Shown here: positions 1 to 64,000 of the stretch, one piece after another
How the letters are laid out: every line of letters begins with the position of its first letter
Position numbering within the stretch: the stretch's first letter is position 1
NCBI GenBank assembly: GCA_041287245.1
Contig: JBEULP010000108.1
Span: 1 to 64,000, forward strand
Direction: 5' to 3'
From: Infirmifilum sp.
Lineage (GTDB): Archaea > Thermoproteota > Thermoprotei > Thermofilales > Thermofilaceae
DNA length: 64,000 bases
Program-made: the position numbers and the translations under genes
Notes under the pieces: generated by a model
What the model saw: the letters and a program-made list of their open reading frames with translations, nothing else
The model's database searches: none
What the model was told of the DNA's origin: nothing

Positions 1-1
1 G

Positions 2-619
2 TACTTAGCAGGTGGGGCTGTTAACAACGGGGGGATTGTAGTCGAGTGGTTTTTAAAAAGTCTGGGGAAAGTGGAAGCAGAGTACTCCAGTAATACAGGG
101 ATTAACCCATACAAACTTATTGATAGGATGGCCGCATCTTCACCTCCTGGGGCAAACGGACTTGTAGCTCTTCCATTCCTTTTAGGAGGCGAGCGATTCC
201 CTATACGTAATCCTGATGCTAAAGCATTATTCTATGGTGTCCAGTTTCGTCACAAGAACAATGATTTCTTGAGAGCTCTACTGGAAGGGGTGATCTTTAC
301 TCTAAAGAGCGTTTTTGATGCATTAAAGGAGAAGGGGCTCAACGCGAAGGCTGCTTACATTGGGGGTAGTGGAGCAACCATATCGACATGGCAACAAATA
401 ATAGCTGATGTCTTTGAACTACCAATCCTTAGGCAAGACGCCGTTGAAGCCACTCTGCTCGGCGATTATATAAGTTATTCAGAAGCGCACGGGCTTACAC
501 CTGAGCTCCCAGAGCCTAAAGTTGTGGCAACTCCTTCTGAAGCTAATATTCGAATTTACAAGGAAAACTACACATTATTCGAGAAACTAATAAAGCTATT
601 TTACACTAAGACGCCTTAA
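2..619 (+). CDS. FGGY-family carbohydrate kinase (gluconokinase/xylulokinase-like), C-terminal part, 5'-truncated by window edge
   Basis: Frame open from base 2 (YLAGGAVNNGG...); LPFLLGGERFP, RALLEGV, GGSGA..WQQIIADV match the FGGY C-terminal domain. Confidence 0.85.
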   Translation, partial: YLAGGAVNNGGIVVEWFLKSLGKVEAEYSSNTGINPYKLIDRMAASSPPGANGLVALPFLLGGERFPIRNPDAKALFYGVQFRHKNNDFLRALLEGVIFTLKSVFDALKEKGLNAKAAYIGGSGATISTWQQIIADVFELPILRQDAVEATLLGDYISYSEAHGLTPELPEPKVVATPSEANIRIYKENYTLFEKLIKLFYTKTP

Positions 620-781
620 AAATCTATGATAGATTTCCGCCCTTACTGAGCATTTTACGGTTCTTCCTTATCTTCTAAGGGGAGTTTTCCTAAAACTGTT
701 AGAGTGTAAATATTCAGCTTCTGGGGGCTATTAAATATCATGACTAAAGGAAAACTTTTATTTCGCTAGATGATATGACTT

Positions 782-1276
782 GTGGCAGTAACCCACATGG
801 GAAACTTACAGGATATAAGCCATTTCTTCAGGAGGCTTAAAGGGTCTAGGGTCGTGATAGTTGGGATGGGTAACGAGCTTCGCGGTGACGACGGGGTTGG
901 GGTGCTTGTGACAAAGGTTCTCGCAAGGCGTGGATTGAAGGAGAAGGTTGTCGAAGCTGGTAGCAATCCTGAACTTTTTGTCAGCAAGATTTTGTCTCTT
1001 AACCCTGAAGTTGTTGTGTTTGTTGATGCGGTGGACGGGGGGCTAGCTCCAGGGGAAGTCGTACTTGTAAGAATTACTGCAGGATCCTCAGATGTTACTG
1101 CTTTGAGTACCCACTCTATTCCCTTGCCAATTGTTGCTGAAATGATAGGGGTTCCATGCTACCTTCTAGGGATCCAGGTTGGTGCCGTGGATGTCGGAAG
1201 TTCGATAACGCCCAGGGTTAGAGAAGCTGGCTTACAACTGGCTGAACTTCTAGCCCGTGAGCTTAGAGAAGGCTAA
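782..1276 (+). CDS. hycI: Hydrogenase maturation endopeptidase (HycI-like)
   Basis: GMGNELRGDDGVG, FVDAVD, STHSIPL motifs; directly upstream of the hydrogenase operon; true start may be the internal ATG (MGNLQ). Confidence 0.9.
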   Translation: MAVTHMGNLQDISHFFRRLKGSRVVIVGMGNELRGDDGVGVLVTKVLARRGLKEKVVEAGSNPELFVSKILSLNPEVVVFVDAVDGGLAPGEVVLVRITAGSSDVTALSTHSIPLPIVAEMIGVPCYLLGIQVGAVDVGSSITPRVREAGLQLAELLARELREG

Positions 1277-1449
1277 TCAGAGCTAGCGCTATCGAGCGGT
1301 TAATATTTTAGCTTTGTTAAACCGGGGAATTGACTGCTTTGCATTAAGTAAAAAAGGTGTCGAAAAGTATTTGCTTAATTCCCACGTTGCCATTTACTAT
1401 TAATGGCTAATAGTAAAGAATTTTTATATGTTAAAAAAATAATATATAC

Positions 1450-1899
1450 TTGATCTTAATGGCAAGCAAGGCTCCTAAACCCATGAGGAAGAGCCTCTGG
1501 GTTTACCATTTTAACTCTGGGGGGTGTAACGGGTGCGACATCGAGTTTGTAGCTTCTCTCACACCACGTTATGACTTGGAGAGGTTTGGGGTTCAGCTTG
1601 TCCCCAGCCCCCGCCACGCCGACGTGCTTGTTGTTACAGGGCCCATTACCTCAACTGTGAAGGACTCCCTCAGGAAGATCTACGACCAGATTCCGCACCC
1701 GAAGCTTGTTATAGCCTTAGGTTCCTGCGCTTGTAGCGGAGGGATATTCTCAGAGTGTTATAATACCATTGGAGGTGCCGACCAGGTGATTCCTGTTGAC
1801 GTGAAGATTCCAGGTTGCCCGGCTAGGCCTAACCAGCTTGTAAGGGTTCTAGCGGAGCTGTATGGGGTGTATACACATGGGGAAGCTCGCCAAGATTGA
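1450..1899 (+). CDS. Group 4 [NiFe]-hydrogenase small subunit (NuoB/HycG-like)
   Basis: GGCNGCDIE, SPRHADVLVVTG, GSCACSGG, IPGCPARP. Confidence 0.92.
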   Translation: MILMASKAPKPMRKSLWVYHFNSGGCNGCDIEFVASLTPRYDLERFGVQLVPSPRHADVLVVTGPITSTVKDSLRKIYDQIPHPKLVIALGSCACSGGIFSECYNTIGGADQVIPVDVKIPGCPARPNQLVRVLAELYGVYTHGEARQD

Positions 1900-3487
1900 A
1901 GTCTCCCCGGAGAATCTTATAAGCACTATTAAAGAGTATTCTGAGAAGGGTTTCAGCCACCTAATAACTGTGACTTGCGTCGACCACTCTGGAAGGCTCG
2001 AGCTGATATACCATCTTTCAAGCCTTGACGGCCAAATATGCCACCTCTCAATAAAAGATTTGCCTTACACTCCGCAGGTTCCCTCCATAGCCTCCCTTAT
2101 GCCCGTGGCAAACTTCTATGAGCGGGAAGTCCATGATCTCTTCGGAGTGTATTTCAAAGGCAATGAGGACATGGACAAAAAGCTCCTGCTTCCCGAGTGT
2201 TACCCAAACGATATGCCTCCACCTCTCCTCAAAAGCACGGATCAGTCCAAAATACAACAATATCTTAAAACGGCGGCATGCGAATCAGCCCCTCCAATCC
2301 GTCTTGAGGCGCCGCTATCCCCGGAGAGCATCACAGTTCCATTCGGGCCTTATCACCCCGCGCTGAAGGAGCCAGAGCACATAAGCCTCGTCGTAGAAGG
2401 TGAAAGGATTAAAAAGGCTTTTCTCAGGATAGGGTATGTCCACAGAGGTATTGAAAAAGCCGCTGAGTCCCGGTCATTCCTGCGCGACGTCTTTCTTTTT
2501 GAGAGGGTATGCGGTATATGTAGCACGCACCACGCGTGGACATTCGTGGAGGCTGTGGAGTCACTCCTAGGCACCCAGCCGCCCCCCAGGGCGGTTTACC
2601 TGAGGACGATTGTAGCCGAGCTGGAGCGTATTCACTCTCATGCTCTCTGGATCGGCTTGGTAGGCTACTGGATGGGGTTTGAGTCAATGTTCATGTGGGT
2701 ATGGGGCTTGCGTGAGAAGGTTATGGACATGCTGGAGGAGGCCACTGGAAACAGGGTTCACAAATCCTTCATTACCATAGGGGGTGTAAGAAGGGATATT
2801 CCCGATGAGAAGCTTAAGAACTTTGTAAACAGGTTAGTGGAGGTTAGAAGGAGTATTTCCTCGCTAGTGGAGGAAATATTAGCCAATGAGAACTTTATTT
2901 CACGGACGAGGGGGGTGGGCAGGTATAACCTTGAGAAAGCCAGGCTTTTCTCAACTGTTGGTCCTGTGAGGAGAGCTGCAGGTGACCCGTATGATATTAG
3001 GAGGATTGAACCTTACGGCGCCTACGGTGAGGTCGATATTCCAGTTGCCCTGGCTCGAGAGGGCGACGTTTACAACCTCGTCCGAGTGAGGCTTGAAGAA
3101 CTCTTAACATCCATTGATATTATTTCGCAGCTGGTTGAGAAAATCCCGTCTGGGAACCCTGTGCCCCAGAGGTACTTCATGGGCACTGTCCCCGGGGGAG
3201 AAGCCTATGCGAGGACAGAGGCGCCGCGCGGAGAGCTTTTCTACTATGTGAAGGCGGATGGGAAGCACAACCCCTACAGGGTTAAAGTGAGGACTCCTAC
3301 TCTACCCAATATACAGCTGGCGGCGTCGCTCCTCGAGGGAGCACTCCTCTCCGACCTCCCCCTAATAGTTACAAGCATCGACCCCTGTTTCAGCTGTATG
3401 GATAGGTTAACAGTTTTGAAGGAAGGGAGGCATATCTCCCTAACCTTAGAGGATCTTTCCAGGCTAGCTAGAGGTGGTGGAAAGTGA
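1877..3487 (+). CDS. Group 4 [NiFe]-hydrogenase large subunit with fused NuoC-like N-terminal domain (HycE-like)
   Basis: YEREVHDLFG (NuoC-like); GPYHPALKEP; Ni-binding ERVCGIC and DPCFSCMDR with C-terminal extension; ATG 1877 follows GGGGTG RBS. Confidence 0.92.
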   Translation: MGKLAKIEVSPENLISTIKEYSEKGFSHLITVTCVDHSGRLELIYHLSSLDGQICHLSIKDLPYTPQVPSIASLMPVANFYEREVHDLFGVYFKGNEDMDKKLLLPECYPNDMPPPLLKSTDQSKIQQYLKTAACESAPPIRLEAPLSPESITVPFGPYHPALKEPEHISLVVEGERIKKAFLRIGYVHRGIEKAAESRSFLRDVFLFERVCGICSTHHAWTFVEAVESLLGTQPPPRAVYLRTIVAELERIHSHALWIGLVGYWMGFESMFMWVWGLREKVMDMLEEATGNRVHKSFITIGGVRRDIPDEKLKNFVNRLVEVRRSISSLVEEILANENFISRTRGVGRYNLEKARLFSTVGPVRRAAGDPYDIRRIEPYGAYGEVDIPVALAREGDVYNLVRVRLEELLTSIDIISQLVEKIPSGNPVPQRYFMGTVPGGEAYARTEAPRGELFYYVKADGKHNPYRVKVRTPTLPNIQLAASLLEGALLSDLPLIVTSIDPCFSCMDRLTVLKEGRHISLTLEDLSRLARGGGK

Positions 3488-4176
3488 GGACGTATTTAAA
3501 AGCTGTGCTGTTAGGCGTAAAGGAGGCTTTTAAGGAGAGGTTAACAGAGCCTATAGCCACAGTTACTGATAACGGCTATTCGCGCGGGGTTCCAAGGTTA
3601 GACAGGAGTAAATGCCTAGGCTGCGGGCTCTGTGCACGAAGCTGCCCCCCAAACGCGATTAAAATGGAGCCAGCCGGTAAGAGAGTAGTCGGCGGGAGGG
3701 AGGTCACCAAGCAAGAGCCCCGGTTTGACTACTTCCGCTGCATCTATTGCGGACAATGCGCAGACGTTTGCCCGGCTAAGGCTATTACTCTCGAGCGGAA
3801 GAGCCCCCTTGACGCTATAAAAACTGCTTCTCCAAGCTTTTTCATACTAGCTTTGCCCTGCCAGATCACAGATTTCCTCATAATCCTCCTGGTAGTAGCG
3901 CTTGTCTATTGGCTTGCAGGAAGATTTTCGGCGAGAGGGCGGCACGAAGCATTCGCGAGCGAGCCATTCTCAGGCGGGGTCCCCCTCAATACCTCGAGCC
4001 ACAGGTATCACGCTTTGAACCTTATGGCTTTCGTCATCTTCCTAGTCTTAATCGAGTCCCTCAGCTTTCTATACCTCTTTGGAGGAGGATCCCCCAAGAT
4101 TATCGTGGTTCTACTCCTCACAGCCTTGGTGATCTACCTACAAGGAATCCTTCTAATAAGGGGGTGGGCTAGATGA
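3484..4176 (+). CDS. 2x[4Fe-4S] subunit (NuoI-like) fused to a 3-TM NuoA-like domain
   Basis: CLGCGLCARSCP and CIYCGQCADVCP, then TM helix, SEPFSGG loop and two further TM helices (FVIFLVLIES) in the same frame. Confidence 0.75.
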   Translation: MRTYLKAVLLGVKEAFKERLTEPIATVTDNGYSRGVPRLDRSKCLGCGLCARSCPPNAIKMEPAGKRVVGGREVTKQEPRFDYFRCIYCGQCADVCPAKAITLERKSPLDAIKTASPSFFILALPCQITDFLIILLVVALVYWLAGRFSARGRHEAFASEPFSGGVPLNTSSHRYHALNLMAFVIFLVLIESLSFLYLFGGGSPKIIVVLLLTALVIYLQGILLIRGWAR

Positions 4177-5138
4177 TGGACCTGCTATACCCCCTCGTTT
4201 TTCCAGGAATAGTGTTCACGGCAGCAATGGCTTTCTGGTTTGAGTACATCGAGAGGAAGGTAACTGCCCGCGTTCAACGCCGCGTAGGTCCCCAGTTTAC
4301 CGGACCCGCGGGACTCTTCCAGCCCCTCTATGACTTTCTAAAACTTCTCGGAAAGGAGGAGTTGCTAAACCAGGGGGGCGACAAGGTAGCTCTGCGGGTA
4401 GCACCTGTTCTAGCCGTAACATTTCCGATCTACGGCATGCTGTTCATCCCCATAGTTTCTGAGAAGCCGCCCCTTGGGTTTGATGGTGATCTTCTCCTCA
4501 TAATCCTCCTGTTAGCATTCTCAGCACTATCCACCGTCCTAGTGGGATATGCAGCCCTCAGCCCCTACACGCTAATCGGAGTGGGAAGGTTCGTCACACA
4601 ATACGCGATGTACGAGGCTATATTCATGCTGTGTATCGTCTCAGCAGCCCTACAAGCCTCCACTCTCAACATGCAGGGACTCTTAGCCTACCAGGCGAAG
4701 AACGGGTGGCTAGCCATATACCAGCCCCTGGGCTTTACAGCTGCAACTATCTCACTCCTTGCAAAACTTGAGAAAAGGCCATTCGACCTCCCACACGCTA
4801 AGCAGGAAGTTGTTGCCGGCTGGCTGACAGAGCTCAGCGGCAGGAACCTCGCATACATGAGGCTCTACGAGGACCTAAGCATGACGTGGGGAATCGCGCT
4901 CTTAGCAGCCGTCTATCTCGGCGGACCCATGGGGCCAGGCTTTCCCCTCCTAGGTCCTCTAGCAGGTTTCCTGTGGTTTGGCTTGAAAACACTTCTCATG
5001 AGCGTGCTAATTTCCCTGATAAGTGCCTCTGCAGCAAGGGTTCGCGTATATGGACTCGTTCAAACCTTCTGGGAGATAGTCTTCCCTCTTGTCATCCTTC
5101 AGGTTGGTCTTGCCTGGGTATTAAGGTGGTTGTTATGA
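4173..5138 (+). CDS. Membrane anchor subunit (NuoH/HycD-like)
   Basis: ERKVTARVQRRVGP, QPLYDFLKLLGKE, RPFDLP..KQEVVAGW. Confidence 0.92.
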   Translation: MMDLLYPLVFPGIVFTAAMAFWFEYIERKVTARVQRRVGPQFTGPAGLFQPLYDFLKLLGKEELLNQGGDKVALRVAPVLAVTFPIYGMLFIPIVSEKPPLGFDGDLLLIILLLAFSALSTVLVGYAALSPYTLIGVGRFVTQYAMYEAIFMLCIVSAALQASTLNMQGLLAYQAKNGWLAIYQPLGFTAATISLLAKLEKRPFDLPHAKQEVVAGWLTELSGRNLAYMRLYEDLSMTWGIALLAAVYLGGPMGPGFPLLGPLAGFLWFGLKTLLMSVLISLISASAARVRVYGLVQTFWEIVFPLVILQVGLAWVLRWLL

Positions 5139-5566
5139 TATGGCTTGTCGTAATAGTTGGCGTATCGCTCGTCCTAGCGGCTCTCTTTGCGTCACGCGTG
5201 TCCTTATCTCTCCTACTGATGTCCCTAGGTAGTGCAGTCTTAAGCCTGGCTATAGCAGCCCTAGCCGGCCCTCTAAGCGGCATCCTAGTAGCAGCGCTCT
5301 ACGCTGGTGCACTCATAGCACTAATGGCGGTGTGGCTTGTGCTGGCGGGATCGGAGCAAGCTAGGCGCGACGCAGTCTACTGGGTTGCTATAGCTTTCCT
5401 TTTGCTAGCCCTCCCAGCCGGTCTTTTAATCATCACAATGAGTGGGACGCAACAAGTCATAGTTGTCAACCGGGGGCTATCTACCGAGGACGTCATGCTT
5501 CTCGCGGTTATTCTTATGGTCGCTTCTGGAGGCGTCCCCTATGTACTAGGGGGTGATAAAGAATGA
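5135..5566 (+). CDS. Small membrane subunit (NuoJ-like)
   Basis: About 5 hydrophobic helices with LYAGALIAL motif; ATGA overlap with upstream stop and AAGGTGG RBS support ATG 5135. Confidence 0.7.
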   Translation: MIWLVVIVGVSLVLAALFASRVSLSLLLMSLGSAVLSLAIAALAGPLSGILVAALYAGALIALMAVWLVLAGSEQARRDAVYWVAIAFLLLALPAGLLIITMSGTQQVIVVNRGLSTEDVMLLAVILMVASGGVPYVLGGDKE

Positions 5567-5850
5567 TAGATGTTTTGGTTGTCCTGGGAGGAGCACTGGT
5601 CCTGGTGCTAGCAGGTATAGCTGTGGTGGTAGCTACAAGGAATCTTCTAAAGGTAGTGATGGGAATCCAATCAATTATCCTCGGAGGCCTGCTAATCCTA
5701 TCGGTCGTTGCACAGGGAGAGGCTGGGATTATACTAGTCCCCGCTATTGCCGCAGCAGCCTCCGAGGCTGTGGGGATGGCGGTTCTAGCCTTCATTTGGG
5801 AAAAACACAGGAAAATCAATCCACATGAGATATCCGAGCTAAGGTGGTAA
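5563..5850 (+). CDS. NuoK/MnhC-like membrane subunit
   Basis: RNLLKVVMG, IAAAASEAVGMA, EISELRW. Confidence 0.8.
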   Translation: MIDVLVVLGGALVLVLAGIAVVVATRNLLKVVMGIQSIILGGLLILSVVAQGEAGIILVPAIAAAASEAVGMAVLAFIWEKHRKINPHEISELRW

Positions 5851-7514
5851 GCATGTATGCCGGTTTAATCCCATTTCTGCTTTTCGCAACCAGTCTTCTC
5901 ATTCTACTCCTGGGAAGAGCATCGAGAAGGCTCTGCGAGTTGCTCGCAGTAATAGCTACCGGAGGGTCAGCCGCCCTGTCTCTATACCTCCTTGTGGAAC
6001 CTGAACCCACGGCAACAGGCCCCCTCGCAGTGCTAACCGACCCGCTCTCAAGGTTTATGCTTGCTGTCGTTAACGGGCTAGGCTTCCTAATTGTCGTCTA
6101 CAGCGTCGGCTACATGTCCGGCGAGAAGAGTTTTGTCCGCTACTATTTCTTCATACTCTTATTCATAGGGGCTATGTCCGGGCTAGTACTCTCAGAGGAC
6201 CTTGTCTACCTATACCTGTTCTGGGAGCTCGTAGGCGTGTGCAGCGCGATGCTGATCAGCTTCTGGTGGGAGAAGCCAGAGGCTCGGAGAGCAGGTCTCA
6301 AGGCCTTTGCCGTGACGCGTGTAGGTGACATAGGCTTTCTCCTTGCAATTGCTCTCGCCATCCATAGCCTGGGAACAACAAGAATACCATATGTTCTCGC
6401 AGGGCTAAATAAGGATCCTTCCCTGGCAAGCATCACAGGTTTATTGCTTGTTATTGCAGCCACCGGTAAGTCGGCACAGCTCCCACTAATGGTGTGGCTG
6501 CCGGACGCGATGGAGGGCCCCACTTCCGTCAGCGCCCTTATACACGCGGCAACAATGGTTAAGGCAGGAGTTTACCTTGTATCAAGGTTCTACCCAGCTT
6601 TAACACATGACACGCTTACCACGCTTTTCTGGATCGCCCTCGCAACCTCCCTCATCTCCGCCGTCTCCGCCCTCGCCTCGCAAGACCTAAAAAGAGTCCT
6701 AGCCTTCAGCACCATAAACCATCTAGCCCTAATGTTTCTAGCCCTCGGCGCGGGGGCTTGGGCCTCTGCACAGCTGCACCTCCTCTCACACTCACTTTTC
6801 AAGGCCCTACTCTTCCTCTGCGCCGGGCTCATTGCACACGAAACTGGGACTCGTAATCTTGACGAGATTGGAGGACTATGGAAGGGGGGCATGCGCCTTA
6901 CTGCTACGGCTTTTCTCATAGGGGCCCTCAGCCTAGCAGGGGTACCTCCTTTCCCCGGCTATTTCACCAAGGAAGCTGTGCTCGCCTCCTTCGAAAAAGT
7001 TCTCGGGTCCGAGGGGCACCTTTTCGCCTTCGTTTTAAGCTTTCTCTCCACAGCCTACATCTTCAGGCTTTTCCTACGGCTTTTCCTTGGAGCTCCAAAA
7101 GAGAGGTATGAGGAGCGAAACCTATGGATGATCACCCCCATCCTAGTATTAGCCTCGTTAACGTGCATAGGTTTTGTTCTACTGGAGGCTGCTTCTTCTA
7201 TCCTTGGCGTAGAGCTGCCAGAGGTTCACGTGGATTGGTATGCCGTCTCCGGGTTGGCGGCTGGGCTGGCTTTGGCGCTCGGCGTATGGGGTGTTGGGCT
7301 TGTCTCGGGTTTTAGGAGGGCTCTCTACGGTTTCGCTCGGGTCGCGGACGGGATGTTCTACCTCGATGACCTTTACACGTGGGTGGCTAGGAAGGTCGCG
7401 TATAACGCTTCAACAGTTACAACGAGATTGCAGCAGGGCAACCCCGCTTACTACACGTTATGGCTATTCGGATTCGTCATCTTATTGTTCATCATAGTCC
7501 TAGCGGTGACGTAA
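5844..7514 (+). CDS. Antiporter-like subunit (NuoL/MrpA-like)
   Basis: FWELVGVCS, TRVGD, GKSAQLPLMVWLPDAMEGPTSVSALIHAATMVKAG. Confidence 0.92.
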   Translation: MVSMYAGLIPFLLFATSLLILLLGRASRRLCELLAVIATGGSAALSLYLLVEPEPTATGPLAVLTDPLSRFMLAVVNGLGFLIVVYSVGYMSGEKSFVRYYFFILLFIGAMSGLVLSEDLVYLYLFWELVGVCSAMLISFWWEKPEARRAGLKAFAVTRVGDIGFLLAIALAIHSLGTTRIPYVLAGLNKDPSLASITGLLLVIAATGKSAQLPLMVWLPDAMEGPTSVSALIHAATMVKAGVYLVSRFYPALTHDTLTTLFWIALATSLISAVSALASQDLKRVLAFSTINHLALMFLALGAGAWASAQLHLLSHSLFKALLFLCAGLIAHETGTRNLDEIGGLWKGGMRLTATAFLIGALSLAGVPPFPGYFTKEAVLASFEKVLGSEGHLFAFVLSFLSTAYIFRLFLRLFLGAPKERYEERNLWMITPILVLASLTCIGFVLLEAASSILGVELPEVHVDWYAVSGLAAGLALALGVWGVGLVSGFRRALYGFARVADGMFYLDDLYTWVARKVAYNASTVTTRLQQGNPAYYTLWLFGFVILLFIIVLAVT

Positions 7515-7515
7515 G

Positions 7516-8823
7516 ATGTGGTTGGGAGTCGAGGAATATTACCTTTCCACGCTTCTTGCGGGAGTAGCAGTGCTAACAACTCTCAGGCTGTTTCCAAAAG
7601 CCGCGGGGAGGCAAGCATCCACAGCCCTTTCACTGGCATTCATGGGAGCCCTACTCTTTTTCTCCTGTAAAGCCTCGGGGCTACCCGGCCTCGTCGGCAT
7701 TGTAGCATTCCCAGTGGGAGCCGCAGCCGTGCTCTCAGCCCACGAACTATTACACGAAGACAAGCCCCTGCATGACGCGCTAACACTGGCCCTAGCGGGC
7801 TCACTACCGCTCCTAGCAGGTTCAACAGACCTGATCAGGATATTCGTAGCTTGGGAGCTGATGAGCATATGCGTTCTTCTCCTCGTCGGCTTGCACCGCG
7901 AGAGGGAAAGCGCTGAAGCCGTCTTGAAATACCTCATGCTCTGTGGAGTAGGTACTGCTGTAGCCTTAACGGGTATCGCCTTAGCGGTTTTTGAGACAGG
8001 ATCAGTCGGCATTGAAAGCATTGCGAAAGCCAGCATCCTGTCCAAGGCTTTGATGCTCGTGGGCTTTTCCACGGAGGCCGCTGTTTTTCCGCTACACTTC
8101 TGGCTACCCGATGCCCACATGGTAGCGCCCAGCACTGCAAGCGCTATGCTCTCTGGAATAGTGATAGAGTCAGCGGCAGTACTAGTCTACCGATTAGCTG
8201 GAAGCGACCCAGTGCTGTCTCAACTCCTACTTTACCTGTCAATTGCTGGAGCGTTCATTGGGAATCTATCTGCGCTGGCTCAGGACGATATAAAGAGGAT
8301 GCTCGCCTACAGCAGCATAGCAAACGTGAGCTACATTATCATGGGGCTCTTCTCAGGAGACGCTACAGCGAAAGCCTATGCACTCCTCCATATCGCAGCG
8401 CACGGTTATCTAAAAGCAGCCCTCTTCATACTATCCGGGGTTCTCCTAGCTAACTATGGAACTAGGAAGCTATCACAGCTTACAGGCTCCCTTTCCAGTG
8501 ACAACATCTTAAAGTTCATACTTGTAGGGTGTAGCATAGGACTTATGGGAGCTCCTCCCCTCCTCCCATTCTGGACCGAGTTGTACATAGCTGTCGGATT
8601 GTTCAATGTGAACATACTGCTCCCCTTGTTTTTCGCTATCTGCGTCATTCTCTCATTCGGCTACTATTTCAGACTCTTTTACTCTTTATCGCAAGGCGCA
8701 CCTAAACTTTCTACTCAAGCTCATGGAGGTTATCTTCTCACAAAGATATCGGTGGTTCTACTCCTACTTCAAAACTTCTTGCTGTTTCTATTTCCTTCCT
8801 TGCTAATCGGATGGCTAACATAA
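7516..8823 (+). CDS. Antiporter-like subunit (NuoM/N, MrpD-like)
   Basis: FVAWELMS, PLHFWLPDAH..APS..SAMLSG, KRMLAYSS, HGYLKAALF. Confidence 0.88.
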   Translation: MWLGVEEYYLSTLLAGVAVLTTLRLFPKAAGRQASTALSLAFMGALLFFSCKASGLPGLVGIVAFPVGAAAVLSAHELLHEDKPLHDALTLALAGSLPLLAGSTDLIRIFVAWELMSICVLLLVGLHRERESAEAVLKYLMLCGVGTAVALTGIALAVFETGSVGIESIAKASILSKALMLVGFSTEAAVFPLHFWLPDAHMVAPSTASAMLSGIVIESAAVLVYRLAGSDPVLSQLLLYLSIAGAFIGNLSALAQDDIKRMLAYSSIANVSYIIMGLFSGDATAKAYALLHIAAHGYLKAALFILSGVLLANYGTRKLSQLTGSLSSDNILKFILVGCSIGLMGAPPLLPFWTELYIAVGLFNVNILLPLFFAICVILSFGYYFRLFYSLSQGAPKLSTQAHGGYLLTKISVVLLLLQNFLLFLFPSLLIGWLT

Positions 8824-9066
8824 GACACAGGATAAACACCCGCAGTTTTTGGTTGTAAAATAGGAAGCCTTTTCAGGGGCAATTTTCACGTTCCCTAATT
8901 CTGCTCGCGACACTGAAAAGAGGGCGTTGTACAAAGAGGTTATCATTAAAAACCGGGGAGCTAACCTTTCGTGTCTCGTGGAATGAGAAGTTAGAAGCAT
9001 AATAAGTTATTCCCTACTAATACCTTTAAAGTTAAGCCGTAAAATTGTTTTATTCTTTAGAATTTC

Positions 9067-9525
9067 CTAAGTGATGACCAGTCTGTACTGCTTCAGTACT
9101 GTGTAGTCTTCGTTGAAGCGAAAATGTCCTTCAACCTTTCTCCCTGCAAGAACATGGGGTAGCCAGTGCCTATCGTCTTCCCACATCTCCTCGAAAGGAA
9201 GCGACTTAATGTTAAACCACATGGGCGTGGCTTCCCGCGTTTCAACGGGCGTTCCCTGAAAGTGGAACGTAACGTAAATTTCGACGATCCATGTGGGGTT
9301 TGAGTCGGCTGTGTAGAAGTAGAGAGTCCCGGTGTGAATCAAATCATAAACTCGTATCCCGACTTCTTCGAAAACCTCTCTAGCAGCTGCCTCCTCTGGG
9401 TTTTCACCATACTCGATTTTACCACCCACGCCGTTAATCTTGCCTGCCCCAAAACCCTCCTTTTTCCTTATTAGCAGAATTCTTCCCTCGTTTATAACAA
9501 AGGTTAAAGTTGCTTTTACTGCCAT
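9067..9525 (-). CDS. NUDIX hydrolase, 8-oxo-dGTPase (MutT/MTH1-like)
   Basis: KKEGFGAGKINGVGGKIEYGENPEEAAAREVFEEVG Nudix box; MWEDDRHWLP. Confidence 0.88.
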   Translation of the reverse strand: MAVKATLTFVINEGRILLIRKKEGFGAGKINGVGGKIEYGENPEEAAAREVFEEVGIRVYDLIHTGTLYFYTADSNPTWIVEIYVTFHFQGTPVETREATPMWFNIKSLPFEEMWEDDRHWLPHVLAGRKVEGHFRFNEDYTVLKQYRLVIT

Positions 9526-9620
9526 TTTCGATCCATCAGAGAATAACCGGTCCCCCACCTAAATGTCCTACTCCTCCCAGAAAATTTTATAAGGTAAGAA
9601 GATGTTTCAGACGTGGGCTC

Positions 9621-10307
9621 TTGCCCGGGAAACTCGTAAACTTTGGAGAACGTAAGCAATCGTGGGTTATACTTGCCCTAGACTTCCCAAAGTATAAAGA
9701 CTTCCTATCCGAGACATATAGACTTCTAGAAAAGCTTTCTAACATGCTTGCAGGCGTAAAAATAGGCCTCCCAGCATTCCTGAGGGTAGGACCCGAGGAG
9801 ATTGGAGAATTAGCACAAGCTTTTAAAGGAGAGCTGTACTTCCTAGCTGACCTCAAGCTCGCAGACATAGAAGACGTCACCCTGGAAGAGATAATGTTGA
9901 TTGAGAGCATGGGCTTTGACGGCGCCATCATCCACCTCTTCCCGCAGTGTATATCCAAACCCCCGAGGACAGATATCGACCTGTATGGACTTGTATCAAT
10001 GAGTTGTCGGGCGAGCCTGATAGACCACCATTTCCAGGATCTCCTAGACTATGCGGGGAGCCTGCGCTTGACAGGCGTCGTTGTGGGGGCTACGAAGCCT
10101 GATATGATCAAGCGTGCTAGGGAGAGGCTTGGAGAAGCCTTGATACTCTCTCCAGGCATAGGTTTTCAAGGAGCGGCTCCGGGTTCCGCACTAAAGGCTG
10201 GCGCCGACTTCGAGATCGTCGGGAGGTCTGTGGTCTTCTCCCAAGACCCCCTAGGAGAGCTTAGTAGGATTGTGGAAAGTCAAAGGGTGGTTAAGCGTGG
10301 CAATTGA
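9621..10307 (+). CDS. pyrF: Orotidine-5'-phosphate decarboxylase
   Basis: ILALD, GVKIG, DLKLADI, SPGIGFQG, IVGRS; start uncertain (TTG 9621 chosen). Confidence 0.88.
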   Translation: MPGKLVNFGERKQSWVILALDFPKYKDFLSETYRLLEKLSNMLAGVKIGLPAFLRVGPEEIGELAQAFKGELYFLADLKLADIEDVTLEEIMLIESMGFDGAIIHLFPQCISKPPRTDIDLYGLVSMSCRASLIDHHFQDLLDYAGSLRLTGVVVGATKPDMIKRARERLGEALILSPGIGFQGAAPGSALKAGADFEIVGRSVVFSQDPLGELSRIVESQRVVKRGN

Positions 10308-10827
10308 ACACCTACTCTGGCGTATAGGAGCGGTTCAGAGGGGCAGTTTTAGACTGTCCTCTGGAAGAACAAGCAATATCTACGTAGATCTAAGGAGGCT
10401 ACCTTCACACCCTGAAGAGTATAAGCTGGTGCTCGAAGAGCTTGCCAGGAGGGTGGGCGGCATCGCCTTTGACGTTGTATGCGGGATTGCCGTGGGAGGG
10501 TTGCCTCTGAGCGCCTGTCTAGCCCACCTGTTGGGTAAGCCTTTAATCTACGTTAGAAAGGACAGGAAGAACCACGGAACGATGAGGCAGCTTGAAGGAG
10601 ACTACACCGCTGGAGAGAGGGCTATAATAGTAGACGACGTGGCGACCACCGGGGGCTCGATTATTGAGGCAGCAAGGGTATTAAGATCTCAAGGACTAGT
10701 CGTTGAGGACGCGATAGTCGTGGTGGACCGCGAGGAGGGGGCTCGGGAAGCTCTTGAAGCCGAAGGACTCAGGCTGCACAGTCTAACAACCCTAAGGAAG
10801 CTCTTAGAGGTGGGTCAAATTGTTTAG
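10297..10827 (+). CDS. pyrE: Orotate phosphoribosyltransferase
   Basis: [37 protein letters not shown]. Confidence 0.93.
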
Positions 10828-11737
10828 GGGGCGGGACATCCTCTCAATACTTGACTTTACGAGAGAAGAGCTCGAGGAACTCTTCCACGAGACGGACAAG
10901 ATAACTGCAAACCCCAGCAGTTACGCCGGAGCCCTTAGGGGCTTCGTCATGGCCACTGCGTTCTTTGAGCCCAGCACTAGGACGAGGCTAAGCTTTCAGT
11001 CTGCAATGCTAAGGCTAGGGGGGAGCTACATCGACCTCGGAGAGCTTGAACGCTCCTCAGTCGCTAAGGGAGAAAACCTTTCAGACACTATCAGGATGCT
11101 TGACTCCTACGCCGACGTTATCGTTGTGCGTCACAAGCTTGAAGGAGCTGCCCGATTCGCAGCTGAGATAGCAGAGTCGCCTGTTATAAATGCTGGCGAC
11201 GGCAGGAAGCACCACCCGACCCAGGCGATGCTTGATCTTTACACGGTGAGGCGTGCGAAGGGCGTGATAGACGGGCTGGTGTATGGCGTCCTGGGGGATT
11301 TGAGGTTCGGGAGGGCTGCGGCCAGCTTCATCCTCGGCTTGTCGCTCTTCCACCCTAGGAAAATCTACCTCATATCCCCCGAGCTCCTGAGGGCGAGGCG
11401 TGACGTTCTGGAGGTGCTTGACTCTGTGCACGTAGACTACGAGGAAGTTGGTAGCCTGAGCGAAGTTCTACCCGAGCTTGACGTCCTCTACGTTACGCGT
11501 GTTCAGAAGGAGCGCTTCCCCGACCCCGCTGATTATGAGAAGGTGAAGGGCAGCTACATCGTGACGACGGAGACCCTACGAGATGCTAAGGAGGACCTTG
11601 TAGTTATGCACCCGCTCCCGAGGGTGGACGAGATAGCGTATGATGTGGACTCGACTCGGCACGCCATCTACTTTAAACAGGCTGAGCTTGGGGTTTGGGT
11701 TAGGATGGCTCTTCTCAAACTCATGCTTGTGGGGTGA
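10820..11737 (+). CDS. pyrB: Aspartate carbamoyltransferase catalytic subunit
   Basis: [31 protein letters not shown]. Confidence 0.97.
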
Positions 11738-12210
11738 CAGGTGTGGAGGATAGGTTGATGGTTAGGAAGATCAGGGATGGCACAGTCATAGACCATATAC
11801 CATCTGGGAGGGCTTTGGATGTGTTGAAGATACTGGGCCTGACGGGAAAAGAGAATATTACGATAGCACTGGTCATAAACGTTGAAAGCAAAAAGCTAGG
11901 CAGGAAGGACATCGTGAAGCTCGAGGGACATTTCCTTAAACCCGCCGAGGTGGACGTAATCTCGCTGGTTGCGCCTACAGCGACAATTAACATCGTCAGA
12001 GACTACCAAGTCGTCGAAAAGAGACAGGTCCAGATACCAGAAGAGATAGTGGGCCTGCTCCGCTGCGTAAACCCTCTCTGCATCTCCAACTCCAGGGAGC
12101 CTATCACTCCAAGGCTTAAAGTCATATCGAAAGACCCCTTGAAGCTTAAATGCGTGTACTGCGACGAGGTGTTCGGAGAGGAGGCGATAGCCCAGCTGGT
12201 GTCAAAGTAG
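11734..12210 (+). CDS. pyrI: Aspartate carbamoyltransferase regulatory subunit
   Basis: [16 protein letters not shown], Zn site CVNPLC...CVYC. Confidence 0.96.
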
Positions 12211-12959
12211 TGTACGCCCAAGCAACCATAGTAAGGGTGGCACGTCAAGGCAACGTTTCTGTACTGAGGCTTGCAGCTTTTCTCGATAACCCGAAGCCCG
12301 GACAGTTCATAATGTTGTGGCAGCCGGGTCTCGGCGAGATACCACTAAGCATAGCTGACTATGAATCAGGCGAGCTTCTACTACTAATAACCAAGAGGGG
12401 AAAAGTTACGACACATATTTACGAGAATGCGCGCGAAGGCCAGAGAATGTTCATTCGAGGTCCCTACGGGAAACCTTATACAACCCCCAACCCGGGATCT
12501 AGAATACTTCTCGTAGGGGGAGGTAGCGGAGTGGCCCCTCTACACTTCCTGGCTAAGCAGCTCGGCCTGCGAGGATACCACTGCACAGCTGTCATAGGAT
12601 TCAAGAGTTCACGTGAAGCCCTGCTAGTTGACTCTTTTTCAAGAATCTGTAGAACCACTGTGGTAACGGAGGACGGCACGCTCGGTGAGAAGGGTTTAGC
12701 TACAGATACAGCGTCGCGACTTCTCAGCAGTGAAAAGTTCGACTGGATATACGCTTGCGGCCCCGAACAGCTAATTTCAAAGACGCTTTCCTTAGCCATA
12801 GACTCTGAGGCTCACTTCGAGGCTTCGCTTGAACGCTACATGAGGTGTGCTGTAGGCATATGCGGCTCATGCGTGTTGGAGCCAGTTGGGCTAAGAGTTT
12901 GCAGGGACGGTCCAGTATTCCCCCGGGAAATATTAATTAAAGTATTTCAGAATATATAA
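12210..12959 (+). CDS. pyrK: Dihydroorotate dehydrogenase electron-transfer subunit
   Basis: PGQFIM, RGPYG, GGGSGVAPL, ACGP, MRCAVGICGSC...VCRDGPVF [2Fe-2S] motif; last gene of the pyr run. Confidence 0.88.
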   Translation: MYAQATIVRVARQGNVSVLRLAAFLDNPKPGQFIMLWQPGLGEIPLSIADYESGELLLLITKRGKVTTHIYENAREGQRMFIRGPYGKPYTTPNPGSRILLVGGGSGVAPLHFLAKQLGLRGYHCTAVIGFKSSREALLVDSFSRICRTTVVTEDGTLGEKGLATDTASRLLSSEKFDWIYACGPEQLISKTLSLAIDSEAHFEASLERYMRCAVGICGSCVLEPVGLRVCRDGPVFPREILIKVFQNI

Positions 12960-12968
12960 AGAAAAAAT

Positions 12969-13328
12969 TTAAACAGCCTCGTCTTCAAACTCTACTACTC
13001 CCGTCCCATAGCTCTTAATTGATACCTCTAGGCTGACCTTGTGCTTACCCTTGGCGTATTGTCCCTTAACACGGACTTCAAGCTCGCTTCCAACGGGGAT
13101 TTCGAGTGGCGCTTCTGGGGAGGGCGTTGCAGATACTGGCTGGCCGTTCAAGAATAGTTGGGTATCTTCCAGCTTGACAGGGGCACCGTCAACCTGGATC
13201 TTAATTGGAGAGTCGACCTGGGCTGTGGCGAGGTTATTCTTAAGCTTGAAGGACAGGATGTTATCAGAGACTTTCATACTACCTTTCACGTAGAGCCTTC
13301 TTAGAAGAGCCTTTGGGATATACCCCAT
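12969..13328 (-). CDS. Small beta-rich conserved hypothetical protein
   Basis: 119-aa ORF MGYIPKALLRRLYVKGSM...FKLKNNL; divergent from the GDPD gene across an AT-rich spacer. Confidence 0.7.
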   Translation of the reverse strand: MGYIPKALLRRLYVKGSMKVSDNILSFKLKNNLATAQVDSPIKIQVDGAPVKLEDTQLFLNGQPVSATPSPEAPLEIPVGSELEVRVKGQYAKGKHKVSLEVSIKSYGTGVVEFEDEAV

Positions 13329-13416
13329 GTTTTTTCTACCGCTTTTTATCAAGCTTGACTCTTAATAAATCTTTATTTTCCAAAACTTTTTTAAAAGAGA
13401 AAAACATGTTTTGGCT

Positions 13417-14121
13417 ATGAATCACCTGAAAAGAATGTTTATCCTAACAGGCCACAGGGGTGCTAGAGCCTTATCACCCGAAAACACACTTCCAAGCTTT
13501 CTCAAAGCCCTGGAGTGCGGCGCTACAGGAGTAGAATTCGACGTTAGAAAAACAGCAGATGGGATACCAGTTATAATACACGACGACGAGCTTAAACTTT
13601 TAACCGGAGTAGAAGCAAGGGTAAGCCAGCTAGCATTCAACGAGCTCTCAAAGCTTAAGGTGCTGGGGGCTGCAAGGATACCTACTTTGCGTGAAGTCCT
13701 TGCTCTCGCCAAGGGGCGCCTCTATGTGGACATTGAGATAAAAGTACCGGGGGTAGAGGAGGAGGTGGCGGATGCTCTAAGGGAGCTTGGCATGATCCAA
13801 GACGCATTGGTAACCTCCTTCCTCCCCGGGACATTGGAGCAGGTTAAAAAAATAGAGCCGCGGGTAGAGGTGGGATTGCTCTTAGAAGAATGGGACGAAG
13901 AATACCTCGAATTGGCCCAGAAGATAGGGGCTAAAGCGATACTACCAGCTTACGAGATCATAACCTACGACCTCGTCCAGAAGGTTAAATCACAGGGGTA
14001 TGCCCTCATCACCTGGACCGTCAACAACCTGCAAGACGCTACACACCTGTTATCACTCGGCGTTGACGGGATCATAACAGACGACCCTTGCCAACTTCAA
14101 CAAATCAAGAGGCTTGCATAA
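13417..14121 (+). CDS. Glycerophosphodiester phosphodiesterase
   Basis: GHRGARALSPENTL, VEFDV, IIHD, DIEIK, WTVN, DGIITDDP. Confidence 0.93.
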   Translation: MNHLKRMFILTGHRGARALSPENTLPSFLKALECGATGVEFDVRKTADGIPVIIHDDELKLLTGVEARVSQLAFNELSKLKVLGAARIPTLREVLALAKGRLYVDIEIKVPGVEEEVADALRELGMIQDALVTSFLPGTLEQVKKIEPRVEVGLLLEEWDEEYLELAQKIGAKAILPAYEIITYDLVQKVKSQGYALITWTVNNLQDATHLLSLGVDGIITDDPCQLQQIKRLA

Positions 14122-14237
14122 ACAGGCCTCGCAAGCTAAAAGCCTTGACAAGCAAGAGCTTTTTGACGCATATAACTCTTGGCTATAGCGGATAGAGTCA
14201 ATTCGATTAACCGTCGTGTCTCGCCTTCTATGAATAC

Positions 14238-14921
14238 CTACTCGGATATGAGTCTGAGCAGCTTCCACAACGTGTGGACCCTAATATTCTTCCTTTCTTC
14301 TAACCATTTCAGATACGCTTCGTCTAAGTTTCTCGACTGAACTATGTAGTTGAATACATAGTCAACGTACTCCTTAACTGCTTCATCCGTGATCGTCCTA
14401 GCGTCTAATGTTTCAGGCGGAGGATAAGGCAACTTCCAGACATCTACGGCGTGTGTGGAGCGAGGCATGCCATTTACAATCGTGATCCAACCTTTGCGGG
14501 GGGTAACCTCAGCCCGGGTTGAAAACATCCTCCATTCATCCAACTTTATTTTCCCGGTGATACGGGTTCTCAACGTTAAAGCTAAAAGCTCCGAGTAGTG
14601 TGAGAGCAATTCTCCTGCTGTACGGAGATAACATTCAACCCGAGCGCCGAGCTGGGGTAACACGAGTAAAAGTGGTTTTTCAACCCATAACCAGCCTGAT
14701 GCATGCCCCCTGAAAACATCCCTGACCACCTCCACCACTCTCTGGAAACTGACTGTTCCCTTCGCGTAAAGGTTCAAGATACTCTCAAGCTCCTTGGGAT
14801 ATGGGAGCGCAACCCCGCTAAAAGCCTCTGTTCTATCCAACAGTCTGTTAGCGAGCTTCAGCCTCGCCATCCTAAGCCGCGGGGCCGATAAAACCCAACC
14901 TTCCATTTTCTTAATTTTCAA
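14238..14921 (-). CDS. Hypothetical protein
   Basis: 227-aa ORF filling the interval, TATA-like tract upstream; no motif recognised. Confidence 0.6.
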   Translation of the reverse strand: MKIKKMEGWVLSAPRLRMARLKLANRLLDRTEAFSGVALPYPKELESILNLYAKGTVSFQRVVEVVRDVFRGHASGWLWVEKPLLLVLPQLGARVECYLRTAGELLSHYSELLALTLRTRITGKIKLDEWRMFSTRAEVTPRKGWITIVNGMPRSTHAVDVWKLPYPPPETLDARTITDEAVKEYVDYVFNYIVQSRNLDEAYLKWLEERKNIRVHTLWKLLRLISE

Positions 14922-15070
14922 GGCTTAAGGTCTTATAATGCTTTTCATATCGGGGGAGACGTATGTGGATAAAACCTTGAGAAGGCCAGCTGTGGAGTCG
15001 CCACACTCCCTTCACAGGGTCTCGGTTCAATAGAAAGCCAATTATATCAGCGAGCACGTTTAAACTGTGA

Positions 15071-15123
15071 ATGATGACCAACCGGAGAACTCTCTGAACT
15101 ATGAGGAGAGCGGCCGTAGCTGA
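15071..15123 (+). ncRNA. Archaeal box C/D methylation-guide sRNA
   Basis: Box C ATGATGA 15071-15077, D' CTGA 15094-15097, C' ATGAGGA 15101-15107, D CTGA 15120-15123; intergenic; TATA-like TTATAT at 15042-15047. Confidence 0.85.
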
Positions 15124-15406
15124 AATCGCTTCTCAATGCTTCTCTTGAAACACGGGGTTCAATAGTAGTCGCCTATCCTAGAGCGTTGAGAGTACAGGGC
15201 TATCTCTATTCAATTACTTTCTTTATAAAAATGAAAAATATTCAGAGGAGAGCCCAGCAATCTATACCTTAAGCGAATGTAATTTAAGCTTTGTCGAGAG
15301 AATGAAAATTTTTCTTTTATTCTCTCTGCCCCGCGCTTTTTCATGTATAATTTTCAATAAAAAACAAAGTAAAAAATAAATAGTTGTTATTTTTAGCCGC
15401 AGTGAT

Positions 15407-16642
15407 ATGAAGAAAACCCTAGTATTGTTCCTGACACTGGTTTTGGCTTCTGCAATCCTAGCTTCTAGCTTGGCGCAAGCCCCGCCGATTAAAGTTAGAG
15501 TCGTCGTTGGATACGAAAATGACGCCTCTCTTAACCAGGTAACCAATCTAGTTGGTGCCTCACCCTTCAAGAAAATATCTGAGATCAAGGTGGCTGTCTT
15601 CGAGGTTCCCATACAGGCTATTGACGCGATTAGCCGGGTGCGCGGCGTGAGGTATGTCGAGGTGGATAAGGAGGCAAAAGCCCTTGAGTTCTCGTCTTCC
15701 CCTGACGTGCTATGGAACATTAAGATGATCAACGCGAACAAGGTGTGGGACAGCTACTTCGCCACAAAGGGGTGGGCTGCTCTCGGCAAGGGAGTAGTGG
15801 TGGCTGTGCTGGATACCGGTATAGACTACACGCACCCCGAGCTTAAAGGGAAGATAGCCTGGTGCGCCTACACCGTCGGGGTCAAAACTTACACTGGGAC
15901 AAACCTAAAGAACTGTGCTGATCGAAACGGGCACGGCACTCACGTCGCAGGCATCATCGCCGCTACCGTCAACGGCGTCGGAAGCGCCGGAGTCGCTCCC
16001 AACGTGACCCTCTACGCCATAAAGGTCCTAAACGACGCAGGCTCTGGCACCTACACCGACATCGCCGAAGGCATAATACTCGCGGTTAAAGGGCCTGACG
16101 GGGTTGTCGGCACGAGCGACGACGCCAAGATACTCAGCATGTCACTCGGGGGGAGCAGTGACAGTCAAACACTTCACGACGCGATAGTGTGGGCCTATAA
16201 TAATGGAGTCGTGATCGTGGTTGCCGCGGGGAACTCCGGCGATGGTAATCCATCCACGGATAACGTTGAGTATCCAGCAAGGTATAGTGAGGTTATCGCG
16301 GTCGCAGCTGTCGACTCGAACGGCAACACCCCCACGTGGAGCAGCGACGGGCCAGAGGTCGATATTGCAGCTCCAGGCGTAAATGTTTACTCTACCTACA
16401 AGTCCGGAGGATATGCCACACTTTCGGGTACAAGCATGGCTACGCCTCATGTCTCAGGGGTAGTGGCGCTCATACAGGCTCTCCGTATAGCTAGCGGTAA
16501 GGCACCTTTAACGCCCAGCCAGGTTTATGCGGTGCTTACTTCGACAGCAGTCGATCTGGGTTCTCCAGGCTTCGACGTCTTTACAGGCTACGGTTTGGTC
16601 AACGCATACGCTGCTGTGGAAGCAGCTTTAAAACAGCCATAA
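15407..16642 (+). CDS. Secreted subtilisin-like serine protease (S8) with signal peptide and propeptide
   Basis: Catalytic triad VLDTG, HGTHVAG, GTSMATPH; hydrophobic N-terminal signal. Confidence 0.95.
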   Translation: MKKTLVLFLTLVLASAILASSLAQAPPIKVRVVVGYENDASLNQVTNLVGASPFKKISEIKVAVFEVPIQAIDAISRVRGVRYVEVDKEAKALEFSSSPDVLWNIKMINANKVWDSYFATKGWAALGKGVVVAVLDTGIDYTHPELKGKIAWCAYTVGVKTYTGTNLKNCADRNGHGTHVAGIIAATVNGVGSAGVAPNVTLYAIKVLNDAGSGTYTDIAEGIILAVKGPDGVVGTSDDAKILSMSLGGSSDSQTLHDAIVWAYNNGVVIVVAAGNSGDGNPSTDNVEYPARYSEVIAVAAVDSNGNTPTWSSDGPEVDIAAPGVNVYSTYKSGGYATLSGTSMATPHVSGVVALIQALRIASGKAPLTPSQVYAVLTSTAVDLGSPGFDVFTGYGLVNAYAAVEAALKQP

Positions 16643-16878
16643 AATTCCAGGCGATCTAAGAAAGTGGTAAAGGTTTTTCTAACGAGTAAAAAGTTCGAGT
16701 CGTCTTCTCTTATCCAGATGAAAAAGCCGGCTTAATCCAACTTTAAATGTGTTTTCACATTTTCTAAAGGTTCGCAAAAGCAGCATGTCATCCAGTCCCT
16801 TGGCTGCGTTATCGGTTTTTAGAACCAAAAAGTGGCGAAGAGAGTAGCATTTTTAAACGAAATCGCGGCTTTTCACCT

Positions 16879-18288
16879 GTGACATTTGATAAGGCTGTTT
16901 TAGTACTCGGGTCCCCTTCCTTTACCTTCGAGTCCGGAGCTTCTACCTTGACAAGGGTCTTAGAGTCTTTTGATGTAAAAAGTGTTGAGATATTTTATAG
17001 CCGGTTTGCAGAGCTAGAAGCTAAGAGGCTTCAGTACTTCGCTAGTAAACTTTTCAATCTTGAAGTCAACATTTCTCCTCTTCCCAACCTACTCTCTCAA
17101 GCCGTCGAGGCTCTAGAAAAAGTTACAACTAGGGATAGCCTCGTTGTTCCTACAGCAGGCTCTCTTCTCGGAGCGATAGCCTCTACACACGTTGCCGACA
17201 AGATTGGCGCTAGGATTCTACACGTAATGTTTCCTTTTGGGCCCTGGAGCGGCTTCTTTTACCCATATATCCCGAGGTATCTACAGCCAATAGTGGCCTT
17301 GGGGGGCGCTGTCGAGACATCCTATAGACCCTTTGATGCCAAGAAGGCTGAGAGCTTTCTCGGCGATACCGAGAACATCTACATCACCACGAAGCTCGGC
17401 AGGGCTATAGCTAGGATTAGCCTCATGCTCAATACTTCTCTAAGAGATTTGTGGGTTAACGACGTGTCAACCCCAGAGTTAACACTAGAGCTTCGAGACG
17501 ACATAAGCGAGAAGGAACTCTCTATAAACGTTTACGCGCGGACCACTACCCATGCTCAACTCCTGTGCAACCTTGCCAAGGTTGAGCGTCATCAAGCTGT
17601 AAAAAGCATCCCCACTTTAAACACCACCGGTAGCCATGCGAGGGCATCTATAGGGACAGGCTCTGCATCTCTAGATGCTTTTCACAGGTTTGTCTCCGAG
17701 GTTTTCTATTTGCTGGCAGGGGGTAGGGAGAAGTGCCTTGGCAGGAAAACAGTTGAAGGAGAAGGCTTCTTGAAAGGCATACTTAACGAGATGTACACCT
17801 TAACAGGCTTCGAGTTGCTTAGCCTGGATCCAAAGTCAAGATACGTCATAGATACCAATGTGGTGTACAAAGGTATTCATAATGTTGCAAGGCCAGGTGG
17901 GCCTAGGATAATTATCCCGTACTGTGTACGTTACGAGGTCCTGGATAAGCTCGCACGGAGTAAATCTCCATGTTCAAAGTTCTATATGCAGTTCGTCAGG
18001 CTGGCACTAGAGATGCTTGAAAGCTACGCTTCTAGGATTCCAAGCAACCCTGTGAACTGCGACATGGCCATCCCTGCGATAGACCCCGAGCTGATTAGAA
18101 AGGCTGTCATTTTATCAGCGGATTCCCACGCTGTAGATATGTGGAAGGAGATGGTGTTAAGCAAGTATACTCTGATAACCCCTGTTACAAGGAATATGAT
18201 TAGGCCCGCAAGCGGGGCTGAGCTTCACTATGCTTTAATACAACTAGCTGCCTTCTTGTGCCTTCTTAGAAAGCACATACACCCTTAG
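16879..18288 (+). CDS. Putative CARF-like Rossmann domain + C-terminal PIN ribonuclease
   Basis: C-terminal YVIDTNV, VRYEVL, CDMAI, ILSAD supply four PIN acidic residues; N-terminal beta/alpha alternation with VLVLGSP and LVVPTAGS resembles CARF motifs. Confidence 0.55.
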   Translation: MTFDKAVLVLGSPSFTFESGASTLTRVLESFDVKSVEIFYSRFAELEAKRLQYFASKLFNLEVNISPLPNLLSQAVEALEKVTTRDSLVVPTAGSLLGAIASTHVADKIGARILHVMFPFGPWSGFFYPYIPRYLQPIVALGGAVETSYRPFDAKKAESFLGDTENIYITTKLGRAIARISLMLNTSLRDLWVNDVSTPELTLELRDDISEKELSINVYARTTTHAQLLCNLAKVERHQAVKSIPTLNTTGSHARASIGTGSASLDAFHRFVSEVFYLLAGGREKCLGRKTVEGEGFLKGILNEMYTLTGFELLSLDPKSRYVIDTNVVYKGIHNVARPGGPRIIIPYCVRYEVLDKLARSKSPCSKFYMQFVRLALEMLESYASRIPSNPVNCDMAIPAIDPELIRKAVILSADSHAVDMWKEMVLSKYTLITPVTRNMIRPASGAELHYALIQLAAFLCLLRKHIHP

Positions 18289-18320
18289 CCGTTAGGATTC
18301 GCAATTCGTCGAAGGCAGCC

Positions 18321-18376
18321 TCAGCATGAGGGGGTGCTTGTATCAGCTCTTCGGGCTAGTAGTTCTAGCTCTTCAG
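18321..18376 (-). ncRNA. Candidate box C/D sRNA (degenerate boxes)
   Basis: Minus strand: CTGAAGA (C-like), 15 nt, CCGA (D'), CTGATAC (C'-like), 15 nt, CTGA (D); 56 nt, intergenic. Confidence 0.4.
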
Positions 18377-18441
18377 GAGGCCTTTTCGCGTTAAAGTCAG
18401 GTAAAGCTATGTTTATTTGCCTGCCCCCCACGTAGTATAGC

Positions 18442-18828
18442 GTGAAGCTAAGTGTTTTCTCAGCAGGGGATATTGAATACTCCTATGGAGTTATAGAGTT
18501 TGAGCCATCAGAAGAGGTTTTGAAGAAGTTATCCGGTAGAGACGCAAGTAGCCTACAGAGGGAGCTTGAAGAGAAGACTGGCCTCACCTTTACCTCTTTT
18601 AGCTTTGCTAGAGGAGCTATGAATTACAAAGGAGAGTTGCTTGACCTAGCATATCTCAGGTTCGAGCTTGAAGATGGGTTAGGCTTCGAGGTTGAAATAT
18701 ACGAGAGGTCGGCTAGGAGCTTCTCTAACACTAATCCACAAGAGCATTTTTCAATTGTAAACAAACTTATAAGTGCTCTTTACCCTGATATTAAGCTTAG
18801 CGGTCCAAGGTTAATCAGTTACGTCTAG
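18442..18828 (+). CDS. Hypothetical protein
   Basis: 128-aa ORF whose stop overlaps the next start. Confidence 0.65.
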   Translation: MKLSVFSAGDIEYSYGVIEFEPSEEVLKKLSGRDASSLQRELEEKTGLTFTSFSFARGAMNYKGELLDLAYLRFELEDGLGFEVEIYERSARSFSNTNPQEHFSIVNKLISALYPDIKLSGPRLISYV

Positions 18829-19784
18829 TGAGGCATATGAACGTGATTCTAACCGGCGGAGCAGGCTTTATTGGCAGTCACCTAGCTGAGAAGCTCGTCA
18901 ACCGTGGATACTCTGTTACAATAATAGACAATTTCTCTTCGGGGAAGCCTGAAAACCTGGCGAGTGTTCACGGCAAGGTACGCCTGATAAAAGGTGACCT
19001 ACGCTTTCCCGAGAGCTTTCAAGACGCTTTCAAAGAGGAGGTGGACACTGTCTTCCACTTCGCTGCAAACCCCGAAGTTCGAATAGGTGACCCCAGGGAA
19101 CACTTCGAAAACAACATTCAGGCGACGTATCACCTGCTAGAAACCATGAGGAAGAAAGACGTGAGAGACATAGTCTTTGCATCTACGAGCACCGTCTATG
19201 GCGACGCCAGTATACTCCCAACACCTGAAGACTACTCACCCATGAAGCCCATTTCACTCTACGGGGCGTCAAAGCTTGCATGCGAGTCCCTGCTTTCATC
19301 CTACGCCTACACCTATGGCTTTAAGGCTGTTGCCCTTAGGTATGCGAACGTCGTCGGACCACGGGCTAAGAGAGGAGTCGTTAAAGACTTTGTCTCAAAG
19401 CTTATCGCTAACCCTCTAGAACTGGAGATATTGGGGGATGGTACTCAGCGGAAAAGCTATGTTTGGATAGAGGACGCCGTTGAAGGAACCTTAATAGCGT
19501 GGGAGAAAACTGACAGAGGGTTCGAGGCTTACAACGTGGGGAGTGAGGACTCGATAACAGTCCTGGAGGTCGCTGATATAGTAGTTCGGGTATTGGGTTT
19601 AAAAGGCGTAACCTACAGGCTTACGGGCGGGGTAGACGGCGGGAGAGGCTGGGTTGGAGACGTGAAGTACATGCACCTTAAGATAGACAAGCTGAGGTCT
19701 CTAGGCTGGAGGCCCAAGTTTGGGAGCCGAGAAGCCGTAAAGATGGCCGCCGAGGCGTTTTTAGGCGAAGTTAGACCACGCTAG
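18828..19784 (+). CDS. NAD-dependent nucleotide-sugar epimerase/dehydratase (GalE-like)
   Basis: TGGAGFIGSH, ASTSTVYG, YGASK; start may be ATG 18837. Confidence 0.92.
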   Translation: MRHMNVILTGGAGFIGSHLAEKLVNRGYSVTIIDNFSSGKPENLASVHGKVRLIKGDLRFPESFQDAFKEEVDTVFHFAANPEVRIGDPREHFENNIQATYHLLETMRKKDVRDIVFASTSTVYGDASILPTPEDYSPMKPISLYGASKLACESLLSSYAYTYGFKAVALRYANVVGPRAKRGVVKDFVSKLIANPLELEILGDGTQRKSYVWIEDAVEGTLIAWEKTDRGFEAYNVGSEDSITVLEVADIVVRVLGLKGVTYRLTGGVDGGRGWVGDVKYMHLKIDKLRSLGWRPKFGSREAVKMAAEAFLGEVRPR

Positions 19785-20202
19785 TGATAACAATAAATGC
19801 CATTGCGAGCCTGTCCAGCGTCATTACGCCCTCATGCTTGAGGCTTCTCTTTACTCTGCCGTCCTCTCGCACGAGAAAAACAACAGTGGGGGATACATGG
19901 ACGTCGAAGCACTCAAAGAGTTTCCTAGCGGGCTCGGCGGAACACTGCCTTGCAAACCAGTCGCAAAGGGCGATTATGAAGTAGGCGTCTTTTCCCTGCT
20001 TAGCGTTCTTCTCGACGAAGCTGAACCAGGTTTTGTCGAACTTTCTGCAGGCGGGACACCTAGTGTTGTCGAAGTAGATCACGTACACGCCGTTGTCCGA
20101 TGGCCAGGGTTGGTCTAGGAGAATCCAACCTCCTTTCTCAGCTGAGTAGATGTATACCCCGTTAGGTGTCAACGGACCTGGATGTTGATAAAGGGTAGAC
20201 AT
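19771..20202 (-). CDS. Thioredoxin-fold protein
   Basis: YFDNTRCPACRKF (CxxC), cis-Pro region VSPTVVF, extra CDWFARQC. Confidence 0.8.
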   Translation of the reverse strand: MSTLYQHPGPLTPNGVYIYSAEKGGWILLDQPWPSDNGVYVIYFDNTRCPACRKFDKTWFSFVEKNAKQGKDAYFIIALCDWFARQCSAEPARKLFECFDVHVSPTVVFLVREDGRVKRSLKHEGVMTLDRLAMAFIVITSVV

Positions 20203-20237
20203 ACGAGAGAATATCTAAATTTAGATATATTTCTTTC

Positions 20238-21014
20238 TTACGGAGATAGTTCTGTGAACTGTCTTAGAAGTGGCTGGTACAGAGTGTTTGCCAGGGTTGC
20301 CTTCAGTATAAAGTCAAAAAAGATGAAGATAAGGGCATAGACTAGTAGCCTCTTAACCTCTTCCTCAACAATAAGCTTCCTCTTGGTGAAGATTAGCCAA
20401 GAGATTCTGGATAAGGCTGTTCCCAGTAGAACATAGCCCACCACCCTCAGTATAGCGTAGACCTGCCAGGAGAGCAAGGCGACCTCGAAGAAATGAGAAG
20501 CAGAGGCGTGGAGTAGCAGAACGCCGACATAAAAGTTCATATAGTCAAGGAGATAAGCTCCCAGAAACAGACCGGCAAACCCTGCGGTTGCTAGAGATGA
20601 AAGCGCGAAGACTGTTATTTCTAACAGTTTAGGTACTATGAATAGGGAGGGGTCTCCCTCCGCCCCCCGCCCGGTAAGTATCCAAGAGAACATCTCTTCA
20701 GTGTATTCTTTCCCTTTAGCTATCGCGGCGGCACCCTGCATACCCTGTGTGTATGCATAGTGTATGGTTAAGAGAGATAAGGTGATAGCCCACGAGAACA
20801 CCAAGAGATAAGCACTTCTAAATTTTCCTTGAGAAACTTGCCAGATGAAGCCGGGGTACACTGCTAAGGTGAGGAGAAGGGGGAGAATCATTTGATTAAC
20901 TCTCGTGAGAGGTAGAGCCACGTAGAAAAGCACCAGGGTTGCCGCTAAGGTAGATGTAAAACAAATCAACTGTTGCTCGCAGTATCTCCTAGGATCTTCC
21001 ACTGCCCGCATCAT
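20238..21014 (-). CDS. Multi-pass membrane protein, function unknown
   Basis: About 7 hydrophobic segments. Confidence 0.7.
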   Translation of the reverse strand: MMRAVEDPRRYCEQQLICFTSTLAATLVLFYVALPLTRVNQMILPLLLTLAVYPGFIWQVSQGKFRSAYLLVFSWAITLSLLTIHYAYTQGMQGAAAIAKGKEYTEEMFSWILTGRGAEGDPSLFIVPKLLEITVFALSSLATAGFAGLFLGAYLLDYMNFYVGVLLLHASASHFFEVALLSWQVYAILRVVGYVLLGTALSRISWLIFTKRKLIVEEEVKRLLVYALIFIFFDFILKATLANTLYQPLLRQFTELSP

Positions 21015-21065
21015 TTACAACAAGGTTTTTATTTTCATAAATCTTTTCCCCCAAAGAGAGTCATT

Positions 21066-21794
21066 ATGCCAGTTGTATCCGTTAAAAACCTTGTGAAGAA
21101 TTACGGGTCCTTCAGAGCTCTCGACGGTGTAAGCTTTCAGGTAGAGGAAGGCCAAGTCTTCGGTCTTATCGGGCCAAACGGCGCGGGAAAAACCACGACC
21201 TTCAGGATTCTAGCGGGGCTCTTGCAGCCAACCCAAGGCGAGGCTCTAGTACTGGGTGAGAGGCCTGGATCTTTAAAGGTAAAAAAGATGATGGCCTACC
21301 TGCCAGAGGACGCGGGCTCGTACAGGAACCTTACAGGATACGAGTTTCTCAAGCTGGTAGCAGAGCTCTACTATGGCAGGACTCGGGAGGCGGAGGAGGC
21401 GCTGGAGCTAGGGGTGAGGATAGCGGGGCTTGGTGAGAAGATACATGAGAAGATGAAGACGTATAGCAAGGGTATGAAGAGGCGTGTGCAGGTTGCCCGT
21501 GTACTAATGCTTAAGCCTAGGCTCGCGATTCTAGACGAGCCGACAGCTGGGCTGGACGTTGTCCAGGCTAAGGAGATCCGGGAACTCATAAAGGAAAATG
21601 CCACCAAATTCGGAGTTACTGTGCTTCTCTCAAGCCACAACATGCTTGAAGTAGAGGATGTGTGCTCTTACGTGGCGATGCTCAACAAGGGCAGGATAAT
21701 CGAGGAAGGCGAGGTAAAGGATCTTATAAGCAAGTATGGGGTGCGCAATCTCGAGGAGGTTTTCTTCAGCATCATCGGTGGTGGCTCGAGATGA
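21066..21794 (+). CDS. ABC exporter ATP-binding subunit (NatA-like)
   Basis: GPNGAGKTT, YSKGM, ILDEPTAGLD, SSH. Confidence 0.92.
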   Translation: MPVVSVKNLVKNYGSFRALDGVSFQVEEGQVFGLIGPNGAGKTTTFRILAGLLQPTQGEALVLGERPGSLKVKKMMAYLPEDAGSYRNLTGYEFLKLVAELYYGRTREAEEALELGVRIAGLGEKIHEKMKTYSKGMKRRVQVARVLMLKPRLAILDEPTAGLDVVQAKEIRELIKENATKFGVTVLLSSHNMLEVEDVCSYVAMLNKGRIIEEGEVKDLISKYGVRNLEEVFFSIIGGGSR

Positions 21795-23107
21795 TACGTC
21801 CACTTCTCGTAAAGGAGATTAAAGACATGCTTAGAGATCCCAGGATCCTCGTTCCATTCATTCTCAGCGCGCTTATAATGCCTGTGATAGGCCTCGTGAT
21901 ATCAATCCCAATGCGTTCCGCGGTTGAGGAGGCGATACACGGCGCACAAAACATAGGTTTCGTGAATCTCGACAACGGACCTTACCCAACACTCCTCAAG
22001 GAGTGGCTTGCCCAGAGAGGGTTCAGCATTACACCTCTCCCATATAGCGCTGGAAAAGAGCTTTACAAGGCAGCCTCGGAAAGTAATCTACGAATTATCC
22101 TGATAGTTCCACAAGGGTTCTCCCAGTCTATCGAGGGTGCTATGCCTCTAAACGTGACCGTCGTATCTGTTATAGATGAAATCTCCTTTATCTCGGGGGT
22201 TGAGACGCAGCCGATCATCCAGGAGCTGAGAAACTTCTACCTGCAAGTTATTGCTAACAGGACACGACTCGACCCTCGACTCCTCTCAAATCCCGTTAAC
22301 GTAGAGCCACAGACATATATAGCCAGTAAAGGGGTCTTTTTACCGGCTGACCCAGCTTCACTCGCTGGGCTTCTAATGGCCGCCCTTCTCATACCGGTCA
22401 TCGTAATGTCCATCTCAATGGCTGTAATGCAGATGTCTGCAACCTCGATGGCTATTGAAAACGAGGAGAAAACCTTGGAAACACTCCTCACGATGCCTGT
22501 GCCCACCCGGGACATACTAACAGCGAAGCTACTTGGCATGTTTGTGGTCTCGATGATCGGGTCCCTCTTCGAGGTCATAGGCATGGCCCTATACTTTATA
22601 ATCTACTTCGCCACATTTATCCCTGTAATGCCAGGAGAGCCCCATAGCCCAAGCCTAGCCAGTTTAACCCCAGGTCCGAGCCTCTTTAACATTGGTGACT
22701 TCCTGCTCCTAATACCAAGCCTCCTCATCTCGCTGTTCTTCGCAGCCGGGTTAGGCGTAGTAATAGGTGCTCTCAGCCGTGACGTCAGAATAGCAAACAC
22801 TATTATGAGCCCAGTATCCATGCTTGTAATCCTACCAGGATACTTCGTCGTCTTCGCACCCTCGAAGCTTGTAGGCCCGCTTCTCAAAGCCGTTTTCTAT
22901 GTCTTCCCGCTAACACAGCCCACACTCCTGGCTAAGGACATTGTCGGTTCCAAGCCCCCCGTAGAGGTTCCGCTCTACCTCCTCCTCGCAACGCTGCTAA
23001 CCCTGCTGCTAGTGTGGGCAACATCCTATCTTTTCTCCCTCGAGACCCTTTCTCGAGTGCAATACGCTGTTGAAAGATTAGCGGCGAAGATCAGGAGAAA
23101 ACGCTGA
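21791..23107 (+). CDS. ABC-2 exporter permease (NatB-like)
   Basis: KEIKDMLRD, ENEEKTLETLLTMPV...AKL; large loop plus about 6 TM; ATGA overlap. Confidence 0.88.
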   Translation: MIRPLLVKEIKDMLRDPRILVPFILSALIMPVIGLVISIPMRSAVEEAIHGAQNIGFVNLDNGPYPTLLKEWLAQRGFSITPLPYSAGKELYKAASESNLRIILIVPQGFSQSIEGAMPLNVTVVSVIDEISFISGVETQPIIQELRNFYLQVIANRTRLDPRLLSNPVNVEPQTYIASKGVFLPADPASLAGLLMAALLIPVIVMSISMAVMQMSATSMAIENEEKTLETLLTMPVPTRDILTAKLLGMFVVSMIGSLFEVIGMALYFIIYFATFIPVMPGEPHSPSLASLTPGPSLFNIGDFLLLIPSLLISLFFAAGLGVVIGALSRDVRIANTIMSPVSMLVILPGYFVVFAPSKLVGPLLKAVFYVFPLTQPTLLAKDIVGSKPPVEVPLYLLLATLLTLLLVWATSYLFSLETLSRVQYAVERLAAKIRRKR

Positions 23108-23132
23108 GCATTAAGACTGTTAAACTGTAAAT

Positions 23133-23147
23133 TATGTAGATTGCATA
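23133..23147. promoter_or_regulatory. Candidate operator (imperfect palindrome TATGTAGATTGCATA) upstream of sugar ABC operon
   Basis: Core ATGTAGATTGCA recurs exactly at 40079-40090, upstream of the other sugar-binding protein. Confidence 0.4.
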
Positions 23148-23228
23148 GGAAGTTGTATTTTACGGCATAATTTAAACCTTTCTAGCAATAGAAATAAAAG
23201 GTTATAAAAAAATAATAGTCGATAAAAC

Positions 23229-24734
23229 ATGCAAGCAAAATCTCAAAAGACTGTTGCGCTGCTCCTCATCATAGTATTGCTCCTCGGCTTTGGGGCTGGA
23301 TATCTTGTCCACTGGGCAACTACCCCCACAGCCCCGGCAGGAGAGTATGTACCTAAAAGCGAGTACGATGCCCTCAACCAGCAGCTACAAACATTGAAAG
23401 CCCAGCTACAACAGCTACAGCAGCAACAGGGCGGAAAGCCCGTAGAGATAGTAATAACAGCTTGGACACAAGGCCCGGAAAGAGAGTCCATCTATCGGCA
23501 GCTGAACTTGGTGGAAGCAGCTAAAAGGCTAAACACCATTTTCAAGGTTGTTGGCGTCCCAGCCACGGTTACCGTTCAGGGAGACTTCTCTACTGCCTCA
23601 TGGACAGACTACAGGAACAAGGTCTTCCTAGCATTGCAGGGCGGGACAGGTCCGTGCATATTCCAGATGGAGCATCACTATGCGGCGCTTCTGAGCGAAA
23701 ACGGTTGGATTATTCCCCTTGATGACTACGTGAAGAAGTATTGGAATTGGACGTACTATGACATAATATCTGGGCTCTGGAGCTCCGTGACGTACAAGGG
23801 TCACATCTGGGGTATACCGCAAGACACAGAGGCGAGGCCCGTCTTTTTCAACAAGCTTCTTCTCAAACAGCTCGGCTGGACTGACGAGCAGATAAATGCC
23901 CTGCCAGAAAAGATACGTACCGGGCAGTTCACCCTCCAGGACATGCTCAAAGTAGCCGAGCAGGCTGTGCAGAAAGGCGTCGTCCAACCGGGCTACGGGA
24001 TCTGGCACAGGCCCAGCGCCGGTCCCGACTGGCCAATAGTATATTTAGCTTTTGGCGGAACGCTGCAGGATCCAGCCACAGGCAAACTAGTCGCTGACAT
24101 GAAGATCTGGAAGAAGACTTTTGACTGGTTCTACGAGGCATCTATGCAGAAAGGAAAAGTCATTTCCGACAAGATCACGTCGCTTGACTTCAACCGTGAC
24201 ATACACCCCACGGTTGTCTCAGGAAAAGTACTCTTCTGGTTCGGCGGTACATGGCACAAGGGGCAGTGGATAGGCTCCTTTAACCTTACAGAGGACAAGT
24301 TCTGGCAGATGTTCGGCTTTGCCTTATACCCTGCTGGTGAGCCAGGGCTCCAGCCTGTCACTCTCTCGCAGCCCCAAGCGTACTTTATATCTAAATCTTG
24401 CCAGTACCCAGAGGTCGCTTTCCTCATAATCACCTTGGCTACTGACCCCTACCTCAACTCTCTACATGCTGTTAAGAGTGCGCATCTAGCCATACTCTAC
24501 GATCAGCTGTCTAATCCCATTTACACGCAGGATAAGTTCCTTGCAGAAACAGGGTACATGGTGCAATACGCAAAATACCAGCCTATCAACCCCAAGTGGA
24601 GCGACTACAACACGATAATCTTCAACGTTATAAAGGGTATCGAAACCGGGCAGTTCAACTCTGACCAAGCGTTGCAGGTGTTCAGGCAAAACCTCCAAAA
24701 CACTCTAGGAGATGCTGTCATAATCCGAGATTAA
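23229..24734 (+). CDS. Sugar ABC transporter substrate-binding protein
   Basis: N-terminal TM anchor, Gln-rich coiled stalk, IIPLDDY, WGIPQDTEAR; first gene of SBP-permease-permease-ATPase. Confidence 0.88.
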   Translation: MQAKSQKTVALLLIIVLLLGFGAGYLVHWATTPTAPAGEYVPKSEYDALNQQLQTLKAQLQQLQQQQGGKPVEIVITAWTQGPERESIYRQLNLVEAAKRLNTIFKVVGVPATVTVQGDFSTASWTDYRNKVFLALQGGTGPCIFQMEHHYAALLSENGWIIPLDDYVKKYWNWTYYDIISGLWSSVTYKGHIWGIPQDTEARPVFFNKLLLKQLGWTDEQINALPEKIRTGQFTLQDMLKVAEQAVQKGVVQPGYGIWHRPSAGPDWPIVYLAFGGTLQDPATGKLVADMKIWKKTFDWFYEASMQKGKVISDKITSLDFNRDIHPTVVSGKVLFWFGGTWHKGQWIGSFNLTEDKFWQMFGFALYPAGEPGLQPVTLSQPQAYFISKSCQYPEVAFLIITLATDPYLNSLHAVKSAHLAILYDQLSNPIYTQDKFLAETGYMVQYAKYQPINPKWSDYNTIIFNVIKGIETGQFNSDQALQVFRQNLQNTLGDAVIIRD

Positions 24735-24761
24735 AAAATATTTTTTTGGGTGTGTAAAATT

Positions 24762-25673
24762 ATGGCTTCTAAGAAAACAATCGTAAGGACGCTGGTTTTA
24801 ACCGTATTTCTTCTACCAGCCACTATAGTCGTAGTACTTTTTATGGCTGTCCCGGGAGTAATAACTTTTTTAATGTCTCTAACAAACCTCGACTATCGCT
24901 TTGTCTGGGAGTGGGTGGGGCTCTCAAACTACGTGAAGTTCTTCAGCGATATCAACACTCCGATCTTCGTTAGAAACACGATAATCTTCGTCACCGGCAC
25001 GCTGACATTCAACGTATTAGTGGGCCTACTCCTGGCCCTAATATCCACGCATATTCACGACACATTAGGTACTGTTATGCGAGCCCTGTGGTATCTTCCC
25101 AGGGTCATGCCTTCCGTAATCTACGCCTTTATAATGATGTGGATATTCTCGCCGATGGATAACGGCTTCCTAAACACGGTTCTGAAGAGCATAGGGGATC
25201 AACCAGTTCCCTGGACATTCCAATACTACTGGCCGTTCCTGTTCATAGTCAACGGCCTGATCGGGAGCAGCTTTGGAATGGTAATTTTTAGCTCCGCTAT
25301 TAAAGCGATACCTCCCGAGTATATCATAGCTGCAAAAGTAGACGGTGCTTCCCAGCTTACAATAGTAAGGAGGGTCATCCTCCCCCTAATAAAATGGCAG
25401 ATCGCGTTCGTCGTAGCCTACCAGACCCTCTCGCTACTAGCCTCTTTCGAGTATATCCTGCTAACTCTCGACGGGGGCCCCGGTTACTACTCAACTGAAG
25501 TGATGATACTGCAGGCCTATCATCTGGCTTTCGGCCAGTACCTTGCGAGCATGAGGTACGGGTACGCCGCGGTGTTCGTTACTATCCTGCTTGTCGTTGG
25601 TCTGGCGCTCTCGATACTGTATTGGAAGGTCTTCAGGCTTAGAGAGCTGATGGCTGAACCTAAGATGGAGTAG
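24762..25673 (+). CDS. Carbohydrate ABC permease (MalF/UgpA-like)
   Basis: VGLSNY, AIPPEYIIAAKVDGAS loop. Confidence 0.9.
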   Translation: MASKKTIVRTLVLTVFLLPATIVVVLFMAVPGVITFLMSLTNLDYRFVWEWVGLSNYVKFFSDINTPIFVRNTIIFVTGTLTFNVLVGLLLALISTHIHDTLGTVMRALWYLPRVMPSVIYAFIMMWIFSPMDNGFLNTVLKSIGDQPVPWTFQYYWPFLFIVNGLIGSSFGMVIFSSAIKAIPPEYIIAAKVDGASQLTIVRRVILPLIKWQIAFVVAYQTLSLLASFEYILLTLDGGPGYYSTEVMILQAYHLAFGQYLASMRYGYAAVFVTILLVVGLALSILYWKVFRLRELMAEPKME

Positions 25674-26525
25674 GTGATGGGTGTGAAGGTTAAGCTTTCA
25701 ACAATCTTGTTGTACCTTGTTGCTGCCGTCTTAATGGTGATGATAGTTGTACCCATCTTGTTGCTCTTCGGTCTTGCCTTCAGCCAAAGCCCGGTAACCA
25801 TACAAGGTTTCACGTTGGACAACTTTAAGTTCCTCACAAGCGGCGTCCTCTTCCAGGAAAACCCGATTTATAGTAAGTTGTATCCTAATGTATATGCCGT
25901 TACTATCAATACTATGCTCCTTGCACTTGGCAACATGGTACTTGTCGTGCTCATCTCTTCCATGGCTGCGTACGTGATATCACGCTACAGCTTCAGGGGT
26001 AGGAGTGCTCTGCTCGGGACTTTCCTAATAATCCACGGCGTCCCCGCCTCCGTCTTGCTCATAGCGCTTTACTTCATGCTGCGCCAGCTAAATCTGCTGA
26101 ACACGATGCTCGGCGTGATACTCGTTAGAATGTCTGTAGACTTGCCTCTGGGCGTTTGGGTTCTCAAGGGCTTCTACGACTCTGTGCCTTGGGATATTGA
26201 GATAGCAAGCCTTGTAGACGGAACCAGCAGGCTAGGCGCTTTTTACAAGGTTATGCTTCCACTCGTTAAGCCGGGGATATTCGCCGTGGCACTTTTCTCG
26301 TTTCTCAGCGGATGGGGCGAGTACATCTTCGTATACACGTTTATACAATCTCAGGTTAACTGGACTCTCTCGCTTCTGATCAGAAGCCTTGTAGGGGAAA
26401 TGGGCGGGATCAACCTTTCTCTCATAGCAGCTTTGTCTGTTTTCTATCTATTACCTGTTCTCGCATTGTATATAGTAGGTGAAAAGTATTTGGTTAGGGT
26501 TACAATAGGTGGTGTTAAGGGGTGA
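25674..26525 (+). CDS. Carbohydrate ABC permease (MalG/UgpE-like)
   Basis: FTLDNF, AAYVISRYSFRG, VPWDIEIASLVDG. Confidence 0.9.
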   Translation: MMGVKVKLSTILLYLVAAVLMVMIVVPILLLFGLAFSQSPVTIQGFTLDNFKFLTSGVLFQENPIYSKLYPNVYAVTINTMLLALGNMVLVVLISSMAAYVISRYSFRGRSALLGTFLIIHGVPASVLLIALYFMLRQLNLLNTMLGVILVRMSVDLPLGVWVLKGFYDSVPWDIEIASLVDGTSRLGAFYKVMLPLVKPGIFAVALFSFLSGWGEYIFVYTFIQSQVNWTLSLLIRSLVGEMGGINLSLIAALSVFYLLPVLALYIVGEKYLVRVTIGGVKG

Positions 26526-26531
26526 GTTTGA

Positions 26532-27605
26532 ATGGTTAGAGTTAAATTGGAGAACGTGTCGAAAGCCTTTAGGGGAGGCGTTGACGCTGTAAAGAACATA
26601 AACCTCGAGGTTCAAGACAAAGAGTTCGTCGTACTCCTCGGGCCTAGCGGTTGCGGCAAGACAACAACCCTCCTGATGATCGCAGGGGTTTATAAACCGA
26701 CAACAGGCTACATATACTTCGATGACCAGGTGGTTAACGACCTCGAGCCCAAAGACAGGAACATAGGTATGGTCTTCCAGAGCTATGCGCTCTACCCCCA
26801 CATGACTGTTTTTGAAAATATAGCGTTTCCACTTAAACTAAAGAAGCTTCCAAGACAGGAGATAGAATCACGGGTTCGCGAAGTTGCGGCTCTTCTCCAC
26901 ATAGAGGATCTCCTCCAAAGAAAACCTGGGCAGCTTAGTGGTGGGCAGCAGCAGCGTGTAGCCCTAGCCAGGGCTATAGTAAAGCAGCCCCAGCTTTTCT
27001 TAATGGACGAGCCGCTAAGTAACCTCGACGCTAAAATCAGGGTCGAGGTACGGGCAGAGCTGAAGAGGCTTCAACGCGAACTTGGTATAACGACAATCTA
27101 CGTTACACACGACCAGGCGGAGGCTATGAGCCTTGCGGATAGGGTAGCCGTTCTAAACAAGGGAGAATTACAGCAATACTCTACTCCAGAAGAGCTTTAC
27201 AACAATCCAGCCAACACCTTTGTCGCTAGTTTCATAGGTAGTCCACCAGCAAACCTCCTCGACGCCGACATAATTTTAGAGCCCAAGCCTATGGTTGATG
27301 TTGCCGGGACGAGCTTCCCGCTACCATCTGACCTGGCACAGGTATTCTCCAAGGCGGGCGAGACCAGGGTTATTCTGATGCTGAGACCCGAGCACGTAAG
27401 GGTAAAGCGAGGTAAAGGGTTTACCGTGTTTACAGTGGAGTGGCTCGGCAGGGAGGAGTATGCTTTTCTCAGGGCTCCAGACGGAACCCTTGTTAGAGTT
27501 ATACTGCCGCCCGAGGAGAGATACGACGTTGGAGACGAGGTTGAGATATCGTTTGACTTCAGGAAGATACACTTCTACAGGCGTAGCGGAGAGTTAATAG
27601 TATAA
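26532..27605 (+). CDS. Sugar ABC ATPase (MalK-like)
   Basis: GPSGCGKTT, VFQSYALYPHM, LSGGQQQR, MDEPLSNLD, VTHDQ. Confidence 0.95.
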   Translation: MVRVKLENVSKAFRGGVDAVKNINLEVQDKEFVVLLGPSGCGKTTTLLMIAGVYKPTTGYIYFDDQVVNDLEPKDRNIGMVFQSYALYPHMTVFENIAFPLKLKKLPRQEIESRVREVAALLHIEDLLQRKPGQLSGGQQQRVALARAIVKQPQLFLMDEPLSNLDAKIRVEVRAELKRLQRELGITTIYVTHDQAEAMSLADRVAVLNKGELQQYSTPEELYNNPANTFVASFIGSPPANLLDADIILEPKPMVDVAGTSFPLPSDLAQVFSKAGETRVILMLRPEHVRVKRGKGFTVFTVEWLGREEYAFLRAPDGTLVRVILPPEERYDVGDEVEISFDFRKIHFYRRSGELIV

Positions 27606-27631
27606 ATTGACCTTTTTCTATATTATTCTCT

Positions 27632-29974
27632 GTGGGATTAAGAGGTTTACTGTTGATAGGAGTTATCCTCTTAATAGTTGTATCTGCTGTAAACGTTCTA
27701 GCGCAGGGTGGTTGTGTCAGCATATTTTATACAATCTCTGAAAACATACCACCCAGCTATTATAGCTATTTCGAGTTTAATTTTCAACAACCGGGGAATG
27801 TCGCCCTACTCGTATCACCCGAAATAACCTCTAATGTCCCGGTCAAGTTACTCGTCCTTGACCTCGAGAAAAATGTCGAGCTCGCCTCTACTTCCTCTCA
27901 AAATGAACTAAAGGGTATTGTAAAAGCAGATTTTTCAACGCCGAGGAAAATGGGCTTAGCAATCATGAACCCATCCACGGCGACTGCGGCCGTATCAGGT
28001 AGGTTTAATGTTACATTGTGTGGGGGTCCAGCCCTCGCCTGGTCAGTAGACCGCGAGACGAAAACCTCCAATACCGGGCTTGGAAGGGCGGCGCCGGTGG
28101 GAATAGTCGATATAGGCGTAGCGTTAGTCAACGGGACTTTTATAGCATACAGATATGACTTTCAGGGCGTCAAAGCCTTGATAAGCTTCTCGGACGACTT
28201 TAAGGCTCACAGTTATAATCTTCCAGAGTATACTACGGGAGCAAGTGTCCAGCTAAACCTGAACCTGAAGGTGGTTACAAACAACAGGGATATACAGTTC
28301 TACTGGGTTCAGGAGGTTCTCGTGCTTGATGGCTCAGAGATGTACGTTAATATAAACATATGGAACATTACTAGAGTGAGGAAAGACTCTACCTGTATAC
28401 TCTCACCTCTAACCGAAAACACCGTTAGAGGCCACGGATCCATCAAATGGTACGACGGAAGCAAGGGCGGCTGCGCTGGCCAAGTCTACGCCTACGCGGA
28501 GCCGCGAACCACGCCACTCGGAGACACAACTTTGGAGGTCTCTGCTGAAAAAATCGGGAATACTATAACCCTCAGCTTCTTCCGAGATCAAAACCTTGTT
28601 GACTATGTGACCATACTTCCAGCGGGAAGCGTTACGGATGCCAGCTTTACCGTAGAGCCGATGCTCTGGGAGTGGAGCCCGATAGATGCAGAGCTGGTGT
28701 TCTCGGGAAAATCTAATATTTATCCTCTCGCCCTACTTGCATCCGGGCAGGTAATTCTCAAGTTGAGCTATCTCCGAAACGGCGCATGGATTCCTCCGCT
28801 TGCAGCATGGTCAACAGGTGGAAATACGTATGAAGTGTCCGTTGCAAACGCCGTTATCCAGCAGGCGGGTATTGTAAAAGTCGTGCCTGGGAACCCCGAT
28901 ACACATCTACTCTGGGTGTCGCTAGTAGTCATAAAGACTCCACTCGGTGATATCTTCTCGCAGTCGCTGGACATCTCTGGTTTTATCAGAAAAGTCATCG
29001 ACTTCCAAAATGGAACGCGGCTTGTTGAGCCCCAGGTATACGTTAATGGGAAACTATTCAATGGTACTAAGGTTTCCCCCGGAGATGTAGTCGAGATAAA
29101 ATATACGAAACAACACCATCTCAGAATTAATCTTCCCACAGGTGTTCAGGAGCTCTGGGTTAACGACGGGACCAAGCTTCTCTCGATAATTCCCGAAGTG
29201 ATACAACTGAATCCCAGTGAAAGATACATCCTCACTAAAGTTTATTTCGCCGGGATTGAAGTCAAACCCGATTCTGAGGTTCACGAGCCCGGTGAACTAG
29301 TGGGAATATACAGGAAACAATTCTTCATAACAGTGCTCTCTCTAAACACCACCTCCTTCTGGGCCGATGAAAATCTTTCCCTAGCAAGATTTGTCCGCGA
29401 CGAGATAGAGTTAGGGAACAGGACTAGGCTTGTAAAGCCGAGAATAATATACAACGGATCGCCCCTGGACACCCACGAGCCACGAGTAATAGGCCCAGGG
29501 GAATATGTTGTAGCTTATACAAGACAATACCTCTGCATGGTAACCACGCTTGAGGGGTCTTATGGAATATGGGTAGACTCGGGAAGCATTCTGCCGCTTC
29601 AACCTCCAGTTACATGCTTAAAGGGGGTTTGCTTTGTGCCGGTGGCATACATGGTTAATAATCAAACCGTGGGAAGCCAAAGCCCACTTGTCAATTCTCC
29701 CCTTAATGTCCAAATATTATACGATGCTACTGCTAGCGTTGACGCTTCAAGCCTAGGACTCCCAGCTCTCTATGCAACCGTTAGGCTTCAATGCGACTCG
29801 AGGACGGCTGAAACATCCTCTCTGCTAGCTTACAAGATAAGTGCTAGAATTTCAGGAGTCTCTACGCCAAACTGCATCGTAAATACGACAGTCCTGCCCC
29901 TTTGGCCGATACTATTAGCCTCCATAATTATCATAGTTATTTCATGGGCGTTTCACGAGAAAAGAAGCAAATAA
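27632..29974 (+). CDS. Membrane-anchored thermopsin-family (A5) protease-like surface protein
   Basis: Signal peptide; APVGIVDIG, SVQLNLNL, YWVQEV, DAELVFSG, NTYE resemble thermopsin motifs; NGTRLV/NRTRLV repeats; C-terminal TM with basic tail. Confidence 0.7.
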   Translation: MGLRGLLLIGVILLIVVSAVNVLAQGGCVSIFYTISENIPPSYYSYFEFNFQQPGNVALLVSPEITSNVPVKLLVLDLEKNVELASTSSQNELKGIVKADFSTPRKMGLAIMNPSTATAAVSGRFNVTLCGGPALAWSVDRETKTSNTGLGRAAPVGIVDIGVALVNGTFIAYRYDFQGVKALISFSDDFKAHSYNLPEYTTGASVQLNLNLKVVTNNRDIQFYWVQEVLVLDGSEMYVNINIWNITRVRKDSTCILSPLTENTVRGHGSIKWYDGSKGGCAGQVYAYAEPRTTPLGDTTLEVSAEKIGNTITLSFFRDQNLVDYVTILPAGSVTDASFTVEPMLWEWSPIDAELVFSGKSNIYPLALLASGQVILKLSYLRNGAWIPPLAAWSTGGNTYEVSVANAVIQQAGIVKVVPGNPDTHLLWVSLVVIKTPLGDIFSQSLDISGFIRKVIDFQNGTRLVEPQVYVNGKLFNGTKVSPGDVVEIKYTKQHHLRINLPTGVQELWVNDGTKLLSIIPEVIQLNPSERYILTKVYFAGIEVKPDSEVHEPGELVGIYRKQFFITVLSLNTTSFWADENLSLARFVRDEIELGNRTRLVKPRIIYNGSPLDTHEPRVIGPGEYVVAYTRQYLCMVTTLEGSYGIWVDSGSILPLQPPVTCLKGVCFVPVAYMVNNQTVGSQSPLVNSPLNVQILYDATASVDASSLGLPALYATVRLQCDSRTAETSSLLAYKISARISGVSTPNCIVNTTVLPLWPILLASIIIIVISWAFHEKRSK

Positions 29975-30051
29975 TATGCTGCTTACTAATTTTTTCAGAA
30001 ATCTAACCGATGGTTTTATAAAATAATACAATATACTTCAATTGATCAACA

Positions 30052-30129
30052 ATGCCGTGCAAGAGCAAAGGGAAAGGAAAGAAGAAAGAAAGTGAGACTA
30101 AGGAAGAAAAGAAAGAGGCTTCTAAATAG
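30052..30129 (+). CDS. Candidate 25-aa Lys/Glu-rich small protein
   Basis: MPCKSKGKGKKKESETKEEKKEASK*; TTTTATAAAA at 30014-30023 about 30 nt upstream; not in the ORF track. Confidence 0.45.
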   Translation: MPCKSKGKGKKKESETKEEKKEASK

Positions 30130-30152
30130 GTGTCTCTTAAAAAAGAGTTTCT

Positions 30153-30626
30153 TTACCCTCCAGGAGTTCCATGAAACGGGACTTCTTTCCACAACATTTC
30201 CCAAATCTCTGACTCTTTGATCACTTCTCTTTTAACAATTATTTCGAGGATGTTAACTAGAAGTTTGTGGTGTTTTACCTCATCGTCGAAAATATATTTA
30301 AATATGTTCTCTACGCGAGGATCGCTCACGTTTCCCAGAAGCTCTTTAAGCTCTCTAATCATCTCCTCCTCAATCCGAATGTGCGTCTCAACAATCCCCT
30401 TGAGCTTATCAAAGTCTTCTTCGCTTATAGCTGGGGAAATATTTGTCAGGATATTAAGTATACCCTTGTACATCTCAGCATGCTTTCTCGAGTCGAAAGC
30501 TATGCTGCCCAGGATTGTCCTTATAACCTCGCTTTTTAAACCGGTGACGCCTTTTTCTAGCTCCTCAGCATTTCTCAGCTCGAGTCTTATGCTCTTCTCA
30601 AGGCTTGGGATGCTTATTTTACTCAT
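30153..30626 (-). CDS. Ferritin-like/rubrerythrin-fold protein
   Basis: Paired helical carboxylate motifs E...DSRKH and E...DEVKHH. Confidence 0.8.
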   Translation of the reverse strand: MSKISIPSLEKSIRLELRNAEELEKGVTGLKSEVIRTILGSIAFDSRKHAEMYKGILNILTNISPAISEEDFDKLKGIVETHIRIEEEMIRELKELLGNVSDPRVENIFKYIFDDEVKHHKLLVNILEIIVKREVIKESEIWEMLWKEVPFHGTPGG

Positions 30627-30666
30627 CAAGAATAAAACCTCTAGCCTTTAATAAAGTATTATGTTT

Positions 30667-31278
30667 TCACTGTTTAGGAGCTTCTCCTGCTCTAACAGCT
30701 TGAGTATTAGCTTCGATAAACAGTACTAGCCAGGTTATCGGTGCGAATAAGGGTATGAGGGCTGAAATGATGCTAAAAGCTCCAGCCAGGGTAAACGTCG
30801 AGGAGTTAAGGTAGGTTCCAAGCTTAATTACTATAGTGCCGAGACCCACATAACCCAAGAGCAGTGATAGATAAGACAAGACTAAGGCTATAGCTCGCCC
30901 CGGGAGTGTTAGAGGTAAAAGTATACTGGATATTCCTAGCAATATAAGGCCCGCGGCAAGCCCCCAGACGGCCAGGGGAGAAACACCTTTAATATCCCCC
31001 TTCCATTGGCCGAGAAGGTCTAACCCTTTGGAGAGCTTTGCTAGCACTGCGTAGAGCCCTAATCCTACCCCTGCCAGGGCTATAGCCACTGCAATAATAG
31101 CTACAAATGGGTGTGACATGCGTGGGTAATTCACGTATAGTCTCGGAGGCATTATTAAGGTATACACCCGTAGAAAAGGCATGAGCAAAATGTCAATGCC
31201 TGTAACTATGTAGGCTACAAGCATAATTATCGACGCTGAAGAGAGCATTTTTAAACCGTTTTCAAACTCTTTTTCCAT
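30667..31278 (-). CDS. Membrane protein (possibly DUF973-like)
   Basis: 5-6 hydrophobic helices. Confidence 0.65.
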   Translation of the reverse strand: MEKEFENGLKMLSSASIIMLVAYIVTGIDILLMPFLRVYTLIMPPRLYVNYPRMSHPFVAIIAVAIALAGVGLGLYAVLAKLSKGLDLLGQWKGDIKGVSPLAVWGLAAGLILLGISSILLPLTLPGRAIALVLSYLSLLLGYVGLGTIVIKLGTYLNSSTFTLAGAFSIISALIPLFAPITWLVLFIEANTQAVRAGEAPKQ

Positions 31279-31431
31279 ATGTTTCCCGGGGGTACGCACG
31301 GGGAAAAAGCTAATAAGAGTTATGTACTTGAAGTCCACTCAACAGCGAATAACACAATAGTATAGCTGGGAAATCCCGGGCAAACATATTTAGAGAAACA
31401 GTTATTGCCTAGTAGAGCTTACTGGGTTGCT

Positions 31432-32808
31432 ATGACAAGAGTTAAAATAGCGGTTATAGGCGCGGGGAGCATAGCTTGGAGCTCCAAGATAATCCATGAC
31501 CTTCTTCACACTCCAACCCTTTTAGGCAGCGAGGTCCACCTTGTCGACATTGATAACGATCGGCTGAAGATGGTGAAAGGCTTTGCTAGCAGGTATGCCT
31601 CAGAGCTAGGCGCAGACTATAAGTTTTTTGCCACGACGGATAGGCGTCAGGCAATTCGCGACGCGGACTTTGTCGTAAACACAGCTATGTATGGGGGCCA
31701 CGGATACTACGAGAAGATGCGGGAGTTGTCTGAAAAGCACGGTTACTACAGGGGTGTGAACAGCACCGAGTGGAACATGGTGAGCGACTATCACACAATC
31801 TGGGGATACTATCAATTTAAACTCGCCTTCGATATAGCAAAGGATGTTGAACAGTATGCGCCGGATGCCTGGCTCCTCCAGCTTGCTAACCCTGTTTTCG
31901 AGCTCACAACTCTCATCTCAAGGGAAACAAAGGTGAAAACAATCGGGCTTTGCCACGGGCACCTAGGATACAAGGAGATTGCAAGACACCTCGGCTTCAA
32001 CCCCGAGGAGGTGGAGGCTGAGGTTATAGGCTTCAACCATGTTGTCTGGCTGACTAAACTCGCCTTCAGGGGGAGAAACCTCTACCCACTTATCGACGAG
32101 TGGATCCAGAGGCAATCAGAATCCTACTGGAGACAATGGAGGCAAAACCAGAGAGATCCCTTCGACATACAGATGAGCCCAGCCGCTGTCGACATGTACA
32201 GGCGCTACGGCTTGTTTCCTGTCGGAGACACTGTAAGGGGTGGTACGTGGGTGTACCACTGGGACCTCAAAACAAAGCAGTATTGGTACGGGCCGACGGG
32301 AGGGCCGGACAGCGAGATCGGCTGGATGCTATACCTGGGGCACCACTGGTGGTACAGCGGCTTCCTTGAAAAGTTGATCTCTGATCCACGAGTTTCCATA
32401 TCTAGCTTTTTCCCTCCAACCCGCACAGAAGAGTCTCTTATCCCGCTGATAAGCTCCATCGCCAACGACGAGCCCGCTGTTTACCAGGTAAACGTGTTAA
32501 ACAACGGTGCTTTAAACGGGATACCTGATAACGTGGCTGTCGAGATTCCCGCGGAAGTTTCTAGCAAGGGGGTAAGGAGGCCAGGGGGTTTAGCTCTACC
32601 CGGCAGAATACTCAAGGCGGTTTTATGGCCGCGCATGTTGAGGATGGAAATGGCTGTTACGGCTTTTCTTGAAGGCGGTAAACAGCTGTTGATTGACTGG
32701 CTTATGCTTGATCCAAGAACTAAATCGGAGAGGCAGGCTGAGGAGGCTTGGGATGAGATACTCTCAATGCCTGAGAACGAGGAGATGAAGCGACACTATA
32801 GAGGGTAG
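31432..32808 (+). CDS. GH4 NAD+-dependent glycoside hydrolase (alpha-glucosidase/galactosidase/glucuronidase type)
   Basis: KIAVIGAGS, ADFVVNT, QLANP, IGLCHGH, GFNH, VEIP. Confidence 0.92.
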   Translation: MTRVKIAVIGAGSIAWSSKIIHDLLHTPTLLGSEVHLVDIDNDRLKMVKGFASRYASELGADYKFFATTDRRQAIRDADFVVNTAMYGGHGYYEKMRELSEKHGYYRGVNSTEWNMVSDYHTIWGYYQFKLAFDIAKDVEQYAPDAWLLQLANPVFELTTLISRETKVKTIGLCHGHLGYKEIARHLGFNPEEVEAEVIGFNHVVWLTKLAFRGRNLYPLIDEWIQRQSESYWRQWRQNQRDPFDIQMSPAAVDMYRRYGLFPVGDTVRGGTWVYHWDLKTKQYWYGPTGGPDSEIGWMLYLGHHWWYSGFLEKLISDPRVSISSFFPPTRTEESLIPLISSIANDEPAVYQVNVLNNGALNGIPDNVAVEIPAEVSSKGVRRPGGLALPGRILKAVLWPRMLRMEMAVTAFLEGGKQLLIDWLMLDPRTKSERQAEEAWDEILSMPENEEMKRHYRG

Positions 32809-32931
32809 AAGTTTTCTCTTTTGCCCTGTTTCTTCTTATATGTAATTTTATATATAGTTAGAGATTTCTGCGAAAACAGGTAAGATTGTCTCGTGCATGG
32901 TTCTCGAAGAGGATGCGATCGAGGATTCCTA

Positions 32932-32956
32932 CTTTCAATTCATTCTCTTCGGATAC
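32932..32956 (-). CRISPR. Solitary CRISPR repeat GTATCCGAAGAGAATGAATTGAAAG with AT-rich leader-like flank
   Basis: 23/25 identical to the repeats at 46793 and 46857; ends in ATTGAAAG; intergenic; no second repeat at spacer distance. Confidence 0.75.
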
Positions 32957-33283
32957 TGTTACTCTCTAGTTTGGAGTTATTTATTTTTACTAGTAATTTG
33001 CGCGCGAGATTTGGTATGGTATAAAGGTGTGCGGTGAAATTCCCGTGTATTGTTCTTTTTCCTTTATGGAATCCGCTTAAAGGTATCGGAAAATCACGAT
33101 TCTCAGTGTTAAACTCTAAACAGAGAAAAGGATGTTCAGATGGCTTTATGTTTCTCCAGATGTCGTGAGGACAAATTCCTCTTATAAAGAAGGGAGAATA
33201 TAAGTGAAAAAGAAGTATAAATTAATAAGACCAAACACTTAAATAGAGAAATGCTAAGATAATAATCACTAAAGGGGAAAAAC

Positions 33284-34489
33284 ATGGTGAAAAAGGATTT
33301 TAAGCTACTTGTTAGCTTTCTCCTAGCGCTTACACTAACCCTTACATTCCTACCCATCGTTAAAGCAGAAAACCCCACGATTTCGGTTCAAGACCCCACT
33401 GGGGATGATAAGGGTCCCGGTTTCTACGGGTACCCAACAAACGATGTTTTCAAACCCGGCGTATTCGATATAACTGGATTTAGCGTCACTGTTACTAACA
33501 CTAGCTTAACATTCAAGGTCGACCTGAAGGATCTCGGAGGTAACCCATGGGGAGGGAAAAACGGTTTCTGTCTCCAACAGGTTCACATTTACCTTCACAC
33601 CGACGCCCCTGCCAATGTCCCGGCGCGTGCCAGCGCGATCGGCCTTAACTTGAACTTTGACCCCTCATGGGCCTGGCACTATGCTATTCTAGCCGGTCCT
33701 TGCTGGGAGACTCCTCCGCAGCCGCTTCCCACGGGGCAGTGCGCAGTTCTATACAGGCCTTTCGACGAGGTTGTGCAGGACGATCAACTAAAGGTTAGTG
33801 TTCAAGGAAACTCAATAATTATAACTGTGGACAGGAAGCTCTTCGAGTACGGCGACCCAGCCAACATAAAGAACTGGAGGATCCTTGTTGCAGTGACGAG
33901 CCACGATGGTTTCGGGCCTATGAAGATAAGGGGTGTCGGGCTCAGCAAGGGCGAGTGGAACATCTGGGGTACGGCTACCGCAAATGACACGCAAAAGGTT
34001 CTGATCGCCAAAGCTATTCAGTTCGGGATAGAACCAAGGGTGTTAGATATAGCGGTGTATTCACCAGAGTACCCCAACGGGATCACGGCAGACCAGCAAT
34101 ACGCGTGGCTAAGTAGTATAGACGTCAATGCTAAGCAGCCCGCTACCATCCCGCCCCTCGCAACAGCCCAGCTTAAAGCTCTCGTTCAGGAAAGGGACAG
34201 CTTAAAGTCACAGGTCTCCAACCTTCAGAGCCAGATTCAGAGCCTCCAAGGGCAAATTCAGAGCCTTCAGAGCCAGATTCAAAACCTCCAGTCCCAGAAC
34301 AGCGGCCTACAAAGCCAGGTCAAGTCACTGCAGGATCAGAACTCCAAGCTTTCCAGTGAGCTAGAGGCCCTTAGGGCGTCAACAATGGATACTACGACAG
34401 CCATAGTGTTGGCCCTTGTACTCCTTATCGTGGGAGCTGTAGTTGGGTACTTCCTAGGCTCGAAGAAGAAGCCCAAGACTAGCTCTTAA
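33284..34489 (+). CDS. Surface protein: glucodextranase/DOMON-like carbohydrate-binding domain, coiled-coil stalk, C-terminal TM anchor
   Basis: Signal peptide; DPTGDDKGPG.YGYP...FDI, NPWGG.NGF; LQSQIQS heptads; TM plus KKKPK tail; no catalytic domain recognised. Confidence 0.8.
   Translation: MVKKDFKLLVSFLLALTLTLTFLPIVKAENPTISVQDPTGDDKGPGFYGYPTNDVFKPGVFDITGFSVTVTNTSLTFKVDLKDLGGNPWGGKNGFCLQQVHIYLHTDAPANVPARASAIGLNLNFDPSWAWHYAILAGPCWETPPQPLPTGQCAVLYRPFDEVVQDDQLKVSVQGNSIIITVDRKLFEYGDPANIKNWRILVAVTSHDGFGPMKIRGVGLSKGEWNIWGTATANDTQKVLIAKAIQFGIEPRVLDIAVYSPEYPNGITADQQYAWLSSIDVNAKQPATIPPLATAQLKALVQERDSLKSQVSNLQSQIQSLQGQIQSLQSQIQNLQSQNSGLQSQVKSLQDQNSKLSSELEALRASTMDTTTAIVLALVLLIVGAVVGYFLGSKKKPKTSS
34223..34306 (+). 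repeat. Imperfect 21-bp tandem repeat (about 4 units) encoding coiled-coil heptads
   Basis: cttcagagccagattcagagc / ctccaagggcaaattcagagc / cttcagagccagattcaaaac / ctccagtcccagaacagcggc. Confidence 0.8.
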
Positions 34490-34523
34490 AAAAGATTTTT
34501 TTCATTGTGTGAGGTGAGCTAGG

Positions 34524-37500
34524 TTGTCTCTACATAAAAATATTGTGGGTGTCTTTCTCCTCCTAGTTCTAATAACGACCGTTCTCACCCCTGTGCTAGC
34601 CCAGCAGCAGAGTAACCCTCTCTACGTAGCCTTCATCTGGCACTACCACCAGCCCTGGTACTACGACGTCTCAGGCTCTTACTTTATCCTCCCATGGACT
34701 AGAATGCATACTGTGGGGAACTACTATAAAATGGCCTATATACTCTCAAAATATCCGAACATCAAGGTCACGTTTACATTCTCCGGCTCTCTAATACAAC
34801 AGATAATAGATTACAACAACGGGGTGAAGGACTACAGGCAAATGCTGTCTGAAAAGATAGCCCAAGGGCAAAGCCTGACTGTTGACGAGAAGTTCGCAAT
34901 GCTGAGCATTCCGAACGGGTTCTTCGACGTAAACTGGAACCGTATAGTTAACGTGGTTCCAAGGTTCCGCGAATTAAGGGACAAGGCGCAGAGCGCTCTA
35001 AGCCGGTATGTCTCCCTTCCTGAGAGAGAGTTTAAGACGCGCGTCGTGGCGGAGTTCTCAGACCAGGATTTCCTGGACCTAGCCGTTCTATTCAACCTTT
35101 TCTGGATAGACCCCGAGGTTCTCCGTGAACAGTACCCGGATGTGTACCAGCTGAGACAGCAGGCGGTTAACGGTGCTAGTGGTTTTACAAGGCAACAGCT
35201 TCAAATGGTTCTAAACGTGCATAAGGATCTACTCGCGAAGGTCCTACCCTTTTACGCTAACCTAGCTAGAAAAGCCCAGATCGAGCTTATACCAGTACCT
35301 TACAGCCACCCCCTCGCGCCCATCCTAGCCGACTTCGGCCTTATAGATGACGTCAAGCTTCACGTGTCCCTGAGCACAAGCCTCTTCCAGAAAGTGTTCG
35401 GATACAAGCCTGTGGGCATATGGCCCGCGGAGCAGGCTGTCAACGGCTTAGTCCTATCGGTCTTCGCCGGCGAAGGTTACACGTGGACTGTGACTGATGG
35501 GACGCTGCTCGGCAAGGCCGGTCTCAACCCCTCCGACCCCTCTGTGGGCATGAAGGCATGGTATGCTACGCCCAACGGGAGCAAAATCTATGTCTTCTTC
35601 AGGAACACTGAGCTCAGCAACCTTATAAGCTTCCAGTACAGCAATCAAGACCCCAGGCAGGCGGCGCAGGATCTCTTAAACAGGCTTCTCAACATGGCGA
35701 AGCAGAGCGACGGCACCAATATCGTTGTAATTGCTCTCGACGGTGAGAACCCGTGGGAAAACTACCAGGAGTTTGGCGACACCTTCCTCGAGTCTCTCTA
35801 CTCAGGTCTCAGCGACCTCCAATCCAAGGGTCTGATTATCACCATAACTCCCCAGGAATACCTCTCAAAGCTGTCACACTCCGCCCGCGAGCTTCCTCTC
35901 AAAACATACCGATACCTTGATCTGGCCGGCAGGGACATCTCCGACATACCTCTAAACCCTACAGACGACGCTTATTCAATCCTGCCCCGTAGAAATGTAA
36001 CCTCCCAGATACCTGAGGGTTCCTGGGCCGGCGGAGAGCTGACAATTTGGATAGGACAGAGACAAGAAAACGCCGCGTGGATGCTGCTCATAAAGACCCG
36101 ACAAGACGTGCTGAGAGCGCTAGGTGTAAAAAGCCTCAAGGAGGCCCTTACGGTTAACCCGAAAGCCACAGAGGACATTCTAAGAGCAGAGGCTAGTGAC
36201 TGGACATGGTGGTACGGAGGCGACGGAGGGGGAACCTTCCCTGCAAACCCACTCTACAAGGGTTATCTCACGAGAGCCTACATCGATGCGGGCCTAACTC
36301 CCCCGGACTACCTTGTTGCCCAATTCAACCCTGACGCAACCCCAGCAGGGGTTCTAAATACCAATTATCCCAAGCCGCCTACCACCGAGCCTTCACTAGA
36401 CGGCAAGTTTAAGACTGGAGAGTGGGCTGGCGCGCTCAACGCCTCCTTGGGTGACAAGCTTTTCACAAACATTCTAGTGTGGCCTTCTAGCCGAGGGTTG
36501 TACATCGCTGCTATCCCCACCTCAAAGGCAACTCTAGGAGACCCAAGCGTCGCAATAGCCATTTACACGACTTCGAACATACGAAGCGTCAGCCCCTACC
36601 ACCCTGGCTTTAACTCCTACCCAAGATACTCGAAGACCGACATTGGAATGGGGCTCTTCTACGAGATACTAATATACCCGGCGAACAAGAGCATGGTTAT
36701 CAGCGCAGCAGACGGCAACGAAAAATGGACCCCGCTCTTCTACATGAACGCGGCTGTCGACGATGTTATCGAGGTTTTCGTACCCTGGACCAGTATCGGC
36801 CTCTCCCAAGGGGAGCTGTTCTATCTCACCGCAGCCTCCTACAAGAGCCTCTCCCTTCAAGACACAGCCTCCAGGCTTGGCTCGGTTTACCAGCTGGTAG
36901 TTCCAAGGGCTACTGCTCTAGGCGCGGGAGCAAAGGTGGTCTTCGACATGAATGACCCGACAGGCGACGATGACGGTGCCGGTGGATACAAGTATCCAAA
37001 AGCAGACGTGTTTGTCCCAGGGGTGTTCGACCTCACACGCTTCAGAGTTGTAGACCAGGGTTCAACCTTAAGGTTCGAAGTATATGTCAAGGATCTTGGA
37101 GGTAACCCATGGGGAGGCCCCAACGGCTTCTGCCTTCAATATCCTCATATCTACATTCACACTACAAGCAAGATGCCAGGACGCACAGACACCTTCGGCT
37201 TGAACGTGAATCTTACAGCGGACTCAGCTTGGCATATTGCCATACTACTGGCACCCGGGTGGGGCTCAGATCCAGTCCCCAACGGCGAGAAGTCCGCAAT
37301 ATACTTCGCCGATGGCTCAGTAATAGTGCAGGACGACAAGTTCAAGGTATACGCGGATCCGGCGACCAATTCCATAGTAGCCGAAGTCGCGAAGGACGTC
37401 TTGCCGGACGCTGATAACGCTAGTAAATGGGTCTACACGGTAGCCGTCACAAGCTTCGACGGTTACGGCAACATGAGGATCAGGCCTTTCGGACTCGACC

Positions 37501-37907
37501 CAGATGTCTGGGTTGTTGGCGCAGGCGCCAAGCACGCTAAAGCGGTTCTATTCAACGTTCTCCCCAGAATAATGGACCTATTAGCCCCGACGGCACAAGA
37601 TCAATACGCGCAGCTTAACTCCTATGTGGCTGATAAGAACGGCACCCTGGCGAAAATACACGGTGTCTCAAGCGCCGCAACGACTCCCCCGCAGCAGTGC
37701 GTCTGTCCACAGCCTCAACAGCCAACGTGTCCAACCAACCAGACTGCCCAGCAACCCACCTGCCCGCCCTGTCCCGCGGTAACCCAGCAGCCATCTATCA
37801 GCTACCAGGAGCTCTACCGCTCGCTTATAGTAGGCTTATTGGCCGGTGCGCTCATCGGCGTCGCTACTGCTCTATTAATTAGGCGCGAAGGTAAAAAACA
37901 AGTCTAA
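34524..37907 (+). CDS. Membrane-anchored GH57 amylopullulanase with DOMON-like domain
   Basis: WHYHQP, GIWPAEQAV, ALDGENPWE, AEASDWTWW; C-terminal DPTGDDDGAG domain, Cys/Pro/Gln linker, TM anchor. Confidence 0.93.
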   Translation: MSLHKNIVGVFLLLVLITTVLTPVLAQQQSNPLYVAFIWHYHQPWYYDVSGSYFILPWTRMHTVGNYYKMAYILSKYPNIKVTFTFSGSLIQQIIDYNNGVKDYRQMLSEKIAQGQSLTVDEKFAMLSIPNGFFDVNWNRIVNVVPRFRELRDKAQSALSRYVSLPEREFKTRVVAEFSDQDFLDLAVLFNLFWIDPEVLREQYPDVYQLRQQAVNGASGFTRQQLQMVLNVHKDLLAKVLPFYANLARKAQIELIPVPYSHPLAPILADFGLIDDVKLHVSLSTSLFQKVFGYKPVGIWPAEQAVNGLVLSVFAGEGYTWTVTDGTLLGKAGLNPSDPSVGMKAWYATPNGSKIYVFFRNTELSNLISFQYSNQDPRQAAQDLLNRLLNMAKQSDGTNIVVIALDGENPWENYQEFGDTFLESLYSGLSDLQSKGLIITITPQEYLSKLSHSARELPLKTYRYLDLAGRDISDIPLNPTDDAYSILPRRNVTSQIPEGSWAGGELTIWIGQRQENAAWMLLIKTRQDVLRALGVKSLKEALTVNPKATEDILRAEASDWTWWYGGDGGGTFPANPLYKGYLTRAYIDAGLTPPDYLVAQFNPDATPAGVLNTNYPKPPTTEPSLDGKFKTGEWAGALNASLGDKLFTNILVWPSSRGLYIAAIPTSKATLGDPSVAIAIYTTSNIRSVSPYHPGFNSYPRYSKTDIGMGLFYEILIYPANKSMVISAADGNEKWTPLFYMNAAVDDVIEVFVPWTSIGLSQGELFYLTAASYKSLSLQDTASRLGSVYQLVVPRATALGAGAKVVFDMNDPTGDDDGAGGYKYPKADVFVPGVFDLTRFRVVDQGSTLRFEVYVKDLGGNPWGGPNGFCLQYPHIYIHTTSKMPGRTDTFGLNVNLTADSAWHIAILLAPGWGSDPVPNGEKSAIYFADGSVIVQDDKFKVYADPATNSIVAEVAKDVLPDADNASKWVYTVAVTSFDGYGNMRIRPFGLDPDVWVVGAGAKHAKAVLFNVLPRIMDLLAPTAQDQYAQLNSYVADKNGTLAKIHGVSSAATTPPQQCVCPQPQQPTCPTNQTAQQPTCPPCPAVTQQPSISYQELYRSLIVGLLAGALIGVATALLIRREGKKQV

Positions 37908-39967
37908 AAGACTTTCTTTTTATATAGCAACCTCCACTCGTTTGTTCCAAGCTTAAGCGTTTCTACGTGTTCTCCACTCCACATGTCTATATGCTCACCT
38001 GGAAGCTCAACAAGGATTTTTTCACCAGTATTGAGGAACAGGCTAACCTGCTCCTCACCCCACCATCTGTACACGGCTACAGCGCTCTCGCTTAGGGCAT
38101 CTGCGTCAAAGAAGCCGTAGCGTAAAGGCTTGGTTTCACGTCGAAGAAGAGCAAGCCGTCTTATTAAACAGTGAAGCCGCCTATTCCACTTTTGCTCGTC
38201 CCACACCATTGGAAGCCTGTTATCAGGATCTGGGCCGCCTTGCATACCGATCTCATCGCCATAATAGATAGCGGGGGAACCAGGCAAAGAAAAGAGAAGC
38301 ACGTACAGGGGCTCCAGGCACTCGCCATTACACCTCTCAGCTAGAGTGGCGATACGCGGCGTATCATGGCTACCGAGTAGATTATACATGGCGTTTGCAC
38401 TAAAGAGAGGAATATTAACGTAAAGCTCCTTTAACCCCTTGACAAGCTCCGGCGCTCTAATCCTTCTATACAAGAGGAAATCCAGGAGAAGCTCTCTCAG
38501 GTCGTAATTCATTGCTGAGTCGCCTGTCAACCCGTATGGGTAAAAATTAGCCCCCTTGCTCACCTCCAGTATGACCACCGCGTCTTTTCTCTTCTTGATG
38601 TTTTCGTAGAGCTGAGTTAGAGCTTGGTCGGGAATAGCATGGCCAACGTCAATTCTAATGCCTGACGCCCCTTTCTCAAGCCAGAAAAGGGCTATATCTT
38701 TTAGCCTTTCCACAACTTCATCATTGCTATAGTTCAGCTTAGCCATGCCCCAGTTGCAAAAGAAAGTCTCGTAAAACGGCCTTTTGCCTCTAAGATGCGC
38801 AGGGAATTCCTTGCAACCCTCTTTCACGAACATCTTGAGAGCTTTTTCATCCTCGCTGCTCGCGGAACTGTGAAACCTGAACCATTTTCGTCGCGGGGAT
38901 TCTGGGTTGAGAAGTGCATCTGTGAACTCTGCACTGCAGGGGGAGGCGTGGTGCGCCACAATGTCAACTACCAAGTGGATCCCCTTCTCACGGGCTTTTT
39001 CGACAAGCTCGGCCCACTCTTCCCAGGAGCCCAGGTCGGGGTCAATGCTCTTGTGGTTGATCACGTCATACCTGTGGTAGCTTTTGGCTTCGTAGATGGG
39101 TGTGAGGTATATCGCTTCGATTCCCAGGGAGTGCAGGTAGTCAAGGCTTTCCGTTATATCTTTTAGCTTTCCCCCAAGCTTTATCTTAGGCCTGTTGTTT
39201 TCATGTGGGAGAGGTCTACGCGTAAAACTATCTGGGAAGATAAGGTAATAATTGCACCCGTAGTACCACTCTGCGCTCTCAATGCTGGTGACTCGCCCCG
39301 GAGTTATGTATTCCTCATCTCCCAGCCCATTCTTTCCATAATATATTTTCTCACCGCTTGACTCTAGGATAAACCTATATGCGGTTATTTTTCCCGGAAT
39401 CACTCCCTGGAAATAATCCACATAATCGTTGCTGTGAAATCTACTCATCTCGTTGATCTTGCCATTAACACCTTCAATGTAAACTCTTTCAAGTAACCCC
39501 CGGGGCGCCTTAATCCGGGTGACTGTGTAGCCTAGGAAATAGCTTATAAAGGCTGGGTCTCTCTCATCGTGAACAACCAGCTCCCACGGCAGCGCACCTC
39601 CATTCTGAGCCGACCTGTACTCTTGAAGGCCCACCTCGGCTATCGAGTACTCCTCTATCCCTTCGCTATCAGGCCATAACCGTAAATTAGCTTTTCTCGG
39701 ATTTTCTGCATCAATCGTAGAATACCCACAAGTTGAAGCAAACCTATAAGGGTATGTCCCCTCCCAGAGCGATACTATAACTCGTCCCCTATCTCCTTCA
39801 CGTGTAAGCTCGACTCTACCTGGAAAAAACGAGGTAAAGCTGGATACCAAGTATAGGTGGTCTATTCCTGGTGGCCAGGGGTGCGTGAACTCCACTAGAT
39901 ATTTTCCAAGACGTTTTTCAGCCAGCCGCTCACGCCCTATAATCTTATACAAGCTTCTTCCCGACAC
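37904..39967 (-). CDS. Cytoplasmic GH13 maltogenic amylase/cyclomaltodextrinase
   Basis: YLIFPDSF, IYLTPI, SYHRYD, GIRIDVGH, ILEV, LGSHDTPR, YYGDEIG, DPDNR; extra N-terminal domains; no signal peptide. Confidence 0.9.
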   Translation of the reverse strand: MSGRSLYKIIGRERLAEKRLGKYLVEFTHPWPPGIDHLYLVSSFTSFFPGRVELTREGDRGRVIVSLWEGTYPYRFASTCGYSTIDAENPRKANLRLWPDSEGIEEYSIAEVGLQEYRSAQNGGALPWELVVHDERDPAFISYFLGYTVTRIKAPRGLLERVYIEGVNGKINEMSRFHSNDYVDYFQGVIPGKITAYRFILESSGEKIYYGKNGLGDEEYITPGRVTSIESAEWYYGCNYYLIFPDSFTRRPLPHENNRPKIKLGGKLKDITESLDYLHSLGIEAIYLTPIYEAKSYHRYDVINHKSIDPDLGSWEEWAELVEKAREKGIHLVVDIVAHHASPCSAEFTDALLNPESPRRKWFRFHSSASSEDEKALKMFVKEGCKEFPAHLRGKRPFYETFFCNWGMAKLNYSNDEVVERLKDIALFWLEKGASGIRIDVGHAIPDQALTQLYENIKKRKDAVVILEVSKGANFYPYGLTGDSAMNYDLRELLLDFLLYRRIRAPELVKGLKELYVNIPLFSANAMYNLLGSHDTPRIATLAERCNGECLEPLYVLLFSLPGSPAIYYGDEIGMQGGPDPDNRLPMVWDEQKWNRRLHCLIRRLALLRRETKPLRYGFFDADALSESAVAVYRWWGEEQVSLFLNTGEKILVELPGEHIDMWSGEHVETLKLGTNEWRLLYKKKVF

Positions 39968-40078
39968 CCCAAGGAAGGAGAAGTTATAAGAGTTTAGTAT
40001 TCAGGGAGAATAATATATTTGCTTTTAAGAAGTATTCAAAAAACTTATGTAGAAATGCTTATAATAAAACAAGGACAA

Positions 40079-40090
40079 ATGTAGATTGCA
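40079..40090. promoter_or_regulatory. Candidate operator ATGTAGATTGCA upstream of maltodextrin ABC operon
   Basis: Identical to 23134-23145; lies between a TATA-like CTTATAA and the start codon; partial copy TTATGTAGA at 40045-40053. Confidence 0.4.
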
Positions 40091-40101
40091 GGTGAAAACT
40101 T

Positions 40102-41598
40102 TTGAAGAGAGCAATCGGTCGCAACGTACTGATAGCGATAATTCTTGTTCTTGTAGCCGTGGGAATAATAATCTTCTATCAGCTAAGCCTACCCCCAACA
40201 CAGCCCTCCCAGCCTAGCCAGCCTTCTCAACCCTCTCAGCCTTCTCAACCAAGCCAGCCTTCCCAGCCCAGTCAGCCTTCGCAGCCAACAAATGCTACAC
40301 AGCCGCAACAACCTCCACCCTCAACGCTACAGACTATAACTATCGGGACAAGCACTATCAGGGTTCCCAACGACTTTTATGACTTTGTATCAAAGGTCAA
40401 GTCTGGACAGCTAAAAGTTACGATAAACTTCTGGACCGGGATGAGCCAGTGGGAAGTAGATGTTATGAAGAATGTGCTAAACAAGTTCCAACAAGAGTAT
40501 CCCGGGATAACCGTCAAGTATACCAACGTTCAGAACCTCAAGGAACAGGTTAAGGCTGGAGTACTCACGGGCGACGTAGAAAACACAGCTCATGTTTTCA
40601 CATGGGCCCACGATTGGACCGGAGACCTTGCAGACAGCGGAACAATTATAGCCCTGGACAAGTACCTCCCGCCTGAGACCCTGGTGGATTTGAAGGGCCA
40701 GTATATGTCTTCTGCCTACCTAAGCGGCATGTACAAGCTCCACCTTTATGGCCTGCCGTGGGCCGCCGAGGCCATAGCTCTAGTCTGCAACAAGGATCTC
40801 GTGCCAAATGCCCCGCAAACCTGGGGTGACTATGAGAAGATAATGCAGCAGTGGTACAACCCGTCAAAGAACACTTACGGGATAGCTTACCAGATTGACC
40901 CGTACCACGTCTACCCGTTTGTCACGGCATTTGGAGGATACTACTACGACGAGGATAAAAATACAGTGGGCGTGAACTCCACTGGAACCCTCAATGGGCT
41001 TACCTTCTACGTCACACACGTAATGAAGTACATGTATACATCTGACGTTGGAATGGAGACGCAGCTCAAAATACTCCTTGAGGGTAGAACACCCTGCATG
41101 GTCACAGGCCCCTGGAACATTCCGACGATAAAGCAGACGATAAAGAACGTCGTCGTCTACTCCATACCGCCCATCGATGGTAAGACCCCCAAGCCGTTCT
41201 CAGGCGTGAAGCAGCTCTGGATAACCAAGGTGGTCGAGGGCGACAAGAACAGGCTATATGCCTCCATACTCTTCACAATGTGGTTCACGCTCAACGACGA
41301 CACATTGAAGACTCTCGTCGACGCTGGCTACATACCGGTCAAACTCTCAATCCTCCAGTACCTGCAGTCTAATGCTGACAAGTATCCTACTATACTCGGC
41401 TTCGCACAGGCCGTTTCAAACAGCATACCGATGCCGAAGTCTGCCAACATGAACTACGTGTGGAGCCCTGTGAGCGACGCTCTGAACGCTATTGTTACGA
41501 AATACAACGAAGCTGGCCCCGACGCCGCTGTGAGCATCATTCCGCAGTTGCTTAATGACGCACAAGCAAAGATTATATCCAAGATAAGCGGGCAGTAA
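40102..41598 (+). CDS. malE: Maltose/maltodextrin ABC substrate-binding protein
   Basis: N-terminal TM, QPS linker, WAHDWTG, YGLPWAAE, TGPWN, PFSGVK, PMPK; adjacent to amylolytic genes. Confidence 0.88.
   Translation: MKRAIGRNVLIAIILVLVAVGIIIFYQLSLPPTQPSQPSQPSQPSQPSQPSQPSQPSQPSQPTNATQPQQPPPSTLQTITIGTSTIRVPNDFYDFVSKVKSGQLKVTINFWTGMSQWEVDVMKNVLNKFQQEYPGITVKYTNVQNLKEQVKAGVLTGDVENTAHVFTWAHDWTGDLADSGTIIALDKYLPPETLVDLKGQYMSSAYLSGMYKLHLYGLPWAAEAIALVCNKDLVPNAPQTWGDYEKIMQQWYNPSKNTYGIAYQIDPYHVYPFVTAFGGYYYDEDKNTVGVNSTGTLNGLTFYVTHVMKYMYTSDVGMETQLKILLEGRTPCMVTGPWNIPTIKQTIKNVVVYSIPPIDGKTPKPFSGVKQLWITKVVEGDKNRLYASILFTMWFTLNDDTLKTLVDAGYIPVKLSILQYLQSNADKYPTILGFAQAVSNSIPMPKSANMNYVWSPVSDALNAIVTKYNEAGPDAAVSIIPQLLNDAQAKIISKISGQ
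40201..40287 (+). repeat. (Gln-Pro-Ser)x9 coding repeat
   Basis: 9-bp period with varied synonymous codons, in frame in the SBP linker. Confidence 0.9.
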
Positions 41599-41624
41599 GC
41601 CCCTTCAAAAATAAGGTGTTTTTT

Positions 41625-43097
41625 ATGCCGAAGACTAAGACAAGCCTATACCCCACAAAGATAGCTTTCTCACTCATTATTCTAAGCCTAGCCATGTACC
41701 TTTTCTTCTCGCTATGGCCAATAGCATACTCCATCTACGTAGCATTCACAGACGCTAACAACTTCAACATCGCATCGGAGCCCCGTATACGCGAGTTGCA
41801 AGCCCAGAAGGCAGCAGTCGCGAACTATTTGTACAGTAACAGGGATAAAGTTCTAACACAGGTTTCTCGGGCTGAAAACTACCTATCCACAAGTATATCC
41901 GCTCTCCAAGAGTTGAAGTCCCTTATTCTCTACTCTACGCCTCAAAACTTCTCATCCAGTAGGCTAGCACAGATAAGGGGTAGGGTGGACGATGCCCTTA
42001 TCTATGTAACAAGCATAGTAAAGAGCAACACCACCTTCCTCTACTACTACCAGGGGCTCGGAGACAACCTGACGCGAGCCGTCACACTCATCGATGGCGA
42101 CATCTGGAGCTCGATAGACCAGATCGTAGGTTTCAAACTTGCGCTGTCCCAGGATGATCTACAACAACTCAAGACAAAAGTTGCCCCGAAAGTAGATCAG
42201 GCTATTAGCCTACTACAGACATGCCTCCAGCTTGTAAAAACCGTCGAGTCCAACTATGACCTGCTAGTGAGCTCCGCGACGCGAGGGCTCGACGAAGAGA
42301 TCGACAGGATCTCGCTACACTTCGTGGGTCTGGCTAACTTCCAGATCCTTTTCTCAGACTCTCGCTTCCCCTACAGTATATTCAAGACACTTCTCTTCGT
42401 AATTACAAGTGTTCCCATCAAGGTGCTGGCTGGCGTATCCCTAGCCTTCCTATTTTCAAGCCCCCTTATTTACGGGCGCAAGGTTATGAGGGCTCTCCTA
42501 CTCATTCCCTGGGCTTTGCCAATCCTACTTTCTGTCACAACCTGGAGAATGATAATGGCCCCTGGGATGGGCCCCCTCGCCAACTACCTAAGTAGCATCG
42601 GTGTCGATATCAACATATATAATAGGGAGTGGGATGCATTCCTAGCATACAACATCGTTGAAATGTGGCTTGCCTATCCGTTCATCATGACAGTTACGAT
42701 GGCTGCTATAGCCTCAATACCTAAGGAGCTTTTAGAGTCAGCTTTGGTCGACGGGGCTAGTGTTTGGGAACGCTTCAAGAGTATAATGCTCCCGTTAACA
42801 TCCCGGCCAATCCTCTTTGCCAGCATTTTGACAGCTGGAGCGTCGCTCCAAGCTTTCATGGTGCCTCTACTCATAAATAACGGCGGGCCCACGAAGGAGA
42901 TCCAGTTCCTTGGGCTTCCAAGGACAACAGGCGGGGTTAACGAGATGATGGTTCTCTTCGGCTATAACAGGGCATACCTTGACCAACAATATGGGTTGTC
43001 AGCAGCGTCTTACCTCGTAGTAGTTCTCATACTTCTAGTATATGCAATCGGCTGGTACTATCTTATTTATAAGAGAAGCACTCCGGGTGGAGTATGA
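41625..43097 (+). CDS. malF: Maltodextrin ABC permease with large extracellular helical loop
   Basis: YSIYVAFTD, FVGLANF, LLIPWALP, WLAYPF, ESALVDGA. Confidence 0.85.
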   Translation: MPKTKTSLYPTKIAFSLIILSLAMYLFFSLWPIAYSIYVAFTDANNFNIASEPRIRELQAQKAAVANYLYSNRDKVLTQVSRAENYLSTSISALQELKSLILYSTPQNFSSSRLAQIRGRVDDALIYVTSIVKSNTTFLYYYQGLGDNLTRAVTLIDGDIWSSIDQIVGFKLALSQDDLQQLKTKVAPKVDQAISLLQTCLQLVKTVESNYDLLVSSATRGLDEEIDRISLHFVGLANFQILFSDSRFPYSIFKTLLFVITSVPIKVLAGVSLAFLFSSPLIYGRKVMRALLLIPWALPILLSVTTWRMIMAPGMGPLANYLSSIGVDINIYNREWDAFLAYNIVEMWLAYPFIMTVTMAAIASIPKELLESALVDGASVWERFKSIMLPLTSRPILFASILTAGASLQAFMVPLLINNGGPTKEIQFLGLPRTTGGVNEMMVLFGYNRAYLDQQYGLSAASYLVVVLILLVYAIGWYYLIYKRSTPGGV

Positions 43098-43957
43098 TGG
43101 GTCCGGCAAGTTCACAATTGGCGAGATTCGCAGGCGCCATCGTCCTCACAACAGTATCTCTGCTTGTAGTCTTTATCCTACTCTACCCTGTGCTTTTCGC
43201 AGTTCTGTCGAGCATCGTCAAGGGACAGATGATTATAACCGACCCGCTACAGGTCCTCAGCATTGGTGTCTCAGCTGAGCACTATGTAAAGGCGGTTAGC
43301 GATCCACGTTTCATTAGTGCTACAGGACTCAGCCTGGTAGTCGCCCTAGCCAACATCGTTTTCGCACTTGTCGTCATAACGCCAGCGGCTTACGCTTTTT
43401 CAAGGTTCAAGTTTCCAGGTAGAGATGCGTTGCTCGTAGCATACTTAGTCCTTAACCAGGTGGGAGGGGGGTTTGGCGTCGCAGCTGTCATTGCCCTCTA
43501 CGTTATGCTCCTAAAGCTCAACCAGATCGGTCTCCCAGTCATAGGAAACCCTGTAATCCTTGCGGCCATCTATACAGCAGGCGCCGTACCCTTCCAAACC
43601 TGGATGGTGAAGAACTACCTGGACGCTCTCCCAAGGGAGATAGATGAGTCCGCATTTATAGACGGGGCCAGCTGGAGGCAAGTAATATTTGAAGTTGTAC
43701 TCCCGGCTTCTAAGCCTACAATGATTGTAATCGCGCTCTTCGCGTTCATGGGCGCGTGGGGAGAGTTCATCGTAGCTAATTTCCTGAGAGTCGAAACGCT
43801 GGCAGCTTACGTTTACGAAACCGCCACAGGACAAACTATATTCTGGAGCGACTTCGCAGCCAGGACAATCCTTTTTGCCCTGCCTATAATAGCCATTTAC
43901 GTCTTCACCCAGAAATACATAGGCGAAGCAATGAGATACGGAGCGGGAAAGCTCTAA
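43094..43957 (+). CDS. malG: Maltodextrin ABC permease
   Basis: AAYAFSRFKFPGR, KNYLDALPREIDESAFIDGA, WGEF. Confidence 0.88.
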   Translation: MMGPASSQLARFAGAIVLTTVSLLVVFILLYPVLFAVLSSIVKGQMIITDPLQVLSIGVSAEHYVKAVSDPRFISATGLSLVVALANIVFALVVITPAAYAFSRFKFPGRDALLVAYLVLNQVGGGFGVAAVIALYVMLLKLNQIGLPVIGNPVILAAIYTAGAVPFQTWMVKNYLDALPREIDESAFIDGASWRQVIFEVVLPASKPTMIVIALFAFMGAWGEFIVANFLRVETLAAYVYETATGQTIFWSDFAARTILFALPIIAIYVFTQKYIGEAMRYGAGKL

Positions 43958-44028
43958 AAAGTGAATTAGTATTTTATCTTCCTTTAAAACCTTTAACTTC
44001 TCTCTACGTGAAAATTTTCCTCTGGGAA

Positions 44029-44964
44029 TTAAGGGGATTCCTCAACCCTAACCCTGACATACCTGAGAGCACCGCGACGGTATATCTTTAGCTCAGCGTA
44101 GCCGCCGGGCCCGACTTCTCTCAGCACATTAAGCAAGTCTGAGACTCCTGAAAGTTTTTTCCCGGAGGCCTCAAGAATAATGTCTCCAGGACGGATCCCA
44201 GCCTTGTGAGCGGGTCCCCCTGGTACTATGCGCATGACTAGAACTCCCCCAGGCTCCCTCAAGCCGAGCTGCAGAGCCACAAGCTGGGTTACGTCTAGAC
44301 CGAATATTCCTATCCAAGGCCTGGTTATCCGCCCGTACTTCCTTACTTGTTCTAGCCCCCACTTTACCTCATTTACAGGAATAGCGAAGCCAATGCCCTG
44401 TGCGAAGGGGATGACCGCAGTAGTGATTCCTATAACCTCTCCGTCAAGGTTTACCAGCGGCCCACCACTGTTACCTGGATTGATAGCAGCGTCCGTCTGA
44501 ATCATGTTCTCGTAGACTTTCCCCTCGACCCGCAGAGTTCTTTTAACGCCACTCACAACCCCGAAAGTCAGAGAAGGTCCTCCGAGAATCTGCCCAAACG
44601 GGTTTCCGATGGCTAGAACAATCTGTCCTATCTTCACATTGTCACTGTCTCCAAGCCTAGCCGGCTTAAAGTCATCTCCCTCGACCCTGATAAACGCAAT
44701 ATCCCACTGAGGATCCTCAGCTAAAACCTCGGCTGGAAGGCTCTCACCATTTGGCGTGGTTACTGTTATTCTTTCAAACCCCTCTACAACGTGCGAGTTA
44801 GTCGCAATGATCCCAGATGAGTCAACGACAACGCCCGAGCCGAAGCCTGTAATAGGGGCGTGTGTGAATAGGAAGTCCACTATGCGGAGGGCTGAAACGC
44901 CTGTAACGCTCGGAATAATCTCCTCATAGATACGGGTTATCCTTTCCTGCAGAGCTTCAACCAT
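44029..44964 (-). CDS. HtrA/DegP-like serine protease with PDZ domain (no signal peptide)
   Basis: GSGVV, TNSHVV, DIA, IQTDAAINPGNSGGPL, C-terminal PDZ. Confidence 0.93.
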   Translation of the reverse strand: MVEALQERITRIYEEIIPSVTGVSALRIVDFLFTHAPITGFGSGVVVDSSGIIATNSHVVEGFERITVTTPNGESLPAEVLAEDPQWDIAFIRVEGDDFKPARLGDSDNVKIGQIVLAIGNPFGQILGGPSLTFGVVSGVKRTLRVEGKVYENMIQTDAAINPGNSGGPLVNLDGEVIGITTAVIPFAQGIGFAIPVNEVKWGLEQVRKYGRITRPWIGIFGLDVTQLVALQLGLREPGGVLVMRIVPGGPAHKAGIRPGDIILEASGKKLSGVSDLLNVLREVGPGGYAELKIYRRGALRYVRVRVEESP

Positions 44965-45077
44965 ACACCTTATGTAGCATGCTATTTATAAAAAATCTTT
45001 CCAGCCAGGGCTACCGATTACATCCAATTCTTAAGTCATATTTTTTAACTCCCTCCACCATTCAGATAATGACGTGC

Positions 45078-46409
45078 ATGCCCGAAGAGTTTGAACCATA
45101 CCCCGAATTCGTAAAGTGGGACCATATCCCAGACCTCGAAAGAGAGGTTGTAGTTACATTCCGCCTTGTCCCCGGGGAGGGTTTCACCGTGGACGATGCT
45201 GCAGGAGCTGTTGCCGCAGAAAGCAGCGTCGGGACTTGGACTACACTCTACGAGTGGTACGACAAGAGCCGGATTAACAGTTTGAAGGGCAAAGCGTATC
45301 AGAAAAAGCCCCTGCCAGACGGGTCTTTCCTTGTCCGAGTTGCTTACCCGGTAGAGCTTTTCGAGGAAGGGAACATGCCTGCATTTCTAGCATCAGTTGC
45401 TGGCAATATTTTCGGCATGAAACGCGTAAAGTCTCTAAGGGTTGAGGACATATATCTACCTAAGCCATTCCTTGACTTTTTCAAAGGACCATCTAAGGGA
45501 ATACCGGGTATACGCGAAGTTATGCGTATCTCAAGGAGGCCCATAATAGGTACGGTTCCCAAGCCTAAGGTCGGTTACTCGCCTGACGAGGTTGAGAGGC
45601 TCGCCTACGAACTACTTATAGGCGGTATGGATTATGTTAAGGATGACGAGAACATTGCCAGCCCAAGCTACTGCAGGTTTGAGGAGAGGGCGAAGGCTAT
45701 AATGAAGGCGATCGACAGGGCTGAGAGGGAGACGGGCGAGAGAAAAGCCTGGTTTGCAAACATCACGGCAGATGTTAGGGAGATGGAGCGAAGGCTGAAG
45801 CTCGTAGCAGAGTATGGAAATCCATACGTTATGGTCGATGTGGTAATAACTGGATGGTCAGCTCTGACATACATCAGAGATCTCGCCGAGGAGTATGGAC
45901 TAGCTATCCACGGCCACAGAGCCATGCATGCGGCATTCACTCGGAACGAGTATCACGGCATATCAATGTTTACCCTTGCGAAGCTCTTCAGAATTATTGG
46001 AATAGACCAGCTTCACGTTGGTACACCCGAGGTAGGCAAGCTGGAAGCTAAGGCAGTCGACGTTCAGCGCAACGCTCGTGTCCTGAGGGATGCAGCGTAT
46101 GTCCCGGACTCCGAGGACTTCTTCCATCTTAATCAACCCTTCGGCTCCATGAAACCCTCCTTCCCCGTGGCAAGCGGTGGGCTACACCCCGGGACTCTCC
46201 CGGAGGTCATAAGGAAGATGGGGGAAGACATAGTGATACAAGTTGGCGGTGGTGTTGTCGGCCACCCAGACGGCCCTAGAGCTGGTGCTGCAGCCGCGAG
46301 ACAAGCGGTCGAGGCTACGCTTGAGGGAATAGACCTCTCCGAGTACGCAAAAACCCACCACGAGCTTGCACGGGCTATCGAGAAATGGGGCTTTGTAAGG
46401 CCTGCGTGA
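45078..46409 (+). CDS. rbcL: Form III ribulose-1,5-bisphosphate carboxylase
   Basis: AAESSVGTWT, GTVPKPKVG, GGMDYVKDDEN, HGHRAMHAA, GKLE, SGGLHPG, GGGVVGHP. Confidence 0.95.
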   Translation: MPEEFEPYPEFVKWDHIPDLEREVVVTFRLVPGEGFTVDDAAGAVAAESSVGTWTTLYEWYDKSRINSLKGKAYQKKPLPDGSFLVRVAYPVELFEEGNMPAFLASVAGNIFGMKRVKSLRVEDIYLPKPFLDFFKGPSKGIPGIREVMRISRRPIIGTVPKPKVGYSPDEVERLAYELLIGGMDYVKDDENIASPSYCRFEERAKAIMKAIDRAERETGERKAWFANITADVREMERRLKLVAEYGNPYVMVDVVITGWSALTYIRDLAEEYGLAIHGHRAMHAAFTRNEYHGISMFTLAKLFRIIGIDQLHVGTPEVGKLEAKAVDVQRNARVLRDAAYVPDSEDFFHLNQPFGSMKPSFPVASGGLHPGTLPEVIRKMGEDIVIQVGGGVVGHPDGPRAGAAAARQAVEATLEGIDLSEYAKTHHELARAIEKWGFVRPA

Positions 46410-46410
46410 A

Positions 46411-47225
46411 ATGGCTGAGGCTAAGACTCTGATCATAGCCCACGGCGACTGTGACGGGGTTACTTCGGCAGCTCTAGCGCTCTCTATATACGCAGGTAAG
46501 GTCGTGTTCTCTCACCCTGTAGGCATCCTTGGAGACCTGGACGAGTTCTCAGAGGATGCGGACAGGATAGTAATCCTAGATATAGCCTTAGATGAGAGGC
46601 ATTGGAGACAACTTGCGGAAAGACTCGCTGGGTATTGGGAAGCTATATACGTGGATCACCACCCCCCTCCTGTGGGATCGCTAGAGTTCCTGCGGGAGAA
46701 AGGAGTGAAAGTAAACCACGAGGAGAATGCGTGCACAGCAGAGCTCACCTTCAGGTATCTAAAGCCTAGGGCTGACCTTAGCCGCGTAGCTCGTATCAGA
46801 AAAGAATGAATTGAAAGATGGCGTAGTCACCTATGCATCCGTATAGAGCTACGCGGGTATCAGAAAAGAATGAATTGAAAGAGCAGGCTACGGTAATAGA
46901 GGAGGCACGCGAGAAACTCCCAAAGCGCTTAAAGGTTCTGAAGAACATAGCGTTTGTAGAGCACCCAGAGGCCAGCCTGGGGATAATGGCTTTCTATGCC
47001 GCAGTGGTCTCAGGTATGAGGGTGGGAGTTGCTATAGAAGTTAAAGACGGGTGGGCGGTAATGAGCCTAAGGGCTAAGGATCCACGCGTAGACCTCAACA
47101 GCCTGCTACGTAACATCGCGCCTTCATTTAAGGGCCATGGCGGAGGACATAGGAGTGCGGCAGGCGCCAGGGTCCCCCTAGAAAATCTGACAGCCTTTCT
47201 TTCAGCCCTGGATGAAAGCCTTTAG
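46411..47225 (+). pseudogene. DHH/DHHA1 phosphoesterase split by a CRISPR repeat-spacer-repeat, with central deletion
   Basis: N-part 46411-46792 has HGDCDG, ILDI, VDHH, ACTAEL; C-part from 46881 has SLRA and GHGGGHRSAAGAR; the parts are in different frames and separated only by the CRISPR unit. Confidence 0.88.
46793..46881 (+). CRISPR. Mini-array: two identical 25-bp repeats GTATCAGAAAAGAATGAATTGAAAG and one 39-bp spacer
   Basis: Repeats 46793-46817 and 46857-46881; spacer ATGGCGTAGTCACCTATGCATCCGTATAGAGCTACGCGG; ATTGAAAG 3' end typical of archaeal type I-A/III repeats. Confidence 0.9.
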
Positions 47226-47512
47226 ACTTTTATCAGCGACAGGGTTTTTCTGTCGAGACTTCTTATTTTCTCGCGGGCTTCTTGAAGGCTCGCAGCATGC
47301 TCAATTCCCTCAACACGCACATTGTAATACTCTTCAACAGAGCTTTCAGCTAACAATTTTCTTACATCCATGTCATCGTCAAGGACAAGGTATACGTAGC
47401 TACCCAAACTGTAGACTGCCTGCACGCCTGCTAGCCTCATAAAGTGCTCCTTTGCTGGGGCAACACAGCTAGCGCAGCCAATACCTGACACCTTGAGAGT
47501 TACGAGTTTCAT
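47222..47512 (-). CDS. Heavy-metal-associated (HMA) domain protein
   Basis: LKVSGIGCASC metal-binding motif. Confidence 0.8.
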   Translation of the reverse strand: MKLVTLKVSGIGCASCVAPAKEHFMRLAGVQAVYSLGSYVYLVLDDDMDVRKLLAESSVEEYYNVRVEGIEHAASLQEAREKIRSLDRKTLSLIKV

Positions 47513-47599
47513 TTGGAACCCTTCCTCTCTATAGGTTCCCGTTATAAAAACTTATCAGAGGAGGAAATAATTATATGGTTGGTAAGGGATTCTATCTTA

Positions 47600-48997
47600 A
47601 TGGACACGCTTAATGCTAAGCCCATTCTTGAATACGAGTTCTCAGGAGAAGCAGGCCCTGAAAAACGTTTAGGTTTTCAATATCTAGACTTTAGCGTTCC
47701 CGAATCGTCCTGCACCCTGGAGGTTGAATACGATTATAAAGGTTTGGGCCCTGGCGAGGTAACCATAGATATCGGACTATTCGAGCCTGGCGAGATAGAG
47801 TTAGCGGAGGGGATGAAGAGTTTCCGAGGATGGAGCGGCTCGACCAAGCGGAAATTCTATGTTTCAAGGGCATGGGCAACCCCGGGCTATTTGCCTGGAG
47901 ATGTAAAACCGGGTACTTGGAAAGTAATTCTAGGCTTCTACAAGATACCGGAGAGGGGCGTTGCGTATAGCGTGAGAGTACGAGTTTACCGTGAATGCTT
48001 CGACGCTTCTAAAAAGCCAAATGTTGTAGAGAAAAGGAAAAGCTATAGGGGGTGGGTTAAGGGTGATTTACATATGCACTCGGTACATAGCGACGGTGAC
48101 TCTACGCTATACGAAATAGCGGAACTTGCCCACTCCATGGGTCTAGACTTTGTCTCTGTAACAGACCACAATACAGTTTCACAAATAGCTGAGCTGGACT
48201 GGAGCTCTGCCTACATAAACAATGTCCTATTCATAAGAGGAGTAGAAGTAACAACGTATAAGGGCCACATGAACGTCTATGGCGCCAGCGAGGTGCCTGA
48301 CTTCCGGCTTAGCACTCGGGCCGACCTGGAAAGAATCGTATCGTACTTGAAGAGTAAGAACTTCTTTTTATCCGTTAACCACCCGAAGCCACTAGGACCT
48401 GACTGGGAGTTTGGGGACATGTCTTTTGCCGATGCAGTCGAAGTGTTCCATTCCGTGTGGGAGTTCAACAATCATGTCTCTCTTAGGAAGTGGGACGAGC
48501 TTCTACAAAAAGGGCTTAGGATAGGGTTGATAGGGGGTAGTGACGCTCACGAGATGAAGGGAAAGGCAAGCCTCCTCCTACCAGGTGTTCCTACAACTTG
48601 GGTATATGTGGACGAGCTGAGCGAGCCTGGTGTGTTAGCAGGTCTCAGGTCTCAAAAGGTCTTTGTCTCAGAATCTGTCCAGGGCCCAAAGTTGTTCTTG
48701 AAAGCCTTCTCGGGGGGTCGTGAATACGGGCTTGGTGAAACAATAGACTCTGGGGATGTAAAGTTGGCTGTTCAGGTAGAAGGAGCTGAGGGTCAGTACT
48801 TAAGGCTCATAAGCCAGGGAGAGGTGATAGCTACCGAGAAGGTAAACAGCGGTATCTTCGCGAGAAAATTCAATTTAAACATGAAAGGCGCTTATGTCAG
48901 GGCTGAGGTTCTGAAAGAAGTAGCTGATCTAGGAGATCCTTATCACCCGGATAATATTATCTCTGTTTTAAGCTCGCCTATCTATCTTAACATATAA
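47600..48997 (+). CDS. PHP-domain metallohydrolase (CehA/McbA-like)
   Basis: GDLHMHSVHSDG, VTDHN, GVEVTT..GH, NHP, GGSDAH. Confidence 0.85.
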   Translation: MDTLNAKPILEYEFSGEAGPEKRLGFQYLDFSVPESSCTLEVEYDYKGLGPGEVTIDIGLFEPGEIELAEGMKSFRGWSGSTKRKFYVSRAWATPGYLPGDVKPGTWKVILGFYKIPERGVAYSVRVRVYRECFDASKKPNVVEKRKSYRGWVKGDLHMHSVHSDGDSTLYEIAELAHSMGLDFVSVTDHNTVSQIAELDWSSAYINNVLFIRGVEVTTYKGHMNVYGASEVPDFRLSTRADLERIVSYLKSKNFFLSVNHPKPLGPDWEFGDMSFADAVEVFHSVWEFNNHVSLRKWDELLQKGLRIGLIGGSDAHEMKGKASLLLPGVPTTWVYVDELSEPGVLAGLRSQKVFVSESVQGPKLFLKAFSGGREYGLGETIDSGDVKLAVQVEGAEGQYLRLISQGEVIATEKVNSGIFARKFNLNMKGAYVRAEVLKEVADLGDPYHPDNIISVLSSPIYLNI

Positions 48998-49023
48998 ATA
49001 AAACTCTCACAAAGAATTTATGT

Positions 49024-50313
49024 ATGTTGACCAGACTACAGAAGATCTCTTATGGTATTGGAAGGCTGGGATCAACTACTCTCTTAAGCGCCTTCAGCTT
49101 CGCTGGCTTCTATCTATACTGGGATGTTTACAAGCTTGACCCCAAGTTGAGCGGCGTGGTAAGCGCAGTGGGAAAACTTGCCATTCTGATAAACTCGATA
49201 ATAATGGGGTATCTTAGCGACGCTACGCGGACCAGGATTGGTAAGAGAAAACCATATATCATCACAGGGGCTCCCATGCTTGCATTGTCGGCAATTCTAT
49301 ACTTCACACCGTTTTACTTTATATCAATCGAGGACAAAACGGCACTGTTCTACTGGGGGGCATTCTGGAGCGCGGCCTTCAACTTCTTTTACGGCTACCT
49401 TCTAACCCCTTTCCAAGCGTGGATGCCTGAGATAACAGAACCGGCTGAAAGAATAACTATCACCACTCTGCAGAATGTCTCGAACATTTTAGGCAATGTT
49501 ATAGGTGTTGTATTCAGCTTCCTCGTTCCAAGGTTATACCAAGGTGGTTTGCTTCTACCCGTTATGATCGCTTTTTCTATTCTAGAAGTTGTTCTCTACA
49601 TGCCAAGCGTGCTGGTGATCCCGGTTGAGAGGAAGACCGTCCTAACGCCTAAAATCTCGCGGGACATAGTGGACCTGTTCAAATATAAAGAGTTTATGCT
49701 ATGGGAGGGTGTCCGCATGCTCATGTCTGCGGTGGAGACGATGATCACAGCTCTCATAGTTAAGTATGTAAGCTCGGTTATGGGACTAGGTCAAGACATG
49801 GCTTCTGTGATTTTCGGTGTTGTTATGATCGTGCTCGTTATGGGCGCCTTTCCTTTCTGGGGGAGACAGGCGAAAAGGATCGGGAAAGGTCCCGCCCTTG
49901 TCAGAGCGGCGGTTATTCTCACTTTCGGATTATTTATGGCCCCGCTCCCCGCATTTCTCCCTTCTTCACCCCTTAAGACGGTGGCCGGCTTGCTTGCGAT
50001 AATCCTGGGAGCAGTAGGGCTTTCAGCCTATGAGCTTTTCCCGTATGCTGTCATAGCAGACCTGGCTCACTGGAACGAGTCTAAGACCGGACTGAGTAGA
50101 GCAGGATTATTCACAGGCTTTGAGGGGATACCAATTAATATCTCCCAGTCTCTAACATACGTCTTCCTGGGTTATCTAGTATCTCTTCCTTCTTTCGACG
50201 GGTATGAGTACACGTGGGGACTTGTTTTGTGGGGACCTATAGCCGCTCTCATGACTTTAGCAGCCATAGGCATACTTAGGAAGACAAATATAGACCCCTT
50301 CAAGGAGCAGTGA
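49024..50313 (+). CDS. MFS/GPH-family sugar:cation symporter
   Basis: GYLSDATRTRIGKRKPYI, AWMPEIT...ER, about 12 TM. Confidence 0.88.
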   Translation: MLTRLQKISYGIGRLGSTTLLSAFSFAGFYLYWDVYKLDPKLSGVVSAVGKLAILINSIIMGYLSDATRTRIGKRKPYIITGAPMLALSAILYFTPFYFISIEDKTALFYWGAFWSAAFNFFYGYLLTPFQAWMPEITEPAERITITTLQNVSNILGNVIGVVFSFLVPRLYQGGLLLPVMIAFSILEVVLYMPSVLVIPVERKTVLTPKISRDIVDLFKYKEFMLWEGVRMLMSAVETMITALIVKYVSSVMGLGQDMASVIFGVVMIVLVMGAFPFWGRQAKRIGKGPALVRAAVILTFGLFMAPLPAFLPSSPLKTVAGLLAIILGAVGLSAYELFPYAVIADLAHWNESKTGLSRAGLFTGFEGIPINISQSLTYVFLGYLVSLPSFDGYEYTWGLVLWGPIAALMTLAAIGILRKTNIDPFKEQ

Positions 50314-50349
50314 GAAAACTTTTTCTTCAGTAAATAGGTTTACAAGCCC

Positions 50350-51135
50350 GTGATGGACTGGTTGGTAGCGCAATTTGTTCAAATCACAGGGGACAACCTT
50401 TTACTAGCGAGTCTCATAACGGGGCTCTTCGTAGCCTTCACCACAAGCCTAGGCTCTCTCGGGGTCTTTTTCTATCGGAGCAAATCGCCAGACATGTCTC
50501 TGTCGTTAGCCTTCGCCTCGGGTATAATGCTTGTAGCCAGCTTTACAAGCTTGATAATACCTGCTACCCGGCTAGCCGGATTCCCCCTAGTCGCCACCGG
50601 CATCGCGCTCGGAGTGGTAGCCATTCACCTCACAGATTCCCTCATACCTCACGAGCACCTGGTGAGGGGGTATGAAGGACACCCGGCCGGCAAGAGGCTG
50701 TTAAAGAAGGTCTGGCTAATTGCCATGGCTATTATCATCCACAACTTCCCGGAGGGCCTGGCCGTGGGGACATCAGTCGCCTATTCAATCCCCCTCGGCC
50801 TAGCTACGGCAATCGCTATCGGTATCCAGGACATACCCGAGGGCCTGGCTGTAAGCCTACCTGTTTCCGCCACAAGCGGTAAGCGAATGGGGGTTTTCAT
50901 CGGGGTTTTAAGCGGCTTAAGTGAGACTCTGATGGCGGTCGTCGGAGCTCTTCTCTTCTCTCAGACAGCCTGGCTCCTACCGCTTGGGATGGGCTTCGCC
51001 GGCGGTGCGATGCTGTACGTGACCCTCAAGGAGGCTATACCTGAAGTATACAGGGAGGAGGAGCCCCCGCTCAAGATAACGTTAGGCTTCCTCATCGGCT
51101 TCTACCTGATGCTATTCCTCGACTCCATTTTCTAG
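50350..51135 (+). CDS. ZIP-family metal transporter (ZupT/GufA-like)
   Basis: IPHEH, HNFPEGLAVG, QDIPEGLAV, FAGGAMLYV. Confidence 0.92.
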   Translation: MMDWLVAQFVQITGDNLLLASLITGLFVAFTTSLGSLGVFFYRSKSPDMSLSLAFASGIMLVASFTSLIIPATRLAGFPLVATGIALGVVAIHLTDSLIPHEHLVRGYEGHPAGKRLLKKVWLIAMAIIIHNFPEGLAVGTSVAYSIPLGLATAIAIGIQDIPEGLAVSLPVSATSGKRMGVFIGVLSGLSETLMAVVGALLFSQTAWLLPLGMGFAGGAMLYVTLKEAIPEVYREEEPPLKITLGFLIGFYLMLFLDSIF

Positions 51136-51179
51136 CCTACCCCGCAATCTTTTTCAACTACGTCGGGGTTTTCCGACGC

Positions 51180-51689
51180 GTGGAGAGCGGTTTTTCACAG
51201 TTGCTGAAAAGCCCAAGGGTGGAAAGCGAGTTACAAAACTTTGAAGAGTGGTTCAGGAAATACGGCGAGTACATCCTCAAGTACGAAGAGTCTAAAATAA
51301 CAGTCCGCCTAGCCTGGGTCACACGTATAATGCTAGACGAGGGCTATGCCCTCTTCCCGGGAAGAGAAGAAAGCGTGAAAAACTACATTGCTGCTTTCTG
51401 GGCTGAAAAACTTCCCTCCCTCGGTCTAGATCCAAGGCTGATCACCAAGGGGGATCTCAAGGGGACCCGGCAAGATGTAATAGATGTACTGACCATGGTT
51501 TTTCCTAACATGCAGCAGCAGGAAAGACCCTCCCTTCTGAAAATATTACAAGAGGAGCAGGTCGCGGTTGAACAAACACTGCCCTTCCTACCATCGAGAC
51601 TTGTCGTATACTCGAGGATAAGACCCCTCATAGCTCTAACGATGACCATTCTTCTATCTGCACTTATGATAATCCTGCTATCACGTTAA
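51180..51689 (+). CDS. Hypothetical protein with C-terminal TM helix
   Basis: 169-aa ORF with hydrophobic tail. Confidence 0.6.
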   Translation: MESGFSQLLKSPRVESELQNFEEWFRKYGEYILKYEESKITVRLAWVTRIMLDEGYALFPGREESVKNYIAAFWAEKLPSLGLDPRLITKGDLKGTRQDVIDVLTMVFPNMQQQERPSLLKILQEEQVAVEQTLPFLPSRLVVYSRIRPLIALTMTILLSALMIILLSR

Positions 51690-52056
51690 CCGGCGCGCAC
51701 CTATGACACACCTGACAAGCTCATCACCAAGTCCCTTAATCAATATAGAGTACAAAGATCCTCTAAGAAACTAAAGAAAGATGTTCCACCATTAGAGCCA
51801 CAAATTCAAATGCTTTAAAAGCCTAAGCTAAAAGCGTGTAGCATATTATCGAGAAGGCTGATGCATTGAAGAGGAAAAGGGTCTCAAATCTTCATAACGC
51901 AACTGTTGATTTCAGGAGAGATGCTAAATAAAATTTTTCAACCAGGAAAAGGTTAAGAATCTCCACCCTCAATACCGGATATAGCAGAAGACTTTTGATT
52001 GTCTGAAAACTTCATGAGGAAAAGATTGAATTCAACGAGACGAGAAAAATAAGGGT

Positions 52057-52441
52057 ATGGGTGTTGCAATTGAGATTGAAAATTTGCCAAAGAAGCTTCA
52101 GAAGAAAGGTTTAAAGGAAAAACTGGTTGAAATATGTGAGAGACACAACATTGTTTTCATGGCTGTTTTCGGTTCCTTTGTGAGGGGGAGCAGAAAGCAG
52201 AGAGCGATATAGATATAGCTATTGAGTTTGATAAGAATAGTAGAAAGTCCCTTTTTGATCTTGTTAGGATTGAGGAAGAGTTAAGAGAGGTTTTTGGAAG
52301 GAAAGTAGATTTAGGAATTTTTAGCAGTATAAATCCCCACATAGAAAAAAGATAAAGGATACCTTAAGCACATCTTGGAGGTTATAGCGAACATATAAAT
52401 GTTTAATATCTATAATCCTGAAAGAGATTGAAGAAACTTAA
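52057..52441 (+). pseudogene. Decayed MNT (minimal nucleotidyltransferase)-HEPN toxin-antitoxin pair
   Basis: ...AVFGSFVRG / frameshift in G run / EQKAESDIDIAIEF...SLFDLVRIEEELREVFGRKVDL...stop 52355; then KDKGYLKHILEVIANI* resembling a DUF86 HEPN N-terminus; AT-rich. Confidence 0.8.
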
Positions 52442-52586
52442 TCTGAAAAACAAAATTGCTAGATGCTGCGAGGCGGGTTAGACCAAAAATGCCTGGGGAT
52501 CTTGGGATTCTTGGTGGAAAAAGTTGCCTGCGTCCTGTGTAGCTGGAATTCCAAAATTAGTTCACATGGGCTGGGGCTAATAGCTC

Positions 52587-52988
52587 TTATCCTCCTGCTG
52601 AACTAGCAATCAAGGATTTTATTTTGCCCGCGAAGGATGCCTTGTCGATAATAGCTCTTTCATGGAGAGCATAACCTATCATTAGGTTTCCGCTCCACAC
52701 CTCCACCCAGAATAAAACCCGCTTCTCGTCTGAGTGTAGCACCGTGGCTCGAACCTCGAGTTCAGAGCCTAGAACTGCAGGCTTCACGTGGTGGACGTCA
52801 ACTCTAACCCCAACGGTGGTGTGGGTCTCAGGCAGCTGTTGGTCCCAGAATATCCTGCAGGTTTCCTCGATGAAGCCCACCATGACGGGAGTCGCGAGTA
52901 CACGTATTCCCTCAACGTCAATATGCTTAGCCACGTCGCCTGGCCCGACTGTGTAGCGTCTTGTAAAAACCTTCTTCTGCTCCAACAT
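52587..52988 (-). CDS. Hot-dog fold thioesterase (FlK-like)
   Basis: VLATPVMVGFIEE, TTVGVRVDVHH, HERAII. Confidence 0.88.
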   Translation of the reverse strand: MLEQKKVFTRRYTVGPGDVAKHIDVEGIRVLATPVMVGFIEETCRIFWDQQLPETHTTVGVRVDVHHVKPAVLGSELEVRATVLHSDEKRVLFWVEVWSGNLMIGYALHERAIIDKASFAGKIKSLIASSAGG

Positions 52989-53093
52989 ACATCTCCTACA
53001 TAATCTTGGCTTTCTTTTATTTTTGACCCTTTTCATTTTCAGGATACACTGCGCTAGGATTATATCGGGGACGCAGATTGAGAGCATAGAGGA

Positions 53094-54305
53094 ATGTCCT
53101 CGAGAATAGCGGGGCTATGCCTTAAATGCAGAGGCGCGAAAAACCTATGTGGACTGCCTAGTTGCCCGTTTTTCAAGCTTTGGAGAAGCGTTGGCCTCTC
53201 CAAGATCACTACGGCTAGTGTTATAGAAGCCCCTTCTCCCCCCTCGATTTTTGTTGGAAGAATAGGTTATCCCAAGGTCAGAATAGCCCCCTCCGTTACA
53301 ACCCTGGACGGTGATGCCTCAGTATACGACCTTCCTGAGAAATGGTTGCAATATAGCATTGAAGACGTGTTAAACTTCAGGTTAAGCCTAGTAATGGGTA
53401 ATATCACTGTAGACGTTCGAAAACCCGACCTTATCGGTGAAATAGCCTTGCTCTCCGCCTCTTCGAAACCCGTCGACCTACAAGTTAAGTTCGCCAAGCC
53501 CCCGAGCGGCTTCAGGATAGACCCGTTCTCCCCTCCCTTCGGCCCCTCAGGAACAGCTGAAAAGATTAAGGTTCTAGACAACCCGCGTATTCCGAGACCT
53601 CTAGAGAGGCTACTCGGAGGAGATACTCCTCGGGCCCAGGAAGCGATTTGGAGTCTCTATGAGTCGGGCTTACCAGTCTCAACGATACAACGAGTCTTCT
53701 CCGCTGGCCTCATCGGGAGAGAGAGGAAGATCGTCCCTACTAGATGGTCGATAACGGCTGTGGATGATATTATTTCTCAGCGCATAGTAAAAGAGGTTAA
53801 GAAATATCCTTCTATCAACACATTTCTTTTCTTCGAGAGGAGGTATTCAAATAACCTTTTCATCGGTATTCTAGCACCAGCCTCCTGGAGCTTCGAGTGG
53901 ATAGAGGCCTGGTTTCCGCACACGACGTGGAATCCGGGGGCTAAGGTAGAAGTAGAGGCTGACTGGGAAGGCTATACTGGGCGTAAGGAATACGCAACCC
54001 TTGGGGGATGCTACTACTCAGCTAGGCTGGGAGCCGCAGAGTTTCTCAGGAAGTTGAAGCGACAGGCTACCGTCCTTCTTATCCGCGAAATATACGAGGG
54101 ATTCTTCCTACCCATAGGAGTCTGGTTTGTACGGGAAAATATTAGAGAGTTATTCAAATCAGAGCCTGAGAGGTACGACACGGTTAAAGAGGTTCTTGAA
54201 AGGCTGGGTAAAACTACGCGGCTGCCCCTACAAGTATGGCTGGACAAGTCACGCGTGCTCAAGGATCTGACTGCGCAGAAAAAGCTTGAGGTGAAGGGTT
54301 TCTGA
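53094..54305 (+). CDS. nreA: Archaeal Nre DNA repair protein
   Basis: CLKCRG..LCG..SCP, SPPSIFVGRIGYPKV, VPTRWSITAVD, GGCYYSARL, GVWFVRE; C-terminal QKKL. Confidence 0.9.
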   Translation: MSSRIAGLCLKCRGAKNLCGLPSCPFFKLWRSVGLSKITTASVIEAPSPPSIFVGRIGYPKVRIAPSVTTLDGDASVYDLPEKWLQYSIEDVLNFRLSLVMGNITVDVRKPDLIGEIALLSASSKPVDLQVKFAKPPSGFRIDPFSPPFGPSGTAEKIKVLDNPRIPRPLERLLGGDTPRAQEAIWSLYESGLPVSTIQRVFSAGLIGRERKIVPTRWSITAVDDIISQRIVKEVKKYPSINTFLFFERRYSNNLFIGILAPASWSFEWIEAWFPHTTWNPGAKVEVEADWEGYTGRKEYATLGGCYYSARLGAAEFLRKLKRQATVLLIREIYEGFFLPIGVWFVRENIRELFKSEPERYDTVKEVLERLGKTTRLPLQVWLDKSRVLKDLTAQKKLEVKGF

Positions 54306-55135
54306 GTGTCACATACAAGAAGATTCACGTGCAACATGCCTTATCCAAGTCAGGTTTACCCGATCTTGACTACTCTTTCAACCCTTACGTGGGCTGTAGC
54401 CACGCCTGCGTCTACTGCTATGCGAGAGCTTTCACGCGTTACAAAGAGGTCTCGAGCAACTGGGGTAAAATAGTTTACATTAAGGAGAACATAATAGATG
54501 TTCTCAAAAGCGAGGTTAACAGGCTAAGAAAAGGTGTAGTGGGCGTCTCGACAATAACCGACCCCTACCAGCCGGTAGAGGCTGAAGAGAAGCTTACTCG
54601 CCGGGGTATCGAGATATTAGCTAAAAACGGGTTTCATGTAAGCGTTCAGACAAAGTCCCCCCTAGTAGTCAGAGATCTTGATATAATCTCGTCCTACAAG
54701 GATTTCTTTGACGTTGGCTTCACAATAACCACCTTAGATTCCCGGGTGGCAGGCGTCATAGAGCCCGGTGCGCCCCCACCCCCAGCCCGGGTCGAGGCGC
54801 TTAGACGGGTATCTTCCTTGAACGTGGAAACATGGGTTTTTCTCGGCCCGATAATGAGAGGTGTGAATGACTCTCGTCAATCCATAGAGGCTGTTGTGAG
54901 GGTAGCGTTTGAGACGGGATCTAGGCTATACTATGACTTTTACCATCACAAGCCCGAGGTTGTCGAGAGCATGAAGACTATTCTTCCGGCATATCCTCAG
55001 GCTATGGGTGAAACAGTAGGTTGGCGGGAAGAGGTTGTGAGCAACGTTGAGCGAATATGCCGCGAGACAGGTATTGAGTGTATACCTGCATTCAAACCAA
55101 GGAAACCTGCACGAAAAATCATCGATTATTTTTAA
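54302..55135 (+). CDS. Radical SAM protein, spore photoproduct lyase-like DNA repair family
   Basis: NPYVGCSHACVYCYA, TDPYQPVE, QTKS; probable CTG start at 54302 (GTG 54329 in ORF track). Confidence 0.85.
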   Translation: MSVTYKKIHVQHALSKSGLPDLDYSFNPYVGCSHACVYCYARAFTRYKEVSSNWGKIVYIKENIIDVLKSEVNRLRKGVVGVSTITDPYQPVEAEEKLTRRGIEILAKNGFHVSVQTKSPLVVRDLDIISSYKDFFDVGFTITTLDSRVAGVIEPGAPPPPARVEALRRVSSLNVETWVFLGPIMRGVNDSRQSIEAVVRVAFETGSRLYYDFYHHKPEVVESMKTILPAYPQAMGETVGWREEVVSNVERICRETGIECIPAFKPRKPARKIIDYF

Positions 55136-55217
55136 CGATTAAACACTTGGGCGCCTGTACTGTTGTTCTCGCGTGATAGAGTTACGCTTAATATATTCTG
55201 CGCCTTTTTAAAATAGG

Positions 55218-56288
55218 GTGGGAATGGGATCTAACGTGGGAGGCTACAGCTCGCCATTGACTGATGTCGTGCTTGAAGATATTCTCAGACTCCTCGGGAA
55301 TATAAAGGTAGTCTTGAGACCCGATTTTTTATACGGTGACAAGGAAATACCATACCGGGGATTCATTCTTCTAGAAGCGATTGGTAGGAGCGGGTCTTTG
55401 AGAAAAGCCGCTGAAAGCATAGGAGTGGACTATAAAACCCTCTGGGATATAATTCATGCACTGGAAGAGACGCTTGGCGTACCTCTCGTAGAGCGAAGAG
55501 CGGGGGGTCGCAGTGGGGGAGGAGCAAACCTGACCCTCTATGGGGAGGCAATTCTAGCACTGTTCAGGCTTGTCGAGAGGAAGGTGGAAGACGCTGCTAG
55601 AGAGCTAAACCCCTCGCAGCCTGACGTCACAGTTATTGGTAGTGACTGTGCTATCATGGAAAAACTCGTCGAGGAACTGGCGGACAGAGGGGTTTATGCC
55701 CTCTATATTAAGACTGGCTCTTCACTTGGGCTCTATGCGATTAAAAGGGGTTTGTGCCACATAGCGGGTGTTCACATACTTGATTGGGCTACAGGAAAGT
55801 ATAACGAGCACCTGCTTAGAGACCCAGAGATCAAGGGAAGGATTGTACTAGTCAAAGGTTGGAAAAGGGTTATCGGGCTGGCCTACTCGAAGAACCTTAA
55901 ACCCCCGCCTAAAAACCTAGAGGATGTTTACACTAGGGGTCTCAGGCTAGCCAATAGAGTTAGAGGCAGCGGCACAAGGATATTTTTAGACTATATGCTT
56001 ACCCAGCTAGCCTCTTCCCGCGGGGTTCCCGTTTCCCAGTTGAAGAGGAAAATAAAAGGGTACTCCATCGAGTATAACACCCACGGTGAGGCAGCTCAAG
56101 CCGTAGCCTCAGGCAAGGCCGACGTAACCATAACCACCGAGTATGTTGCAAAGCTCTACGGCCTAGGTTTTGTCCCACTCACTATCGAGGACTATGACCT
56201 GCTGGTGAAAAAGGATATCCTGGACCGCCTACCCCTCAAAGAGCTCTCACCATTCAAGGGAAGAGATAAGCTTCAATTTCTCGAATAG
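55218..56288 (+). CDS. ModE-like wHTH regulator fused to a molybdate/tungstate-binding PBP-like domain
   Basis: GSLRKAA...YKTLW...ERRAGGRSGGGANLT; GSD, GSSLGL, HIAGVH, NRVRGSGTR. Confidence 0.85.
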   Translation: MGMGSNVGGYSSPLTDVVLEDILRLLGNIKVVLRPDFLYGDKEIPYRGFILLEAIGRSGSLRKAAESIGVDYKTLWDIIHALEETLGVPLVERRAGGRSGGGANLTLYGEAILALFRLVERKVEDAARELNPSQPDVTVIGSDCAIMEKLVEELADRGVYALYIKTGSSLGLYAIKRGLCHIAGVHILDWATGKYNEHLLRDPEIKGRIVLVKGWKRVIGLAYSKNLKPPPKNLEDVYTRGLRLANRVRGSGTRIFLDYMLTQLASSRGVPVSQLKRKIKGYSIEYNTHGEAAQAVASGKADVTITTEYVAKLYGLGFVPLTIEDYDLLVKKDILDRLPLKELSPFKGRDKLQFLE

Positions 56289-56339
56289 TCGACCCGCACC
56301 TCCATAACGCTTAAATAGTATTATCGCGGCACGCCTCAC

Positions 56340-56609
56340 GTGCATTCCCCACTAGAGCTACAATCAGCTAGACAGCTCTTGTTGTACCTTCTGAGGAGCA
56401 GTGGTTTTTATGTCCACATGCATGCCTATGAATTCCTTCTGGGCTACGATGGAAGGCTTATAGGTGTCTTGCTCCTTGAGCCTTCACGGCGGAAGGCTAC
56501 CCTCTATGCTAACGAAGGTTTAACTTCGCAGGAAGCCATCAAGAAGTTAAAAGGTGTTTTAAGACAGGTCGATCCAGCCCTGCTCCTCTCAGTAATACAT
56601 AAAGGTTAA
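56340..56609 (+). CDS. Hypothetical protein
   Basis: 89-aa ORF with CTTAAATA TATA-like box about 25-30 nt upstream. Confidence 0.55.
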   Translation: MHSPLELQSARQLLLYLLRSSGFYVHMHAYEFLLGYDGRLIGVLLLEPSRRKATLYANEGLTSQEAIKKLKGVLRQVDPALLLSVIHKG

Positions 56610-56788
56610 TACGAGTCAAGCTAGGCTCGTAAGCACCACTTTTCCCATGAAGAAGGGCGACAGCCACCTTGCCTGTTGAATCCTAATGCCTCATACTTTT
56701 ACTGGGTTTTAAGAATACACTACAGATCCTACGAGGGCTTGTTCATTTCTTTATAAAAAAGCATAAAATTATTTAGCAGAATTTTTAT

Positions 56789-57802
56789 ATGTGTCAAGGG
56801 GCATCATTTTTTGTGTCTGTAAAAATTTCACAGTGTAAAAGCGTAGCGCCACCCTCTGGGAAGCGTGTGGCTGTGATAGGAGCGGGTCCTGCTGGGCTAG
56901 CAGCTGCAGCCGCTCTCGCCTGCTACGGGCACAAAGTTGATGTCTACGACCGCCTCCCCGAGCCGGGCGGAATGCTCTTATTCGCCATCCCCGAATTTAG
57001 GATCCCCAAGGATGGAGTAAGGCAGAGCATTCGAGAGCTCGCAGACATGGGCATAACCTTTCACAATAACATCGAGGTGGGTAAGGATCTTAGGGTCAAC
57101 GAGCTGCTGGAAGATTACGGCGCTGTCATAGTCTCCACTGGGACTTGGCGAGGAAGGAAGCTTGGGATCCCGGGAGAGGAAAAGGGCGGTGTTTACGACG
57201 CGCTGGGATGGATTGTAAGTTTCATGAAGAACATGCTTGGATATTCAAGCCCCCCACCCCCCTCTCTTTCGGGAAACGTGGCTGTCGTCGGGGCAGGTCT
57301 GACAGCGGTTGACATAGCCGAGCTAGCGGCTAAAGAGTATGGTGCTAGTGTGACCCTGCTTTACAGAAGGCCTATGAGTGTCGCCCCGGCGAGGCACATG
57401 CTTAAATCGTTAGAAAAGCTGGGCGTGAGGTTCATTGATAATGTTCTACCACTTGAAATACTAGGAGGCGGGAAAGCCGAGAAAATCCGCCTAGCTCGTG
57501 TTAAGCCGACCACCGACAGGAAAGCTTCTATCGAGGTAATCCCAGGTTCAGAATTCGAGCTTGATCTTGATGCTCTCGTCGTAGCCGTAGGACTCCAAGC
57601 TACTCCTCCTGAGAACCTGAAGACGCTGGGGGTTGAACTGAACAGAGATGGGACAATACGGGTTAACGAAAATTACATGACCAACGTGCCGGGGCTATTC
57701 GCAGCGGGCGATGTTGCTCACGGGCCGTCAAACATAGGCCTAGCTATGCGAAGCGGTAGACTAGCGGCGAGTAAAGTTCATGAATATCTTGTGAGAAAAT
57801 AA
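56789..57802 (+). CDS. FAD/NAD(P)H oxidoreductase, glutamate synthase beta-subunit-like
   Basis: VIGAGPAGL, PGGMLLFAIPEFR, VVGAGLTAVD, LYRR, FAAGD; lacks the N-terminal Fe-S domain; start uncertain. Confidence 0.85.
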   Translation: MCQGASFFVSVKISQCKSVAPPSGKRVAVIGAGPAGLAAAAALACYGHKVDVYDRLPEPGGMLLFAIPEFRIPKDGVRQSIRELADMGITFHNNIEVGKDLRVNELLEDYGAVIVSTGTWRGRKLGIPGEEKGGVYDALGWIVSFMKNMLGYSSPPPPSLSGNVAVVGAGLTAVDIAELAAKEYGASVTLLYRRPMSVAPARHMLKSLEKLGVRFIDNVLPLEILGGGKAEKIRLARVKPTTDRKASIEVIPGSEFELDLDALVVAVGLQATPPENLKTLGVELNRDGTIRVNENYMTNVPGLFAAGDVAHGPSNIGLAMRSGRLAASKVHEYLVRK

Positions 57803-57856
57803 GATGGTTGTTTAAGTAGCTTTTCCCAGAGTTCTTTTTTAACTGGATCTGGAAAG

Positions 57857-59311
57857 CTAGACGAGTGGCTTGTACATGTAGAATGAGCCCTTCAAAACCT
57901 CATAGCCGAGCTTCCTATAATACTCTCTCGTACCCACAGCCGAAATGACGAGCATTTTCTCTGCACCATACTCTTGTGCCGCCACCTCTTCAGCAGCTCT
58001 TACAAGCCTTCTACCAAGCCCTCTGTGCTGCCACCATCTGCCTTCTCCTCCAAGAGGCGTCTCGGGCCCATAGACGTGTAGTTCCCTGATAAAAGCAGTC
58101 TTGGAGGTAACCTCCCACCTGTGTGCCTTCTCGCTGGGTATACGAAGCCTAAGGAAGCCGAATAAGACGTCGTTCTCTACATCCTCGAAAGAGATAAACT
58201 CCTCAATTCCTCCGCTGGCCTCGTAGCGCCTACGGACAAGCTTTGCATCTTCAATCCTGGGCTCTCTGCCTGTCCACAATGCAAACCTGCCAACTTCTCG
58301 GCAGCGTATACACCTGCACCTCATACCCCTTTCTCGCATGTGATCCCATACAATTTCCCTAAGATTATTCACAGGCGGGCCGTCTACAATCTCACTAGTC
58401 GGGATGTCTCTCTGAACTCTTATTATTCGAACCCAGGGTGGCGTTATAGCCTTAATCTTTGCGATTAGCTCGACTAAAGTCTCCATGTCATACCCTTTGT
58501 AATCGCCCCTCTTCCACATCTCGTATAGCCCGCTACCGGGCACTACTAGAGTCGGGTAGATCTTCACAGCGTCCGGCATGAAATCCTCGTTGCTGTAGAT
58601 CTCCTTAAAGGCCTCATAGTCTCTCTCAGGGTCAGAGCCAGGTAAGCCGAGCATCATGTGGTACGTTACCTTATAGCCGGCATCCTTTAGGATTTGGGTC
58701 GCCTTAACAGAGTCCGCTACAAGGTGCCCCCGGTGCACCCTTTCTAGAATGTCGTCGTACACCGTCTGAACGCCAAGCTCGATACGAGTGGCGCCGAGAT
58801 GGAGGAACCAGTCGACGTGCTCCTCGAAGCTCCAGTCTGGTCTCGTTTCTAGTGTCAGTCCCACACATCTTATCCTGGCACTCTCATTCCTCTTCATAGC
58901 CACATCGAGTCTTGCCTCACCAGTCTTCTCCTCAGGAAAATTATTCAAGGCTTCTAGGGCCTGCGCGATGAACCACTCCTGATATTCGCGCGGCATAGCG
59001 GGGAACGTGCCGCCCATTACGATCAGCTCTACCTTGCTTGGAACCTGTCTCATGGCTAGGTATTGCTTTAGCCGAAGTTGAACCTGACGGTAAGGGTCGT
59101 ATCCAACGTGGATAGCCCTGGCCACAGCGGGGGATGTCTTAACGTAGCTCTGAGGTGTTCCGTACTGAGGCCCACCGGGGCAGTAAAGACATTTACCGTG
59201 AGGACAGGGGTATGGTTTTGTCATGATAGCTACCACGGTTACTCCTGAGAGCATTCTCGTTGGCTTCTTGATGTCCTGGAAAAACTCTAGTCCTTTAGGC
59301 TTCCCGGGCAT
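57857..59311 (-). CDS. elp3: tRNA U34 carboxymethyl synthase Elp3 (radical SAM + KAT)
   Basis: CPHGKCLYCPGGP, VMGGTF, ETRPD, KIYPTLV, CRCIRCRE, RELHVYG, QHRGLG. Confidence 0.96.
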   Translation of the reverse strand: MPGKPKGLEFFQDIKKPTRMLSGVTVVAIMTKPYPCPHGKCLYCPGGPQYGTPQSYVKTSPAVARAIHVGYDPYRQVQLRLKQYLAMRQVPSKVELIVMGGTFPAMPREYQEWFIAQALEALNNFPEEKTGEARLDVAMKRNESARIRCVGLTLETRPDWSFEEHVDWFLHLGATRIELGVQTVYDDILERVHRGHLVADSVKATQILKDAGYKVTYHMMLGLPGSDPERDYEAFKEIYSNEDFMPDAVKIYPTLVVPGSGLYEMWKRGDYKGYDMETLVELIAKIKAITPPWVRIIRVQRDIPTSEIVDGPPVNNLREIVWDHMRERGMRCRCIRCREVGRFALWTGREPRIEDAKLVRRRYEASGGIEEFISFEDVENDVLFGFLRLRIPSEKAHRWEVTSKTAFIRELHVYGPETPLGGEGRWWQHRGLGRRLVRAAEEVAAQEYGAEKMLVISAVGTREYYRKLGYEVLKGSFYMYKPLV

Positions 59312-59966
59312 AATACTCGACCACTATATTTCTCTTCAACAAGACCCTTTTGTAGTCCCAGAGATATAATTTAAAGCTCTCGTAACCGCTGCTTCGAAGG
59401 TCGCGACGCAACTCTAGAGGAGTGTAAAGGTGGTAGTACCTCTTGTTTTTCCCATTTTTCCCTACCAGCACGTCCCGTGAAAGCATGGAAACAGCCCTCA
59501 AGAGGTTGTTCGGGTCGAAAAGACACCACACGGTGATAAGTGCAAATCCCCTGCAAACCTCTTTTAATTCCCTCAAGGCCTTGATCCTCCACCTCCTTCC
59601 GTGTACGTGATGGACCACCGCGGCTGCTAAGACTGTCTCAAACGCCTTTTGGCGGAACGGGAGGAAGACTATAGAGCCTTGTATGAAGTCGAGGGCACCC
59701 TCCAATTCCCATTTCCGGGCTCTATTGCGCGCGCTGACAAGCATGTTCCAGCTCACGTCGAGGCAAACAATCCTCTGCAATCCCTTCCTGGCTAGCAGGC
59801 ACGCTATGTATCCGGTGCCGCAGCCAGCGTCTAATAGTGGCTCTTGAGCCCGATCACCCAGCAAACGTAGCATCCCATTATACCATCCAAGTCTACCCTT
59901 GTCGTAGCTCTTGGATAACCGGTCGAATGGCTTTATAACGTGCTCAACCTCGAAGTCTTCCAGCAA
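59295..59966 (-). CDS. Class I SAM methyltransferase, Trm9/ALKBH8-like
   Basis: LDAGCGTG, AVVHHV, RIKALREL, LITVW, RYYHLYT..EL; overlaps elp3 start. Confidence 0.7.
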   Translation of the reverse strand: MLEDFEVEHVIKPFDRLSKSYDKGRLGWYNGMLRLLGDRAQEPLLDAGCGTGYIACLLARKGLQRIVCLDVSWNMLVSARNRARKWELEGALDFIQGSIVFLPFRQKAFETVLAAAVVHHVHGRRWRIKALRELKEVCRGFALITVWCLFDPNNLLRAVSMLSRDVLVGKNGKNKRYYHLYTPLELRRDLRSSGYESFKLYLWDYKRVLLKRNIVVEYYAREA

Positions 59967-60136
59967 GAAGCCTCCCTTAGTTAAACCAGGTGTCCACAGC
60001 TTAAAACTTCTCGCTTTAGCAGTGAAAGACTATAAATATCTCCTCCTGATATTCCTTCCCTTCACCAATAGCAATTGTATTCTAACAAGGGATTCCTGCA
60101 GGCTTGTTTTTAACTAGTGAGGATGGGTCAGCTCAT

Positions 60137-61591
60137 CTAACCTGAATGGGCTTTTATACCAAGCTCCCGTAGAACCAGTCTGACCAGGCTCCTGAACCAG
60201 CTATCGATCACGTAGAGCGTTGCGAAGTAAACAACCGCTCCTATAAACACTGCTAGCAGGGCTTCGCGTATCCTCCACGGGTTTATCCAGACCGCCACCA
60301 CGCTCATGGGTATGGCTGCTGCTAAGTACCTGGCTACGCTTGAAAAGACTGGTTTAAGCCTCACATATACTCTAGACATCAAATACAACCTTGCTAGGAC
60401 AAAAACCTCTGCAAGAAGCCATGAAAGTCTAGCAAGGACAGCTGCTGTAACACCGTCCTTGAACAATAAGATGACAAGCCCCACTCCCACTATGCCTAGG
60501 ACTGCCCTGGTTAAACCGATCAGCGTGATTTTAAATATGAGAGAACCTTTCAGTTCCTTTGGATGCACGTTATTCGTGTCTATAGACTCGACGCCCTGCA
60601 GGGTATCGGATAATACCCCGTTGACGACTCCTATGAGCGCAGCTATCGAAGCCACCTGGAGAACCTGTGACGCAGCAGTATAATCAGGTTTAAACAGGTA
60701 GAGAAGGTTGGGAGCTAAGATGATGGCCCCGACAGCTGTTGGGACTCCCAGTAGCAAGGTGAGCTTTAACGTCTCCTCAAGCTTCTCTTCCACTCTCTCC
60801 TGGCTGGAGAGAAGACTTGGGTAGAGCCCTTTGCCTAAGACATAGGAATAGCCTATTAGGTTAGAGTAGGTCAGAACCACCGTATAATACGCTACGACAG
60901 TGTTAGACAGAAAATGAGATATGAGGGGGACGTCCATCATAGCAACAATGGAGGCCGGCAGGCCCAAAGCGTTCACCCAAGAGTACAACAATATCCGTTT
61001 GATCGTGTCTAACCTGGGCTTATGTACTAGATCACTCCTCGTGAAAAAGAGCAGCGATAAGCTCTGCCCCACATGTCCGGCGAGGACTGCCAGAAGCGCG
61101 GTAAACAGACTTATCCGCGAAACCGCCATGAAGAACAGCGCAGCTAACAGTTTAAAGCTCTCGAATATGAACTCCGTCACCGCGGCTCGGGAGGGGTTAA
61201 CTGCGTATAGGTCTGAGTATAGAGCACTGTTTACGTAGTAGAAGGGTATGTAGGCTATGGAGAGAAGGATAATATTGTATGGGACGTTAAATAGGGTGGA
61301 GAGATCTCGAGATAGGAAAAACAAGGCAGTAATAGCTACAAGGGAGAACCCGATGCTCAGAAGAAGGCCGCTAATGAGTGCTGACGTGTCTCCGCGGGCT
61401 CTGAACCTCGTTATCCAGTAGTTTATAATTGTGGCTAGTGCGGCGTAGGAGAGTATGGAAGAAATCACGCTCCAGGCTCCGTAGTCGCTGGGAGTCAGGT
61501 TCCTTGTAATTATAAGTATAAAGAGTGCACCCACTACGACGCTGTAAACTCTCTCAGCGTAGAAGATGAGCCCTGCCCTCTTCAACCCCAT
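60137..61591 (-). CDS. Oligosaccharide flippase-like (MOP/Wzx) membrane protein
   Basis: ITRNLTPSDYGAW N-terminal motif; 12-14 TM. Confidence 0.75.
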   Translation of the reverse strand: MGLKRAGLIFYAERVYSVVVGALFILIITRNLTPSDYGAWSVISSILSYAALATIINYWITRFRARGDTSALISGLLLSIGFSLVAITALFFLSRDLSTLFNVPYNIILLSIAYIPFYYVNSALYSDLYAVNPSRAAVTEFIFESFKLLAALFFMAVSRISLFTALLAVLAGHVGQSLSLLFFTRSDLVHKPRLDTIKRILLYSWVNALGLPASIVAMMDVPLISHFLSNTVVAYYTVVLTYSNLIGYSYVLGKGLYPSLLSSQERVEEKLEETLKLTLLLGVPTAVGAIILAPNLLYLFKPDYTAASQVLQVASIAALIGVVNGVLSDTLQGVESIDTNNVHPKELKGSLIFKITLIGLTRAVLGIVGVGLVILLFKDGVTAAVLARLSWLLAEVFVLARLYLMSRVYVRLKPVFSSVARYLAAAIPMSVVAVWINPWRIREALLAVFIGAVVYFATLYVIDSWFRSLVRLVLRELGIKAHSG

Positions 61592-61722
61592 CCTGTCAAT
61601 ACACCTCAGCTTTCACAGCTAAAGGACTATCATTAGAGTAGAAAAATGTATCTGTAGGCCCATATTATATTGAAAATTAACCCGAATAAGAAAGTTTATA
61701 TACGTGATGAAACGATACCATA

Positions 61723-62679
61723 ATGATGAAAGGAACAGGTTTAAGAAGTAAAAAGACTTACCTAATCATCATCGCCATAGCTATAGTCGCAGCTCTTCTC
61801 ATCATGTTACCTCTCTTTAACCCCAGCAAGCCCCCTGAGAAGGTCACACTAAGAATAGCAACAACGACAAGCCTAGACGCTACAGGTCTTCTCAACGCTG
61901 TGAAGCAGAGGTTTGAGGCAAAGTACCCAAACATCAACGTCACATGGGTTGCCGTCGGCACGGGACAGGCTCTCGAAATAGGTAAAAGGGGAGACGCCGA
62001 CCTCGTAATAACACACGACAGGCCCCTCGAGGAACAGTTCATAAGTCAAGGTTATGGCGTCCACGGAATTTCCTTTGCATACAACGACTTTGTCGTGCTC
62101 GGACCGCCCGACGACCCTGCTGGAGTGAGAGGCTCGAAGAGCGTTGTAGAAGCCTTCACGCGTATAGCCGAGGCGGGGAAGCAGGGGAAAGCCGTCTTCG
62201 TCTCGCGAGGGGACAAGTCGGGAACCAACCTCAGGGAGCTCAGGATCTGGGACAAGGCTAAGATAGACCCTAAGGGGCAGCCGTGGTACAAGGAGACGGG
62301 GCAAGGCATGTCGCAGACGCTGATGGTGACGGATCAGCTTAAAAGCGCATACACATTGAGCGATAGGAGCACATACCTAGCGTTTAGGAATAGGCTTTCG
62401 CTCGTAATAGTGTTCGAGGGCGACCCATACCTCATTAACGTCTACAGGGCAACGATTATAAACCAAACCCGCTTCCCATGGGTTCATTACGACGCCGCTG
62501 TAAAGTTTGTAAAGTTTCTCATTTCGCCAGAGGGTCAGTCGTTGATAAGTAGCTATCAGAAGGACGGGACAAAGCTTTTCAACGTCTGCTTCGGGAACCT
62601 CACGGCCCTCGGGATAAACGACCCCTATGAGCAGCAGCAAGTTGCGTACTGGAAGGAGCAACTTCAAAAAGACCCCTAA
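61723..62679 (+). CDS. tupA: Tungstate ABC substrate-binding protein
   Basis: ATTTSLDATGLL, VGTGQAL, YNDFVVLGP, SRGDKSGT, YTLSDR. Confidence 0.92.
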   Translation: MMKGTGLRSKKTYLIIIAIAIVAALLIMLPLFNPSKPPEKVTLRIATTTSLDATGLLNAVKQRFEAKYPNINVTWVAVGTGQALEIGKRGDADLVITHDRPLEEQFISQGYGVHGISFAYNDFVVLGPPDDPAGVRGSKSVVEAFTRIAEAGKQGKAVFVSRGDKSGTNLRELRIWDKAKIDPKGQPWYKETGQGMSQTLMVTDQLKSAYTLSDRSTYLAFRNRLSLVIVFEGDPYLINVYRATIINQTRFPWVHYDAAVKFVKFLISPEGQSLISSYQKDGTKLFNVCFGNLTALGINDPYEQQQVAYWKEQLQKDP

Positions 62680-62729
62680 AAATTTCCAAGCAACTTATTT
62701 CTAGGGCAGAGTTTTTCTTTCTCATAGAG

Positions 62730-63398
62730 GTGTTTCCAAGTTTGAACATAAACGAACTGATCGGGATAACCCTGCTCTCGCTACGCGTATCAGGGACTGC
62801 GGTGGCCGCCTCTGCAACCGTGGGTATGCTACTGGGAGCTCTCATCGCGAGCCGGGAGTTCAGAGGCAAAAATGTCGCAGTTACGTTGGTATCTACTCTT
62901 ATGGGTATGCCTCCTGTTCTTCTAGGCCTTGTCTTATATTTGGCTCTCTCTAGGTCTGGTCCCCTCGGCTGGACGGGTTTGCTCTTCACCCCCGAAGCCA
63001 TGATTCTAGCCCAATTCCTGCTCACACTTCCAATCACCACAGGCCTATCAATTTCCGCTATTGAGTCCTTACCCCGCGATACACGTGAGACGATCTACTC
63101 GCTTGGAGCCAACCCTCTGTACGAGCTTCTACTTATGCTAAACGAGGCTAGGGCTGGCCTTGTGGGCGCTGTCCTCACAGCTCTCGGGAGGGCTATATCC
63201 GAGGTCGGGGCTGTGATTATCGTAGGGGGCAACATAAGGTATCAGACTCGGGTGCTCACAACCGCGATTGTGTTCTACACGAACGCTGGCGAGTTCGACG
63301 CCGCGCTCGCTCTTGGCGCTGTACTGGCCTCCGTCTACCTCGTTGTCAACATTGTACTGGTGTACATGAAGCTCAGGGTGGTTAGCGGTGGCTCTTAG
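62730..63398 (+). CDS. tupB: Tungstate ABC permease
   Basis: MGMPPVLLGL, SRSGPLG, GRAISEVGA..VGGNIRYQTRVLTT. Confidence 0.92.
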   Translation: MFPSLNINELIGITLLSLRVSGTAVAASATVGMLLGALIASREFRGKNVAVTLVSTLMGMPPVLLGLVLYLALSRSGPLGWTGLLFTPEAMILAQFLLTLPITTGLSISAIESLPRDTRETIYSLGANPLYELLLMLNEARAGLVGAVLTALGRAISEVGAVIIVGGNIRYQTRVLTTAIVFYTNAGEFDAALALGAVLASVYLVVNIVLVYMKLRVVSGGS

Positions 63399-64000
63399 AG
63401 TCGAAGGGGTGACTAAGAGCTTCTCCGGTCTAACCGTTCTGAGAGACGTTAGTCTAGAGGCACAGGAGGGCAAAATAACCTGTGTTGTGGGGCCTAACGG
63501 CTCCGGAAAGACCACGCTTTTACGCATACTAGCACTCCTCGAGAAGCCTGATAGAGGAAAAATCATCTACGATGGGAGGGAAATATCCGGGATTGATAAA
63601 GACTACCGGCGTAGCCTTGCATACGTCCCGCAAAGACCTGTAGTCTTAACTGCGAGCGTATACAACAACATCTACATTCCTCTAAGGGCCCGGGGGCTCT
63701 CAGCAGCCGAAGCCTCCGAGAGGGCTAAGCGGCTTCTAGCACTCACAGGGCTCGCTAGACTTTCGAAGACCCCGGCTCAGAAGCTCTCCGGCGGGCAAAA
63801 ACAACTGCTAGCCCTCGCCAGAGCCCTAGCCTTAGAGCCCAAGATACTAATCTTAGATGAGCCTACGAGCCACCTTGATGTCGCTAATGCCCCTATGATG
63901 AGGAGTCTTATACTAGAATATGTAAGAGATGAGAGAGCCGTAGCGGTTGTTTCAACTCACACGCTAGACGAGGTCATGGAGTTATCTGACCAGACTATTC
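63388..64000 (+). CDS. tupC: Tungstate ABC ATPase, 3'-truncated by window edge
   Basis: GTG 63388; GPNGSGKTT, LSGGQ, ILDEPT, STH; not in the ORF track because there is no stop in the window. Confidence 0.88.
   Translation, partial: MALRVEGVTKSFSGLTVLRDVSLEAQEGKITCVVGPNGSGKTTLLRILALLEKPDRGKIIYDGREISGIDKDYRRSLAYVPQRPVVLTASVYNNIYIPLRARGLSAAEASERAKRLLALTGLARLSKTPAQKLSGGQKQLLALARALALEPKILILDEPTSHLDVANAPMMRSLILEYVRDERAVAVVSTHTLDEVMELSDQTI

Follow-up and report, generated by a model that had tools for sequence, protein, structure and literature searches.

The window, a stretch of 64,000 nucleotides from an Infirmifilum genome, corresponds to contig C19 of a binned assembly of 1.81 Mb in 119 contigs that is 99.99% complete and 5.05% contaminated. 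It carries on its plus strand an intact gene for the archaeal Rubisco large chain, rbcL (45078..46409; Pfam PF00016 and PF02788), whose product matches RuBisCO_large with an E value of 5e-90 and whose start agrees with the MPEEFEPYP of its relatives. The TGA of rbcL is followed by a single base, A, and then by the ATG at 46411 of a gene for a DHH phosphoesterase, which is broken in two. The 5' part (46411..46792, plus strand; 127 codons and 1 nt, with the Pfam DHH domain) is 63-65% identical to intact orthologues, and the 3' part (46882..47225, plus strand; Pfam DHHA1 domain) is 58-60% identical to them and free of further stops or frameshifts. Between the two parts stands an 89-nt cassette (46793-46881) consisting, on the plus strand, of a 25-nt CRISPR repeat (46793..46817), a 39-nt spacer antisense to the intact DHH gene (46818..46856) and a second 25-nt repeat identical to the first (46857..46881). 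Repeats and spacer are its only content, and it holds no nuclease, transposase or cas gene. The frame of the 5' part continues into repeat 1 and ends at a stop at 46807-46809 (reading …RVARIRKE before the stop). On the far side of the 3' part, a small HMA-like gene (47222..47512, minus strand; a weak Pfam HMA match below the cut-off), also present at the relatives' loci L002 and L004, is convergent with the others, which makes the DHH gene the last gene on the rbcL strand.

The cassette stands in place of 216 nt of the DHH gene, a loss given by all three orthologues that were aligned. Both junctions coincide exactly with repeat borders, the first base of repeat 1 and the last base of repeat 2 each abutting the gene. 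At the left junction the intact gene would continue TATACG where the repeat starts GTATCA, and this junction is therefore without microhomology; at the right junction there is at most 1 nt. A search of the genome for the repeat, allowing up to 4 mismatches, returned 19 matches, and a control search with the reversed pattern returned none. The cassette is real, far beyond chance and unusual. An earlier, sequence-only reading of this DNA had described the 1-nt gap after rbcL, the orientation of the repeats, the missing leader and an 11-nt residual match to the spacer, and all of these details proved correct.

The same DHH gene follows rbcL, intact and 317-325 amino acids long, at 3 of 19 rbcL loci in relatives. 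Across the 22 other genomes of the family, an orthologue was found as one match in 11, a distant paralogue only in 6 and nothing in 5; ten of the 11 one-piece orthologues are without an inner stop, and the one in G001 has a single TAA inside the match. A split DHH gene was found in none of these 22 genomes. That the orthologue is missing from so many of them makes the gene likely to be dispensable. A protein search with the DHH product gave nine full-length homologues at 40-65% identity, the named ones from Infirmifilum, which makes the host a Thermofilaceae-type crenarchaeon, and a metagenome scan with its N-terminal half gave six loci, all distant; the matches of neither search included an intact allele from the same species. 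The sole truncated DHH protein found has the length expected from one of the run contigs described below. The DHH gene of the window is dead. A split yet working enzyme, with an in-frame ATG in the spacer (46833) from which reading would pass through repeat 2 into DHHA1, was considered and rejected because the conserved GAIGD motif and 73 residues are missing.

Read as its reverse complement, the spacer encodes RVALYGCIGDYA, which aligns in register with the RVALYGAIGDY of the family, and 28, 28 and 26 of its 39 nt are identical to the three orthologues. Its length is the mode of 377 spacers in four relatives. The resident allele matches the target of the spacer over its last 11 nt only (46782..46792, plus strand; found by blastn at spacer positions 29-39, 11/11 identical), and this remnant forms an inverted repeat with the complementary 3' end of the spacer. 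The other 28 of the 39 nt of the protospacer, together with the flank on the guide's 5' side, fall inside the 216-nt deletion. No second full match to the spacer was found in the genome, and spacer patterns had no match in the viral and genome collections. Judged by its register and identity, the spacer derives from the DHH gene of the cell itself or of a same-species neighbour. At one residue it codes for Cys, where nine of nine homologues have Ala. Full matches outside arrays were found for none of the 377 spacers of the relatives, which hence yield no PAM, and chance alone would supply the CCN/TCN triplets seen 39 and 42 nt ahead of the left junction.

The spacer also folds as a hairpin of -16.4 kcal/mol at 37 C, which the model melts at 85 C. 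Equal stability was reached by 6 among 3000 matched 39-mers from the genome and by 5 among 362 natural spacers, a comparison made after the feature had been noticed. In the model, the 3' end of the spacer would pair with the 11 leftover nt of the same transcript, even at 70-85 C. An Rfam search found nothing, and the promoter scan, which covers sigma-70 only, is uninformative for archaea.

In this genome, as in its relatives, the AT-rich leaders are found on the 5' side of GTATC..., and from this position ATTGAAAG is the 3' end of the repeat on the strand of rbcL and DHH. The leader loci have 60-71% AT at five of six places and 48% at the sixth, on contig C64, where 139 nt of the leader end are 94% identical to that at C82:36254. 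The 120 nt upstream of the cassette are DHH coding sequence with 46% AT and contain no leader. The cassette repeat has no mismatch to the repeat that follows the leader next to csa3 on contig C35, nor to arrays in the genomes G001 and G005. The 19 copies of the repeat in the genome comprise the 2 of the cassette, 7 in arrays at contig ends, 5 after a leader and 5 that stand alone, one of the last group being doubtful (4 mismatches). At the syntenic places of three lone repeats the repeat was absent in three relatives each, and these three are small insertions without a spacer rather than coding deletions. In the complete genome G005 just one of 211 copies stands alone, and none of the 208 spacers there matches the chromosome of G005 outside the arrays.

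The machinery for such repeats was found on other contigs. On C85, cas1, cas2, cas4, csa1 and cas3 adjoin a leader and an array; C35 holds the effector module of a type I-A system, next to a leader and a repeat that does not differ from that of the cassette; and the type III-B module, on C18, includes cas6, Csx1 and a ring-nuclease-like gene. The sequence-only reading had relied on cognate cas genes elsewhere in the genome, and these are indeed there, in the form of Cas6 (PF10040) and of type I-A and III-B effector genes. The Cas6 of C18 scores above the Pfam cut-off and under that of NCBIfam, and is 52% identical to the product of a G001 cas6 that adjoins an array with the identical repeat. 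In the complete genome G005 the same I-A and adaptation genes lie between two arrays, the one on the side of csa3 having the exact cassette repeat. Where C35 and C85 overlap they are only 78% identical, which indicates two I-A versions in the bin, and, with the cas genes sitting on separate contigs of a binned assembly, their linkage in one cell is thus assumed. Two further contigs, C91 (III-D-like) and C115 (a second I-A), are of atypical composition, with 1-2% of 150 windows lying further out, and were not relied on.

Alleles of the locus were followed in Logan contigs of three hot-spring metagenome runs, all from one study and possibly the source of the window itself. Contigs X1 (3236 nt) and X3 (2916 nt) span the entire cassette, and X2 (2442 nt) joins 46792 to 46857, leaving a single repeat with the spacer gone, which points to a dispensable spacer. 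In all three runs the bridging contigs reach at least 255 nt beyond each junction, and the three contigs depart from the sequence of the window at 3, 1 and 6 letters. The possibility, raised by the sequence-only reading, that the junctions were artefactual was thereby answered, as contigs of three other assemblies bridge them. The broken DHH allele is present in four of four assemblies (the window and the three runs) of an otherwise polymorphic population. No loose ends or partly fitting contigs were found at the DHH site in the three runs, nor did any assembly have another path joining both gene halves. The intact allele was not in the three run assemblies, in which depth is about 6 and consensus contigs drop rare variants, so that it may persist as a minority.

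The two-repeat form occurs with E88 (X1 and X3) and with V88 (the window), and the single repeat with V88 only; E88 is the state in three homologues and was taken as ancestral, with V88 derived. This pattern weakly favours loss of the spacer over its later gain, on tiny counts from contigs that are consensus paths and with the phasing of SNP to cassette assumed. Relaxed constraint on the DHH gene is hinted at by three amino-acid-changing differences against one silent difference in its two halves, where rbcL has 0 and 2 listed. The cassette contigs together differ from the window at 10 places in 8594 nt (1.16/kb), and the 20 longest listed flanking contigs at 51 in 33788 nt (1.51/kb). The difference between the two (P = 0.25) comes from a weak test that leaves out 57 shorter pieces, and against those 20 contigs no drop in diversity near the cassette was seen. 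Allele frequencies and flanking diversity had been named by the sequence-only reading as the places where spread of the cassette would show; the broken allele is in all four assemblies, from one study, and no reduction of flanking diversity was seen in the weak test.

The orientation of the repeats, the 1-nt gap, the conserved adjacency of the two genes and the absence of a T-run together make read-through from rbcL likely, and it is plausible that such read-through yields some guide RNA as a by-product. Class 1 Cas6 processing gives a crRNA with an 8-nt handle, and, with a cas6 in the genome, the predicted crRNA of handle and spacer would extend over 46810..46856 on the plus strand. This guide would be antisense to the intact mRNA, a target for type III-B, and could match the intact DNA, a target for type I-A. 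Since the resident allele lacks 28 of the 39 nt of the target, a block on reversion is a fair prediction, and it is reasonable to expect that the guide, provided that it is made, would keep the intact gene from returning. It had also been claimed that the cassette puts Cas6 cut sites into the rbcL operon transcript. They are predicted to lie within that transcript unit, but at about 390 nt past the rbcL stop any cut would hit the broken last gene, and the Rubisco coding sequence would thus be spared.

How the cassette arose is best approached from its geometry. Because the spacer that was kept runs opposite to the gene, it was not the crossover point, and the flanks must have reached the repeats either as ends of spacers or as ends of the chromosome. 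Junctions on repeat borders, the usual spacer length and a repeat identical to that of the arrays support what is probably the right explanation, namely that self-targeting broke the gene, that a fragment of the host array was inserted at the break, and that the cassette is the scar of this single repair event. A self-spacer would first have been acquired from the 3' part of the gene (about 39 nt that now lie after repeat 2) and would have primed an attack, whereupon an antisense spacer would have been cut out of the damaged gene and added at the leader. Next, Cas1-Cas2 would have attached the left end of the broken chromosome at that border of the first repeat which faces the leader, a step consistent with the 11-nt overlap of this end with the spacer, and a single short-homology crossover through the older spacer would have re-joined the right arm. 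In a variant of this course, three consecutive self-spacers and two crossovers would lead to the identical product, with the same sequence. The product would escape both guides because one target is deleted and the other has a repeat in the place of the PAM. The allele would most likely have spread by descent or ordinary recombination, and its spacer would now be undergoing loss through repeat-repeat recombination.

Several published observations bear on these steps, as far as the available parts of the sources extend. The Cas1-Cas2 of P. furiosus attacks exactly the two repeat borders, with half-site products at either (PMC6698737), and most new spacers in that organism come from its own chromosome, at broken DNA (PMC5737086). 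Self-targeting in Haloferax induces acquisition near the cut, from both strands (PMC7521656), and deletion of the target is one known route of escape (PMC6990116). A donor array with the cassette spacer was not found in the genome, the three runs, or the viral or genome collections, and the literature searched yielded no report in which Cas1 attaches an arm of the chromosome to a repeat in vivo. Spacers upstream and downstream of the cut come from opposite strands in the Haloferax study, in the part available (PMC7521656), a pattern at odds, for the single direction which that study tested, with an antisense spacer placed upstream of a priming spacer in sense orientation. A repair scar leaves the Cys-for-Ala of the spacer unaccounted for, and alone it does not account for a broken allele in every assembly. 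Two other origins were considered and set aside: template switching or recombination via the retained spacer, which predicts the order gene, protospacer, inverted repeat, and the order differs; and off-target integration, given that the repeats are perfect array repeats absent from the orthologues and that 216 nt were lost.

An allele that spreads itself is an unlikely account of the locus. A transcript from the rbcL promoter would be cut by Cas6 into a guide with which I-A or III-B complexes of the host destroy intact alleles; imported DNA could not revert cassette cells, and an intact sister copy would be converted, so that the allele would spread faster than by descent. The parts for this are in place, with the repeats correctly oriented, the 1-nt coupling to rbcL, the adjacency kept in three relatives, no stretch of at least four T from the rbcL stop to the cassette, and a cognate cas6, I-A and III-B with Csx1 in the genome. 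An antisense guide would suit DNA as well as RNA targeting, and the resident allele is without the 5' 28 nt of the target; the guide itself, however, would be handicapped by the spacer hairpin and the modelled pairing of the spacer 3' end with the 11 leftover nt, and would have at least two mismatches if the intact allele had the Ala of the family. In hyperthermophilic crenarchaea, chromosomal DNA taken up from outside serves homologous repair (PMC9905601), although Thermofilaceae are not mentioned in the available part of that source. The broken allele in all four assemblies of a polymorphic population, from one study, speaks for spread, but against it stand a single event, seen in none of the 22 other family genomes, a spacer gone in one of three runs and no local sweep (P = 0.25 in the weak test). 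Cas3 degrades DNA processively, which favours killing over clean conversion. It seems improbable, too, that both ideas hold in sequence, Cas1-Cas2 mending the break onto repeats and the scar then borrowing a promoter, locking its own knockout and sweeping the hot-spring population as a protein-free drive whose spacer is now decaying for want of any intact allele. The homing or drive-like spread proposed by the sequence-only reading was not upheld; the locus is one event, with a spacer-less allele in one of three runs, no drop in diversity and no intact allele found, and positive evidence for such spread is lacking.

The order of events could also be turned around, with a lone repeat and the 216-nt deletion coming first and the spacer being captured later from incoming intact DNA and placed in that leaderless repeat. 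Both chromosome ends would then have been joined at one repeat in normal Cas1 geometry, and capture would have taken place at the deletion edge, which the spacer does straddle; a donor strain could account for the Cys. This course is doubtful. A single-repeat allele exists in X2, but the two-repeat form is on both E88 and V88 and the single repeat on V88 alone, and loss of a spacer between repeats is described as a common event in the part of the literature available (PMC6990116). Leaderless lone repeats occur at three further sites of the genome and once in G005, yet those compared are small spacer-free insertions, not coding deletions. P. furiosus Cas1-Cas2 integrate at non-leader repeats in vitro, whereas integration in vivo is nearly only at the leader-proximal repeat, according to the accessible portion of the same study (PMC6698737). 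There is, finally, only a slim chance that the cassette is a chimera, in which short-word assemblers walked from the DHH gene into a real array elsewhere, with three consecutive DHH spacers, and back again. The assembly has 119 contigs and 5% contamination, repeats on C35 and C17 pass directly into open reading frames as spacer-mediated joins would, and spacers of about 39 nt exceed the 31-letter words of the run index. The three runs, all of one study and maybe the source of the window, nevertheless each have a single contig that bridges both junctions, with at least 255 nt per side, and these contigs differ by SNPs from the window and from one another. Branches would be expected from an intact allele or a donor array, but no loose ends were seen, and no intact path between the gene halves was present in any assembly.

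In the literature searched, mostly the part open without subscription, no natural case was found of a repeat-spacer-repeat unit replacing its own protospacer. Off-target integration by Cas1-Cas2, giving 'neo-CRISPR' loci, was reportedly described by Nivala and colleagues in 2018. Such loci are alike in their Cas1-type junctions and in having a spacer inside a gene far from a leader, but there local sequence is duplicated and nothing deleted, whereas the cassette has perfect array repeats and 216 nt lost. Engineered CRISPR gene drives carry a guide against the empty allele of their own site. The homing guides of CRISPR-associated transposons likewise aim at the empty allele of their own site, as far as the available text describes them (bioRxiv 10.1101/2020.07.02.184150). 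In contrast to both, the cassette is without transposase, element ends, cas gene, recurrence or evidence of copying. With homing elements it shares the geometry of sitting in, and destroying, the site of its guide, but it has no enzyme of its own and does not recur in the 22 other genomes of the family.

Escape by target deletion is alike in its host-derived spacer, intact cas system and loss of the protospacer from a dispensable gene (PMC6990116; Haloferax I-B, PMC7521656). In the parts of those reports available, the deletions were formed through microhomology, IS elements or homologous genes and the spacer remains in the array, whereas here the repeat-spacer-repeat unit itself fills the deletion, with junctions on repeat borders. 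When spacers recombine with protospacers of phages (Varble et al. 2019, as related in part of bioRxiv 10.1101/2020.10.09.333658), the spacer serves as the short homology from array to target; there the partner is a phage and the locus is transduced, while the cassette sits in a chromosomal gene with its spacer inverted. Regulatory crRNA-like RNAs (bioRxiv 10.1101/2023.03.03.530964) and viral mini-arrays (PMC7099407) resemble it, in the portions available, in having one spacer, two repeats and Cas in trans. The cassette differs in lying outside a cas locus or virus, in being without a leader or promoter of its own, in its non-degenerate repeats and in its target, which is a deleted coding stretch rather than a cas promoter or a rival virus. 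Set beside a unit of the host's own I-A/III-B arrays, it has the same repeat and the usual spacer length but no leader.

Self-targeting spacers are usually seen apart from the damage that they do, and here an 89-nt segment would hold both the cause of the damage and the product of its repair, and its junctions point to the spacer integrase. Even if it happened only once, the cassette would document in nature the use of array DNA to patch a target locus, a route not found among the published ways of escaping CRISPR autoimmunity. It suggests a route by which new leaderless repeats or arrays may be seeded around the chromosome, and at least three more lone repeats are present in this genome. If the guide is expressed, gene loss would be irreversible where the cells of a population exchange DNA, and this can be tested directly, since the spacer is present in one natural allele and absent from another.

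Empty CRISPR arrays are real in the group of archaea to which the window belongs, because a leader that has a single repeat behind it but lacks any spacer (window 32932-32956, minus strand) is spanned without a single difference by one contig of X2, a hot-spring metagenome run, and a similar leader with a single repeat is present in the complete genome of the relative G001. Besides this site, four more leaders with a lone repeat were found in the window's own genome, G000 (one each on contigs C35 and C64, two on C82). The leader-repeat at C82:62192 ends right where a convergent gene, which we take to resemble prolyl-tRNA synthetase, has its stop codon, and the same flanks in the complete genome G005 have approximately 3 kb of extra DNA between them. 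The type I-A cas8a-cas3 stretch of G000 occurs in two versions (C35 and C85) that share 78% identity. Each version has a leader and a repeat variant of its own, and the two are either paralogous loci or two lineages within the bin.

Repeats were also found at other kinds of sites. Lone copies with two mismatches lie at gene ends or between genes at C70:2571, C82:52304 and C96:24073 of G000 (L035-L037), and no repeat was found at the syntenic places in the three relatives compared. The copy at C70:2571 provides the final codons and the stop of a 641-amino acid gene. The copy at C96:24073 lies downstream of an AT-rich stretch, so this site may once have been a leader locus that has since decayed. 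A leaderless single repeat is present in G005 as well (C1:73173, L069); it is immediately preceded by a very GC-rich stretch resembling the terminal part of a structural RNA gene. At C35:4939-5311 and C17:5139-5486 of G000, repeats pass directly into the open reading frames of unknown genes, either because the assembler crossed through a spacer into viral or plasmid sequence, or because these are additional integrations of long DNA at a repeat border.

Elsewhere in the window, a sugar-binding protein gene has a tandem QPS-repeat linker (40200-40290), for which a form 18 nt shorter at 40264 was seen in one run. One contig of the X1 run skips 790 nt (36313-37104), weakly anchored by a short side of 23 nt and accompanied by a loose end at 37126.

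At the repeat-spacer-repeat cassette that splits the DHH gene, an ATG within the spacer (46833) shares the reading frame of the DHHA1 half. No stop is met across repeat 2, giving a 130-amino acid open reading frame (46833-47225) that crosses this repeat into the DHHA1 half. The predicted Cas6 cut in repeat 2 would provide the DHH mRNA beyond it with a handle as well (46874-46920), making this handle-bearing mRNA a possible second guide, of the sense strand. Such a putative guide would persist in the X2 form of the locus, which has one repeat and no spacer.

Follow-up and report, generated by a model that had tools for sequence, protein, structure and literature searches.

How did a CRISPR repeat-spacer-repeat unit come to interrupt a chromosomal gene of a hot-spring archaeon, carrying a spacer that matches the segment of the gene it replaces? 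The unit lies in a DHH-DHHA1 phosphoesterase gene on the forward strand of a 64,000-nt stretch of Infirmifilum sp. DNA (the window, in which all coordinates without a contig name are given). An initial annotation had offered three ways in which it could have arisen: repair of a self-targeting break with a CRISPR array as donor, Cas1-mediated joining of broken chromosome ends to repeats, and misassembly.

A self-derived spacer, a 216-nt deletion and exact repeat-end joins

The 5' half of the gene (46411..46792; 127 codons plus 1 nt), recognised from Pfam PF01368, 17 orthologues and the list of open reading frames, runs directly into a 25-nt CRISPR repeat with no leader upstream (repeat 1, 46793..46817). 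A 39-nt spacer antisense to the gene follows (46818..46856), then an identical 25-nt repeat (repeat 2, 46857..46881) and finally the 3' half of the gene (46882..47225; 2 nt plus 113 codons and the stop), which carries the DHHA1 domain (Pfam PF02272 and alignment). All of these features lie on the forward strand. The initial annotation had described two exact repeats around a 39-nt spacer, with gene sequence abutting the repeat ends on both sides, and both points are confirmed. The insert totals 89 nt and replaces 216 nt of the gene. The reading frame of the 5' half enters repeat 1 and stops at 46809; this two-repeat allele and the single-repeat allele described below are both frameshifted in addition to the deletion.

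The gene starts 1 nt after the stop of a RuBisCO large-subunit gene (44979..46409, forward strand; Pfam PF00016/PF02788), which is probably its operon partner and whose transcript would cross the cassette. This neighbour is common to 3 of the 17 orthologue loci, those of the three closest relatives, and with its neighbours conserved in these relatives the cassette site is a chromosomal gene rather than part of a virus or plasmid. The cassette stands in sense orientation within the gene, and a crRNA made from it would be complementary to the coding strand of the gene. As a folded RNA the unit is unremarkable (z of -2.1; 10 of 200 shuffles were as stable). The protein gave only C-terminal RecJ-like matches, from which no substrate can be assigned, and a sigma-70 promoter scan of the locus was set aside, the host being an archaeon.

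Where does the spacer come from? Its reverse complement is RVALYGCIGDYA, the first 11 nt of which equal the last 11 bases of the 5' half (46782..46792, forward strand), as had been pointed out from the letters alone. These are the surviving, PAM-distal 11 nt of the protospacer, and the remaining 28 nt fall in the deletion. Such a match of 11 nt would arise by chance at a given position with a probability of about 2e-7, and the longest overlap between a spacer and its junction elsewhere, in 37 other array groups of the repeat family, is 6 nt. The suggestion that the spacer continues the frame of the gene as RVALYG stood up to alignment: its reverse complement is in register with the RVA[LVI]YG motif of all 17 orthologues, with 23-28 of 39 nt identical to them, and 17-22 of 28 nt within the deleted part. 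At 39 nt the spacer has the commonest length in the repeat family (87 of 318 spacers). Judged by sequence, the spacer is derived from the host chromosomal gene at the cassette site.

The closest proteins bear the source label Infirmifilum, and the host is accordingly likely to be a crenarchaeon of the Thermofilaceae. The orthologue set came from a search of 40 relatives, in which 17 strong loci were aligned and weaker matches, taken as paralogues, were excluded. Against every one of the 17 the deletion measures 216 nt, a figure that refines the earlier estimate of some tens of codons. It starts inside the protospacer and extends to the PAM side; leaders upstream of the identical repeat fix the orientation, so the PAM would lie on the deleted side. 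This sustains the earlier reading of a self-derived spacer at its own, mostly destroyed target with the PAM side gone. The triplet orthologous to the PAM position is TCN in 6 of the 17 orthologues, CCN in 1 and GTN in 2, all of them from other species.

The full protospacer is absent from the genome by blastn, and the spacer has no second match there (blastn finds only itself, among few assembled spacers); a search of the genome's other arrays, as the initial annotation had advised, returned only the cassette copy. A PAM search with 318 spacers of the repeat family gave no near-full match to the genome (7 mismatches at best), nor did an array of the complete genome G001 have a self match. An intact allele of the same species was sought in three ways, each a weak negative: no metagenome contig matched the spacer pattern, a scan for related loci gave only 6 distant ones, and protein searches of longer relatives reached 65% and 61% identity at best.

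The cassette in three sequencing runs

An assembler could in principle produce such a locus, provided that some strain's array held three adjacent spacers from this gene and that the intact middle of the gene was dropped. Both joins are present in contigs of all three runs of one study. Those of X1 and X3 hold the full unit and span all 1101 nt unbroken, differing from the window by 2 and 5 letters, respectively, and that of X2 has one repeat, and no spacer, between the two gene halves. Neither an intact middle nor a loose end occurs in the contigs of any of the three runs, where matches of about 33 nt were detectable. The run evidence consists of contigs at a depth of about 6, from three runs of near-equal size that may be replicates or the source of the assembly itself. 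They are Logan contigs, which according to the accessible text of PMC12424806 are built from 31-mers seen at least twice, contigs shorter than 150 bp being omitted.

Two details weigh further against the chimera. The single-repeat path requires four 31-mers that the two-repeat path lacks, and because each was seen at least twice the X2 path represents reads and not a collapse of the graph. X3 carries A instead of C at 46776, and since this position, 16 nt away from the left join, is inside the supposed arm spacer, a chimera through that spacer would need the variant in both spacer and gene, the two varying together between runs. In favour of the chimera, spacer-mediated walks seem to occur elsewhere in the assembly (contigs C35 and C17), one X2 contig joins a different repeat to C35 from 3449 onwards (about 140 nt, estimated from the depth table) where X1 is intact, and the evidence comes at that low depth from one study's Logan contigs of 150 bp or more. 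On balance I consider a chimera unlikely; the cassette is probably real DNA, and the original observation is confirmed.

The run contigs vary at 46532, 46673, 46776 and 46973, which gives G41E, V88E and D122E in the 5' half and one silent change; the cassette sits on several flanking haplotypes.

The other irregular contigs deserve a description of their own. On C35 (locus L042), 348 nt of foreign coding sequence (4964-5311) follow the leader-proximal repeat, and an X2 contig departs after 41 nt; as this is one spacer length, the end of C35 is probably a spacer-mediated chimera. The foreign ORF has no relative in viral contigs or in the 40 relatives. C17 (L041, 1-5552) carries short unknown ORFs with a recurring upstream motif and resembles a mobile element. 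Its last gene enters a repeat-spacer-repeat at the contig end, through either a chimera via the spacer or an element-borne mini-array, and this ORF has no relative in viral contigs. At C35 3446-3449, a different repeat of Thermofilaceae type abuts the 5' end of cas7 in X2; CCA stands directly upstream in the genome, and the junction apparently reflects a spacer aimed at a cas gene, with a CCN PAM.

How the gap may have been closed

The machinery for self-targeting is at hand. The genome encodes Cas1, Cas2, Csa1/Cas4, Cas3', Cas5a, Cas7/Csa2, Csa3 and Cas6, together with a Cas3''-like HD protein that scores below the family cut-off; with the latter as Cas3'', the I-A toolkit is complete. Cmr2/Cas10 is encoded as well. 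The cassette repeat is identical to a leader-adjacent repeat (C35:4939-4963) that stands behind an AT-rich leader beside csa3, cas7 and cas5a, and it differs by one base from the repeat of the array behind cas1 on C85. Identical repeats make ordinary arrays in G001. AT-rich leaders were found at C35, C85 and C82, in contrast to the cassette, which lies in a gene without one.

Starting from the demonstrated spacer origin, deletion size and repeat-end joins, I read the locus as the scar of a self-targeting cut, probably closed when Cas1-Cas2 joined the broken end to the first repeat of an array, and would put the probability of this reading at about 0.45. The spacer, newly acquired at the leader, would have guided Cascade-Cas3 to the DHH-DHHA1 gene, where a cut inside the protospacer would have been followed by degradation toward and beyond the PAM. 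The I-A system of T. tenax cleaves inside the R-loop and then degrades 3'-5' (PMC4005679, accessible text), so a deletion from inside the protospacer to the PAM side is the expected one; the accessible text of PMC11127173 has nothing on I-A cut positions. Cas1-Cas2 would then have taken the surviving left end as a prespacer, and half-site integration on the leader side would have connected the gene with repeat 1. The spacer next to that repeat would be the newest of its array and, on this reading, also the one responsible for the cut. Because a lethal self spacer should be the newest and lie behind the first repeat, its place beside its own cut site calls for no coincidence. Both joins fall exactly at repeat ends, which suggests that the process recognised repeat boundaries, and the left join has no microhomology, the continuation of the gene (as read from the spacer) and repeat 1 differing at the first base.

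For the right end, two ways of joining it to the end of repeat 2 are conceivable: it might have annealed to a following spacer acquired from the sequence that starts at 46882, or Cas1 might have attacked a second time, with repeat-repeat recombination afterwards. The target and its PAM would be lost and the cell would survive with a broken gene; later recombination between the repeats would yield the single-repeat allele. A cell that took this route is left without any spacer against a target still present beside its PAM.

Several published observations, as given in the accessible parts of the sources, bear on these steps. Free DNA ends feed spacer uptake (PMC5737086), self-targeting leads to spacer uptake at the target, and Cas1 of Haloferax takes part in break repair (PMC7521656, PMC12281630). 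TCN is one of the I-A PAMs (PMC4390879), and a TCA triplet at 46751..46753 (forward strand), 39 nt inside the left end (the commonest spacer length of the family), could be the PAM of the captured end; the support that it lends is weak, the PAM search having given no near-full match and such a triplet being common by chance. Other results are less favourable. The accessible literature that was searched yielded no example of Cas1 linking the end of a chromosome to a repeat in vivo. The contigs of the three runs contain neither a following spacer that matches the sequence from 46882 nor a junction of leader and repeat with the right gene half, and neither an intact allele nor a donor array was found in the genome or the run contigs. 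As to order, the PAM-distal end of a prespacer integrates first while its PAM end is untrimmed, according to work on Cas4 and in E. coli. A P. furiosus paper, in its accessible part, reports no preference in integration order in vitro.

Against the Cas1-Cas2 route it also counts that recombination through neighbouring spacers alone would end in an identical sequence. In this main rival, three spacers were taken in turn from the gene, the outer two (about 39 nt each) served as homology arms, and the array segment between them replaced the middle of the gene. Exact repeat-end joins would then follow without unusual chemistry, and the TCA lies 39 nt inside the left end, as an arm spacer would have it. 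From what is accessible of the respective papers, homology arms need be no longer than 35-40 bp for gene replacement in the crenarchaeon S. islandicus (PMC6249222), one or two spacers are gained on self-targeting, the target being a hotspot of uptake (PMC7521656), and recombination between spacers and their targets has been reported for phages (Watson 2018 and Varble 2019, cited in PMC8616872). The price is three acquisitions in the correct order and orientation, as well as a left-arm spacer whose target, together with the triplet upstream of it, is still intact; only loss of the donor array, or its location on a sister chromosome, would avoid this. Furthermore, the neighbouring spacers that the initial annotation required for its donor route are absent from the genome's few assembled spacers and from the run contigs, and no array-side contig appeared in the three runs, though matches of about 33 nt would have been detected. 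I regard recombination of this kind as possible but doubtful. Of the three routes first offered, misassembly is disfavoured by the run contigs, the other two are inseparable on the present data, and a hybrid of both fits best.

Could the single-repeat allele of X2 instead be ancestral? A lone repeat would first have plugged the 216-nt deletion, and Cas1 would later have inserted a spacer taken from the intact allele of a related cell. The allele itself is present in X2, lone repeats are scattered through the genome, a single integration turns one repeat into repeat-spacer-repeat, and an X2 contig with CCA upstream suggests that spacers against chromosomal genes occur in the community. However, the site has no leader, and a leader matters for adaptation in the I-A system of S. 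solfataricus (PMC6698737, accessible text). The first step is left unexplained, the new spacer would have to come by chance from the very junction, and spacer loss by repeat recombination is the commoner direction (PMC4390879, likewise in part). Two successive events thus seem very improbable.

Other routes were considered and rejected. Repair templated by a mature crRNA would leave partial repeats, Cas6 products carrying an 8-nt 5' tag (PMC4005679, accessible text), whereas both repeats are whole here. A single crossover through this spacer fails on orientation, the spacer being inverted relative to the gene, and a plain escape deletion by MMEJ accounts neither for the 89-nt insert nor for a left join without microhomology. 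Off-target Cas1 integration duplicates a repeat-like site of the host and removes no host DNA, whereas at this locus it is the array repeat itself, 25 nt long, that is present twice, and the host lost 216 nt.

Known systems, wider meaning and further cases

The nearest known class, judging by the accessible parts of the literature, is escape from self-targeting by deletion of the target. In the I-B system of Haloferax (PMC7521656, PMC12281630; review PMC6990116) such escape resembles the cassette in its self spacer and in a deletion that takes away target and PAM; the cells live on with a non-essential gene disrupted, and Cas1 is implicated in the repair. The outcomes given there are plain deletions, indels and loss of the spacer or of cas genes; gap filling with array DNA is not among them, whereas the gap at the cassette is occupied by 89 nt of array DNA that include the targeting spacer and are joined to the gene exactly at repeat ends. 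The locus, a single case, is likely an autoimmunity escape deletion of this kind, except that its patch is the array unit holding the targeting spacer.

Individual features recur in other systems, as far as the accessible texts describe them. Recombination between phage and CRISPR array joins array and target at spacer boundaries (Watson 2018, Varble 2019, cited in PMC8616872), but its partner is a phage and its outcome transduction, whereas the cassette has a core chromosomal gene as partner; the inverted orientation of the cassette spacer with respect to its target also means that the crossover did not run through this spacer. The attack positions of half-site and full-site integration by Cas1-Cas2 (PMC6698737) match both cassette joins, but there a short prespacer is integrated and an expanded array results, whereas at the cassette a chromosome end would take the place of the prespacer. 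Viruses and plasmids carry mini-arrays and solitary repeat units (Racrs, PMC10651486; Sulfolobus plasmid arrays, PMC4390879) that resemble the cassette in having one or two repeats away from cas genes; the cassette differs in that it is part of the chromosome, lacks a leader and is directed at the very host gene in which it lies.

A likeness to homing elements raises a more speculative possibility. Homing endonucleases sit in, and thereby destroy, the site that is recognised. The same is true of CAST elements with homing spacers, where the site is recognised by a guide (PMC8616872, accessible text). The cassette spacer is complementary to the site that the cassette replaced. In contrast to both kinds of element the cassette encodes no nuclease or transposase and inactivates its gene; at 89 nt, it would rely on the I-A or III effectors of the host. 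Cas1-Cas2 might on this account act on chromosome ends as a joining integrase, which places the most recent self-targeting spacer inside the very site it targets and so creates an 89-nt RNA-guided homing allele, resembling a gene drive. Read-through RNA from the RuBisCO operon would contain two whole repeats, from which Cas6 could release a putative crRNA; type I-A effectors (on DNA) and type III-B effectors (on mRNA) would be directed against intact copies of the gene, and the knockout would be locked in and spread like a natural CRISPR gene drive. I think this improbable, because the X2 allele persists without the spacer and expression is putative. Expression of the unit, if it occurs, would protect the allele against restoration by genes transferred from related cells and could bias inheritance.

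If the preferred scar reading is correct, the locus preserves a natural instance in which a break was mended with the CRISPR array whose spacer had caused it. It would add an escape from autoimmunity that is missing from the routes given in the accessible text of the review (PMC6990116), link spacer integration directly to chromosome repair, and provide a route by which repeats are scattered through archaeal genomes. It would also define a searchable scar, a repeat-bounded unit whose spacer matches the orthologue of its host gene, and it raises a testable question: Is Cas1-Cas2 able, in vivo, to attach the end of a broken chromosome to the leader-proximal repeat?

A search for such scars found no second case in 37 array groups of the repeat family (7 from G001 and 30 from a scan of 115 loci that covered 37 of 64 parts; two pairs of groups overlap and several flanks end at contig ends). 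None was found either in 10 array groups of low-count relatives, for which 13 loci were examined. The 122 viral loci were mostly chance matches or tandem coding repeats, and the two true viral mini-arrays among them have no flank match. One further candidate (G039:C187) is an ordinary array. I found no equivalent in the accessible literature that was searched; the tables of Haloferax deletion junctions could hold rare array insertions.

A few observations on CRISPR elements in this genome and its relatives may be added. There are two stretches of type I-A cas genes (C35 and C85), with two copies of cas3' and two repeat variants, as well as RAMP clusters on C18 (with Cmr2/Cas10 and cas6) and C91; since the assembly is 5% contaminated, these may stem from two strains. 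Within the window, a lone repeat variant with 2 mismatches and no spacer (32932-32956, reverse strand) lies behind a leader-like AT-rich stretch between two sugar-use genes, and an X2 contig appears to carry the same lone repeat. Leader and lone repeat units occur likewise at C82 and C64, and G001 contains several dispersed units of a leader with a short array, one of them a lone repeat. At an array end in another genome (L307, G002:C94, 2876-3126) the same spacer stands at least three times in a row. Finally, the window holds three imperfect 21-nt tandem copies (34222-34290) in the ORF of a probable solute-binding protein.
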